Positions 1 through 64,000 of a DNA stretch of 64,000 nt are shown here, piece by piece; position 1 is the first letter of the stretch; each line of letters opens with the position of its first letter. The stretch is taken from positions 335,067-399,066 of the forward strand of contig MU619246.1 in assembly GCA_025201805.1 (NCBI GenBank), given 5' to 3'. Made by a program: the position numbers and the translations under genes. Origin of the DNA: Parasitella parasitica NRRL 2501. Taxonomy: Eukaryota; Fungi; Mucoromycota. Under the pieces are notes generated by a model. The model saw nothing but the letters and a program-made list of their open reading frames with translations. It searched no databases and was not told the origin of the DNA.

Positions 1-1
1 T

Positions 2-643
2 AATGACGGTATTAATGCTGCTGCAGGGCCTTTTAAATTATTCAGCGATATCGACAGCGATTTAAGCTTGAATTCGTTCTCTTATAACCTTCAGCCTCCC
101 CCTTCTTCTGTACAATATCAACAACAAACATCTCAACAACAGCAGCCAGAACAATTGGGCAGATCTCAGATACAGCCATACACTCAATCATCTACATCGA
201 CCACAAGAAACAGCCTCATGCCTCAAATGCTGCAACAGCAACAGCAACAGTCGCCTTATCCTATCAATTATACAAATGACGATGACTCCAAGCTAAACGG
301 GAATCAGCCTTCCAATGGTAGTTACCGCCAATTCATATCATCTATGAATTATCCAGACTCTTTTGGGCAAAGCTATCCTATTGACTCGGAGGCGTCCAGT
401 TTCACACCTACAACACCTGTTGGCCCACCACCACACAATTTGCAGCAAAATAGAAACTATTTTAATTGTGGAAACAGTGATATGATGGCATCAGTTGATA
501 ATGGCGTACCTGTTTCGAGCATTGACAATACTGATTCTTTTAATAACAGCATGATAAACCAACAGTACGCACAAGGAGGCTTTGATAGATCCTCTTTTTA
601 TAACGGTATGCCTTCTGGAGAAAGCTATAATGATAAAACTTGA
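2..643 (+). CDS. 3' end of a gene encoding a Q/S/N/P-rich low-complexity C-terminus (possibly a transcription factor); 5' part lies outside the window
   Basis: Frame is open from base 2 to TGA at 641-643, has polyQ tracts, and is followed by a CA/CT-microsatellite 3' UTR. No recognisable domain. Confidence 0.6.
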   Translation, partial: NDGINAAAGPFKLFSDIDSDLSLNSFSYNLQPPPSSVQYQQQTSQQQQPEQLGRSQIQPYTQSSTSTTRNSLMPQMLQQQQQQSPYPINYTNDDDSKLNGNQPSNGSYRQFISSMNYPDSFGQSYPIDSEASSFTPTTPVGPPPHNLQQNRNYFNCGNSDMMASVDNGVPVSSIDNTDSFNNSMINQQYAQGGFDRSSFYNGMPSGESYNDKT

Positions 644-1527
644 GACTTGGATACCTTTTTTCCTATTTTCACAAATATACATACCCCTAAAGCCTTTCTA
701 TAAAAACATTCCCCTCCCCTTTCACACACACACACACACACACACACGCACGCACGCAAAAAAAAACAAAAAAATATACATTTCACCCTCTCTCATAATA
801 TCATTCTCTAAAAATTCTATTGCTGTTAAATATTATATTTCTCTCTCTCTTTCTCTCTTTATAAATAGTATATATGCTTCTCTATTTTATATATATATCT
901 TATGAACTTTTTATCATTCTATTTTTGCATATGCCCAGCCGTCCGCTACTCGAGCTCGTGATCTCTAAGTCTATCACTACATGATTTTTGAATATATCGT
1001 GTTTGGATTGCAAAGTATACATGGAAAATATTGCCAGTATGTACGCTGATAAACTCGATGCTTCTGGTAATCCTGACCACTTTTTCATCACGAATCATGA
1101 ATCACAGATTAATAAATCAGAGCATATGTTTTTATCAACTGAATGACAGTCTATTTGTTCAATAGATTATCAGAAACTGATTTGGGTCTTTTGCCGTGTC
1201 TTTTTAAGGGTATCTAATTGTCAGATCAGTTTGATATTAGCAATGAACGACCGTGTATAATACATGACCAACAACTGAGCATGCACTGGCCATGCAAATG
1301 ATGCAAGATGTTGAAGGGAAAAAACTCCTGTGTGACATGCATGTCAATAAATCCACAATTTATGCAAAAAGTTTACTGGTTGGGATGTGCCATATCTCGG
1401 ATAAAAATGTCTCTTTTTTTTTTTTTTTTTTTTATTTTTTCTTTCTTTTCACTTCTTTCTTTTTTTCTCGGTTATAGCACCAAATACTCTCTTTTTTTTT
1501 GTTGTTGTATCCTAAACTTTTGATTTA

Positions 1528-4500
1528 ATGAAAGAGACTGGTAATAAATCATGGGCCTCAGCGATTCCTCGTGCGCAAGGCCTTTACAACCCAGATCTTG
1601 AAAAGGACGCATGCGGAGTAGGTTTCATCGTTCATGTTAAAGGCGATCGTTCGCACAAGATTGTCAGTGATGCCAACGATGTTCTATGCAACATGACCCA
1701 CCGCGGTGCCAGTGGTGCTGATATTAGGGATGGAGACGGCAGCGGTATTCTTACATGTAAGCTGACGACTACAATGCTGCAATTGGCTACCAGACTAACC
1801 AACTATGCCTAAAAAGCTATTCCTCATCAGTTCTTTGTCAATGAGACATCGCGAGAACTAGGCATCACTCTGCCCCAAGAGAGCCATTATGCTGTTGGCA
1901 ACTTGTTTATGAAAGATGTCGAGGAATGTCAACAAGTCTTTGAAAAATTAGCCGATGCATTGGGCTTGAAAATCCTTGGATGGCGTAAAGTGCCAGTGGA
2001 TCCAACTATTCTAGGCCCCAGCGCCAAAGCAAAGGAGCCTACCATTTTTCAACCCTTCATTGTGCTCAAGAATGCGGATGAGTTTGATGAAGGCTACTTT
2101 GGGCGCCAACTGTACGTACTGCGCAAGCACGCTACTCATACACTCACCATGAAAAAGTGGTTTTACATCTGCTCGTTGTCCAACAAGATCATCGTTTATA
2201 AGGGCCAATTGACTACAAAGCAGGTGTTTATGTACTACTACGACCTGGCCAATGTTCAATATACCTCTCATTTGGCTTTGGTGCACTCTCGCTTCTCTAC
2301 AAATACGTTCCCTTCATGGGATCGTGCTCAGCCTATGCGTTGGTCTGCACATAATGGCAAGCTTTTTTTTTGGGGGCGGGAGGGGGGAATTAATTGAGTT
2401 TACAATGTTCGTATTAGCTAATTTGTCTCCAATTTCTAGGCGAAATCAACACTTTACGTGGTAACAAGAATTGGATGAGATCGCGTGAAGGCGTCATGAC
2501 GTCTGACAAGTTTGGCGAGGAGCTGGATTTGTTGTATCCCATCATCGAAGAAGGCGGCTCTGATTCTGCTGCGTTTGACAACGTGCTGGAGCTGTTGGTT
2601 GTTAATGGTGTCTTGACCTTACCAGAGGCTGTCATGATGATGGTTCCCGAAGCCTGGCAGAACAAGCCTGATATGAATCCCAAGAAAAAGGCATTTTACG
2701 AATGGGCTGCCTCGTTGATGGAGCCCTGGGATGGTCCTGCTCTCTTTACCTTCTCTGACGGGCGCTATTGCGGTGCCTCTCTTGATCGTAACGGTCTGCG
2801 TCCTTGTCGTTTCTATTTGACATCGGATGACATTATGGTATGTGCTTCTGAGGTTGGCACTGTGTTTGTCGAGCCAGAAACAGTCGTACAAAAAGGTCGC
2901 CTTCAGCCAGGTCGAATGTTGCTTGTGGATACTGTCAAGGGCATTATTGTCGATGACACTCAACTCAAGCTTGAGACCGCCAACAAAAAGCCCTTTGTTG
3001 AGTGGGTCAAAAACAACAAGATCGATTTGCAAGACGTTGTGGCTGCTACGCAACACACGGTCAAGCCTATTCAGCTGGATGAAACTACCATCAGCACTGA
3101 CCCTCGTTTGAAGGCGTTTGGATATACACTGGAGCAATTCAACTTGCTAATGCTGCCCATGATTTCCAGTGGTAAAGAGCCTGTTGGTTCCATGGGTAAC
3201 GATACTGTTCTTGCTTGTTTGTCTGAACAGCCCCGTCTCTTGTACGAGTATTTCCGTCAACTCTTTGCTCAAGTGACAAACCCCCCAATCGATCCTATTC
3301 GTGAAGAAATCGTCATGTCGCTTGAATGCTATGTTGGCCCAGAGGGCAATATCCTTGAAATGGACGAGTCCCAGTGCCGCAAATTAACCTTGGCTTCCCC
3401 TATTTTAAAAATGCAAGAGCTGGAAGCTATCAGGTGCATGTCCAAGCTATTTTCCGATTGGAAAGTGGCTACTATTGATATTACATTCAGTAAGGCAGAT
3501 GGCGTGCAAGGCTATATTAACGCCCTGGAGCGTATTTGTGAGCAAGTGTCTCTTTCTATTGACCAAGGTTACAAGGTGGTTGTCTTGTCTGATCGTGCTG
3601 TTTCCCCTAGCAGAGTCTCCATCTCTTCTCTTATTGCTGTTGGCGGCGTTCATCATCACCTGGTTCGAAACAAGAAGCGTAGCAGGGTGTCCATCATGGT
3701 TGAAACTGCTGAAGCTAGAGAGGTGCATCATTTCTGTGTGCTTTTAGGCTATGGCGCTGATGCTATCTGTCCTTATCTTGCGATGGAGTCCATGATGAAG
3801 CTTCACCGCGAGCGTGCTGTTCGTGCTGAGCTTACTGTGGACAAACTCATTTACAATTACATAGATGCTGTAAATCATAGTATTTTAAAGGTCATGAGCA
3901 AAATGGGCATTTCTACCTTGGCCTCTTACAAGGGCGCCCAAATCTTTGAAGCACTTGGCGTCGATGACACTGTCATCAGCCGTTGTTTTGCTGGCACTGC
4001 CTCTCGTATTAAGGGCGCTACATTCGATATATTTGCACTGGACGCTCTCACCTTGCACGAGAGCGCCTGGCCCACACGTAACCTTGTTCAGCCTGTAGGT
4101 CTCCCAGAATCCGGTGAATATCACTGGCGTGATGGTGGCGAAGCACATATTGCCGAGCCTTCAGGCATTGCCAACTTGCAAGACGCTGTCCGTCGCAAAA
4201 ATCAAGATTCGTATGACGCCTATGCTAAAAATGCGCATTCTGCTATCAAGAAATGCACACTTCGTGGCATGCTTGAATTCAACTTTGAAGGCTGCAAGGA
4301 AATCCCCATCGAGCAAGTTGAGCCATGGGACGCCATTGTAAAGCGTTTTGTTACGGGTGCCATGTCTTACGGCTCCATATCTTGGGAGGCTCACACTGCA
4401 TTAGCTGCTGCCATGAATAAGCTGGGTGGTAAATCCAACACTGGAGAAGGCGGTGAAAAGCCGGAAAGATCCCAGAGAGAAATCGACGGTGTCACCCTTC

Positions 4501-7500
4501 GTTCTGCTATTAAACAAGTTGCTTCTGGTCGTTTTGGTGTTACAAGCTTCTATCTATCTGACGCAGATGAGCTGCAAATCAAAATGGCTCAGGGTGCGAA
4601 GCCTGGCGAAGGCGGTGAATTGGCAGGCCCAAAGGTGTCTGAGGAAATTGCAAGTACTCGTAAGACGACTCCTGGCATTGGGCTGATATCTCCACCTCCC
4701 CATCATGATATTTACTCGATTGAAGATTTGAAGCAATTGATCTACGACCTCAAATCTGCGAATCCTCGTGCTCGTATCTCCGTCAAGCTGGTGTCTGAAG
4801 TAGGCGTTGGCATTGTCGCTGCTGGCGTTGCCAAGGCAAAGGCCGACCATATTTTGATTGCGGGTCATGACGGCGGTACTGGCGCTTCACGCTGGACTGG
4901 TATCAAGTATGCTGGTCTTCCGTGGGAACTGGGCCTTGCAGAGACTCAGCAAACATTGGTACTGAATGATTTGCGTGGCCGTGTTATTGTTCAGACGGAT
5001 GGCCAAATCAAGACGGGCCGCGATGTTGCTATTGCTTGTTTGCTCGGCGCTGAAGAATGGGGGTTTGCTACCACTCCTCTTATTGCTCTTGGCTGCACCA
5101 TGATGAGAAAGTGTCATTTGGTAAGTTGAATGAACTTGGATGGCATCAAATTATAGATATTCATCCCTCTCGGTTATGATTTAGAACACATGTCCTGTTG
5201 GTGTTGCTACCCAAGACCCCGAGTTGCGCAAAAAGTTTGAAGGTAAACCTGAGCATGTTGTCAACTTCTTTTACTACGTTGCAGAGGAAGTACGTTCCAT
5301 CATGGCTAAACTTGGTCTCCGCACTATCAACGAGATGGTGGGACGTGCCGAGTATCTTAAAGTGGAGGAATCGCTTCGTACATTCAAGACTGCCAATATC
5401 GACCTAACCCCAGTGCTGACTCCTGCTAGCACCCTGCGTCCTGGTGCCGCTACCCACAATGTCAGTAAGCAAAAGCACAAGCTTCATGTGCGTCTTGACA
5501 ACTATTTCATTGATGAAGCTGAATCTGTATTTTCTGGTGCTGAGAGGACCGTCAACATTGATGCTCAAGTTGTAAACACTGACCGCGCTTTAGGCGCCAC
5601 TCTCTCATACAATGTTTCAAAGCGCTTTGGTGAAAAAGGCTTACCCGAAGACTCTATCCATGTGTCTCTCAAAGGCTCTGCTGGCCAGTCAATGGGTGCT
5701 TTCTTGGCTCCTGGCATATTTTTTGAGCTTGAAGGTGATTCCAACGACTATGTTGGTAAAGGTCTCTCTGGTGGTAAACTTGTAATATATCCTCCCAAGT
5801 GCAGTAAATTCAAGTCAGAGGAAAATGTCATTGTTGGTAACGTATGTCTTTATGGTGCTACTAGTGGCAAGGCCTTCTTTAGGGGTATTGCTGCTGAACG
5901 TTTCTGTGTTCGTAATTCTGGAGCAATCGCTGTTTGTGAAGGTGTTGGTGATCACGGCTGCGAATACATGACTGGTGGTCGTGTCGTTATCTTGGGTTCT
6001 ACCGGTCGTAACTTTGCTGCCGGTATGTCGGGCGGTATTGCTTATGTGTTGGATGTAAATGGTAACTTTCGCAACTTGGTTAATACTGAACTTGTATTTT
6101 TGGAATCTGTGAACGACGACGAACGTATTTCCGAGCTGCGTGATCTCATTGAAGATCATCGCCATTACACTGGTTCTGAAGTTGCTGATCGCATTCTCAA
6201 GAACTTCAATCACTACCTTACAAAGTTTGTTATGGTTATGCCCAGAGAATACGGCGAGTTATTGAAACGTGAGCGTCGAGCTCAGGCTGAACCCAATTAC
6301 GAAAAAAAGATGTGCGACGATGTGGCCCACACACACAAGAAGAAAGAACCTAATGTTGAAGATGTTGAGGATAGTGTTCTCACTGAGGAAGAAATCTTGA
6401 AGCGTCGTGAGAAACTCGACAAGCTGAGAGGTTTTATGAAATACAAGCGTAAAGCTGACCCTTATCGTGATACTAAAAAGCGGCTTGGTGACTGGAAGGA
6501 AGTCAATGTTCGGCTTACTCGTCCTCAACTCCATGAACAAGCTGCTCGTTGCATGGATTGTGGTGTCCCTTTCTGTCAATCCGACACGGGCTGCCCCATT
6601 GGTAACATTATTCCCAAATGGAATGAACTTGTTTACAAGGACAATTGGAAAGAGGCTCTCGATCGTCTTATGATGACTAACAATTTCCCCGAATTCACGG
6701 GTCGTGTTTGGTAAGTTGATCTTTTTATTTCATTTCTTATTTTGAAAACACCGTGTACTCGGCGTTGAGTTGACTGGTAGATCGACATTATTCAGGGGTA
6801 ATGTCCTTGACCTTGCTCAATTCTGCATCTTTTTTACAAAAATACTTGACTGATTTCTATTTTTAAAAAAACTACAGTCCTCAGCCTTGTGAGTCAGCTT
6901 GTACTTTGGGTAAGAGCTTGAATCACTTGATGGCTAAAAGACTAACACCATCGTTTCTGTGTACTTAGGCATTAATGAGCCACCTGTTGCTATCAAAAGT
7001 ATTGAATGCGCCATTATCGATTATGCTTTTGATAAAGGGTGGATTATCCCTAATCCTCCTGCTGTCCGTACTGGCAAGCATATATCTATTATTGGCTCTG
7101 GTCCTGCTGGCCTCGCTGCTGCCGATCAACTCAACAAGGCAGGTCATTTCGTCACCGTCTATGATCGTAACGATCGTATTGGCGGTTTATTAATGTATGG
7201 CATTCCCAACATGAAGCTCGACAAAGCAATTGTTCAACGCCGTGTTGACCTTTTAGCAGCTGAAGGTATCAAATTTGTTCCCAATGCTCATGTTGGCGTG
7301 GACGTGGATGTAAACCAAATCCGTGATCAAAGTGATGCTTTAATCGTTGCTACTGGTGCTACCTGGCCCAGAGACCTTCAAATTCCTGGCCGTGAAGCTG
7401 ATGGCATTCATTTTGCCATGGATTTCTTACAAACCAACACAAAGAGTTTGCTGGATTCAGGGTTAAAAGATGGCCATTATTTATCAGCTAAAGACAAGCA

Positions 7501-8146
7501 TGTTATTGTTATTGGTGGTGGTGATACCGGTAACGATTGTATTGGAACCTCGGTTCGCCATGGATGTAAATCTGTCGTCAACTTTGAGCTGCTTCCTCAG
7601 CCTCCCAATACTCGCTCTGACGACAATGCCTGGCCACAGTTCTCTCGCATTTTTCGTGTTGATTATGGTCACTCGGAAGTACGAACACACTTTGGAAAAG
7701 ATCCTCGAGAATATTGTGTCCTCTCCAAGGAATTTGTGGTTGAGAATGGCGTGGTCAAGGGTATTAAAACTGTTCGTGTTGAATGGACAAGGGGTGACAC
7801 TGGTCGCTGGTCAATGGCCGAGGTAGAAGGCTCGGAACAAGTATTCGAGGCTGATCTTATTCTTCTCTCAATGGGCTTCCTTGGCCCTGAAAATGCCATC
7901 ATAAAACAGTTACAAGTCAAGCAAGATGGTCGTTCCAATATCGAGACCTTGAAGGGTCGCTATGTGACATCCGTTGCTGGCGTCTACGCCGCTGGCGATT
8001 GCCGTCGTGGCCAATCTTTGATTGTATGGGGCATCAATGAAGGCCGCATGTGTGCTCGTGAGATTGACTCGCATTTCATGGGAAATACTTATTTGCCAGT
8101 AGCTGGTGGTATCAACAAGCGTATTGCTGTTCAAGTCTCTGCATAA
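1528..8146 (+). CDS. GLT1: NADH-dependent glutamate synthase (fused alpha+beta). Exons 1528-1756, 1817-2356, 2440-5120, 5185-6710, 6878-6909, 6969-8146
   Basis: EKDA|CGVGF N-terminal nucleophile site, [24 protein letters not shown] across a splice junction, [24 protein letters not shown] 3Fe-4S motif, [22 protein letters not shown] and GSGPAG. Splicing restores every motif in frame. Confidence 0.97.
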
Positions 8147-8505
8147 GTCATATCTGTACATTTTGAATAAACTAGTTGTGTTATAATGTAAATAAATAAA
8201 ATATTATTTCAAAGTTTATCCAGGATAGATGTATCATCGGTTGGGGGATATTGAATTGAAAAATAATGGGCTTGATCGGATCTAAATATGCTAAAGTTGT
8301 TCTAGTAGGATTTACAGGGCTATTTTTTTCAATAAGCATCAAAAGAAGCTACTTTTGGACATTGATCAAAACATTTATATGTGCAGCAGTTATTATTAAT
8401 GAAATCATAATTCTTCACAAGTTGGACCAATACTTTTATCTATTTAATTGTTCCATAATACTTGAAGTTTGGTTACATATGGCCTGAGACTTTCATCCGC
8501 CACAG

Positions 8506-8730
8506 TCGAAGCCTATTAGTGATTATATGCAATTCTGATATGAAGATCATCTGACAACTCTTTAGATATCAATAAAAAAAAAATATGGATACCAATGTTG
8601 TTGCCAAATAGCGCCAAGTCCACGCTAAGTTTTCCAAGCTAGATCTCAGTTCTACGGTCATTTTAGCAAAAGCTATGATAAATATTGAAAAAGTGAAATT
8701 GGTTTTGCAGACAACTTTTGATAAACACAT
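8506..8730. repeat. Dispersed repeat shared with 63785-63964
   Basis: Two blocks (GATTATATGCAATTCTGATATGA and ATGATAAATATTGAAAAA..AAATTGGTTTTGCAGA.AACTTTTGATA) occur at both sites. Confidence 0.8.
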
Positions 8731-9040
8731 GCTCGGATAGCTTGATGATCTTGCCTTGTTTTAATGAAGCACAAAACAGGTTTGACTTTGAACTCTACAA
8801 GTAAAGTAGTGGGATATGTCTTGATATAATTAAGATCTGTAGAGACTCATAGAAGTTTATTATATGATATCGAAAAGTACTCCTCTACTATTATCTTAGA
8901 GCTTCTTGGTATTTAGCGAGATCACGAAATTGCGATAAAGAAGATAGCCGAGTCAAGTATGGGAGCTTGGAAAAAAATCGACCTATTCAGCAGCAAAACC
9001 AATACAATGTATTTTATAATTACAGCAGTGTAAGCTATCT

Positions 9041-9074
<34 letters not shown>

Positions 9075-9262
9075 GATACACCGTGTAAAATGCTTATCAA
9101 ACAAAGTCTATCAACAAACTGTACGTACAATGTAAATATAGTGCAGTCGTTAAATAATTGCAAACTAGATTTATTCGGTTATATTAAGATATGCTATGGA
9201 TGATGTTTTATACAGATGGTTACAAAAGCATTGAAGAATTCGCATACAAAGTTCTTAAGTAA

Positions 9263-12200
9263 TTACAAATCAGCACCAGGTTGGCCTGGCCAAGCAGGCT
9301 GGTCTGAGCCATCAAATTCGCCATAAAAGCGATTTGATTCTACAACTTTATGTTGAGTGCCGCCAATAGGGGCATCGCATTCAGGACATTTGGATACTTC
9401 AGTTGCACCGCCGCAATCGCCGACGTAATAAGGATGTTGATTTTGACAGACAAACCATCGACCGCCCACCATGTTATGAATAGCATGAAGTCTAGTTTCA
9501 TCATTCATTGCGCTAATGATTTGCTCGCGTTCATGAGGCGTCAATTGCTGTCTCTCCTTTTCAAGGCGCATCTTGATCTTGTTGACCAGATTGATTTCAG
9601 TCTTGATGTATTGGTTATATCTGAGTGCTGTGTAGATTGTCTTTTGGCAAGAGGGACAGTCCCACACCTTGACAGCTGTATGCTCGCCGTTCTTTGCTTG
9701 GTTTTGAAAGTAATTGTCAAGGCCTTCAGATGAAAAGACTAGAATCAAATAAACAAACACGTTGAGACGGTGGTGCGCCCCCCTTTTTTTTTTTCAAGAT
9801 AATGAAACTTACCGCATCCACATTCAGGAAGCATGTAGACTTTTTCGTCCCTGTCAAATTCAGAGAGAGTACGTAAAGTAATCGAACATTGGAGATCACC
9901 GTTGCATTTGACGCAGGGAGGGCATGGCTCGCCACAAAGACCAGAGCATGTATGGCTGCAAGGAGATTAGTACCGAGTGCAATGTAACATGTGTGTTTTG
10001 TATACTCACGAGCAGTTCAGTAGCTTTTTACACGGTTTGTTGCAAGGTGGCCGATCACAGATTTCAAAGCATTTTTTGTTGCACTTGTAGTGTTTGCAGA
10101 CGTAAGGACATTCACTGATGCAGCGAATACAATCTCTGAAACATTCACGACTACACTTGTATCCATGAGAACAAACATAATTACACTTTTCGGTACAGCG
10201 TTCGGTATGATCGTCAGGGTTTCTACACCCTTTAGCGCATCTATGTCCACAAATCAACTGCTTGGAGCAGCTGGCTGTACATTCACTACGTCGATGGGAA
10301 TGATCTTCGCCACACTAATACAATAAATGTTGGGCAAATGTCGCACAAAAAGACACAAAGTAAGAAGAAAAAGAAAAGAAAGCTTACCATGTATTGGCAT
10401 TTATGACCACATTCCAATACGCCATCGCAGACATGTGTACAAATGGGCTCGACGCCACACTGACTCATGACAGTATGGCCACAGGGTAGCTTGATCTCAG
10501 TTTGGACTTGACATACCATCCTCTTTGCCCTTTTCAGCTGGCAACACTTTACCATCGTTTCATGCTTACATTTAAAAGTAAACGGCACCTGCTCTTGACA
10601 CTCTACGAGATCTAAATTCTGCAGCTCGTGACATATGCCTACATGATTATGCCCGCAGCTCAATTCCACAGTTGTTTCGACAGAACAAGGAGGGCAAAAG
10701 CCAGCCTTAAAGCATTCAAAGCACTTCTTTTTGCATGCGTGAGCACAGTTGGAGGGTCGTGGACGATTACAAGGCTCTTGACAGATAATTTGATCATGAC
10801 CGCCAAAGTGGCATTCCTCTTTACAGACATGTCCATCGCTCATTAGCGTGGCGCAAGGCTGCTGACAGCCACCATTCTTCATCTTCAAGAAATCTTGCCA
10901 TTGACCAGCAAACAAAAAGTCTCCGTGCGTGAAGCAAGTTAGTTGAATAGCAGGGCCAAACAGTTCTTTCTCCTTCATGAAACCGGCAAAATCATTCCAG
11001 CGGTAATGGACACGGTCCTTACCGGGCTTACCGATGATATACAGTCCGTATTTTGCACGAGTCAAGGCACGAGTAATGTTGTCGTAGCTGGATGCTGAGT
11101 GGCCAGGTGTAGCTGTAGAGACAATGGCAAAGTTGTTTTGACGACCAGTGTACTGCTCAACAGTGTCAAGGTCGATTTTGGCTATGTTTTTAGTGAAACA
11201 TGTGCGTTTGGGGATTTCCTCCCGCAGAAGGTGACGGATCAGGTACTTTTGCACAATAGATAGAGTCAAGATAGTGATGCCTGTGATTGTATACTGCTGC
11301 TGGCTTAGATAGACGGCGAGGCTTGCAACGTATCGAGCCTCATCCACCTCGGCATTGTTGACTTGAGAGTGCAGAAGCTTGGAGTAATAGTTGTCAACGG
11401 TTGTATCATTGCTCGCTTGATAGTCCACATAAAAGGCTCGTTGTGTAATGCCATACAACGCCTCCAGATTGGGGTTTTTGCCATCCACCATATTGTCGTT
11501 GTAGGTGATCATAGGCGCGGTAATAAGAGCTGAGGATTCCATGGTCTTTTTAGTGCTGTTGAACTTGTCGATGATGCTAGCAACATCAGAGTGCATGCGC
11601 CATTGCTCTTCCAAGAGAGTCATATCGCTGTTCGATCCCTTCCAACGCTCAAACAAAGAGACATCGAAATTACGAGGGTTACCGGCCAATTCAGGATTTG
11701 TAATTCGAGGCTTGAACAAGTTGTCGCTTGTCCCCAAAAGGACTAAATGCTCGGTTCGGGGGCCCAGAATAGTAGATACGATGGTTGATTCTAAAATTTC
11801 GGACGCTTCATCGACAATAACGCTACGAGGCCATAGCGTAGAAACCCAATCTCTGTTGGCAGCAGCAAAGTCTGCCGTCATACCAATAATGCGGTTGAAG
11901 CGACACAAATAGGTCCATTTCTGAATCAGCATTTCATCATAGGATTGTGCAGTCTTGAGCTGCTGCTGGAGCACGTCTTCAATTTCGTTATCAATAGCGG
12001 ATACAAGCACCTTGACCAGATTGTTGATCAGCTGACTTTTCATCTCGTCAGCAAGGCTCCAGACTTGGTCTGGGTGGACTCGTCGCCATACATGAAGAAT
12101 GGAGGAGCGAAGCTGCTCACCTGAAATAGCTGAACTCTCAAACGGCCACTTTGTAGCAGTGCTCAAAGACAAGATCTGTGGAGAGTTGGATGCAATATAG

Positions 12201-15200
12201 GTAAAGCGGCTGCGGATCATATTGATGTCATTCATTGGCATTATACCGCGACCGCCTCTTTGCAGATACGAGTTTTCCAGCGTCCACTGAGCATGGTTGA
12301 TGTCTGCCTGAGAAAGCTTTGCTTTGGAATAGTGCTTAGTTAGCCTGTCATTGCACGCCCATGCGTTCCAAAGCACCAAATTATTACGATTGTAGGGCTC
12401 CGTACTGGAAAGAGGGTGCTCTAGATTATAGCCCTTGTTTAGGGCAGCAAGGTAAGCGGGAGGGATCGCAGAGGAAAGGATGACTGGGCTGTGAGCAGTT
12501 ATCTTGGCACGTTCTTGCAACAGAGTGTGCAACTTTGCTTGATGCAAAGTCAATTGACGCTCCAAATGCTGGAACTGGCGATAATTGTTGTCAGAGATGT
12601 TGGGAGCAGCAAGGAGAGTAGCTTGTTTGGTCTTCAGTACTTGGTCATGGGGCTCCCTTCCAAAACGGACCATATCCGGGATCTGAACGACAGCGCTTTT
12701 CAAAATGTCATCCAGACAAGATTGGGTCTTTGTAAGGATAAGGATAGGTTGATGAAACAGACCAGCTGTCAGAGCTTCATTCATCAACTGGGCCAGCTTG
12801 GATGCCAAGAATGTCTTTCCAGTGCCAGGAGGGCCAGACACAACAGCAATGCGGTGATTCAGCACAAATTTGACAGCCCTCAACTGACTAGGAGACAGGC
12901 TATACATGGGAAGACGTCGTGAAGCAGACGTTGTTGGGTCCAAATGAGACGGAGGCGATGGCCAAATGTTGTCGCCTGGTTTAGCACGATAGTTGCCTGC
13001 TCTGTTCATGATGCAGGAAATATCAATGTCAGCATTGGCAAGGTAGTCTGGTGCGGCATCGTCGTTGGTGATCGCAGCCTTTCCATGGTTCTCTTCGTCC
13101 CAGCAAGTGAGTTGAGCCTGAGTAAAGACGTTCTTGGCAGCCAGCACCCTTGGCGTCAGAACAGAAGACCAATGCTTCTTTTCAAACTTGAGATGTTCCG
13201 TGTAAAGCCACTTGAGAACTGCTTTGGTAGACAAGGCATTGATGTTTGAAGTGACAATAGTGTATCTATGGCTCCAGTCTAGCTTGTGGATATCATCACG
13301 ATCAATATGGATAGATACTAGACGCAACTGTTGACCGCTGTTTGAAATCGAGCTAGACGCACGCACAGCCTGACCCATCATCGATATTTCAGCTACTTGT
13401 TTCTTGACAGAGTGGCGATCTGAAGGACTGACAGCCGCATGGTTTTCAGGAAGAATAAATACCAGAGAGCCTTCCTCGAAATCAGAGACAATGTGGTCTG
13501 TGGCAAGAGCAGGACCTAGTTTAAACACGATACAAGGGTCGGACGTTTGAAAGGAAAGCGTACTCGCAATAGCCATGGTCTTTTCATAGACAGAGCACTC
13601 AGGAATCGAGATGCTACTTGAACTTTGTCCCTTGAACAGCTCCTTGATGATGCGCTGAACAGGGCCGACTAGTTCATCGCGCAGCATGAGGAAATGATAC
13701 AAAGTGTAGGCTGATATGTCAACATTGGGCCATGGATTATGCAGTTTGTTGGTAACACTAATCTCCTTTTTGCTTTCATAGTCTTCTAGAGGCTTCAGCT
13801 TCTGAATGACTTCAGTGACAACTTTATCAGCTACAGGCAACGAAGGTAGACTGCGATCCAAATCGCCCTTGCTGGATAATGCGCCGCTGCCTTCTATTGA
13901 ATTGGCCTTCAGCAAATGAAGCTGCTTAAGGAACTCAGTGTTCATGTCTTGGCTCGTAATGCTCTGAGCACTTTTGTAGATTTGCAAAATATCCTCCATG
14001 GGCAAATCCTTGTAAATTTTAGGATAGAAGCGAGACATGGTTACAGAGAATTGAAGAATGACCTTGATGTCGTCGGGTAGTGTAGCATGGCTTTTAGTGA
14101 AGCGCACAAAGTAGAAGAGAAACTGCTCCCAGTGAAAGTGTATTTTGCGCGCTGTCTCTAGTATCGACAAATTAGCCTCGTATTCCATCACAACTGTCAG
14201 TGCCTGTAGCAAAAGTCCAAACGACCGAAACGACAAGTCTGCAAGCGACCTCTGAAGTACTGTGTCAATTTTCTTTTGGAATGAATTGACTACGTTGCGA
14301 ATGTTGAATTTGGTGATGACAGAATAAAAGCAGTGCATCCATTCTCTGTCTGTGGGTGTGATTGAATACGCCATGGGTGCCGAATGGTGGTAGCTGTTGG
14401 GTGCCATTGGTATGTAAGCTTGAGGCATCATTACAACAGGAGCCATGTGTTGCATTGACTGGTGGCCCATGACATTTCCTGGTACCCACATTTTTGCCTG
14501 TGATGGCTGTGGTGGTAGTTGCGGTTGCTGTATCTGCTGCTGTGGATATGCTCTTCTATTCTCAGAGGCCCAGGCAGGCATTTTAGGGTCTGATTGGTTG
14601 GTCTGCGCAGGCGAATCCCTACCATTCAATGAAGAGTGGAAGGGCGAGTGTACGTCGTGATTGCTAGCAGAAAAAGACTGATTTTCTATCGTGACCCAGG
14701 CAGGAGCTGTTGTTCTGTCGTTCAAGACATCAGCGTACGACTGTTTGGGCTGATTGTAGGTGGTGGCAATGTTGTCACCAGATGCTCCCTTCTCAAAGGT
14801 CGTTGCGGAGACATCGTCGCTTGTTTTTGGTACAGCTTCTTCTGAAAAGAAAGCACTTTGAGAGAGCCATTCCGTTTTCTTCTTATTCTTTGAATCAACA
14901 AGCTCCACGTCGACGCCTTCCCCCCAAGAATCGATTGCTTCTGTTTTGAGATCTTCAAACTTGGTGACAGCCGGCTTGAATTTTACAGACGTAAGCGAGT
15001 CTACAGTGCCGTCTCTCGACCTATGTTTAGAATTTGTGGTTGATGTTGATATGTTGGGTGTGATGGACCCTGTATAGCCTTCGTGGGTGTTGTTGCTGTC
15101 AGATGACATTGATTTTGTGGGAACTTGTTTACTGCTGGCATTGGCATTGGCATGGCTGGCGGGAGGGGTATAATCGTTCTTTGATGGTTGTGCCGTAGAT

Positions 15201-15545
15201 CTATCAAGATGTTGGCGTTCAAGTTTACATTACAGCATATCAATACATACGCTTGAGAAAGACCGTTCATGCTGGATGGTATTTCGGAATGGCTACAAAC
15301 GCCAACGAGAATTGGTATACACAATACATGATTAGAACAAGGGGGGAAACTTACGGGCTTCTTGGAAGTGATGCTGGCCGACTAGTAGATTTTTTTGAGG
15401 TTATTTGTGGCACTAGATCGTCCATGGACGTAGGCATAGTACGACGACTTTTTTCCAACGGCTTACGCGGCTGCGAGGCTCTAGTTATGGAATGCAGCGT
15501 CGACTTGGACAAGATGGCTTCCTTTAGTTCAGAAAAGCCGTTCAT
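9263..15545 (-). CDS. ZNFX1-like SF1 (UPF1-like) RNA helicase with NF-X1 zinc-finger repeats and a C-terminal RZ finger. Exons 15545-15355, 15292-15251, 15200-10388, 10314-10010, 9955-9813, 9738-9263; true start may lie further upstream
   Basis: GPPGTGKT Walker A, VIVDEASE Walker B, SLFER, QWRMH, ALTRAKYG, many C-x3-L-x-CGH-x-C repeats, and terminal WFVCQNQHPYYVGDCGG...CPECDAPIGG RZ finger. GT-AG splicing keeps the frame. Confidence 0.88.
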
Positions 15546-16333
15546 TTCTGCTTGATGTTTTGAGATGGAAGCAACAAGTCCTTGAAAAATATTAAAGATA
15601 TATCGGAAAAGAACAAGACACCATCCTGCTACCGTGGCAAGGTACTACTACCTACACAAAGCCTGTGGGGCCAGACAGTCACCTCCGTTATCACCACATT
15701 GTTCCTACATTGCCTTTGCAAGCGATTGGCTCCTCACAGAAAAAGAAATGTCAATCACCTTTCAATTCGACGTAAAAAGACAATGCAAAAAACAGGGAGC
15801 AAACAGGGAGGCCCAAGTGCAAGGAGAGCATGCAATGGTCTCATCGGCCTGATATAATATAGCGTGTCTGACACCTAATTATATACATTTGGAAAATTGG
15901 AAAAAATTAAGCTTTCTTCTTCTTTGGAACCAAAACAGCCAAAGACCAAAGATTTTTTCTTACAGGCAAGGTTTTATAATAATTTTAGAGTAGTGGCCTG
16001 TTATCATGTACAGAGACCATCGAAAAAAAAAAAAAGTCTTATGATGGGAACAAGGCTATAACACATGTATACAATAGATAGAACAAAAGAGATATACCAT
16101 GTCTTTCTACAAAAACTACTAGTTCAACGCAGCAGATCTGTGAGGCCACACTGACCCAAGATTTCTTTATACTGTATATAAAATATTGGCAATCATTGTG
16201 TGATGTTAATTTGAAGCTCCCCTTTTCCCAGATGTCTGTTACTATAAAAAGATCACAACATCATTTCTTGCTTTCTTTTTTCTTTATTCCCTTTCTACAA
16301 AAAAAAAATAAACAAATAATACCAAAGCCAAGG

Positions 16334-18342
16334 ATGGGACAGCACACTAGCAGAGACCACGCACCTTTGACATTTGGCTACGTTAACCATGCCGGTGAGG
16401 AAAATGAAGATGTCAATGAATCTCTTGAACATTTCGGTGGAAATCAAAAAGACTTTGTGTTGGCCAACCCCCATTTGTACCAATTACAGACAATCTGTAA
16501 CGAATGCAACACAATGAAAGCAGTAAGCGAGGTGGTAGTCTCGCTGACCGGGACGGGCGAATCATGCTCTAAATGTCAGAAGCAAAAGAGATTGTCATTG
16601 GTCCGCAAAGACTTGGCAGAGGATTTAGAGTACATTGACCAAACGTACTACCCAGAGTTGGTGCATTACAACAATAACACAGCAGAACAGGATCCTATGG
16701 AAAAAGAGCTGCTGCAGTTTGAAGGGGACAGCGAAGATGGGTCCCAGCAGTGGTCCAGATTAACAATCGGCGAAGTGACTCCTGGTGGCACCAAAAGACG
16801 ACCAAGACGCTTAACAGGCCCCTCGATGGCTGTGGATCTCTCTGCTAGATCACTTGTGAAACTGAGTCCAAGCATCGGCTATCTGGATAGTCTGACCAAG
16901 CTCAATCTGTAAGTTTTCTTTGTTTATTTATGTGATGGCTCCCCTATTCATGTGCTTGTTTAAACAACAGTTCAAACAATCAAATGACAAGCTTGCCACG
17001 AGAACTCGGCTACCTCAAGAACCTGCGAGTGCTAAACATATCCAATAATGCTATCGATGAGGTCCCGGATACAATTGCGTTTCTAACCAAACTCAAAGCA
17101 TTGAACGTAGCCCACAACAAGCTTGTACAACTCCCCTCTTCCATTGGTCAATTACCTAAATTAGTTATCATCATTGCAAACAACAACAATCTCGCCTCTC
17201 TTCCCCGCGAATTCTCGCATTTGGTTAACCTCATTTCGCTCAATGTCTCCAGCAATCCACTCAGGTCGTTGCCTGCCGAGATTGCTGCTTTAAGCTCACT
17301 CCGCAAACTTCTCACCGAGGATTGCGCCTTTGAAGAAGAATACACTTATGGACTAAAGCATGATCCACCTTCCCTGTTTGAGACTTGTGCTCGTATTGCC
17401 GTTCGATCTCAAACGAACATTCCCAATCAACTTGCTGACCACATCAAAGACTACATATCGCGTGCAGACACCTGCTCATACTGCCAAGGTCCGTTCTTTG
17501 AGAACTTCGTCACTCGAGCTCGTTTCATAGAGAGACGGGCTGGCCATCCCATGGCATTAGAATATACATTGTGCTGTGCCCATTGGACAAACGAGAAAGA
17601 TAGATTGCTGGCCATGTTTTCTCAACAACCCACAAGTGCCATTACCAAGGGCAATAGAATTGATATGGATGGCTTGAATGATGCACCCACAACGTCTCGA
17701 CATCGAGCCTACAGCGATACCAGCAACTCTTATTATAGACCACCCACGATATCTACACCCTCTCCTCTTTCGAGAAGATCCAACTCGAATGCTTCTGATT
17801 GCCCTCCACCAAGTTGCCTCGCAACGGATTATTTCTCCTTAACTACACCTATTTCATCGCTACTTAAAAACCAACCAGACTTGCCTGCTCTCCCAACGAC
17901 TGAAGAACCGACAAGCTACTTATCACCCCCTTCCCCTTCATCTCCTTCCATGCTTTCGCCTACACAAAGAAATCGACCTCGTGCAGCTTCTGCAGCCTCT
18001 GTCACCAAACGACTCACCAACTTTATTCGTTCCAATAGCACTGCTTCTACTAATAGATCTCGTAGCGCTAGCAATTCATCCACCACATCTTCTTTACGCT
18101 ACGAAACAGTAACATCCTCAAGTACAACAACAGGATTGCGTGACTGGGCAGATACCATCCAAATTGCTGCTGCTGCCAATGCCGCCGCCACCGCTGCTGC
18201 TGCTGCTGCTGCTGCTGCTGAAACTATTCCACCTCATGATCAATTCATTCATGTTCTAAAGACCCAACATCAACTCCAGCATCAGCTCCAGCATCAGCTC
18301 CACCATCGCCATTTTGCAACTGAATTGTCGTCAGAAACATAA
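16334..18342 (+). CDS. LRR protein with a BC-box-like and Cys-rich module (LRRC58-like). Exons 16334-16908, 16971-18342
   Basis: LxxLxLxxN repeats, then PPSLFETCARIAV...YISRADTCSYCQGPFF...LEYTLCCAHW resembling the LRRC58 C-terminus. The N-terminus MGQHTS fits the myristoylation consensus. Confidence 0.8.
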
Positions 18343-18992
18343 ACTTGCTGTATCAGCAAGTTTTTCTTGTATATTACTATTTTCTCGCTTGTTATATACA
18401 TTGCTTTGTTTTCTTTTATAGACTCTATGCATATTGATGGAACAATATCCCTCACACGCTTGCCCTTGTTTTTTTTTTATTTTTTTTTTTATTCCACATA
18501 TCGTTATTACGACAGCAATAAAATAGCCATATATCATCATATGTTTTGTTTGTTCAACTTGAGATTGTGTAGTTGTGAGATTGACAGGAGACATTCAGTC
18601 GTGTACAATATGCTGGGTATCATTTATTGGGTTTTGCTGTTTTTAATTTTAAAGGTACCGTTGTACCAGTGGACCTCTACTCGGCACTTTTTGAAATGAA
18701 CAATCATGAAACATGAACCAGTTTTTAGTTCATATTTTTATACCGCTCAAAACTATTTGCCTAGCCTCTGTTATAAATGTAGCATCATTTGTTCTAACCT
18801 CAAAGTTAAACAACTTTCAACGTCTGGGTATTAGTAATGAGCCAATGTTTGATCTAGGTTATCGTTCAAAAAGAACCAAAGCTGAATATGAGATGACAAA
18901 AAAGTAACAATGAACTTTCATCTCAATGGTACAGCGAAAACCCGGGAGTAGGAGAGGAAGGACGAAGCTAGAATTACATGTTGAAAGTTTAT

Positions 18993-19868
18993 TCACTTGG
19001 ATGCCGTAATAATCAATACATCATCTTCACCTTTAAAGACATCCAGTAACATTTTGCTCATTTGTTTAGGATTCACAGGAATACTGACTTTGCCGTTATG
19101 ACGAGAGATGGTGAATGTCTCTGGTAAGCCATCCAGCTCCTTTTTGATCTCCTCAATGGCAGTTTCTATAGTTTGATTTTGCAAAAAGATTGATCCGTGC
19201 AGGTTCTCATCTTGACGGGATGACAGATAAACCAGTATCTCTTTCTCCTCCACTGCTGCTGCTGCTACTGACGAGGACGAGGACGATGTTACGGCACTTT
19301 AGATTCCACAAACTCTTTACATTTCCAAATACACATACCTTCTTTTTGTTGCACAGGATTCTTTAATAATTCAGCAGCTGTTTGCTTTCTCATTATATTT
19401 TCAATCTTGTTCTCCGAGAATTCCTCTGGCAGCAGCCAAGTTTTTTCCAAATCTGGATTTTGCATGTAGGTTGGCACAATAGGAAGAGCTGGCTCAGGTC
19501 CCACAGAAACGCTGGACTCATCACCGCCAACAGCACGTAACACGTCAGCAGCAGCGTCGTGATTCACTGCCAAATCCAAGGCCGTCTGTCCTTTTTTTGT
19601 TTTGATGAGTGGATCAGCGCCGCTCCTTAATAAGGTTGTTATAACATGCTCGTGGCCTCTGTGAGCAGCCCAATGTAATGCCGTCCTTTTTCGGTGAGCA
19701 ATCAGTGCCTACTTGCATCTTGGTTTCCGAACCCTATACTTACCAACCGTTCATGGCATTTTGAGAGTTGAGATTCACACCTGAATGAGCTAGCTGAAGC
19801 GTCGCTTTGATGTTGCCCAATGCAGCCACTTCTCTAAGAGTTTCTTCTCTTTCATCGCGATACTGCAT
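18993..19868 (-). CDS. ANKRD40-like ankyrin-repeat protein. Exons ~19868-19744, 19685-19339, 19267-18993
   Basis: Spliced N-terminus LREVAALGN...GVNLNSQNAMNGW|TALHWAAHRGH...GADPLIKTKKGQTALDLA, followed by LPIVPTYMQNP, matches the ANKRD40 pattern. Confidence 0.78.
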
Positions 19869-20468
19869 TATTTTATTTTTTTCTGAGTGAAATGAAAAGA
19901 TTCTCTACAAAGGGGGGGGGGAAGGCTTGCCCCCATGGGTTAAAAACCAAGTCTACTCCGAAACGTTGTCCTGATTAGACCTATCATCGGTCACAAAGAC
20001 TGTTACGGAAAACGACTTTGTATTGTTACATTCAATAGCCTAAACAATAGCATTCCGGGAAGCGAGACTCGCTTGGAGATTTACATGCAAAAAAAAAAAA
20101 AAAGAAAAAAAGAAAAATCATACGATTGTATATCAATGCCCTGTTATTCAAAAAGTAGGCAAGCACATTCTTGTTCTTTCCATGTATTACAGCATGTATT
20201 TTGAAAGGTCAGTGTTCAAATGTTATTCAGCGTATCTCTTTGGATCTCGATGTACAAACGCACCAAATTAAGAAGGTGAGCTGATTTTTTTTTTTTCATG
20301 TAGCTACAAAACTTCATGTAAACTTGCTTGTACCACAAAAGTACATTGGAAATGGCAATTTCAATAATAAAGGTTGAAAGTTCTCCTTAAAAAAAAATGA
20401 TATTTTAGTGATCAAGTAACATCTTTTTTTCGCTGTTCCTTCCTCTCTACATACATAATCATACCACC

Positions 20469-22760
20469 ATGCCGAAAACCGATACAAGCTTATCCACATA
20501 TACGTCCATGATGAGAGTGACAACCAAAGGGAGGCCGTATACAAAAGTAATTTACAAATAGAATTTTCTGCCATCATTTTGAAAAAAAAAAAGCTTAACG
20601 GACATTTAGGATTTATACGACATGTTTGCTGCAGTGCTACTGCAAATAAACTTGAAGGATCATAGAATCATGTTTCGCACATACCCTTACACCTTTACCA
20701 CTGATGAAGCTGCCAAAGTAATGGCATCATTGGTATTCACCCATGTCCATCGCAACCCTGATCCAGCCAATCCAGCTCGCCAAATTGCCACCAGAACGAC
20801 CACCACCTTTAGCATGGACTACAGCACAGCCAAGAATCTGCTTCAGCATTTCCTATCTGCGCGATTGATTGTCAGTGCCGCTGATCCTACGAATTGGAGC
20901 GTGCGAGACAAGGGCCTTTGGTGTCCCACCTTGAAGGGGAAATATGTCATGGAGGAATTCACAGACTCCACTCAAGTAGAAATGACAGATACGTTGATTG
21001 CGGCTCTCAATGCTCCATATATGTCACCTGGAACGTCTGGAAGTACTGGAAGTCGAATCATCACTCTGGATCGTTTGCTGGACAACGATGACCAAATCAC
21101 TTTTTCCAGGCCCAATATGACGGCTGCTTTCAGGGCCATGATGGCAAGCCTTCCCCGGGATGCCCTATTGATTGACGATATCAGCGGTATCGAAAAGAGG
21201 AGCCTTCCTATCTTCCAGTATACTTTTGTAGGCTTGCATTGTGTTGAATGGTTAACCGAGAGACTAACTGTAACGTCGATTGAAGAAGCTGAGAGCGTTG
21301 CTGCTGAATTTGTCTTGTTTGGTTGGGTTGCTCAAGTCCTGGATAAATCTGACAAGGCACACAATGCCAAAGACGACAGCATGGCTTTCCGAACTGCTCG
21401 CAATGCTATCTACTATGTTACCGAAAGAGGTTGCCTAGTTACCGGTTGGAAATCACCCCTCGCTGAAGAGGCAGCGCAGGCTGGTAACCAGAGCAGCAGT
21501 AGCGGTCTCTCACTTGATTCGGATGTAAGCAGCGTCAAGCCTCCAATACATCGCGGAATGCCCAAACAAACACCACCACCGTCTGCTATAGCAAAGTACG
21601 GCTACTATGACCCTATGGAGGACAATTCTGCCGTTGCGGCCACAACAGAGATGGTGCGTCATGATTCTGCTACCGGTCTGGTAGAACAAAAAGCGTCTAT
21701 GGGTCAGAACAACAATTCGGTTGAGACTGTAGTGGACCCCCAGTCTGAGCAACAAAAACAGCAAAATAGACATTCATTCCATCGTCCACCCAGCATGTCC
21801 ATAACAGACTCATCAATGTCGCATAATAGCAACGCCTCCAGCACGAGCGCGTACATCAACAAAGACAACTCGCAATGGACTCGCTTGACACAAATACTGG
21901 AAACGCCCCTGATGCGCATGTATTTCAGGGACTTTTTACGTTCGAATTATAGCGAGGAAAACATCAACTTCTGGGTAGACCATAGCAAGCTGCTACAAAA
22001 CTTGAAGCAAAGCAAAAAGACTGTGCTGGAGCAACTGTCAGAATGCTATTCAATCTACGAACTTTATTTAGGACAAAATGCCACGGCCGATGTCAATATT
22101 GATCATACATTACACCAGGAGATTATCAAATACGTAACTGCTGTGTTTTTCGTTACGAATTCGACAACACCAGTAACAGCAGCAGCAGCAGCAGCAGCAG
22201 CAGGAGGAGGAGGTGCTACCGCGGCAAATACCGCAACTGCGACAGCACAACCAACGCCTAAATATCCCTACTTTATTGCAGGACCCACTAACCATCAAAC
22301 GCTCGCAACGAATCAGCCTATCAAAGCCAGCAAGGCATCCAGTAGGCTACTATTGATGCCGCCTGAAGCCGGTAAAACCAATAAACAACGTATCATTACT
22401 ATCCGTGGCATTCCTCCAGAACGATGTCTGATCAAATTGCTAAAAATGTTTGGCCGAGTCAATGATCATGTATGTGCTATGATGGCGGAAGACTCTGTTC
22501 CAAAGTTTATCAAGACTGAAAAGTACAAGAAATTGGTTGCAAAGCAACAACGCGATGCGTTGGCATTGGAGACAGACATTGACGAAAGCGACGATGAGAG
22601 CGACGATTTTTCGTTTGAGGACAGCGACGAAGACAATCAAGAAAGAAAAAGGATCATGCACTTGACAACTGCTTTGTCTGCACAAAGATCTTCGATGGAT
22701 CACCAAAGACATGAAGGTAATACAAACACTCTGAATGCCTCTATAACTACTACTATTTAA
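20469..22760 (+). CDS. DEP-RGS regulator of G-protein signalling (Sst2/FlbA family). Exons 20469-20546, 20610-22760
   Basis: GRPYTK|DLYDMF N-terminus, DEP-like segments (YPYTFT, YTFVGLHCVEWL), and RGS box FRDFLRSNYSEENINFW...MMAEDSVPKF. Confidence 0.88.
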
Positions 22761-22862
22761 GAAAACGCTTATATGATGAATATGCTACTCTCCTTAATTA
22801 ACGTATATATTGTAATTTTTATTTTCTATTACCTACTATTACTATTTGTGTCACAAAAATAC

Positions 22863-22897
<35 letters not shown>

Positions 22898-23323
22898 ACA
22901 TGCATATGATTGAAAGTTTTAAATAAAAGCATTTTGCTATCATCTCTGTGAATTTTGGTAATGTAAAAGCGAATAATACGCTTTAGACGTACAAGCATGC
23001 CATGCCATAATACATGAAACCCGTAAGCCAATGAAAGCTCTTACACTACTGTCCAGAAAAATTATGAAGCATGGCCGTATTTCTAAACTTTTACGCTGTT
23101 GCCGACTTATTAGGTCAGCTATTACTGCTGTTATGATGTGGGATTTAGACCACAACTGACTAAATAAAGTTTTCTCTCTCAACTTTTTTTTTTGAAGCAT
23201 TATGCATGGTAATAACAGAGCTAATAATGATAAAACTGAACTATAACTAACAGGTTTTATTATTAAACGTACTTTCTATTTGCTTAGAAGTCATAAGTAA
23301 GAAACTAATGAAACACCATATAG

Positions 23324-23760
23324 CATCAGAGATATCATTGTGAAATCCTTGCTAGGTATGTATACGCAATTAAAACTAGTATCTGATGCGTTTTACCTTT
23401 CTATTACCCAACATTGCGAAGATCTACCATCTGTTTTTGTTGTAATGCAAAGCTTAATTGATAGCATGGAGAATTTAATCAAATATAGCGTATCTTTGTA
23501 TGAAGAATATCAAATTTTACCAATCGTGTTTATTTTTTTCGGTTGCAGGATATTTAAACGAAGAAGTTAAATCAAAATCCAAGTCGAATGAAGGCGCATT
23601 TTTGATGGAAGCATATAGTGAATTTTGGGCTAATCGTTGCTATATAATGTCGTCATCAGAATCTGTTCTTGGCTCTATTAATGAATATCCCTTCGATAAG
23701 TTGGCTGCGTTGGCTTAAATACTCCTTTATGGATAGAGAAAACAGCTCACGTAGAGACGA
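23324..23760 (+). pseudogene. Possible decayed gene fragment
   Basis: Two short ORF pieces joinable by a GT..AG intron (~23490-23548), with no clear start and stops downstream. No family recognised. Confidence 0.25.
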
Positions 23761-24097
23761 TCCAACTATACGGCCTTTCTTTGATCTTGTCAATGAATGA
23801 AAGTAACACTTTTCTGAAAGAAAGAAATCGTCTTACCAACTGAAAATTCTTGATATTAGTGAATATTTGAGATAATTTTCAAGTAGAATGTGCATGTTGG
23901 ATTCTTTTCCATCATTATGGAGATATTCTCTCAAGATATTACGAGGAGACTTTAGATTGCTAACAACAAATGTTTAATGTATTGAACTTTTTTATTATGT
24001 AAAAAAATTCATATGAAGCGATGGTAATAACACAATCTTAAAAAGACAAACAATGGATACTATAAAAAGGGGTAAATTATGATCATATAATAAAAAA

Positions 24098-25227
24098 CTA
24101 TTCAGTGCTATCCGCTGCTTTTCGTTTGCGAGACTTCGACTTCTGGTTGTGATAGGCAGATTTTAAAGTATGAAAGCTAGCGTAAGTAGAAAAAAAGCCT
24201 TCATTTTGTCCATCATTATAACATGCTTCCCATTTCATACGGCCATGGTTATTGACTTTATAATTTTCGATGTAATCCAAATTGTTTTTGAGAGCCGTGT
24301 CATCGTGGTTGCTTGGAGGTGTGGAGAGGTTTGAGATGTCAGGCGTATCTTCAATTGGTATTAAGTCTTTATCCTTTCCAGTAAACTTTCTTTCTTGTCT
24401 GAAAAAAAAATTCTCTCCGTCTTTTGCATATTTTTCCACTTTCTCTGCTGACTCCCCTTTATCGAGACAAGTCAAGATTTTCTGGAATTGCTGTCTCGCT
24501 TTAAAGCACAAATCTTTGATAACTTCTAAATTCTCCTCTTCTACTTGACATTCATCTTCAAATTTTTCTTTTGCGACTAGATAAATTAATTGAATTGTAG
24601 GATCTTGCTTTTTGTCCAAGGATAAGATAATTTGCTTTTGTAGGCTGAGAAAGTGTTCCAAAGCAACTAATGGATTCAGTGGTGTGTGTAGCAAGTGATT
24701 TTCAATTGAGTTTGGCGAAATAATTTGGCATTTTTGAGCCCAAAAGTCGCAAGAGACTTCGTCAAAATAGGAATTCTTGAAATTGATCAATCTTGATCTA
24801 AGTCCTTCATTGGCAAACCCTTTGATGGAAAATATCAACATAATTGGTTGTACTCCATATTCTTCTTTCAGAGAGATGCAATATTTAATTGCTTGCGCAA
24901 TGAAATCTTCGTTCACCTTATTTTGTATCTCCACTAAAACTGGTGGAAGATCTGGATTGGTGGGGAGGTACAGCACATTGGAAACGGCCTTGTTGGCTCG
25001 TTCGCAGCGGCCCAAAGTATATGATGCGCTTGACGCGTGATCCCCAACTACATCTTTAAGAATTATATCCATCAACCTTTCGTCTTTCAACATTATTGTG
25101 CTCATTATGTCTGAGCCAAGGCGGCTATCGCTGGGAAGGGTGAAGAGAGCAAGGTTGTCTAAAAAGTTGTGGTTAGTTTTATTATTGATTACTGTTCCTA
25201 CCGTTGCTTACCTGGAATATTGGTCAT
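24098..25227 (-). CDS. Rpn/YhgA-like PD-(D/E)XK nuclease-fold protein, probably mobile-element associated. Exons ~25227-25212, ~25158-24098
   Basis: MTNIP|DNLALF short first exon. Pattern SD-x-h...(D/N)VLY...PPVLVEIQ...F-x2-(R/Q)-x3-Y...hhIFSI resembles the Rpn/PDDEXK_2 family. AT-rich codon usage. Confidence 0.6.
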
Positions 25228-25264
25228 GATGAGTAGAGGAAAAACGGCGAGGGGGGGGCGAGAA

Positions 25265-25530
25265 AATCGGCAACAACGTATTATTAATCGGCAATCTCGG
25301 CAATCTCGGCAATCCTAAGATTGGACGTCACGAGATTTTATATAACATTTATACCTATCACATTGTTATCTGTAGTATTGCCTATTGGCAATGGTAAAAA
25401 AAAAAACAATACAAACTCTTACAGTTCTAAAGGGAGTTTGTCTTGATTAAATCGACAACAATGGCAACAGCGCATTTGATGAATCGGCAACAGCGGCAAC
25501 AGCGGCAACATCGGCAACATCGTATTAAAT
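25265..25530. repeat. Two arrays of CGGCAA motifs with 9-bp period upstream of the nuclease gene
   Basis: CGGCAA at 25268, 25289, 25298, 25307 and at 25485, 25494, 25503, 25512. The blocks share TCGGCAACA(A/T)CGTATTA. Confidence 0.85.
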
Positions 25531-28500
25531 TAGCAGGATTCTCTATATCCAGTTGCGCAGTAGAACAGCTAGTCAAAATGTGAATGGTTCAAAAGTGTGC
25601 GTGTCTTTGCAAAGCCAGGGACGTAGATTTTAGGTGCTTGATTTTTTTTTTTTTTTTGGTCTACGCGAACGTCAGTGTGTTAATGTTAGAAAAAAGACAA
25701 AGACTGTAAGAAAACAATGTTTAGCAGCCTCAAACACAAAAAAAAAATAGTGAAAATTAATGCATTGGACTATAAGGCGCCTTTTGATTACATATTTGCA
25801 TAGATTAGCCCAAGTTTTTGTACAATTTTGAAGTTGACATCAGATGAAGTTAACGACTTTTTTGAAAAAGTATTTTTCAAAATCGGAGCGTGAGATCGTC
25901 AGGCTAGGTACAGACCTGCAAGTACTACCATTAGAAAGCCACGACGCACGCAATTTAAATAAACTAGATTTCAATTGTTTTTCTTTTGAATTGGGTAAGC
26001 TATGGCTTCTCAAAGCTAATGCTTTTTTCAAAAAATACCATTTTTCTTTGATAGCGGAGATTAAATGAGTCCAAAATTAGGAAGAAAACATTCTTTCAAA
26101 AACTCCATTTGGACAATTAGAGAACAAAATTACTTCTTTCAGGCAAAATATCATCTTCAGATACTATGCATACCACGGCTGTCAGTCTATGATAATAGCT
26201 GTATTTTTGGGCGCTCTACACGATGGTCTTATTTTCATAATCCCCGTATGCTTGTGGAAGGAAATCTGCCTAAAAACTTCAAAAACAGATTAAGAGAGAA
26301 AAGTCAATATTTTGCTTTAATCAGAGCGCATTTCCAATCTTTCAGATCAAGGAATGGTCTTTTACGATCATTTTCCTCCAATATATGCTATAGTAAAAAG
26401 TTGCATTTTTGGGGCCAAAATTGAGGATATTGCATAATCGTTGATTTTGTATGCGTGGATACAAGGAAAAAATTGAAAAAATCCGTCATTTTGCATCGAA
26501 AAAAAAATCATGCTCAAATTGCACCAAAATCATATATAATATAGCTTTTAATCAATGGATACTATTTTTTGTGTTTTCAGGGCACTTTTGATTATAAAAA
26601 TTAATCAAAAAATGGCATAAGAAGCTAAAGTTCTTGCATTTAAGCTTTAAAAAATATCTATCTGGAGATGATATCACGTCAATATCAATTCTAGTACATG
26701 ACACAGCTCTATAAAGTATACTTTATTCATATTAATATGATTAATTAAGTGTGGCCCATCGAGTTGGGAACAGAAGAGGATAATTAATGAATGCTTTGCC
26801 ACAATAACCCCTCTTGCTATTTGTGAATAATGTATGAGTTACTAATTGCTAGTGACAGGGAAGCCCTATTACCATTATTGTTAATAATAATGCTTAATAT
26901 CAGTTCAAGAATTCCTTTTTTTTGTAATTCTAATGCTAAACATGTAAAATAGAAAATAAAATAGAGGTTAGGATGGAGGTTGAGGGTAATTTTACTAACA
27001 AAATTTAAGCTTTATAATAAGCTTCTGATAGATTCCAGGTTCCAGGCACTGTACTGTAGAGTATCAAATTCTGATTAGGATAACTCGCTATAACAAACAT
27101 ATTTTTGTACACCAACCCGTCCGTTATAACTAGTCCCAACTGTATATTCTTTGCTTGATATTGTATACGCTGACTTAACTCAAGAGATGTAACATAAAAT
27201 GATAATGCGAAGTTATAACAATAGAGATTTTCATTTGCACAATTAAAAGAGGAAACAGAATGAAACGGTCGCTTTAAACTTGGAGTTAGGGATAAACTGC
27301 CATTGTGGAAATGCATAGTTTGACGGGTACGTACAAATTGATGCCTTATTAGTTTATGCAGCTTGATATTTTAATACTTTGATGGTTTCGTGGTTTATTC
27401 GTTTTTTAGGCTTAAGTATCTATGCAGCTCTATAGACTTGTCTAAATATAATGAACTTATTTATAGGTCTAATATCTAACTGATATGTCTGAAATAATTT
27501 ATCAACATTTAAACATTATGAAATTCAAACAATTCTGTATTGTGGCCCGTTAGTGGTTGTTCAATTTCAAGTATCTGAAGTACATGCCGGTATGTTGATA
27601 ATCCTCATTGCTAAAAAGACTATCCACAAAACTTACATCCTCGACGATTGCACCCTTTCTATCCCAACTCCATTAATACCTATACATTGATACTTTGCTC
27701 ACAATCGCAGCTCGAGTATACCTACCGAAGTACGAAATCTTATTTTTATTTTTTCGAGGAGGAGGAGGCCAATAAGGTTTAGCATAAAACCACAAAATTG
27801 GCCCTATAGCTCGTTGAATTCAGCTGGTATAAGACTAGATGTAGATATCGATAGGTGTGCGAAAGAAAACATGTTGAATGAGTATACTACTTACGAACTT
27901 GAATATGCTTAATTTTTGAAATTTGGTACTTGCTATATGCCTACGTTATACATCAGTAGTAGAATGATATTCTTGACAACGTCTTGTTGCCGTAAACAAG
28001 ATATTTATCGAGTTATTACCATTTTATCACACCGTGGTAAAAAAAGATTCGATGGTGATCGATAGATCGACTACTATACACACTCCGCTTTATATTGTTT
28101 CTTGCATCTACTTATCTATGGTTGATCGTGGAAAGTTTCGCTAACGCATGCAACAAGTATGGTAAGCAATCCAGCAAAACAATCATTGGTGGTAAATAAA
28201 ATTTCGACCACTTTCTGATCACCATGAACGAAAATTAATGCAAGGAAAGGAAGCCTTCCAGAATCGAAGCTTTCACGTTGTCGTGTTTGGCGACACTTTT
28301 GAATTTCCGGTTCGTTTTTCTGCTTTTATGTACAATAGAGTAATCACTTTTTTTTTTTTTTGTTGCTGTAATAAATTATTTTTGTCTCTACAGTAGTAGA
28401 GGAATATATATATTATATTATCGGGATGAGAAAGAAAAGTTTTGTGCTTTGTAAAACGTCAGGGATCTTGTGTTTTCGATTCATGTGTATAGGGACAAGC

Positions 28501-28560
28501 GCGAAAGAAGAGAAGAGTAAGGATAATTGATTCAATAATACTAGGAACAAGTATAGTTGA

Positions 28561-28896
28561 TTAAACTCTTCGGCATTCCATGTATGTTTCGGTAGGATCC
28601 ATTGGTAACGCACAAAAAAAACCGAGTTTTTGCATTTGTGAAAACATTTGGGTATCTAATGCATCGCAGAAATGTATCAGACACAGCTTTTCCCCCAATC
28701 CCAATCATTCACCCTAATACTTACATTCCAAATTGAGCTTTACACAATCTCTTTGGCCATTAGACGCTTGACGGCAAAGTGTTTGCTCTTTTTGATCGAT
28801 AGTATACTCGTTACCAGGAGCGGCTTTCACAAAGTTATCGAGACGAGTAATTTCGTCAGTAGCATTGTTATTTTCGCTATTTTCGCTGGAGGACAT
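28561..28896 (-). CDS. Small (88 aa) hypothetical protein. Exons 28896-28725, 28655-28561, with a probable 5'-UTR intron
   Basis: Canonical GTAAGT..TAG intron joins MSSSEN...RDCVKLNLE to YTQMFSQMQKLGFFCALPMDPTETYMECRRV* in frame. Confidence 0.7.
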
Positions 28897-29153
28897 CTAC
28901 GTGTATGCACGGTCAGGCAATGTCTCAAGTGAGTTATTTCTTACTTACATTCTTCTATTGGCAATATAAAACAAGAAGAAAAGAAGACAGGAAACCCAAC
29001 ATGTAGATTTATGATTTTTGAAATGTAACCCCCGGACTTTATTACGTCAGTTTGGATTGATTGATTCACCGCGTAAATACATTTGATGGATTCATTACAC
29101 AATTGGTTGTTTATTACGTCGTTGTTGATTGCAAAAGTGAAGATCAAGTAGAA

Positions 29154-30064
29154 TTATGTACACTTTTCAAATCGAAGGAAGTCAACAGCAATTTCTACAT
29201 TTTTCTTTTTATGAAATTTATACATCATTGGCACATCAAACTAGACATCAGCAAAACAGTGAGTTGTATGCAGGTCGACAATGTTGCTCAAAATACCTTT
29301 AATTCTGCCACGACTTCAAATGACACACCCCATTCCTTTGCCTTTTTTTCTATATGCTACATATAGATTGAGCTGCTGTTGTGGCGTAATGGACACTTCT
29401 TTACTTACATTTCGAGTTGATGATTTGTGTAAAGAGTAAACAGATGTGCCCGCGATCTAAGATCAACGCTACTATTTAGCAGCAGGGAAATCAATCGTAT
29501 TCGTCAAATAATACCTCTATCGCCTTATTTAACAGAATCATATCCACACCTTTATTGTTTTTTGTTCCAAATGGAGGGTTCATAATAATCGTATCTAACT
29601 TTCCCTTGAATCTATCCAACGTAGCTACACTTAAATCCGTATTTACAAAATCAATATCCACTTCAAACGTCTCACTATTTTCTTGCGCAATTTGGATGGC
29701 GTCCGGGTCAATATCAAATCCAACACTGTATCTGTAATTCACTGATTAATGATCCCATTCATGACAGCGTATAATCACCTAATTTTGGTTTTACCCTGCC
29801 CCTAATATATTTGCTGCTATACTTAATATGCCACAGCCACTACCAAAATCCCCAATGGCCTTATCCTCTATATCGTCGTAAACAGTATCGGCAGTGTAAA
29901 GCATTCTTGCAGCCAGATGAGGTGTCGTTGGATATTGTTCAAATTGAATCTTTGGCTCATCTGTGTCATATAAAAATAATAAATACAAATGCTTACGATT
30001 AAATATACAACATACCAAATACTTCGCAATCTTGTAATATACTCTCTAGTTCCTTCAACTTCAT
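29154..30064 (-). CDS. METTL5: rRNA N6-adenosine methyltransferase METTL5 (multi-exon)
   Basis: MKLKELESILQ, PKIQFEQYPT, GDFGSGCGILS SAM motif, NPPFGTKNNKG catalytic motif, VYSLHKSSTR and YKFHKKK, joined across short introns. Confidence 0.92.
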
Positions 30065-31409
30065 CTGTTGTACCTTGAAAAAGAAAAAATGTGAAGGAAG
30101 GGGGGCGGGATCATTACTTTCCTGTGACAAGCGAAAAAAAAAAAAAAAGAAAAGTTCGAGCCTTATGGCAGAAACAAATAGGCCGGATCTCATCCGTTGT
30201 TATGAACAATCAAACCCCTCTTCTGTGCCTAATTGTTGTCATGGTAATTTATTCCTTGTGTAATGAACTAATCGAATTGTAATGATAGCTCTGGTTTTTT
30301 TTTTAAAGTTTGAAAATGTGCCTCACACACTTGCTGATTTATACTAAAAGTAAATTGATGGTTGCCATGTGCGTTACACAATGGCGTAAATGAACTATAA
30401 TCCGTATGTTTAATGCCTGTATAATCTGAAATAGGGGTAAAAGGGGGCTAACCTGTCAATCCTACATGCGGCTACAGGTTCAATTAGTTAATTGATGGAC
30501 TGATCGACCTTTATTCGAAATATCGATGCATTTCCGTTTAGATTGAATCGAACTGGTCTTATAAGTAGACATGTATAAGCATGTTAGTATTATATTACGC
30601 GCATTTAAAAACTGGCCAGTATCGTAAAATTACGTAGTGCAATAAAGAACGAACTAATTACTAGCAATATTAAAACTATGATACAGTAAAAAGCAGCGAT
30701 GTGCAACTTCCGTAACTATAACAATATTTGGCATATTTTCTTTTTGAAATGCGTGCGAAACAACCGGGCAAAATCATTAGGGATAGCTTGAATAAGGTTG
30801 GGGTTGTTTCACCACATGTATAGGAAGATTTGCGGCTGCAATTAGAGAATTTACATTGGATGCAAATATTTGTTCACGGCAAGAGTGAGATTGTGGATAC
30901 CAAATGTCAAATTGATGAGTTGAGCTTTTCTGATTATGGATTAATTAATGGTCTATCGAATCATGCGCATATTTTACTTGAAATGGTATAATTTTGACAA
31001 CCCAATTTTGCTAGTGGTGAAATGGAGAATTTGATAGGTAACACTATATAATCGATCCACACACATACACACTTATGGCATGCTCTCGTTGCATGGTGAC
31101 ACACACATAAAATTAACTTAAGAAATGTAATATTTATTTGGTTTATAAAAAAGAAAAGGGTATACCCATATTTAAAGCTAAATAGAAAAAAAGTGCTTCA
31201 TTAGAACAAATAAGGTTGCTTTTGTTGGTTTATAGTAATAGTATGTATGTAAAAGAGAAAAATGTATATAAGTTTGTTGCCATATAATAAAGAGATGTAT
31301 GAATTTTTTGATTTTGTGCCAGAGATTTGAGAAACAATTGCAATATATATGTGTATATATATATATGTGTATGTATGTATATAATGAGGTTTGAAGTATT
31401 AAAAAGAGC

Positions 31410-31465
31410 AAGAGAAAGAGCGAGAGAAAGAGCGAGAGAAAGAGCGAGAGAGCGAGAGAGCGAAT
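31410..31465. repeat. 12-bp-period GA-rich minisatellite (AGAGCGAGAGAA)n in the 3' region of micro-ORF 1
   Basis: Directly visible tandem units. Confidence 0.85.
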
Positions 31466-31552
31466 AAGTGAGAAACCCGAGTATTTGGAAGGAAAGCAGA
31501 GTAACGTTGTAGAACAGAAGAACATGAATAGGCAAAAAGATGAAGGACCTAA

Positions 31553-31621
31553 TTAACGTCTCACACTAGGAGCAGGATATGGCCTTGGAAGAGGAGGTTT
31601 TATTGGTCTATCTGGTGGCAT
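31553..31621 (-). CDS. Proline/arginine-rich micropeptide 1 (22 aa, MPPDRPIKPPLPRPYPAPSVRR)
   Basis: ATG in AAAAATG context, TATATAAA about 90 nt upstream, and a paralogue at 33820-33918 with synonymous divergence. Confidence 0.72.
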   Translation of the reverse strand: MPPDRPIKPPLPRPYPAPSVRR

Positions 31622-31710
31622 TTTTGATGTATGTATAAGAAAAGTTGATTTGATTGTTGTCAAACTTGGTAAAGAAAAAAAAAAGGGATTGAGGCATCCG
31701 AATCAGTCTC

Positions 31711-31718
31711 TTTATATA
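31711..31718 (-). promoter_or_regulatory. TATA box for micropeptide 1
   Basis: TATATAAA on the minus strand followed by a pyrimidine tract and an AC-rich leader ending at the ATG. Confidence 0.6.
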
Positions 31719-32635
31719 CTAAATTACAAACGAACCTGTAGCACGAAACTTCAAACTTGTGCTACAAAATGCAACCTGCCTCCTAGTTGTTTTTGGGTTG
31801 ATTAAAATCCAAGTTGTTTTGTAAAAAGGATCGACTTGCTATTTTCCCCAATTTTTCGCTATCCAAATGTTACACTGTTTCTCTTTCGATATACGTTCTA
31901 TGTTTGTGTATACACCAAAACTATTATCCAAGTTAATTTGTCCTTTTTGGATTTTGTTTATAATACACAAAAAGCCAGGTTGAAAATATATCAGCTTGGT
32001 TGCAAGCTTTCTACTTTGGTCATAAAGTAGGTTGGAGTTACCGATATACATGGCGCTCTTTTTTTGTTTTTATTTAATTTTAGCTGAATATCTTACATGA
32101 GTAAAAAGGCAAAAACTGCTAATATTGTGCAACCACAGCAATTAGAAGCCATGTTCTGCAAGCGTTTTGGTTGTCAAATGTGCTAAACTGCCCCAATAGA
32201 CATTAACCCAGGGATACATGGGCATTTAAAATCGATCAATGATACAAAATGAGCACCATGAAATGAGTTTAGAATAAAGGAGATGTGCGAGGGTTGCTAA
32301 ATATTATACGCCGCATTGAATGGATTGACCCTGATTCAAACAGATGTTGTAGTTGCCCCGTTTCTACATAAACCTGTAAAAAGATCATTTCTCGTCAAGT
32401 ATAATGGCCACTTGACCACTATACATTGCACTTTTAGGTAAATAGCTTTACTGGTGCTTCCAATAGTTTTTATTTTTGCTTCACATGGCATATTTATTTG
32501 TTTTCCCTGCTTGCTTTACGATCCCAGAAAGCTTCTATAATGATTTTCTTATCCTGCTGATTAGTATGGACAATACCATGCGATTGCATTATACATTGTA
32601 GCGTTGAGTTTTTTTTTTTTTTTTTTTTTTTTTTT

Positions 32636-32645
32636 NNNNNNNNNN
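32636..32645. other. Assembly gap (10 N) after a poly-T run
   Basis: N run. Confidence 0.99.
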
Positions 32646-33410
32646 GATAGTTATACAGGCAGTTGGATAACCACGCGAAGTTCAGTGATTAAACGAAATA
32701 CCGACTGTACAGCAATAAAAAATAGTTTGGAGAACGTGAGCATGCGAATCGAAACAAGGTTGATGATAACAATACTAAAGTTACACGGATTTTTCAACAT
32801 CATAATCACGTCGATGTTTTCTTCCTCCCATTTTTGATGATAGCCCGACGAGTTCTTTTGACTATAGCCAGAATTGTAATACGCGCCTGAATATTTCGTA
32901 CCGACTAGATTGAGAAAAAAAAAAAAAAGGCTTCAGGTGCTGTGGAAAGCACTAACCATGCCACAACAATTTGCTGTCTTTCGCTTCCAGCTTTATATAC
33001 ATGCAATGATCCAAGTCTACAATAATAATATCAATGTAGTGTGGATTAAACATGCACAATGTGCTACCGTCATGTTGACATCAAAATTCAGCATTTATTG
33101 CAGGGTGAATGTACAGCAAATCGAATAATTTGTGCTACGTTAAATATGGTTGACATTTTTGTCCCACCGCATGTACAGATTTGAGGTTTTTTTGGGCTGC
33201 CAACAGGGTTGCACCAGATAATTTTATTTTACCAACTTGAAATGGCTTGGCTCCTGAGACATAAGTTATGAAGATGTGTTATAGTAAGGCACCACACTTG
33301 AAGTGCAGTCGTCCTTCGGGGCCGCATCCTGTGTACATTGGAGTAGGGTGTCGAATGATCCCAAGCTGCGAAATCGAATCACCACACTGCTCTTAGCCGG
33401 CCTCGGTTTC

Positions 33411-33582
33411 TTTTTTACCAACAATCGTATTGGGTTTCCCTGGGCTTGTTGTTCGCCTGTCATTCTTACCCTATCTAGGCAGACTGCAAACATCTGGAGT
33501 TATGTCAAGCAGGAATTTTGACAATACTGGTGTATCCGCGGGCTTGGCTGGTAGGATAACTCGTATTCCCTTTGTCCCTTTT
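33411..33582. repeat. Dispersed repeat copy A (copy B at ~56905-57075), degenerate coding-like sequence
   Basis: ACCAACAATCGTATTG...CCCTATCTAGGCAGA...CATCTGG is shared by both copies in the same orientation. Confidence 0.8.
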
Positions 33583-33819
33583 CCTTAACCGTTTATTCTC
33601 TGGATTACACGTTAAAAATGAATAAAACAGCCCTGCTTGGCTTTCCTTAAAAAAAAATAGTAGAGTTGTGCTGTTCATACATATTTTTATTTGTTATATC
33701 ATATAAAATACGAGTATTTTGGGTCATTGTGTGCACGTTTTTAACAAAAATATCATATAGAGCCTTAAGAACATATTTTATTTGCCAATTGCATTGTGTC
33801 TTTGTTGGTTGTTGTCAAT

Positions 33820-33918
33820 TCATTGTTGAGAGGGTTCCGTAGGTTTAGCATTAGGACGAGGTACATAGGGTTGATATGGTCTTGGGAGGGAATTTTTTAT
33901 AGGTCTGTCTGGCGGCAT
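33820..33918 (-). CDS. Proline/arginine-rich micropeptide 2 (32 aa, MPPDRPIKNSLPRPYQPYVPRPNAKPTEPSQQ)
   Basis: ATG at 33918, TGA at 33820-33822, TATAAAA about 60 nt upstream. 13 of the first 15 residues match micropeptide 1. Confidence 0.72.
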   Translation of the reverse strand: MPPDRPIKNSLPRPYQPYVPRPNAKPTEPSQQ

Positions 33919-33977
33919 TGCTGAAGTTTAGCTTTGAAAATGATTTCTGGTCGAATTAATGGCATTGAACTCGTTTC

Positions 33978-33984
33978 TTTTATA
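33978..33984 (-). promoter_or_regulatory. TATA box for micropeptide 2
   Basis: TATAAAA on the minus strand about 60 nt upstream of the ATG. Confidence 0.55.
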
Positions 33985-36900
33985 TTTGTAAAAAAAGATT
34001 TCCATATTTTTTGGGAATAAGAACGAATTATTTCAAGACGAAAGTGCCGAGTTCTTTGAACTGGCAGTTATGCTTGTTAAATGAAAGCGTTATAAGTATG
34101 TTTGTTCCATCAATATATTATATCATTAGTGCTCTGCTTTTTTACACAGCCGATTCTACTTTGATTGCAATATTTTGCAGCCTTTTACTGGATGTGCACA
34201 ATATTCATTGCATGTGCACAATGTTTTGCAGAATCTTTGCTCCTTCCCTGGCCTTCAAAAAAAAAACTATTGTAAGAACCACTTTTGCTTTTTATGGCGA
34301 TTTTAAAGACAAAGAGCTTAGTAAAAAAAGAGCGGCAGAACAAGATGGTGAGCTCATGCACTATTAGAATCATTAATTGAGAAGACCTTACTATGCTGAT
34401 TGCCTTAATTCCTTCAAACAAATCAGCTATTATTTTAATGTCTTGTTTGCGTACAACGGCGCAAGAAGGAAAAGGTGTTGGGATTTACCAGGACTGACAA
34501 TAATATTTGTTATAATATTGTGGCAGGCCAAAAAATGTCTCTGCTCTGAATGAAGGCGGTTCCTTGACTCTTTGGTTAGCAGTATTTCTTGTATTGTCGC
34601 TGCAGAGTTTCAATATTTTCTGTTGTGGTTACTTGGCGATCTTTTGCATGCAATTCAAGCAATAGTATAAATTAAACGTATCTTTTCTTTTCAATAAACT
34701 ATTATCATATTTATGATTGAAAGAAGATCAATTCCAGTAATTCACACCATTGTATGAAGGGTTTTATTCGATGAAATCCCTAACTACACCACTACTGCTT
34801 ATGCTAAATTTATTTTTATTATATGTACATGCCCAAGGTTTTCTCATAAAACAAGACTGAAAGGATTATGTATAGTCGAGAGCCTACTACTCATATACAT
34901 GAAATAGCGACATTCCAAATTTTTACATAAAAGCAGCACATCAGCGAGAAGGTTTAATGTGAATCAGGGCATATTTATAATGGTTTCAAAAGCAACATTA
35001 TATTTTGCATAAAGCAACATTGTGCACTTGAAGCAGTGATCCATTGCGAAACCTTGTAAAATCTTGAGAAGCTTTTTGCACAAAGCAATGCAAAAAAAAA
35101 AGTCCACAATTCACCATTTAATGCAAGATACATTTCCCAAAAACCACGAAGTTTTCAGGTGGCAAAAGTCCAAGTAATCTGAACACGAGATTGCTCATAT
35201 AAAGTATCAGCATGTTGAGGGAGGGTGAAGATAAATGTCAAATCATGAGATGTTTGACATTTGCAAATGACCTGTCAGAAAAATATCTTCATATCATTAC
35301 AGCCAAAATGCTACTAGATGGCAATTCTCGTAAACACGCAGCTGTGTTTTGTTTGAATTCACTCTCGTATAATAAACCCTTTTTTAACTAACATGACCAT
35401 CAGTTTGAGAGCCCTTTTGTTGGAATTGTTTGTTATTTGTTATTCAGGATCTATAAACATCACTGGGCCAGTTTGTGTAGCATGCGCTGGCATTCTTATC
35501 GATACCATAGTGAGCTTCATCTCATGATGTATATATTGATAAAATTGTTTTTTCCCATACCAATGTGATATACTACTTGCCGTGTTATATGTATATGGTA
35601 TAATCCGGGTACCAATTTGCATCGAAATCTTGGACTTTATTGTCGATGACTGAGCAGTAGGGCGTAAGCTGTAATCAAAACAATAGGCATTATAACGTTT
35701 CATTCTGCGCGATGGCTAAATGCAGCCACACCAATGCATAAATCAAAGCATATATATCTGTATGTTTATGAGTATAGTATATGGTTATCAGAACATTAAT
35801 ATATCTACGGATACTAATCTTTAATGACATGAAAGTTTCTTCTCTCTTTAATTGTTATTAGCCACGAGATGCATGCATAAATAATCTGCGAGGCAGTAAA
35901 AAAAAAATCTATTGTGTCGAATGCACAATGCATTCTTAGAAACATCAGTTATTGGACAAAGGTCGCTTGGGGCTATGAAACAGTTGTTTCTTTTTATTAT
36001 AAAGTGATCTCATTACAATACGGGCTCTTAAGCCGTAATAAACAAGATCAACATATTTGCCCCTTACATTGGTACCACCCATATGTATTTCAATGCCATC
36101 TATTACTTTCTATCTTGTGTAATTTAAAACGATAAAGGTGCATAATAAAAACTTGGGAATGCAGAGAGTACAGCGGGATAAAATGTATGAAAAACTCATG
36201 ACCCAAATATACTTGATATAATAAAATCATGTACATGCATTCATGTTGCTTATGACAAATCAGGGCCCTCTCTTGGGTAGTGATGATACAAGAGATGATG
36301 GCTACTGTGATTTTCACTAACCGGAGCTTTCCCTATGCTGAGGGGCCGAACCGTCGCTTTTGTATATATCATCAATCACTACCTGCTGGTGCTCATCATG
36401 GGTGCCTTTGACTATGAAATAAATCCAGTCGTATACAACACGTTGAATAATCTTTTTCGATATGAGTATATATCTTCATTATACGGTACATTTTTTACTA
36501 AACACTGTAGTAAATATATTCATATCATTTAATAAAAACTGGCGCTCTTTTTATTTTTCGCACCTTTTTTCAATTAAGAGAATCTCTATTCTATAACATA
36601 TACTACTTGTTAGTATAAAAATATAGTATATTTTCTTCAACTGATTTATTTTTTTAATACGGCTCATTCAAAGCACAATTACACCGAAATCACTTAAAGC
36701 ACACTTGTTGAACGCAATTTTATAGCCGCGCTAAGTTTCTTGATCTTTACAAGTGTACCGAATGATTTGTCTAACAAAATAAATATAATCCATTACATTA
36801 CCATCGATTTTGCAAAATTTCTTGGCTTATTTGCCATAATAGCACATAGAATTAGGACACACTGTACTTTTGGAAACAGTGTTAAAGCAGCAAAAGACTT

Positions 36901-37722
36901 ATATTTTGGGTGGCATCATAACAAAAAAAGAGGCGATTAAATCAACTTTGGTAGCTACAAGGCTTCAACTAAATACACACCAGTTTTACACAGCAAGACA
37001 TGTTGGTAGAAAAAAAAGAAAGCGAAATACAAGCAAGGGTAGAACCTACAAGTATATAGCTGAGGTATCCCATAAGGTATGGTGTCATTATATATCTATT
37101 GTGAACATCGGATATAATAGAGTCGTTCAATCAAAGGCGGGCAAAAAATCATTCAGATGTTTACGAAACAATATAAAACTATTTTAAAATTATCATATAG
37201 TTGCATCAATTTCTCTAGTTTCCTCTTTTCATATCGTCATCGTGCCTTTTCATTTACAATTCACCAACGTCTTACAAAGTTGACGCCATAATATAGTACT
37301 TTAATCACTTTACTAATATTTGTTTAGATTTTCAAGAAGATTTCCGTCTTGCTGAAATAATTGCATGCAGCACACTTAAGCTATGACAATCGACGTTCCT
37401 TAATAGTTTTATAATGAAAATAATCGAATTAGAAGAGCAATCTCAGTATTCGTAGCCTAAGAGCAGTTGAGATATCTCATGAGCCTGAATTTTGTTACAA
37501 CCAAGGTTTTGTAATGTGTGTTTGGCGAAATTTGCAGATATCTTTAATACAATATTTAAAGTGTTTAAAAAAAAATTTATCAATAAAAATGATTTAAGCC
37601 ATGAAAAGGAAAAAAAAAACTAAAAGGGGAGTATATTACAAAGTGTAGTTTTTTTTTTCTTTTTTTTTTAGAGAAATGATAAAAAGTAAAATGCAAAATG
37701 ATTAAGGTTTGACTTTTGTAAT

Positions 37723-39760
37723 TTAATCAACCTCTTCGACAGTAGGTCCAGAGTCTCCACCACCAGGAGCACCAGGGAATCCACCGGGAGCGCCTCCAGG
37801 AGCACCGCCAGGAACACCACCAGGAGCGCCACCATTTTCTTGATAGAACTTCATCATGATGGGGTTGGCAGTTTCTTCAAGCTCCTTTTGACGAGACTCG
37901 TACTCTTCTTTGGAAGCTTCTTGTGAGTTATCCATCCACGAGATACATTCATCAATGGCTGCCTGGAGCTTCTGCTTGTCATCATCGGGCAATTTACCAC
38001 CAACCTTTTCATCTTGAAGAGTGTTGCGGAGGTTGTAAGCGTATGATTCAAGGCCATTCTTGGCTTGGATACGAGCAGCAGCAGCCTCATCTTCAGCCTT
38101 GTACTTTTCAGCATCGTTGACCATGCGCTCGATGTCTTCCTTGGAAAGACGGCCCTTATCATTGGTAATGGTGATCTTGTTGGATTTACCGGTGGTCTTG
38201 TCAAGAGCAGAGACGTTCAAGATACCGTTGGCATCAACGTCAAAGGTAACCTCGACTTGGGGAACACCACGAGGAGCAGGAGGAATGCCGGTCAGTTCAA
38301 ACTTACCAAGGATGTTATTATCCTTTGTGCGAGCACGTTCACCTTCAAAGACTTGAATAAGGACGCCAGGTTGGTTATCAGCATAGGTAGAGAAGATCTC
38401 AGACTTCTTGGTGGGGACAGTAGTGTTACGCTTGATAAGAGGGGTCATGACACCACCAGCTGTTTCAATACCGAGCGAAAGAGGAGCAACATCTAAGAGA
38501 AGAAGATCTTGAGTCTTTTCAGACGTGTTACCGGTCAAGATGGCAGCTTGGACAGCAGCACCGTAGGCTACGGCTTCATCAGGGTTGATTGACTTGTTGG
38601 GCTCCTTGCCGTTGAAGAAATCAGAAACCATCTTTTGAACCTTTGGAATACGAGTCGAACCACCAACAAGGACGATATCGTTGACATTAGCCTTATCAAT
38701 CTTGGCATCACGAAGGACTTTTTCAACAGGCTCCATTGTGTTACGGAAAAGATCTTGGTTCAGTTCTTCAAAACGAGCACGAGTCAAAGAAGTGTAGAAA
38801 TCAACGCCTTCAAAGAGGGAATCGATTTCGATTGTGGTTTGGGCTGCAGAAGACAAGGTGCGCTTTGCACGCTCACAAGCAGTGCGAAGACGACGAACAG
38901 CACGGGCATTGTTAGAAATATCCTTCTTGAACTTGCGCTTGAATTCTTGCATAAAGTGATCAACGAGACGATTGTCAAAGTCTTCACCACCCAAGTGAGT
39001 ATCACCAGCAGTAGCCTTGACTTCAAAGATACCATCTTCAATAGTCAAGAGAGAAACATCAAAGGTTCCTCCGCCCAAGTCGAAAATCAGAACGTTACGC
39101 TCACCCTCGACCTTCTTGTCCAGACCGTAGGCAATAGCAGCAGCAGTGGGTTCGTTGATAATACGGAGGACGTTCATACCGGAAATGGCGCCAGCGTCCT
39201 TGGTAGCTTGACGTTGCGAGTCGTTAAAGTAGGCAGGGACGGTAATGACAGCGGAGTCGACAGTGCCACCCAGATAGGCCTCAGAAGTTTCCTTCATCTT
39301 GACAAGAATCATGGATGAGATTTCTTCGGGAGTGAAAACCTTGGTCTCACCCTTGAATTCGACTTGGATGTTGGGCTTGCCCTCCTTGTCAATGACCTTG
39401 AAGGGCCAATGCTTCATGTCAGCTTGAATTTCAGCATCGCCGAAACGACGGCCAATCATACGCTTAGCATCAAAGACAGTGTTATTGGGATTCATCTACA
39501 AAAGAAAAAGGGGCACGTGAATTAGCAGAATGGACGCGATTGACGCTAATGTTGGAGGGGGGGGGGGGCTATCATATACTTACAGCAACTTGATTCTTTG
39601 CAGAATCACCAATGAGACGTTCGGTATCCGTAAATGCAACGAAGGAGGGAGTGGTGCGGTTACCTTGATCGTTTGCAATGATTTCAACACGATCATTTTG
39701 CCAGACACCAACGCAAGAGTAGGTAGTACCCAAATCAATACCAACAGCGGTTTTAGACAT
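37723..39760 (-). CDS. HSP70: Cytosolic Hsp70 (SSA type). Exons 39760-39584, 39495-37723
   Basis: [32 protein letters not shown] repeats and C-terminal GPTVEEVD. Confidence 0.98.
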
Positions 39761-39847
39761 ATTTTGTTTTGTTTGTATTATTCAATTAAAAAGTAGATAG
39801 TGAAGAATAAAAAAAAAGTTGTGGGATGGGCTGAAAACAATCGCCTT

Positions 39848-39897
39848 TTTATATCTAAAACGTTAGGCTCGATTTGCATGAAATTTCTAGAGGATTC
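39848..39897 (-). promoter_or_regulatory. HSP70 core promoter: TATA box and heat-shock element
   Basis: TATAAA (minus) at 39848-39853; alternating GAA-nn-TTC-nn-GAG-nn-TTC at 39880-39897. Confidence 0.7.
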
Positions 39898-40355
39898 CCC
39901 GTAACCAGATTGGCTATCATTATTCCCGAATCAGTTAGTTTCATGGGTTTATGACATAGCTCTTTGATTTAAATTTGATAGAGAATGCTGGAAGGATGTA
40001 GCAAAAAAATCACCATTGAAAAGAGAGGAAAAGAAATTGCTAGATCTTTGTTGCGTGGCAGATATGCCTCTGGTTCCTTCTACAACATTCCCTTCCTCCC
40101 AGCCCCTTCTCTCTCTCACTCCCCCTCTCTGCTCTCCACTCCTCCCCTCCCCCCCCCCCACTCAAGTGGAAGCGCATTTCGCAGATACAGCCTCTGGGCC
40201 ATTACTTTGTGTTTGGAGAGAAGCAGAGATATACAGACAGCTTGAGTGACGTGTGCACCAAGTGAGTCAAACAAGTCGCTTTGTTTTTGCTTTTCTCTGC
40301 ATCAAAAACCTCGAGCCCCCAATAACAGAACACCAGAGCCCTGCTGTCTAACATT

Positions 40356-41499
40356 ATGGAGAGTACAGAAGAAGGAAATGCATATGGTAACAATCTATTG
40401 TAATTCTCTTTGCACAATTGTTCGCGCTAAAACACAACAACAACAAAAAAAAAAAAAAAAGACTCCAACTTAGATGATTCGCTTTCATCTTCTGGAAGCT
40501 CTTTACAAAGTTGGATAAGCTGGTTTTGCTCTCTCTCTGGCCACGAGTATTACGTCGAAGTGCCTGAGGATTTTATTGAAGACGAGTTCAACTTGACGGG
40601 GCTATCTTCCGCAGTGCCTTATTACACTCAAGCACTGGAGACAATTTTGGACATGGAATGTGGCGAGTTTTTCGACGAAGACGATGATGAAGAGGACGAC
40701 GACGAGGAGGGAGATGGACGGCAAGACGAGTACAATCTAACTCAGATAGAAAACTACTACAACAGCAACAACAATACCATAGACGACGATTTTTGGAGGG
40801 AAGACGACAAAACTCCAAAAAGACTCAAGGTCCAAGACCCGCGTGTTGTCGAGCCGTATGCATTTATGCTGTACGGATTGATCCACCAGCGATACTTGCT
40901 GACCAGAAATGGCTTAAGGCTAATGGCCGAGCGTTACTCAAACAGTCAGTTTGGGACATGTCCACGATATCACTGCAATGATTCTCCAGTGTTGCCCATG
41001 GGTCAGTTCGATGAAACAGGTCGGGAGAGTGTTCATTTGTACTGTCCAAGATGTCTGGATATTTATAGCCCACCTAGCTCGATTCACCGCAGCGTAGATG
41101 GTAAGATGATGTAGTAGGTAGGACTTGATTGGGATTTCGCGCTAATCTTGTATCGCACGGTAGGCGCGCATTTTGGATCCACATACTGTAATCTGCTATT
41201 TCTTACCTACCCAGAACTGGTTCCTAGCCCAAACTCGCATATCTATCAGCCGCGTATTTTTGGTTTCAGAGTGAATCCCAAATCTATAGCAGGCCCACGA
41301 AACCAATGGTTACGAATGAGACCCTTGGAGTATATAAACGATGATGAGGACGACCAAGACGACGCTGTGCAAGTAGATGACGATGAGGTAATCTGCACAG
41401 TAAAATCCAGGTGTACCTCGGGTGAACTAAAATATCCCTTGCTAGAATGTAGAAACATTGGTATTTCAAACCTATTCGTTGAAAATCAATCATTTTTGA
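40356..41499 (+). CDS. CKB1: Casein kinase 2 regulatory beta subunit with long acidic loop. Exons ~40356-40386, 40474-41100, 41164-41387, 41446-41499 (last exon tentative)
   Basis: SWISWFC, EDFIEDEFNLTGL, LYGLIHQRY, CPRYHC...YCPRC zinc finger, DGAHFGS and YQPRIFGF. Confidence 0.9.
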
Positions 41500-42285
41500 T
41501 TTGTATTGATCAATGCTCTATACTAGATATGAAAGACCCATTTTATTTTATTGATAAACCACAGGCTTTAGAACTAAAAAAAAAAAAAAAAACTGTACAT
41601 ATTGTGCTTATTATAATGATGCATACACACTGTAAACTGGAGATGTCTTGTACACTTTTTGAACGTTGATAATCAAATGATGACATGATTACATTTCTGT
41701 TTCACTTATAATTCAATGCAGGTTTTGGGGGCTCGTTCTGCTAGTTTCGGCAATTCCCAATGTATCAAATTCGGGGATGAGATGACATACACAAATAATG
41801 CCTTTCCACTGGAGGACAAGCGTCCAATATCCAAAGATACATTATGTTTTAAGCAACGTCAGCCAAGTACACTTGAAACAACATAAAAGCAAATTTTAAA
41901 GATGGACAGCACGAGTACGTCAATGTTTACAGCAAATAAAACACAGCTTCTTCCCATACTGCCTACATCACTTGTATGAATCTACTTGCATTTTCTGATT
42001 GCATGTAGAACGGTATACGGTATCATGTCTTTATGCTTAATTAGATCGTCACTTGAGCAAGCCAAAACCCAAATTATTCAAAATGAAGCACTCTACGATT
42101 TATTACGTAACTGATATTGAATTTAGTGGCATGAAGAGCTATTTTTAGCCGTAAAAAATGGTGCAATATCACTAAACCCCATGATTTATTTCATGACAAG
42201 TCTGCATTACATTGTATATAGCACCATGTCTATATAACCTTATTATAATATACACTATTAATACAAAATACACAGAAAGGACCCA

Positions 42286-43077
42286 TCAAGTTGAAGTGGA
42301 ATGTGATGATCCATCAATACTCTTTTGCTGTTTTTCCGACAGTCTTTGGATCAAAGCATTCAAGTGATGCCCGTGGCTATATCTACAGTAGCCCATTGCC
42401 ACACTCCATTGCCAAAGCAGCTGTCTCTTCTTTTTCCTTTGATAGTTTCCATTTATTCGATTGATGATTGTTGATGTCAACCGCTCTTTCTTTGATTTCC
42501 ACCGCTTTGTTGGATTTCGATGTAATGGTAAATTGATAGCCAAATACTGCTGCTGTGTCTGGTTTTTGCTTTCATGCATTGTATTATAGTGCTTCAAGCT
42601 GTAGGGCAAGAGAATCCTGTTGCGCTCCATTGCCTCGTCCACAGGCTCTTCAAAATCCATATTGTATCGATGCTCGCTCAAGTAGTAGTCGCTTGACGAT
42701 ACAATGCCTACCAAAGTAGCTGACGAGTCAAACGACGGAGACCAATTCTGAGTGCATTTCTCTTCATCGTCCAATGCCGTTTGTGCAGGCGACTGCACAG
42801 AGGAGCTGGTAGCCGCTAGTGCATTCATGCGAGCAGTATGCTTTCTCCAGAATTTCTCGACTCTCTGTCTCTCCAAGCGAATTTGCTTGACTCTGCGTCG
42901 GCGAAATCTCCAAAAGCAATAACGGAGGATCAGAAAGCTTATGTACAGTGCGCCTACGCATATCAAGAACCACGGCATCACCAAGTTGTATGCCGTTGAA
43001 TTGGAAATGGATGCGGGTTCTTGACTGATGCTGCTTGAATAGTTTTCGTTGTCAAGAATGGCCACTGTCTCAGACAT
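42286..43077 (-). CDS. Hypothetical single-pass membrane protein (263 aa)
   Basis: Intronless ORF with an upstream TATAAAA and a hydrophobic segment (aa ~33-56) followed by RFRRRR, consistent with the positive-inside rule. Confidence 0.7.
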   Translation of the reverse strand: MSETVAILDNENYSSSISQEPASISNSTAYNLVMPWFLICVGALYISFLILRYCFWRFRRRRVKQIRLERQRVEKFWRKHTARMNALAATSSSVQSPAQTALDDEEKCTQNWSPSFDSSATLVGIVSSSDYYLSEHRYNMDFEEPVDEAMERNRILLPYSLKHYNTMHESKNQTQQQYLAINLPLHRNPTKRWKSKKERLTSTIINRINGNYQRKKKRQLLWQWSVAMGYCRYSHGHHLNALIQRLSEKQQKSIDGSSHSTST

Positions 43078-43514
43078 TTGTGCATAAAATGGGAATTGGG
43101 AGAAAAAATGAGCGATAGATGATGTTCACAAAACCATGCCTTTTATATCAGGGTCCTGATGATTTGTTATGTAATTTCGCATGATTTTTCATCTTAGCGG
43201 TTGAAAAAAATACACAATGGCTCATATCTCAATGGGATAGCGGGAAGGTTGACCGAGCATCCCTTGATGTGGCTGCAATCATCATTCATCTTCAGGTGAG
43301 GGCATATGGTACGGTAAAATGAACGGGCCAAAATAACATGGAATAGGGGGGGGGAGCGACTTTATTTGGTATAACTGTTCGACTTTTTTTTTGATTCTTT
43401 TTTTTTTTTTTTTTTACAGAAAAATGATGAATATATAGACAACGAAAAATAATAGGGGGGAATAATCAAAAATCAATGCAATTCAGTATTATTATATATA
43501 CACATATTTTTTGT

Positions 43515-46033
43515 TTAGTTTTGGTTGATCGACCTATTCGAACAAGAGTTAGTCGAGAGCAGCTTTTTTCTCACAGCGCTAAAATGCCAGTACTAACCTT
43601 GAGACACTCTCAAACAATCTTTCAATATCTGTAGCGCAGCGAGTGAATGCGTGATTCCAGAAGCTGTAGCGGGGATTCTTGATCAGCTCGATAAAAGTGA
43701 TCAGCAATCCCCAGGGATGAGGTCGATTTACGATAAGACGCTCTAAAAGTACACGGGTGATCTGCTCCTTGATAATTTCAGCGTTACTCTCTACAAACAA
43801 ATACAGAATGACACAGCTAAAGTAGTGTGTGTGGCTGTTGGGATACCGAAGCTGGTTGGCAATTGCGCTGAGGAACAGGTAGCGGCCTTCAGAGTCGAGT
43901 CCGTTCAGCAGGTCTTTGAATATTTCGACGGGAGCCCCTTCGTTGATGGGGATACCTTTATTTACACCCACAACGCCCACGTAGAACACCAGAGCATTTA
44001 TCATTGGCACATTGTACTCTGTCTTGTCTTGCTCCAGCATGAGGCGGGATGGCAGTTTCGCCAGGAATTGATTGCTCGAGGCGTGCGATTCCAAGTACGC
44101 ATCAATGTCCTTCTTGAGATTGTTGTGGTCATTCTTGAGAACAGAGGTATAATCAGAGAGAATGTTGGGCGATTGATTGATTTCCGGTAACAGATCGACC
44201 TTGAGATTGGGCGTAAAAGGATCAGGGAGCCTCATGTTGCGAGGAAAGGCACTGAGGATGAGGTTGCGGAGCTGTATGCATGAGAATGGAATTACATCAC
44301 AGAGACTGTAGTGGTAATCACAGAGGAACTCTGGGAAATCATGCACCAACACAAGCAGCACTCTCAGTGTTCCACGATAGAGCAGGCGAGTCGTGTCCTT
44401 TAGCTGTGTGTTGCGCAAGAATGGGCCCAAGAATTTGAACAAGCAAATAAGTAAACGCTGAAAGGTAGGCCAGCCCTATATGAATCCGTAATAGTTAAGC
44501 ATCTCATGTACATCAAAGCAGATGCTTTTCGCTTCTTTATTTTTACCTTTTGATTCTCTGCGAGCAGCAACTTTGGCATAAACAGTCTATGAGAAATCAG
44601 CTGCAGCCAAGCAAACGTAAACCCAGGAAACTGAGACGGCTGCAATGTGTGAAACGTGTTGCCCATAGCTGTCAGAATCGGGATGTAGATGGTCTGTAAC
44701 TGCTGTTCCGCTGCATGCAGGTCACTAAACAAACTGGTGTACAATCTCAAGAATGGGCGCTGGTTAAACTGCTGTTGGCGCTGCTCATGGTGCTGTGCAG
44801 CCACCAGGGCGATGATGGACAGCACCTTGTTGAACAATGAGACACGACCAGCATCCTGAGCGTCTGCAGTAGGTGTGCCGATAGGAGTGGATGGCTGCCG
44901 CAGCTTCAACAGGCTGATTACCAGTCTGGAGAATGCATCAATTGGCTGATACGCCAGACCAGCTGATTGACTGGGCAGCTGCTTGTATTTGATGGCATGC
45001 TCAATGCTTGTCTCAATGCAGACTCGGTAAAAGAGGGACGACACGTCTTCCATTTTGAAAATCCCCTGTTGAGACAGTTGCGCTACAAATGCGTTCAACG
45101 CCTTGTCGGATGTTGTGGGGTGTTGGTAGATGCGAACCCATTCAGTAAACAGGATGCGAAGATGCTCGCGAAGCCCGTTGTCCTCCTCTTGGGGTGGCGC
45201 TAAACCGTCGTACTGCTGATACTGGTGCTGCTGCGAAATCAACGGTGTCGGTGTTCCCGATGAATTTGAGCTGGAGGAAGGGACAAGCGCTGCCCGTCTT
45301 CTCATATCGTCCATCAAAATCAGCACGCTGTCAGGCACATTGCCTCGCAATCGACCAAGCGCTTCCAAAGAAGCCATGAACTCTTGACGATTTGCCAGTG
45401 GGACATCATCAAACAGGCAAGAGCGGATCAAGCGGGCCGTAAAGTCAATAGCGCTCATCCTGCCATTGTCAATCAGATTAGCGAGTTCTTGGTCTTGCTC
45501 TGGCAAGTTGATCAGGTGGGCTTTGATCAGCGCAACAGTGACAGGTACATTGTATTTGCGTTCATCGTCAGCATGAGTCAGCCAAGACATAACAAGTGCG
45601 CCGACATTAGGCGACACATCGCATAGTCGTTCTAGTAAAGCAACGTACATTTCACGACCCAACTGCGTCTCGCTCTTGTAGAGTAATTGCACAACCTTTT
45701 GGGCGAATGTGCGAGCAGCCTCTGCCTTGTCAAAGCTAGACATAGCCAAAAGTGGGATTTGACGGACAAGGATAATGATGTCATGATGCATTGGAAGTGC
45801 ACTGAAGCTAGGAACATTAGTCATGCCAACTAGTTTCTCTAGCTCATTGATATATTGAGCAAATCTTTCCAGTATTTGGTGAGCACTAGCTTGCTGTTGC
45901 TGCTGCTGCTGCTGTTGTTGTTGTTGAGAGGTTCCAATGTCAAAGCTGGAAACAATGTTGTTATTACCATAGCCATTCAGTTGTTGCAATTCAGGGCGTG
46001 TGCGTAAAAGGCGTTGTTGTTGATCGAGGATTG

Positions 46034-46090
<57 letters not shown>

Positions 46091-47788
46091 CCATCATTTG
46101 TCCAGCAGATGCAGCAGCAGTTCTAGGAATACGAGTGAAATCTTCATAGACACAAAGTTGGCTTGCGTGGAGTCCATTGGGTTTGGGACGCAAGGGCTCG
46201 GGCAAGTTGGTCGGGTATCGCGACATGGCTAGAACATTCATGTCAAAGTAAGGCTGAGCATTGCCACGAGCCTGCTGCTCTCTATGTTTCTTACGACTAG
46301 CATAAGCGCTCATCAATGACTCATCCACCTCCACCGTCACTTTCTCCGTTGCAGTCTTTTCAATAAATGTGCACACTAAATCCAGATTGTCGGCGACAGT
46401 CAGCATGGCAGCTTGCTCAGCGACTACTTCGCTAAGGCCGTTGGCTACAAACAATGCACGCATGTGGTTCACCATGCTCGTGCGAAGAGGGTCTTTGCAA
46501 GTAACCATGGCCAGACTTCCGGCTAAACTTTGCGCCATCAAATGCGCTGCCTTTCTCATCTTGTTTTCATCCGATTCCATGGCGAAATCCTTGGCAACGA
46601 GCTCTTTGGTAGACACCGAAGCAATAGCAACGGATCTTTCGACTACAGGTCCGATGATCTCACGGATGGCTTGAGTGACAGCTTGAAGCACCCAACGCTT
46701 GGAATTAGGTTGAGTGCTGTACATGACGATTTGTGGGTTGAAGGTCAAGTAGGGGCCCAAGTTGGGGATATTGATAGGCGCACTTTCATCATCAATACTA
46801 TCGTTGGAACCAGCCTGAGGAATCAAGTTGGTGATGGGCGGACGACTGGTCAGTGTATGGCTGGCTGGTGCAAAGGGGGAATTCATGCCCATGGCATCGT
46901 CAGGCCTAGCAACAACAGCTGTGGTGGTAGGTGCAGTGACGAGCCGTTTGCCATTGGGCGGTCTTGTCTTTAAAACAAGAGTCGGCTTCATGCTACCAAG
47001 TTCCACAGATAGACTCTTGCAAAGCACCTCAATTTCAAACTTGAGATTGAGTTTGAGATTGGCGTTATGATACAACTCGACCAGCAGCTTCAAGATGGCC
47101 ATGATCCAAGGGTTTGGAGGAACAAACACTTTGTTTTTAACGCCCTGTTCAAGCACCTTGCAGACAAACGGAATCACCACAATCAAACGATTGGTATCGT
47201 AGCCCTCCAAGAGCAACTCCTTGAAAGCAATGAATTTCTGGACGATAGGCTTATTCTGAGCTAAAGTCATTCCGCCAAGCCAAGAACCCAGGTTCTTCAA
47301 CAAGGTGCGCTCAGTTGATGAGGACACTGTGTTGTCAGAGTTTAGCAAAATCTTGATGTTGGCAAACGTTTCGCGCAAAACGTGTTGATAGAGCAAAGAG
47401 CTGTCGACCGATTGGAGCAACAGAATATACAGGTCGTGGTAATTTGGCTCCGTGCTAGCGCGCTTGACAACGAGGTAGTTGCTGAACCATTGGTATGCAG
47501 ATTGGTGGAGGTTCTCTTTGAGATCAGAGGATTTGACATCCAAATTATTGAGTGCGACATTGTTGATGATGAACAGTATCTTGTCTTGAGTAGCTTCGTT
47601 AGGGACTTGATAATTGATGTTTTCGTCAAGGGACATTTCAGGAACATGGATAGCAGTAAAAATGACGGGTGCAGGCGCATTTACAGCAGCCATGGTGTTG
47701 GATGTAGAGCTAGCAAGCGTAAGGGCGTTTGAGGTGGAAGGTTCGGGTACTAAAGGGTCTGATAAGTCTGGCATTAAGCCTTCATCCT

Positions 47789-47825
<37 letters not shown>

Positions 47826-49935
47826 TAATTGATGCTGCTGAATCCTTCCCATTTGCATAAAGCCCTCTATTAGCAGAATTAAATCTGGATTGGCTTGTTG
47901 AAGGGTGGGAGTCTGCAGGAGATGAGCGCAGTACTGAGGCCATTCAGGTAGACGGGATTGAAACTGAGCGAGTGCCTGGAGACCAAAATTGTACATTTTC
48001 GAGCCAGGCACATTACCCAAAGCATCCAAAACACATCGCAAAGCGATTCCCAGGGGTGCATAAGACACGAGTCGGCTCTGGATCAAAGAACCAAACAAAA
48101 CGCTGGTGATGGCCAACTCCTTTTCAGGGTACTTTGGGAAAAAATGATACTCATCAAACAGATTGTGGATCATGCAAGCGAAAACGTCCTGCTCGCGAGA
48201 ATCGTGGGAGGTGCTAAATCTGGTCAGCGTATCAATCATTTCCTTGATGGAGATTTCTCCGCTGTAAATACGTTCGTAATACGAGTTGGCTTCGTCCTCA
48301 ATGTCCTGCTTAAATGCCACGTCGCCAGTGGTTGCAGAGGCAACGATCGAGTCGGCTGAGGTGGGTTCGTTTGTCATGGGCAATGCAATGGATTTTTGCA
48401 TGAATTTGACGTATGTGCTGTGAATATCATACAGCAGTTCTTTCTCTTGGATCGTCAAGCTATTCGAGCAACTAGGGGATTAGCCTTTGCCAGTGGGTCG
48501 TCATGCATTTCCTGCCTTACCTGTCTGAGATAGTCTTGATAAACACATTCACAACGTCCATCGAGAGTGGCACGGTGATGGGCGCAGAGTTCGATTCCTG
48601 TCTTCCCGCCTCGGCTCTAGCCTTATTGCTCAGAAATTTCAAACAAGCTTGAGAAAACACAGCACCGTGCTCGCTAATCTTGTCTTGCAACCACTTTTCC
48701 AAGTTGAGATACTCACGACGAGTGGCCAACGCAGCTAAATCAATGGTGAATAGGAAAGGTTGAATGTCGAGAATGGTAGGAAGGATCTATAATTGATTGC
48801 CAATAGGTTAAGTGCCTGTGCAGAAAAAAAGAACCAACTAGACCTGTATCTCTAACCTTCAACTCATGGACAAATGCTAAAATGCGAGTAAGCGATGTTG
48901 GTTCTTGACTGTAGAGGTCGACAAGGCTCTTTTTAAACACGTCTGGCTTGACTCTCCAGAATTTAGTCATCACTAGCACGCTGCTGGTACTGCCTGTCAG
49001 ATAAAAATTGGTCAAGCGCTTCAATATATCCTCATGAACAGCATTGGCTATAGGCTATTTCGAGATTGATTGAATTATAAGCAAAAAAAGAACAAAAACA
49101 AAACAAAACAAAACAGGTAAAAAAACAGCGAGACACAGCTCACACACCCACGCGCAACTTACATCTATCTGGAGTAGCCCCATGAACAAAAGCTCAGGCA
49201 TCTTTTTAACCAAAATATTTTCCAGCAGGGCTTTGGCGTCGTCGGCTACAGAAGTGTCGGCAAGTTGAATGATGCGTTCGATGAGATCAAGCGAATTGAG
49301 CTGTTCAGAAGCCAACTGCGATACCATCGAACGGATGTGTACGCTGGACTGAGCATAATCATCTGCTGCGATTACGGTTCTCTTGGAGCAAGTAATCGCA
49401 TTTACTAGGTCGGTGGGTGCGATGGCGATCTGGTACAAAGCAGTAAGCTGCCCCTTCAAGTTCTCCCATTTACCAAAGAAGATATTGGCAGGGAAAGTAT
49501 CGTCGTTTGGACAGGATTTCCACGCTCGAACTAATATATCCAGCCCTTTCCCATCAAATAAAAAGAAATGGGGGTAATCAAGGAATTGGTATACTTTTGC
49601 CCAATTCAGCTCGGGGGCCTATTTTTTGCGTTAGGGCACAATCGCTTACTGTTGCGGGTGTCGTCGCTTTTGCTTACCTTTTCTGCAACCACATTTACAA
49701 AATTTTCAACTTTCCAGGTGGTCTCTGCCGTGGCATTGTTCTCTGAAATGCCTACGCCCGTCATATTTATGTGCGTGCGAGCCATGCTGCCCAAAACCTC
49801 TGCCACGTCCTTTTCTCTAATCGTTACGTCCCCAAGTAGCTCTCGCACGGATTGAAGTGTACTGCAGCAATCGTAACCAGCTTCCAATATCAGGTCGAGT
49901 ATTTTGCTTTCGGTGTCATTATTATATTCAGTCAT
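43515..49935 (-). CDS. NOT1: CCR4-NOT scaffold subunit NOT1 (multi-exon), apparently starting after the usual N-terminal domain
   Basis: [75 protein letters not shown] and [12 protein letters not shown]. Confidence 0.95.
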
Positions 49936-50442
49936 GGCTAGCTTTTACTCTAATTTTTGTCGAGCAAAAAAAGGAAACACGTTAGTTGGCTTTTGAAATG
50001 TCGAGATTTTTGGGGCATTCCATACCTTTTCAACTAAGGTATTTGATCTTTCAAATGATTCTCTTCTTGATCTCTCTCTTTCTTTCTTTTTTTTTTTCTT
50101 TATTTTTTTTTTTTTTTTAAAGACAATATTAATTTATCTCTACAAACGTTGGTGGCATCAGAATCAACAGATGCACAGAAGGCACCGAAAAAGCAAAAAT
50201 ATAGACAAGTTTTTTTTATATAGATTATAGATTCTTATAAAAAAATATATTTGTAAAAGGATTTAAAATTGAAAGGGGAGGGGGGTTGTATGAGGAACAT
50301 TTTCCCTTAAACCTTTTGGACCAAGCTTCTAATCTAGTCACAAAGAAAAGGGTCACCAACTGTGGTTCTCAATTGCATTACTGTGCTTCCACTCGGTCAA
50401 TTGCGACATTGGAATGTGAGGTGAAACTGCTGATCATTGACC

Positions 50443-50486
<44 letters not shown>

Positions 50487-51399
50487 GCTTATTATAAATG
50501 AAACTTTTTTCATGAGGATGGCCATAGTATTATTGTAGCTGACTCTGGTAGAAAAGCAGCTATTTTCATTTGTGAACCTGTCTTTCCACCTAACAAATCT
50601 GACGAAACTTGGTGAATACATCAAGCACAAAAAAGTAACTATTATCGAAACAGGAAAAAAAAATCTCAAGGATACAGTTCCAGTCAAGAAGAGACTTTCG
50701 GTTTACAACATTTGCACAAACACAAATTGGTTGATATATTTCTATTTTGTCAAGAAAAACCGATGAAACCAGTTAAGGCTGTCTAACTAGCGCAGACAAT
50801 TCTCCAATTATTTAGAAGAGAGAAAAAAGAATTAGCAACATGTAAACACTCGGAGACTTTAAGCTTAATAGGTTGATGTAAATCAAAGAGCTTTGGTAGT
50901 TCCTATTTATTCAGGATATAATTATGCTGCTTTTAGCGTGTGTCATAGTAAGACATTCAAAATTATTCTTTGCAGTAACCCTTCAATATTACTCTTGGAC
51001 TTGCGTCTCTTGACCTTGGTGTGTAGCTAAAAATTGTAAACAACGGAATAAGCACCTATAGACAAAATAATCTTTGCTGTAAACCTTTTTACCTTTTGTT
51101 TCATGCTTTTTAAAATACTAGGACGAACAGAGCAAACGTGTTTTGTAATATGCAATGCCTTTTCATATAGCATAAAGACGATCCCAATCCTACATAGAAG
51201 CTGCATTGGGAAGTAATTCAACAAGGATTTTAACATATGGTTTTCAGCCTACACAATTATCGTCGAATAGCGGAATTAAAGGTGCCATCAATCAATTAAC
51301 TTGTAAGATACTTGACTTCAATTGATAACAAATTTCTCCTTTTTCCTTGTTGATGAAAGATAGTACCATACTGTAACTGCTGCCTAGTACAAGCAAAAG

Positions 51400-51800
51400 G
51401 CATATAAAAAATACGCCACCAATCTTGTAGAAGGAATTGGTCGCCTCCTCAGGAAGAAGGGCAAGCAATACAAGCATGTTCGTAGCAAGCAAAGATATGC
51501 CTCGCAATGCCCTGTCTTGATATATGATTGCTTTTATCATCTTGCATGAGATAGCTACGTTGGCCGATGTCTTGAGAAGAAGAAGAAAAAAAAAAGAGCC
51601 CCCAAGTCAGTTGAAATGAGCAACCCAGGATGCAGCTGACAGCCTGACAGCGAGGTTGGAAGGCTTACAAATCAAGAAAATTAGGATTGCTGAATTCATA
51701 AAAGATGAATAGTGGTTACGCCTTGATGGTAAAGTAGGTTTTGAAATAAACATGCGTCGTTGAAAAAGTTGGTCAAGGCGAGGTACGACAAAAAAATCTA
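51400..51800 (+). mobile_element. Decayed IS630-Tc1-mariner transposase remnant
   Basis: 51629-51787 reads DAADSLTARLEGLQIKKIRIAEFIKDE*WLRL-DGKVGFEINMRR*KSWSRRGT. This matches the Tc1 pattern DEAGF-x-INMRR-x3-WS-x2-G with single-base changes, stops and a deletion. Confidence 0.6.
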
Positions 51801-52222
51801 GGAGGAAGCTACTAGCGGTGGCTGTTTGTTCTATGTTGTTGCTTGGTAGAGCATCGGGTGTACAGTCATGAATACCTTATACAGCGTGCAATCTGAATTC
51901 TATCAGCATGATGGTAAACAATCCAGGTTTTATTTGATACAGGCTTCGCATCGCTAAGCTGCAATAGGCTGTATACTACTGAAACAAATTTGATTGACAA
52001 TTTACAGGTGTGTTATATATGACACTTTTTTTTTTTTTTTTGCATGAATTATGTTTATTGAAATTATTAGATTTTCCCGCACTCAGTGCTAAAATGTTAA
52101 TGTGATATCTACATATATATAAATATGTATAGTGTACGGTATGTGAGAGGAGAAAGCAAAGTACAGGTGAATCATGTCATGTTATGTAATGTAATAGCAG
52201 CCTTAAAATTAATTAATGTAGG

Positions 52223-52962
52223 TCACGTAGTTGCTAGTCGTCTTTGTATGAATGTAGTCGAAAAGAATCGCTTAATACGCACAGCAGTGACCACCAAGGT
52301 TTTGTTCCCTTTGCTGCTGTTGATGTCTCTTGATTTCTCTCTTGACGGAGCCACTTGCGATTTTTTGCTGAGTGCATGTAGTAAAAATCGTGTTGCTTTT
52401 GATGGCCTTTGATTGTCAGTGTCAGGTGTGTTGCTGTAGGATGCTAATTCATCATCGCCCACTGAAAGGACAGGTGAAGGTAATGTACTCGTTGGTGATG
52501 GGGATATGTTGTAGTAGGATTGTTTGTTGCTATTGTTGTTGATGAAGCTCAAGGAATGATGTATGCCGCTAAATGTCTTTCTGTGCATTTTTCTGTTGTT
52601 GTTATCCATTAGCCAAGCGTGCTTCAATACACCTTCGGCTGTGATTCTTCGTTTAGGATTTCTGCATAATAAACATTTGATTAAAGAGAGTGCTTCGTCC
52701 GAAAGAGAATTAGGCTCAGAATATTGAGCCAAGCTTATTTTTTTAAACAATTCAGGCATGGTATCGCAGTGAAACGGCAATTGACCCGTAAGCATTGCAT
52801 ATAAAATGACTCCACAACTCCACATGTCGACAGGAGGTCCTCGATAGGGTGTGGCAGTGACCATTTCAGGCGCTGCATAAAAGGGACTTCCGCAATAAGT
52901 ATCGAGCAATTTAGAAGCATCAAACACTTTTCCAAAGCCAAAATCGCACAGCCTGATAGAGC
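52223..52962 (-). CDS. AMPK/MARK (SNF1-related) Ser/Thr kinase, last exon; the N-lobe falls in the assembly gap
   Basis: LCDFGFG, LDTYCGSPFYAAPE, DMWSCGVILYAML and RRITAEGVLKHAW; acceptor AG at 52963-52964. Confidence 0.9.
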
Positions 52963-52979
52963 CTAGTTTGTCAAGGAGA

Positions 52980-53465
52980 NNNNNNNNNNNNNNNNNNNNN
53001 NNNNNNNNNNNNNNNNNNNNNNNNNNNNNNNNNNNNNNNNNNNNNNNNNNNNNNNNNNNNNNNNNNNNNNNNNNNNNNNNNNNNNNNNNNNNNNNNNNNN
53101 NNNNNNNNNNNNNNNNNNNNNNNNNNNNNNNNNNNNNNNNNNNNNNNNNNNNNNNNNNNNNNNNNNNNNNNNNNNNNNNNNNNNNNNNNNNNNNNNNNNN
53201 NNNNNNNNNNNNNNNNNNNNNNNNNNNNNNNNNNNNNNNNNNNNNNNNNNNNNNNNNNNNNNNNNNNNNNNNNNNNNNNNNNNNNNNNNNNNNNNNNNNN
53301 NNNNNNNNNNNNNNNNNNNNNNNNNNNNNNNNNNNNNNNNNNNNNNNNNNNNNNNNNNNNNNNNNNNNNNNNNNNNNNNNNNNNNNNNNNNNNNNNNNNN
53401 NNNNNNNNNNNNNNNNNNNNNNNNNNNNNNNNNNNNNNNNNNNNNNNNNNNNNNNNNNNNNNNNN
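52980..53465. other. Assembly gap (N run) covering the kinase 5' exons
   Basis: N run. Confidence 0.99.
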
Positions 53466-54457
53466 ATTGTGGATTTATTGCAAATCGTAAAAAAAAAAAT
53501 AAAAAAAAAAAAAAAGAATGGAGGGAGACGGGAAAAAAGTAAACGGGAGAAGGAAAGAAAGTAGAAAGAAAAGAGTAGCTATGTATAATTGGATAAACTC
53601 GGAAACTTATACAATATATCCTACAGCAAGAAGGTAGAGAGACATTAGCTGTTAGAGCAGCAGAAATAAGAAGGGGAGGAGAGAGGGAGAAGTAGCAGGA
53701 GAAAGTCAAGGTTGTTGTTTCTTTAGTTTAGCTTTTGACCGCATCATCATCTTTTTCCCTCTCTGTCTCTCTTTCTGTATATGTAATGTGGAACTTCTTA
53801 AATCCCCTGTGCAGACACAACATGTAGTATTAATGTTCTTCATAATGGAAGATATATGTGTCAATTTTGGATACTCCTTTTAGTCTTAAACCTTTTCTTG
53901 CATAGAAGTTGGCGCTCGTTTTCTTCCGAGGCCATCAAGGTGGTTTGTATTCCAACGTTCAATTCGGAAGAAACTCACTTTCTGCAAGTTTGTGTATCAT
54001 GATCCAAATGCGGAGTGCCTGATTTGCAACTTGTCAAATCACGTAGGTGGATTCCTATAGAGTCAAAAACCACCCAGCGAAATGATACACGGTGCTTAAA
54101 GCGTCTGCATCTTCTGCCACAGACATCTCACTTTTGAGTATATTTGTATGTAGCTTTTGGTGACCGAAACATGACAGTCGCATACCAAATCAATCAATCA
54201 CACTACAGCTGTGTATGTTTTTTTTTTCTTTACAAAAATTGCTGCTAAACAAGTAATCTAGAGACGTTCTTCTTTCATGGTGTTTGATATTCAGGGGTCT
54301 AGTTTGCAGTGTCATGCAACTCGCACATGTAAAATCAAGCCTCAGATTTGTTACAGAATGAAAGCTAAAAATATACATGGTCACTTTTGCATGTCAATTA
54401 AGTCATTTCAACAACGACGCTGATTAATATATACAGAAATTCTTTATTTAGTTATTA

Positions 54458-55462
54458 TTATACAAGTGTTTCTATTTGAGCAGTTTGCTGCTGCGCTGAT
54501 CTTTGCCACTGCCTTCGTCTTCGTCGACTCATTAGCGTAATAAACTGCGGCATCATCCTAACATCAAGATCAGAGCTGATGTGTATAGAAGATTCCAAAA
54601 TACCCATCCACTCAATTTTATTGGCATCAGATTTTGTCGTCATGAGAAACTGAGGGCCGTTTTGTATTTTGAGTCGAATAACGTGACGAAGCTTGACATA
54701 ATCTGATGCCACTGTCACTTGAGCGCCTTGCATAGAATAGCTCCAGATAGGTAGATTGGATTTCTTGGATTTTGGATGATGTTGATAAGCGCTGATTTTT
54801 GTACCGTAGACGACAACGTACAACTCTCTATAGAAAAGAAAAGAAAGCCAGTTAATTTCTACCAGCATAGAAGTTTTGTGGTGTAATAACTCACCTCCAT
54901 GATCGATCTTTTGATCTGATACCAGGTTTGCTATATTCACACTTGACACGTGTGTAAGACGTCTTGTTGATGGTACACTCATATTCAGGCAGCTTCTCAT
55001 TGCCTTCCTCTTCTCTGGGTATAATTACTCTGCTCGCTAGCGGTTTAGGAAATTGGAAGGTCCAAGAATGAGAAGGATCATCGTAGCAAGGCGGAGGGTC
55101 TATGTTTTCATGTGTCTGTTTTGCTTCATTTTGCCCCACTTGATCTTGGTTTTCTTCGGATATACTCTGAGTAGAGTTTTCTCGATCTTCTTCTATTGTG
55201 GATGAACTGGATGAACATACTGTTGATGCCACTGAGAGAGATAGCGATACTGTGGACGAGGTCGAGATCGACCGGTTGGTGTGTGTCAATGACCGTAGAG
55301 ACCAGCTACTGGCAGTCTTGCGAAGCCATGGAAATACTACAAAGGCGGCAATGATGACATGCTTAATGCAAACTCTGACACTTGGTGTGGCGAGATAGCC
55401 TTACCTTTTGCAGTTGGACTACTGAGACCATTGTGAACAATATTGTTGTCGATTCTTAGCAT
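54458..55462 (-). CDS. PH-domain protein (three exons)
   Basis: In-frame splicing gives MLRIDNN...K|VFPWLR...EEEGNEKLPEYECTI...RSWR|ELYVVVYGT...YSMQGAQV...DYVKLRHVIRL...QFLM...EW, a PH-fold pattern. Confidence 0.8.
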
Positions 55463-55991
55463 AATGATTGAATACGTGTATATGTAAAAAAAAATTTAAA
55501 TCTTAGGGATTTGCATAAAATAGCAACGGGTGAATAGATGGAGAGGAAACGAAGGTATATAAAAAGAAATGAAAAAAGAAGGAGAGATGTGATGAACAAG
55601 ATGGCTTTATATAAGACTGGCGGACCCCCCAAATCTGATCCGTCTTGACAACGAGCTACGGACAAAGTTGCCCTGGGAACTATTGAATTGGCTAGAACCT
55701 TATGTGTATTTATAAATACATGTAAAAAAAAAAAGTAATTAAACTTTGGAAAGCTTCTATATTTACAAGTTTTCTTTGCAACTGATTTTGATTTGCTGTG
55801 TCTACTTTAAATCAAAATTATTACTCCTTTGGCTTGTTCTCATTGCTTTGCAAACCAAAATGGGCTTTTTGTTTCTATCCGATGGCTTGATTGTGCATAT
55901 ATTGTACATACAGTACTTCCATCCTCGGTTGGATACCTTTTTCGAAAATGCTGGGCTATTTGCTCATTTGGTTGAAGCCCAATTGGTGATT

Positions 55992-57967
55992 ATGGTAATC
56001 TGCTTTGATAGGGAGCATGTTTATCACGACGAGCTTTATTTGATTCATGATCGTCGTCTGTAAGTAAGGCAGAACGATGAGCTCTTTTAATCATCAGCAT
56101 AACATGTTGCATGCCACACATCACTTCATAGCTTATTTTTATACGTGCGCAAATGTACAGCGGATCATGGCGCAATAAATGTACGATAAAAAATCCGGAG
56201 AAACTATATAGCTGATGGATAAATATATACTATTCAACATGTGTACAATAACCGATCCCATAAACATATTTAGCAAAATTACCAAACACTCCTTGTTGGA
56301 TTTTCTACAAGCAACTTGGCGAAATTGTAAAATTGTCAAACGTGATACAACCGCACAACTTCACTCACTGTATTTTTGAGTTATTGTATCCATGTCGATT
56401 ACATATGATGTTTAATTTGACAAAGGCCGCTAATCAGTTTGGTATTAAACGCATGACAAGCACCGCATCGTGTACTTCACTGATCGTAATTATTGAGTCA
56501 TTACCGTGGCGTGCCTATATGGTAATAGATTTTGCTAAGGATTGCCTTTTTGACAAACCCGCCAACAATAAGGCCAAATCGCTTTGCATTAGAAAATACA
56601 AGATACGAAAGTCAATCTTCATTTCGTTTTTCTTGGCTCTTGCCCAAAATATAATTATAGTCTTTTTCTGACATTTTGTTGCTTGAAAGGTAATTCTTGT
56701 ATAGATGTATCCCATCGTATTTTGGATCTGTTCTACTATTATTATTTTTCTACATTTTTTATCGTAACTGCTGATGCGCCTATAGGGATAGGTTTTTCTA
56801 GTATTTAATGTCATTTTCATGAAATACACATTATCAACTTTTTGTGTATATATTGACACAGAATATCCCTAGAGTTTAAGCTGTAAAATATCCTCGATTT
56901 TTATTTTTTTTCACCAACAATCGTATTGAATTTCCTTGGGCTTGATGTCTGTCTCTCACTCACCCCTATCTAGGCAGAATTCACGCATCTGGTGTTATGA
57001 AGCAGGTAATACCACAATGGTGGTGTGTCAGTGGCTTTTAGCTAGTATAATAACCCGTGTGCCCTCAGTCCCTTTGTTTCGGCCCCAGCAAGATCACCAT
57101 TCATCATCGCCTTATAATGGACTTGACCGAATCTAATGAATTAAATTTTCAAACATTTCAATTACATTGATGCTGGAAACAGCAGGCTTGAGAGGAGGAG
57201 TGTTGCAAAACGTTTCTTAACAACAGCTTTGAATAACTTGTGAGTCTTTGCTCTAATCTTTTATGTCAAGTGCATAGTTTTTTGTGATACTAAAAATTAA
57301 AATAAAAAAGAGTAGGTAAACACAGGCTTTGCAATACCACTGTCAATGCACATACGCGTACACATCAAAGTATTTGGCCTTCTTGCCCTTGTTTGTATTT
57401 TTGAAGTGATTCTAAAAGTTTATAGCAGGGTCAATTGTTGCGACAACCTAACAAAAAGTAACAAACAAGCTTACGATAGGCATGTTATGTATTTTGAGAA
57501 TATATGACCAAAATAATTTGTCGAGACTCCCCTTTTCTCTAATAACATGTAATCAACACGGAGACAACAACTCGAAAATATAGCGAGTGAGTTGTGCGGT
57601 TGTCTCACGTTTGACAAATTTACAAATATAAAACTTTCTTCAAGTAGCTTGTATGAAATTAAACAAGGAGTCTTTGGTATTTGTGCTAAGTATGCTCATG
57701 GGATCAACACTTGATAGTTATTGTAGATACATGCTGCATAGTATATATTTACCCATCAGCTAATAGTTTCTCCGGATTTTTCATAATATATTTGATCCGC
57801 TGTACATTTGTACACGTATAAAATGGGCTAGGAGAGTGATGTGTAGCATGCAACATGGTATATCGATGATGAAGAAAGCCCATTGTTCTGCCTTACTTGC
57901 AAATAAAGATGATGAATCAAATAAAGCTCATCGTGATAAACATGCTCCCTATCAAGCAGATTATCAT
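55992..57967. repeat. Long degenerate inverted repeat (arms ~55992-56405 and ~57547-57967) around a ~1.1 kb spacer; possible foldback or non-autonomous element
   Basis: For example TGATAGGGAGCATGTTTATCACGA pairs with TCGTGATAAACATGCTCCCTATCA, and AAATGTACAGCGGATCA with TGATCCGCTGTACATTT. Blocks stay collinear over ~415 bp. Confidence 0.9.
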
Positions 57968-58253
57968 GTTTAAACCTTTAAAAACCCTAACTCCTCACCT
58001 CCCTTTCGCTCCCCCCCCCCCACATCGAATCCAGAACTAATTACCGTCTATTCCGAGCAATAATCCATAATTACGATTCGCCAGATATAGCTTACAGCCC
58101 ATATTTATCCTCAAGAATTTGTTTTGCCAAGTAACGTATAAAAAGTCCCTGTCATAGGGTGTTGTGCTTCATCATTGCTGAGCAACGCCATTTTATTATT
58201 TGTACTATTCTCTTTAACGAAAAAACATCCCTGTAAGGAATTCAAGTAATATT

Positions 58254-61200
58254 CTAATAGGGGCGGTGATAAGAAGAGGATGAGTAATTATCATGGCGTT
58301 GGTTATTTGAAGATTGAGACATATTGCTGCTATTATTATATCCGTAGCCGGGTGGATAAGATGATGGGGAATGAGGTTCGTAATTCTGCTGATAGGGCGG
58401 CTGTTGATGCAGTGGCTCGTTAGAATATGGAGTTGGTACCTGATGATGATGCTGTTTTTCGATAATAGGCTTTTGCACTTGCTTTGTAAGCACCAAAACG
58501 CCCAGAAACATATCAGATTGTCGTTTAGTTTCTTCAACTCGGACAACATATAAACAATCCGGTATGTTTTGCGCTTTAAACAGAGGGATCAAGTAAAAGT
58601 CTTTGATTCTCGTTTTGTTGTGTCCCACTACAGCGTATCGTTGTCTCGAATCAAGGTAATTGAGTAGAGTTTGGGCCTGTTCGTTACCATCACCTCCTTT
58701 TGCCTCCACCTCAAGCAAGATAATTTCACGGCTTACAGAGTATTGAGTCTGTGTTACATAATTAACAACGCGGTCGGATGGAATACGGCCCTCCACCCAC
58801 ATAGTAGGCGAGAGAACCTGATCCCACTCCGTATCTGATAGTATGCGGCCTCCGATTTGTCGAGCTGATGCTTCAAATTCTGCGACCTGCGGCATATTCA
58901 CACGACCTTGCCAGATGGCAGGAAGTAATTCTGCTTCTTCTTCATTTTGTTCTTGTGCATCCTCATTCTTGTCCTCCTTCTTCTCAGCTTGCTGCTGTTC
59001 ATTTTCTAGTTCGGTTGTGTCCACTTCTTCAACCTGGAAAGTTTCGTCCTCGTCACCCAATAATTCCTCTACATCTAGTGTTACCCTTCTCTTTTTCATT
59101 TCCGGATCAATCGCGTCTGATGTAGTATCAAACATGGATCCGCTTCGTTTATTAGGTATATGAGAGTTATCGTCTTGTGCAGGAATACCAATACGAGCTA
59201 AAATATCATCCAACGGGTCTACCGGATGACTAGAATTGGAGGATGTGGGACTATAGCTCGGGATAGGTTTGAGTTCTGATGCTGTGGGCGACGATAACGA
59301 CAATAACGGACTCCTTGGCTTGTTGTTGATTTTATCCAATTCTTGCTGCACTTGTTCAGAGTACATGTTGTTGTTGTCTTTGTCAGGTATCATAATGATA
59401 TCTCCTTTATGCGTCTTTTTAATGATGGGTGTGTTGTCGATTTTCATGACTGAATTTTTGAGACCTGTTTTACGAAACACTTCAGACATAGACTTGAGCT
59501 CTGGATTTGCCATGTCCTCTGACGACATCTTGATAAGCTCATCAGGAGTTAGGTCACCAGTAACAACCCGTATTTGAAATACTTTGTTGGCCTTATCCTT
59601 GAGGTTGTAGAGCAAAGAACGAAATTTGCTCTTGTACGGTTCTCCACATGTGCGATGCTTTTTCCCGACATTGCCATCTCCTAGCTGATCCAGCATGGTG
59701 TTTTCAATGGATTTGGCAAGCGCTTCGGCTCTTTCATCAGTTGTCAAAGTAGATTCATCTAACATGTCGGTATTCTCTGTCAACGCAGCGTCAAAAATGG
59801 ATTTGAGAACAGTTTTCATGTTTTTGATGACATTTCGCCGTACTGGGTTCTCTTCTTCTGTCATTTGACTTGGTGACATTGGTGTGTCGGGTGTAGCTGA
59901 CTGAGGCGCCTCTTCTTGTTCGTCTTCATCATCTTCTCCTTCTTCTGCTTGGAACTCGTCATCCTTTTCTTCCACATCGCTATCATGGTTCTCCTCTTCT
60001 GATTGTTGTTGATGCGCACCCAAAGCTTGCTCTTTTTGTTCGGCTTTATCGTCATTCTTTTTATTCGTTGATGGAGTCATGGATTGAGCACTAGTTCGCA
60101 TAGATGATATTCGCCTCGATGCACGGGGAGCGGGCGCCTCCATTTCATTTTGCTTACGAGCACAGACATCACTACAGAAAGAGTCCTTTCGAGTACGATT
60201 ATTGCAACCTGAATAAAGACATTTCGATTGACTTCTTGTTCTTGTTTGACGAGTATTTGCAGGCTTCTACGCAATATAAATAATGAGGAAAACATATTAT
60301 GCATCTCTTTAATGTCTATTCACCTCTTCTTTTGCAGCAGGTTTGACTTTGGGTTCATTACCACCTACCAAAAAAAAAAAAAAAAGTTAGTTGGATGCTC
60401 TGGTATTTTAGTATTTATGTCGACACGCATAAAATACACACACTATCGCTTGTTCAGTCATCTTTGTAAACATGCTTGTCAAAGCGATGACAAGCAGGAC
60501 AGCACATAACATTTCATTCACAAAAATGGGGGTGTCTACGAGTGGAGGAGTTTGCATAGAGAGAGTCTTGCTTGTCTACTTTTTTCGCGTTGATCTCTTT
60601 GATAAATTAGATGAAAAAAAGAATAAAAAAAAAAGATACATGTACGACTTTTATATAGTAGATGGTTTTATAAATCAATCAATAACAGTAGTTTATACGG
60701 AAAATAAAATTCGCTTTATAAGCATAAAAGACTGCATCTATTACATCTGCGAAATGTTGCCAAATTGATGCAAACAAACCATTTTGTCGTGTCAACTTAC
60801 TTTTGTGTGTGTGTGTGTGTGCGTGTGTGTGCATGCGTGTATCTTTATGCGTGTGTACATGAAAAAAGTAAACGTGAAACTTACCTTGTTTACAGCTGTT
60901 GCAAACCCAATCAACATTATCGACATCCTCCTCTTGGTTGTCAGGATTAAACTGTACGCAAGTGCAATGGAACCTACTCAAAGTTTCAGCATAAAACCCC
61001 ATCACTTTCACAAACACACTCACCATTCCTCACATGCATCACACTGAACCATAGGCTCACCATTGTAGGGCTGTTGACATGTACAATACAGCTTTTTAGC
61101 CCTGGTTGCTCTCTTCTTTTTAGGTGCAGGAGGTGTTGATTTTGCTCTTGATGACCTAGTTCGTTTTTGCGCCTGTTGCTGAATTGGCGCCTCTACTTCC

Positions 61201-61541
61201 GGTATGATCAATGGTGTTGGTGGCGGCGGTGGTGGTTGTTTCATCAGCGAGCCAGGAGTGATAAAGTGGTTATTAGTTAACGGAATGGAAGTGGCGTCAA
61301 TACCAGTAGAGCCAGAGGCTATAAAATCTGTCAGATTAATGCCTTCAAGATTCTCAAACCCATTTTGTTGTAACAAGCTACCCCAATTACTAAAAGAAGT
61401 GGCATTGTTTGAGGATAACGCTGGTGTAGCAGCATGCCATTCAATTTCTGGCTCTTCCAATTGAGCAGGCGTTTGATTTTCTGTGGATAACAAGTTGGTT
61501 TCAGTTTGATCTTGCAAATCCAAGTATTCATCAATATTCAT
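58254..61541 (-). CDS. BYE1: BYE1/PHF3/DIDO-like transcription-elongation factor (PHD + TFIIS-M + SPOC), multi-exon
   Basis: PHD finger YCTCQQP...MVQCDACEEW|FHCTCV...WVCNSC; TFIIS-M YKSKFRSLLYNLKDKAN; SPOC IWQGRV...VEGRI...KDFYLIP. Confidence 0.88.
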
Positions 61542-61764
61542 CTTTTTTAATTTTTGCTTTTCCCTCTTGGGCTGATAAATGAATGGAATGAAAGAGCTTT
61601 TGTCTGTTCAACCAAGACAGTGGTAGTAAGTAAAAAACTTTACTATAGCAGTCCATCATGCCCAATCAGGGCTAACATCATGTTGCCTGATTGTAGGCTT
61701 GAAAATGACGAAATTTTGGTAGCATCTACAAGGAATCTTTCTCTTGCTCCAATTCAACTCAAAG

Positions 61765-62957
61765 ATGACTGATAACAACGGTTAGTTGTGTATATCTACA
61801 AAGGAAAAGTGTAGAGTTATTCATGTTATTTATGATTAGCCAAGACCCTCGAAGCCATCAAATATACCAGAGGCAATCTTCGCATTCTCAATCAACTCGT
61901 TTTACCGCATCAAACCATCTTTGAGCCTATATTGAACATTAAAGATGGCCACGCAGCCATTAAAACCATGAAAACTCGAGGTGCACCTGCTATCGCTATT
62001 GTAGCTGCCCTCTCCTTGGCTGTCGATGTTCATACTCGTTTCGAACAAGGCCAATTTAAGACTGTTGATGAAGCTGTCAAATTCCTTTTGGAATCGTTAG
62101 AATATCTAAAAACATCTCGTCCTACGGCTGTCAATTTATTCGATGCTGCTGCTAAACTCGAACATCTCATTAAAAGCACTGCTGAAACTGTGCAAGAACC
62201 TGCTAATGTCGTTACGGCTTACATTGAAGCCTCGGAACAAATGCTGATTGACGATGTCAAAGACAACAAGAACATTGGTAGATTTGGCGCTGATTACATT
62301 ATCAAAAATGCAAAGAACCCTGATGTCATTAGTGTCTTGACGCATTGTAATACTGGCTCTTTGGCTACTGCTGGTTGGGGCACCGCTCTAGGTATCATTC
62401 GTGATCTCCGTGAAAACAAAAGACTTGAGCATGCCTACTGTACCGAAACCCGTCCTTACAACCAAGGCTCTCGTTTAACTGCTTATGAACTCGTTTATGA
62501 GCAAATACCTGCTACTTTAGTTTGTGATAGCATGGCCTCTGCTCTTTTAAAGCAAAATCCCAATGTGCAGGCCATCGTGGTTGGCGCTGATCGTGTTGCT
62601 GCAAATGGTGATACTGCTAATAAAATCGGTACCTATCAACTAGCCATCACAGCAAAGCACCACGGAGTTCTCTTTATTGTTGCCGCTCCTTCGACTTCGA
62701 TTGATCTCAAGACAAAGAGTGGTAACGACATTCCTATTGAACAACGTCCCGCCGAAGAATTGGTCACTGTCACTGGTATCCGTGCAAATGACAATGTACT
62801 TACTACCATTCATACTGCTGCTGCGGAAATTGGTGTTTGGAATCCTAGTTTTGATGTTACTCCTGCTGATTTAATCTCGGCGATTGTAACGGAGAAAGGT
62901 GTTGTGGTTAAGAAAGAAGGCAAGAATACGTTTGATATGGCCGCTTTTCTTATATAA
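61765..62957 (+). CDS. MRI1: Methylthioribose-1-phosphate isomerase. Exons 61765-61780, 61840-62957
   Basis: [62 protein letters not shown] and NPSFDVTP. Confidence 0.96.
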
Positions 62958-63784
62958 ATAAAATTAATAAAGAGACTACCAAATTTAAACCATGTAAGTA
63001 GTGTCCTATACTTGGGTATTTCGTAAGATTGTACACAGACGAGTAAACTTCAACTTCAGCAGTAGGCTCACAATTAGTCAATTTCAATAAATGTATAAGA
63101 CATTGCAGTTTATGCCTTGAAGCAGGGAAGAAAAGTTGGGTGGTATTGGTCCCAGCCAAACATTAGAATTATATAAAAACGCCATTTTTTTACAGCATCT
63201 TAGCTGTCGATTTCTGTCAAGACATGCCTGTTGCATCCATAGAATATCATAGTTACCACTATTTCAGTTGCCATGGCAACCGTTCCTGATCGGATCTAAG
63301 ATTTGGTATTCCATCGATTATTCTGTCTAGTAAATAGGAAGTTATATCAATAGAATGTCTTATACAAGAAATTATCCATTTTTTGGGTTCGGCTTCTTCC
63401 AAATTGCAGAGACTTCATCGATGAATGATTCACATTTATCATGATTATTAGCTGATAAAAAATGGGAATAGGTCTAGTTCTGATTACTACTGTGTCATAA
63501 TCTTGTTATTGACAATTAATATTCAAAAATATTCTGATTATATTTTATACCTTACATTGATTCATATAAATTTATTCCAGCCCGGATAGACAGCTTCTTA
63601 ACAATCAATAAAATCAATAGTTTTGTTTTTACTACCTCCAGTCTCTAGATTCTTTCAATACAATAAGGCGGCGAAAAAATTTGTGTCTCAAAAATAAGCG
63701 GAGTTTCGATATTTAAACTCAGATATTTCAAAAAATTTGCCACTGGCAATTTGGGCGACCGATTATGAGCAAATATGTGGTATT

Positions 63785-63964
63785 TATGATAAATATTGAA
63801 AAATAAAATTGGTTTTGCAGATAACTTTTGATAGAGACATTGCCCAGTAGAAAACAAGTAATGCTCATGTAGCGACGATCATGCCTGTTCTTATGGCGCA
63901 TAAGACAGTGTTTATTTTGCTGTTTATCGAAGCCTATCATCGATTATATGCAATTCTGATATGA
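63785..63964. repeat. Dispersed repeat shared with 8506-8730, blocks in swapped order
   Basis: Same two blocks, order B-A instead of A-B. Confidence 0.8.
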
Positions 63965-64000
63965 GAATTTGTGATATCATGTGATAAGTTTATAGATATC

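Follow-up and report, generated by a model that had tools for sequence, protein, structure and literature searches.

The window analysed here is a 64,000-nucleotide stretch of the Parasitella parasitica genome. Between METTL5 and HSP70 it contains two micro-ORFs, ORF1 and ORF2, which we located exactly at the positions given in a preliminary description of this DNA (Table 1). That description had also reported a TATA box and a purine at position -3 for each of them; both boxes are present, and the base at -3 is A for ORF1 and G for ORF2. The palindromic element upstream of ORF1, which has a similar counterpart upstream of the Backusella orthologue, is presumed to be a transcription-factor site. 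The block shared with the Mucor circinelloides group takes in the promoter and 5' leader together with ORF1 and an extended 3' region in which AATAAA-like blocks occur. The interval had been described as gene-free: the micro-ORFs are indeed unannotated, but the interval also holds further conserved islands and a dispersed repeat.

An N run (32636-32645) lies approximately 1.0 kb from ORF1 and 1.2 kb from ORF2, outside both, so no reading frame rests on it. Since no contig bridges this run in the contig runs examined, the 2.3 kb spacing between the two ORFs is an estimate only. That the two sides of the gap form one interval is supported by the presence of HSP70, the small ORF and METTL5 on a single contig in Mucor, Mycotypha and Rhizopus.

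Table 1. Features of the ORF1-ORF2 interval (window coordinates)
Feature	Position	Strand	Remarks
Block shared with Mucor circinelloides group	31024..31806	-	blastn and alignments, 69-73% identity
CT-rich microsatellite, ORF1 3' UTR	31339..31465	-	Parasitella-specific; short TCTCTC only in Mucor
Perfect-match contig, run X1	31422..31607		186 nt, k-mer depth 2639; strand unreadable from contigs
ORF1, micropeptide CDS	31553..31621	-	22 aa + TAA; sequence-level orthologue of the 21-23-aa small ORF of other Mucorales
ORF1 TATA box TATATAAA	31711..31718	-	-97 relative to ATG
Palindromic upstream element GTAGCAC-N14-GTGCTAC	31738..31765	-	conserved in alignments; ~20 nt 5' of ORF1 TATA box
A27 tract (minus strand) and 10-N assembly gap	32609..32645		between ORF1 and ORF2
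Conserved island B	33047..33094	-	blastn; 726 nt 3' of ORF2
Dispersed-repeat copy, ~300 nt	33311..33600		at least 8 genome copies; inserted 220 nt 3' of ORF2
ORF2, diverged paralogue	33820..33918	-	32 aa + TGA; first 15 codons conserved
ORF2 TATA-like box TATAAAAG	33977..33984	-	-66 from ATG; not homologous to ORF1 promoter

The two deduced peptides are identical at 13 of their 15 N-terminal residues, and 36 of the first 45 nucleotides match. The five synonymous differences listed in the preliminary description (CCA/CCG, GAT/GAC, CCA/CCT, CTT/CTC and AGG/AGA) are all correct. The flanks, which it held to be dissimilar, are unalignable except for a weak match of about 25 nt just 5' of the ATG; inside the ORF, similarity resumes past a 12-nt in-frame indel. 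Back-translated with degenerate codons, the 15 shared residues match the window at ORF1 and ORF2 only (0.00 matches expected from shuffled sequences), and the first eight codons likewise have these two matches only in the whole 32.8 Mb P. parasitica genome. An origin of both copies as fragments of one repeat family, a possibility raised at the outset, is ruled out by this two-copy count; the dispersed repeat in the interval is a separate element.

We used HSP70 as the anchor in our search for orthologues, because the METTL5 exons (83 aa at most) are too short for homology search. ORF1 orthologues were identified in a Mucor lusitanicus record (GCA_001638945.1), a second Mucor assembly, M. velutinosus, M. 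flavus, Thamnidium, Mycotypha, Backusella and Rhizopus microsporus, and on one metagenome contig; they occur in at least four families and in most of the Mucorales genomes that were sampled. The set (n = 10) consists of nine fetched loci (seven named species and one further Mucor assembly) and the metagenome contig. The M. lusitanicus copy lies at about 3,989,600 on AMYB01000003.1. In M. mucedo, M. hiemalis and M. saturninus, a search up to 10 kb from HSP70 yielded no copy. The frame conservation looked for is present throughout: all ten orthologous copies start at the same ATG and stop at the same position, the stop codon varying between TAA, TAG and TGA, and indel lengths are always divisible by three. 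Neighbours in the related genomes are HSP70, METTL5 and CK2-beta, and where METTL5 is in reach the small ORF sits 1.4-1.8 kb upstream of it on the same strand. A TATA box is conserved 93-110 nt upstream in eight of the ten loci, including Parasitella, three Mucor, Thamnidium, M. flavus and Backusella. With Thamnidium, the blastn alignment is limited to 31645-31528, that is, the ORF and about 25 nt per side, and in distant relatives the ORF and the TATA box alone remain alignable. Judged from these alignments, the gene is ancient within Mucorales and has kept its position upstream of METTL5. Every annotation inspected lacks it, as the preliminary description had anticipated.

Substitution patterns in the orthologues bear out the purifying selection at the protein level that had been proposed from the two Parasitella copies. 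Over four phylogenetically independent pairs, Sd/S is 25.8/65.5 and Nd/N is 13.2/180.5, giving a pN/pS of 0.18 (Fisher p = 1e-8). Variable sites number 5, 4 and 18 at codon positions 1, 2 and 3, respectively, and 14 of 21 residue columns are invariant. Over the first 19 codons, the metagenome copy differs from Mucor by nine synonymous changes, AGA to CGC among them, and no replacement. Synonymous sites are near saturation in distant copies (pS 0.5-0.8) while residues are unchanged. The ORF1 peptide is under strong protein-level purifying selection. The first 18 nt are identical in seven orthologues. In closer orthologues synonymous sites are unusually conserved; this low rate could stem from codon bias, if the gene is highly expressed, or from a further constraint on the RNA.

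ORF1 also appears to be transcribed and highly expressed. The contig from run X1 covers the last 17 codons of ORF1 (codons 6-22), the stop and the 3' UTR, is unspliced and ends 14 nt short of the ATG. It aligns outright over 31466-31607; alignment is masked in the CT-rich microsatellite into which the contig runs, so the remaining 44 nt to 31422 are deduced from the size of the contig itself. Run X2 contains a 197-nt contig ending at 31603, the sole perfect-match contig of any length across a 5.9 kb stretch. That X1, an assembly from the same organism, derives from RNA is indicated by a METTL5 contig lacking a 55-nt GT..AG intron and by intergenic bins at zero depth. Both contigs end 14-18 nt inside ORF1; such ends do not mark transcription starts, since the METTL5 control contig from X1 is similarly truncated: it ends at 30052, 12 nt into a CDS whose ATG is at 30064. 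Of the transcripts sought at both micro-ORFs, we therefore found that of ORF1, in deep but strandless contigs that stop short of the ATG, whereas ORF2 has no RNA contig in the same data. From the evolution of the frame alone, we infer that the ORF1 RNA is translated. The contig running unspliced past the stop and a GTGAGA, a potential splice donor, together with the stop position kept in orthologues, rules out that the micro-ORF is the first exon of a longer spliced gene.

The second copy has a different history. Our results support the preliminary view of an old duplicated family as regards the age of the gene but not of the duplication: the nine related intervals and the metagenome contig carry one copy each, and no ORF2 orthologue was found in related loci. 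Codons 7-8 (ATA-AAA) and codon 14 (CCA) are in states common to ORF1 and ORF2 and specific to Parasitella, so the duplication looks lineage-specific. Positional evidence argues for a tandem event, since island B lies about 750 nt 3' of the single Mucor copy and at a similar distance from Parasitella ORF2. ORF2 thus looks, on sequence grounds, like a tandem duplicate specific to the Parasitella lineage. Its first 15 codons show a pS of 0.56 and a pN of 0.09 (pN/pS 0.16, p = 0.003), and if nine substitutions fell at random, no more than two residues would be altered in only 0.2% of cases. Beyond codon 15 come a 12-nt in-frame insertion and a diverged tail, in which pN (0.40) exceeds pS (0.17) and the ancestral stop position is read through.

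Taken by itself, and apart from any judgement on ORF1, ORF2 might be a defunct remnant of the duplication that owes its open frame and its N-terminal likeness to incomplete decay; we give this conditional reading somewhat less than an even chance. It would explain the missing RNA contig in a run where ORF1 is deep, the unrecognizable ancestral promoter and 3' region, the repeat inserted downstream, and the replacement of a C-terminus that is invariant among orthologues. However, a relic does not account well for the constraint on the first 15 codons, for 32 codons free of frameshift or stop although the flanks have diverged past alignment, or for the new TATA box and the purine at -3.

The interpretation we favor, with a probability of about 0.72, is that ORF1 is a stand-alone TATA-driven small gene making a constrained peptide and ORF2 its Parasitella-specific tandem duplicate. 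The peptide (consensus MPPDRPxKPALPRPYPAPVKR, 21-23 residues) is cationic, with a net charge of about +4, and contains 9-10 prolines in 21-22 residues (43-45%), one PRP and one DRP motif. ORF1 would be expressed as a short abundant mRNA and translated into this proline-rich peptide, which may act in trans as an extended polyproline-II ligand, occupying the proline-recognition surface or channel of some abundant partner, for instance an SH3-type domain or the ribosome. Such a ligand seems the most likely form of action because constraint extends beyond the prolines to nearly all residues, and because the peptide is unable to fold. The ligand core of the 'RxxK' class of SH3 domains is D/N-R-x-x-K-P. 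DRPxKP occurs in both Parasitella copies and in nine further copies, while Backusella has ERPPVWP, without the lysine; SH3 binding is thus a candidate function only. ORF2 would have kept its N-terminal 15 residues under constraint while losing the ancestral promoter, 3' region and conserved C-terminus, and may be a low-level or condition-specific variant, or a copy whose decay has only recently begun.

We may also hypothesize that the small ORF acts in cis, in which case translation of a stall-prone nascent chain would matter and the released peptide would have no role; it could, for example, sense polyamine or eIF5A status or control the mRNA that carries it or a gene further downstream. PPD and PPP motifs act as stall sites that depend on eIF5A, and the peptide is extremely rich in proline from residue 2, starting with Met-Pro-Pro-Asp. 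Arrest peptides are likewise conserved at the amino-acid level, and from Rhizopus to Mucor the small ORF keeps a fixed place and spacing upstream of METTL5, on the strand of that gene. The small ORF also resembles regulatory uORFs (the arginine attenuator peptide, polyamine-responsive uORFs) in its length of about 20-25 codons, its amino-acid conservation in fungi and its stall-prone composition. In contrast to these, however, no main ORF is seen downstream: at least 130 nt of contig past the stop contain no second ORF, and no reading frame is conserved in the 3' region shared with Mucor. METTL5 assembles as a contig of its own and depth is zero in the X1 bins over 30194-31375, although gaps between contigs prove nothing. 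Furthermore, the paralogue ORF2 retains the peptide without any conserved downstream sequence. We therefore consider a cis-acting role unlikely.

A different trans-acting role is suggested by proline-rich antimicrobial peptides (PrAMPs): the product could be a cytosolic peptide blocking bacterial-type ribosomes or DnaK/Hsp70, with endohyphal bacteria, competitors or organelles as targets. Type I PrAMPs (oncocin, pyrrhocoricin, metalnikowin, Bac7) similarly have about 20 residues, a positive charge, more than 40% proline and a PRP motif, and the KPP-LPRP stretch of our peptide resembles the KPPYLPRP of oncocin as given in the title of a reference in PMC4797290. PrAMP cores consist of Pro-Arg repeats, and a Tyr or Arg residue in their conserved (Y/R)L core stacks in the A-site cleft (PMC4797290). 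The likeness is partial: this residue is absent here, where PPL or PAL is found, and the Leu is replaced by His in Thamnidium and Backusella. Nor is the peptide cut from a precursor with a signal peptide or pro-region, since the ORF encodes nothing else, and upstream of the conserved Met-Pro-Pro start the orthologues show either in-frame stops or sequence that is not conserved. Among PDB chains of at least 20 residues, a profile search returned nothing beyond a marginal, low-complexity proline-rich match to mL52 (E = 0.022). Diversification is the usual course for immune-type peptides, but the present one hardly varies across families. A Mucorales-wide, abundant cytosolic PrAMP analogue plugging the ribosomal tunnel or an Hsp70-type chaperone, of which the mycoparasite Parasitella evolved a second variant, is accordingly a long shot. 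Should it prove true, fungi would have a first PrAMP-like effector that works inside the cell and lacks a signal peptide, policing endohyphal bacteria or tuning organellar translation, for example.

Conservation at the nucleotide level, with a non-coding RNA or DNA regulatory element in which the open frame is incidental, is very improbable and already largely refuted: it would fit the identical first 18 nt, the few synonymous changes among close relatives, the promoter and 3' region that are also conserved in the Mucor group, and a preprint reporting intergenic 'lncRNAs' conserved across Mucorales (10.1101/2025.10.01.679568), but not the near-saturated synonymous sites under unchanged residues, the fixed stop position with its changing codon, the in-frame indels, the excess of third-position variation or the lack of any Rfam match at the locus. 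A search for known RNAs there, using Rfam (gathering threshold and E<=1) and a tRNA scan, found none. The strong coding signature of the ORF1 orthologues does not fit a lncRNA.

The transcript nevertheless shares several traits with the conserved Mucorales lncRNAs of Tahiri et al. (sets of 622 and 470; 10.1101/2025.10.01.679568). It is intergenic and unannotated, and its sequence conservation between M. lusitanicus, Parasitella and R. microsporus means that it satisfies their definition of a conserved lncRNA, although it is clearly coding. It is not one of lncRNA1-4 of that preprint, whose guide RNAs do not match the Rhizopus locus. Some of the 'conserved intergenic lncRNAs' of Mucorales may thus be peptide mRNAs.

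We also considered a fungal RiPP precursor. In MSDIN-like precursors, a conserved leader and follower enclose a variable core, and enzymes for processing are encoded close by. Here, the whole length is conserved and no peptidase or modifying-enzyme cluster is found among the neighbours, which speaks against this identity. The preliminary description had not recognized a described family, and our searches agree: profile hmmsearch of 1.8 billion representative proteins gave 0 matches for this short query, Pfam gave no match and the ESM Atlas no usable match, and neither ORF2 nor a TTG-extended ORF1 is on record as an exact sequence. These protein-database blanks say little, as such short queries cannot reach significance. 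Literature searches gave no match for the motif MPPDRP and nothing relevant on small open reading frames in Mucorales.

The closest parallels to the stand-alone gene that we favor are micropeptide genes such as Drosophila tal/pri and those found in vertebrate 'lncRNAs'. These too are tiny stand-alone ORFs on short abundant transcripts, missed by annotation and recognized by conserved start, stop and frame and by low dN/dS. The gene described here is unrelated to them in sequence, fungal and so far restricted to Mucorales; in contrast to them, its peptide is extremely proline-rich and has no transmembrane segment, and there is a single ORF per transcript. To our knowledge, conserved micropeptide genes have hardly been described in early-diverging fungi. 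Among the carriers are Rhizopus microsporus and the Mucor circinelloides group, which cause mucormycosis, and the apparent high expression and near-invariance suggest an important lineage-specific role. The Parasitella duplicate provides a natural comparison for the loss of promoter and C-terminus. Apart from the last pair, each internal Lys or Arg of the peptide precedes a Pro, so trypsin is expected to spare residues 1-20 as a single fragment and detection by targeted mass spectrometry should be easy.

Minus-strand reading of 31400-34200 and the ORF listing both place two proline-rich micropeptide ORFs, ORF1 and ORF2, between HSP70 and METTL5, where a preliminary description had located them. 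Over the first 15 codons they agree at thirteen residues and at 36 of 45 nucleotides; the five synonymous codon pairs reported in that description all prove correct on re-reading. Back-translated degenerately, the shared motif has ORF1 and ORF2 as its sole matches in the window (shuffle expectation 0.00), and its first 8 codons have no other match across the 32.8 Mb assembly; a C-terminal pattern search revealed no further family member. The locus alignment agrees that the flanks of the two copies are dissimilar, bar a weak match of ~25 nt right before the ATG; homology resumes inside the ORF past a 12-nt in-frame indel.

Features of the HSP70-METTL5 region (window coordinates) and copies of the ORF1-type gene (sORF) in related Mucorales (locus handles)
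Feature	Position or locus	Strand	Description
ORF1	31621..31553	minus	22 aa
ORF2	33918..33820	minus	32 aa
Assembly gap (N run)	32636-32645		adjoins A27 tract; ~1.0 kb from ORF1, ~1.2 kb from ORF2
Palindromic element	31738-31765	minus	GTAGCAC-N14-GTGCTAC, perfect inverted repeat 5' of ORF1 TATA box
Promoter-ORF-3' block	31806-31024		780 nt
16-codon ORF	32782-32832	minus	
48-nt island	33094-33047	minus	726 nt downstream of ORF2
Island with open frame	33017-33094	minus	L012 17916-17963
70-nt island	35440-35371	minus	upstream of ORF2
Dispersed element, ~300 nt	33311-33600		other window copy ~56904-57075
45-nt element	30353-30397	minus	~300 nt 5' of METTL5 ATG
HSP70 ORF	37723-39495		anchor for finding orthologous loci
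M. lusitanicus record	L012		21 aa, VKR end
Second Mucor assembly	L013		21 aa, VKR end
M. velutinosus	L016		21 aa, VKR end
Thamnidium elegans	L014		21 aa, VKR end
M. flavus	L017		21 aa, VKR end
Mycotypha africana	L022		21 aa, VKR end
Backusella circina	L021		22 aa, one extra codon, TAG stop
Rhizopus microsporus	L023, L024		21 aa, TGA stop

Given its distance from both ORFs, the assembly gap affects neither reading frame. No contig among the matched contigs of the runs spans it, so that the 2.3 kb spacing and direct adjacency of ORF1 and ORF2 are those of the scaffold only. Single-contig synteny of the HSP70...sORF...METTL5 interval in Mucor, Mycotypha and Rhizopus supports the view that both gap sides form one interval.

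The HSP70 ORF is 100% identical to a Parasitella parasitica protein at NCBI. Using HSP70 orthologues as anchors, we fetched 10 kb flanks for 13 loci from 11 related assemblies and subjected them to six-frame motif scans. Every sORF-bearing locus holds exactly one sORF in its interval, always on the HSP70/METTL5 strand; one pattern scan, run on metagenome contigs from JGI, added a 23-aa copy (L019). Wherever a fetched locus includes METTL5, the sORF ATG lies 1.4-1.8 kb upstream of it (1557 nt in Parasitella). The gene had been suspected of escaping standard annotation, and indeed no called-gene table of the examined loci has a gene at these positions. In M. mucedo, M. hiemalis and M. saturninus the scans met no sORF up to 10 kb from HSP70; it may simply lie farther away there. 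From Rhizopus to Mucor the gene order is CK2-beta, HSP70, a small gene (101-139 aa, opposite strand), sORF, METTL5 and an 86-92-aa gene, with an HSP70-METTL5 spacer of 3.6-8.4 kb that is almost unannotated in every genome.

Among close relatives, nucleotide conservation of the ORF is so high that an RNA or DNA element remained conceivable; the distant copies decide the coding question. Over the first 19 codons, the metagenome copy differs from Mucor at 9 nucleotides, all synonymous, including an AGA to CGC change. Across four phylogenetically independent pairs, Nei-Gojobori counts are Sd 25.8 / S 65.5 versus Nd 13.2 / N 180.5 (pN/pS 0.18, one-sided Fisher p 1e-8). Variable sites at codon positions 1/2/3 number 5/4/18; at the residue level, 14 of 21 columns do not vary. 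The stop codon varies (TAA, TAG, TGA) at a fixed stop position. Indels are all multiples of three: Parasitella ORF1 has 3 nt inserted, Backusella an indel of 3 nt, ORF2 one of 12 nt and the tail of the metagenome copy one of 6 nt. Between the Mucor/Parasitella and Thamnidium/M. flavus clades, only the ORF (with ~25 nt on each side) and the TATA box are alignable. On the strength of this synonymous excess, fixed stop, in-frame indels and ORF-limited alignment, we treat ORF1 as a protein-coding gene, in line with the protein-level selection first proposed for it.

Expression was assessed from two small contig sets, X1 and X2, the latter from another study under another organism label. X1 is RNA-derived, since its METTL5 contig (1316 nt, perfect match) skips a 55-nt GT..AG intron (29961-30015) and most intergenic bins have zero depth. 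A perfectly matching X1 contig of 186 nt overlaps ORF1, with a k-mer depth of 2639 versus 637 for the METTL5 contig, depths being indicative only. Aligned at 31607-31466, with an end near 31422 deduced from its own size, it spans codons 6-22 and the TAA and enters a CT microsatellite, taking in at least 130 nt of 3' UTR. Contig and genome are collinear across a GTGAGA overlapping the last codons of ORF1, so this potential donor site is not spliced and the mature RNA includes the stop codon. In X2, the same piece is the sole perfect-match contig, whatever the length, across a 5.9 kb stretch. The ORF1 contigs end 14-18 nt inside the ORF and their strand is unreadable; the METTL5 contig similarly stops at 30052, 12 nt into its coding sequence (ATG 30064), so transcription starts cannot be read from where contigs end here. 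Neither set contains an ORF2 contig.

Parasitella ORF1 and its orthologues in three Mucor genomes, Thamnidium, M. flavus and Backusella have a TATA box 93-110 nt 5' of the ATG, and in Rhizopus a TATA-like box stands ~58 nt 5' of it; all copies have an A-rich start context with a purine at -3. About 20 nt 5' of the TATA box lies the palindromic element, conserved in the Parasitella/Mucor group and recognisable in Backusella. The sequence GAAgtTTC inside it looks like a heat-shock element of two units, here a candidate; ORF1 adjoins HSP70. Elsewhere in the interval, the 16-codon ORF has a start context (ATCAAAAATG) identical to that of ORF1 and, upstream, a third TATA box (GTATATAAAG, ~32991-32999) followed by a T-run. 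It is not conserved in Mucor and lies outside all RNA contigs; both box and ORF are probably due to chance.

The preliminary description saw an old duplicated family. The gene is old; the duplication appears young and asymmetric. Codons 7-8 (ATA-AAA) and 14 (CCA) are in a state exclusive to ORF1 and ORF2, and the relatives examined carry one copy in the interval, which points to duplication within the Parasitella lineage, or gene conversion. By blastn, the block alignable with Mucor is that of ORF1, not ORF2. The 48-nt island downstream of ORF2 has its Mucor counterpart ~750 nt downstream of the single sORF, and the 70-nt island (82-85% identity) stands at about the Mucor spacing, in an otherwise unalignable block downstream of HSP70. 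The simplest reading would be that a tandem duplication took place and the copies then decayed in complementary ways: ORF2, the upstream one, would have kept position and islands, lost promoter and 3' region and gained a repeat insertion, while ORF1 would have kept the functional unit.

Codons 1-15 of ORF2 are constrained (pS 0.56 versus pN 0.09, p 0.003; simulation 0.2%), whereas in its C-terminal part pN (0.40) exceeds pS (0.17) and the ancestral stop position is read through. From Backusella to Mucor, most lineages share an unchanged C-terminal PAPVKR (PPPVKR in Rhizopus); the last few residues differ in Parasitella ORF1 and the metagenome copy. ORF2 may therefore be a variant with shifted function or a pseudogene at an early stage, with about equal probability. 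Of the two-member family initially described, ORF1 stands; the status of ORF2 had to be revised.

The peptide (charge about +4, 43-45% proline) cannot form a globular fold; constraint on almost all of its residues favours the view that it contacts a partner in extended form and in a sequence-specific manner. Its DRxxKP core resembles an SH3 'RxxK' ligand; the Backusella peptide lacks the Lys of this core. Its proline-rich cationic composition and a KPP-LPRP stretch like that of oncocin recall type I proline-rich antimicrobial peptides (PrAMPs). However, compared with these as described in PMC4797290, it lacks the core Tyr/Arg, its Leu is variable and there is no secretory precursor, so that membership fails and a PrAMP-like action, suggested by resemblance, is improbable. 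That the sORF acts purely in cis, by stalling, is doubtful as well: no downstream target is visible, and ORF2 retains the peptide without any conserved RNA downstream.

As in the preliminary description, no described family emerged: Pfam, PDB, Atlas and the representative library yielded no relatives, in searches weakened by short queries, and a literature search gave no match. A 2025 preprint (10.1101/2025.10.01.679568) catalogues conserved intergenic lncRNAs in M. lusitanicus and R. microsporus, with Parasitella for comparison. The sORF locus would fit its conservation criteria; it is not one of the four disrupted lncRNAs, whose guide RNAs have no match at the Rhizopus locus. We file the gene as a new family among sORF-encoded micropeptide genes.

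Other elements were observed in the window. The dispersed element has at least 8 genome copies (73-88% identical) with indels that are not multiples of 3, and paralogous copies occur within X1 RNA contigs of 406-859 nt; Rfam has no match for it. It may be a SINE-/MITE-like repeat or an undescribed RNA family. The island at 33017-33094 (87% identity between Parasitella and the Mucor circinelloides group) reads ...NFDVNMxVAHCAC..., three of four differences being synonymous, in a frame open for ~70 codons in Mucor and forming a 25-aa ORF in Parasitella. The island was not seen in more distant loci; it could be a small coding exon, an sORF or a regulatory element. Lastly, the 45-nt element shares 95.6% identity with M. 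lusitanicus, much more than the intergenic DNA around it, and is thus presumably a METTL5 promoter or regulatory element.
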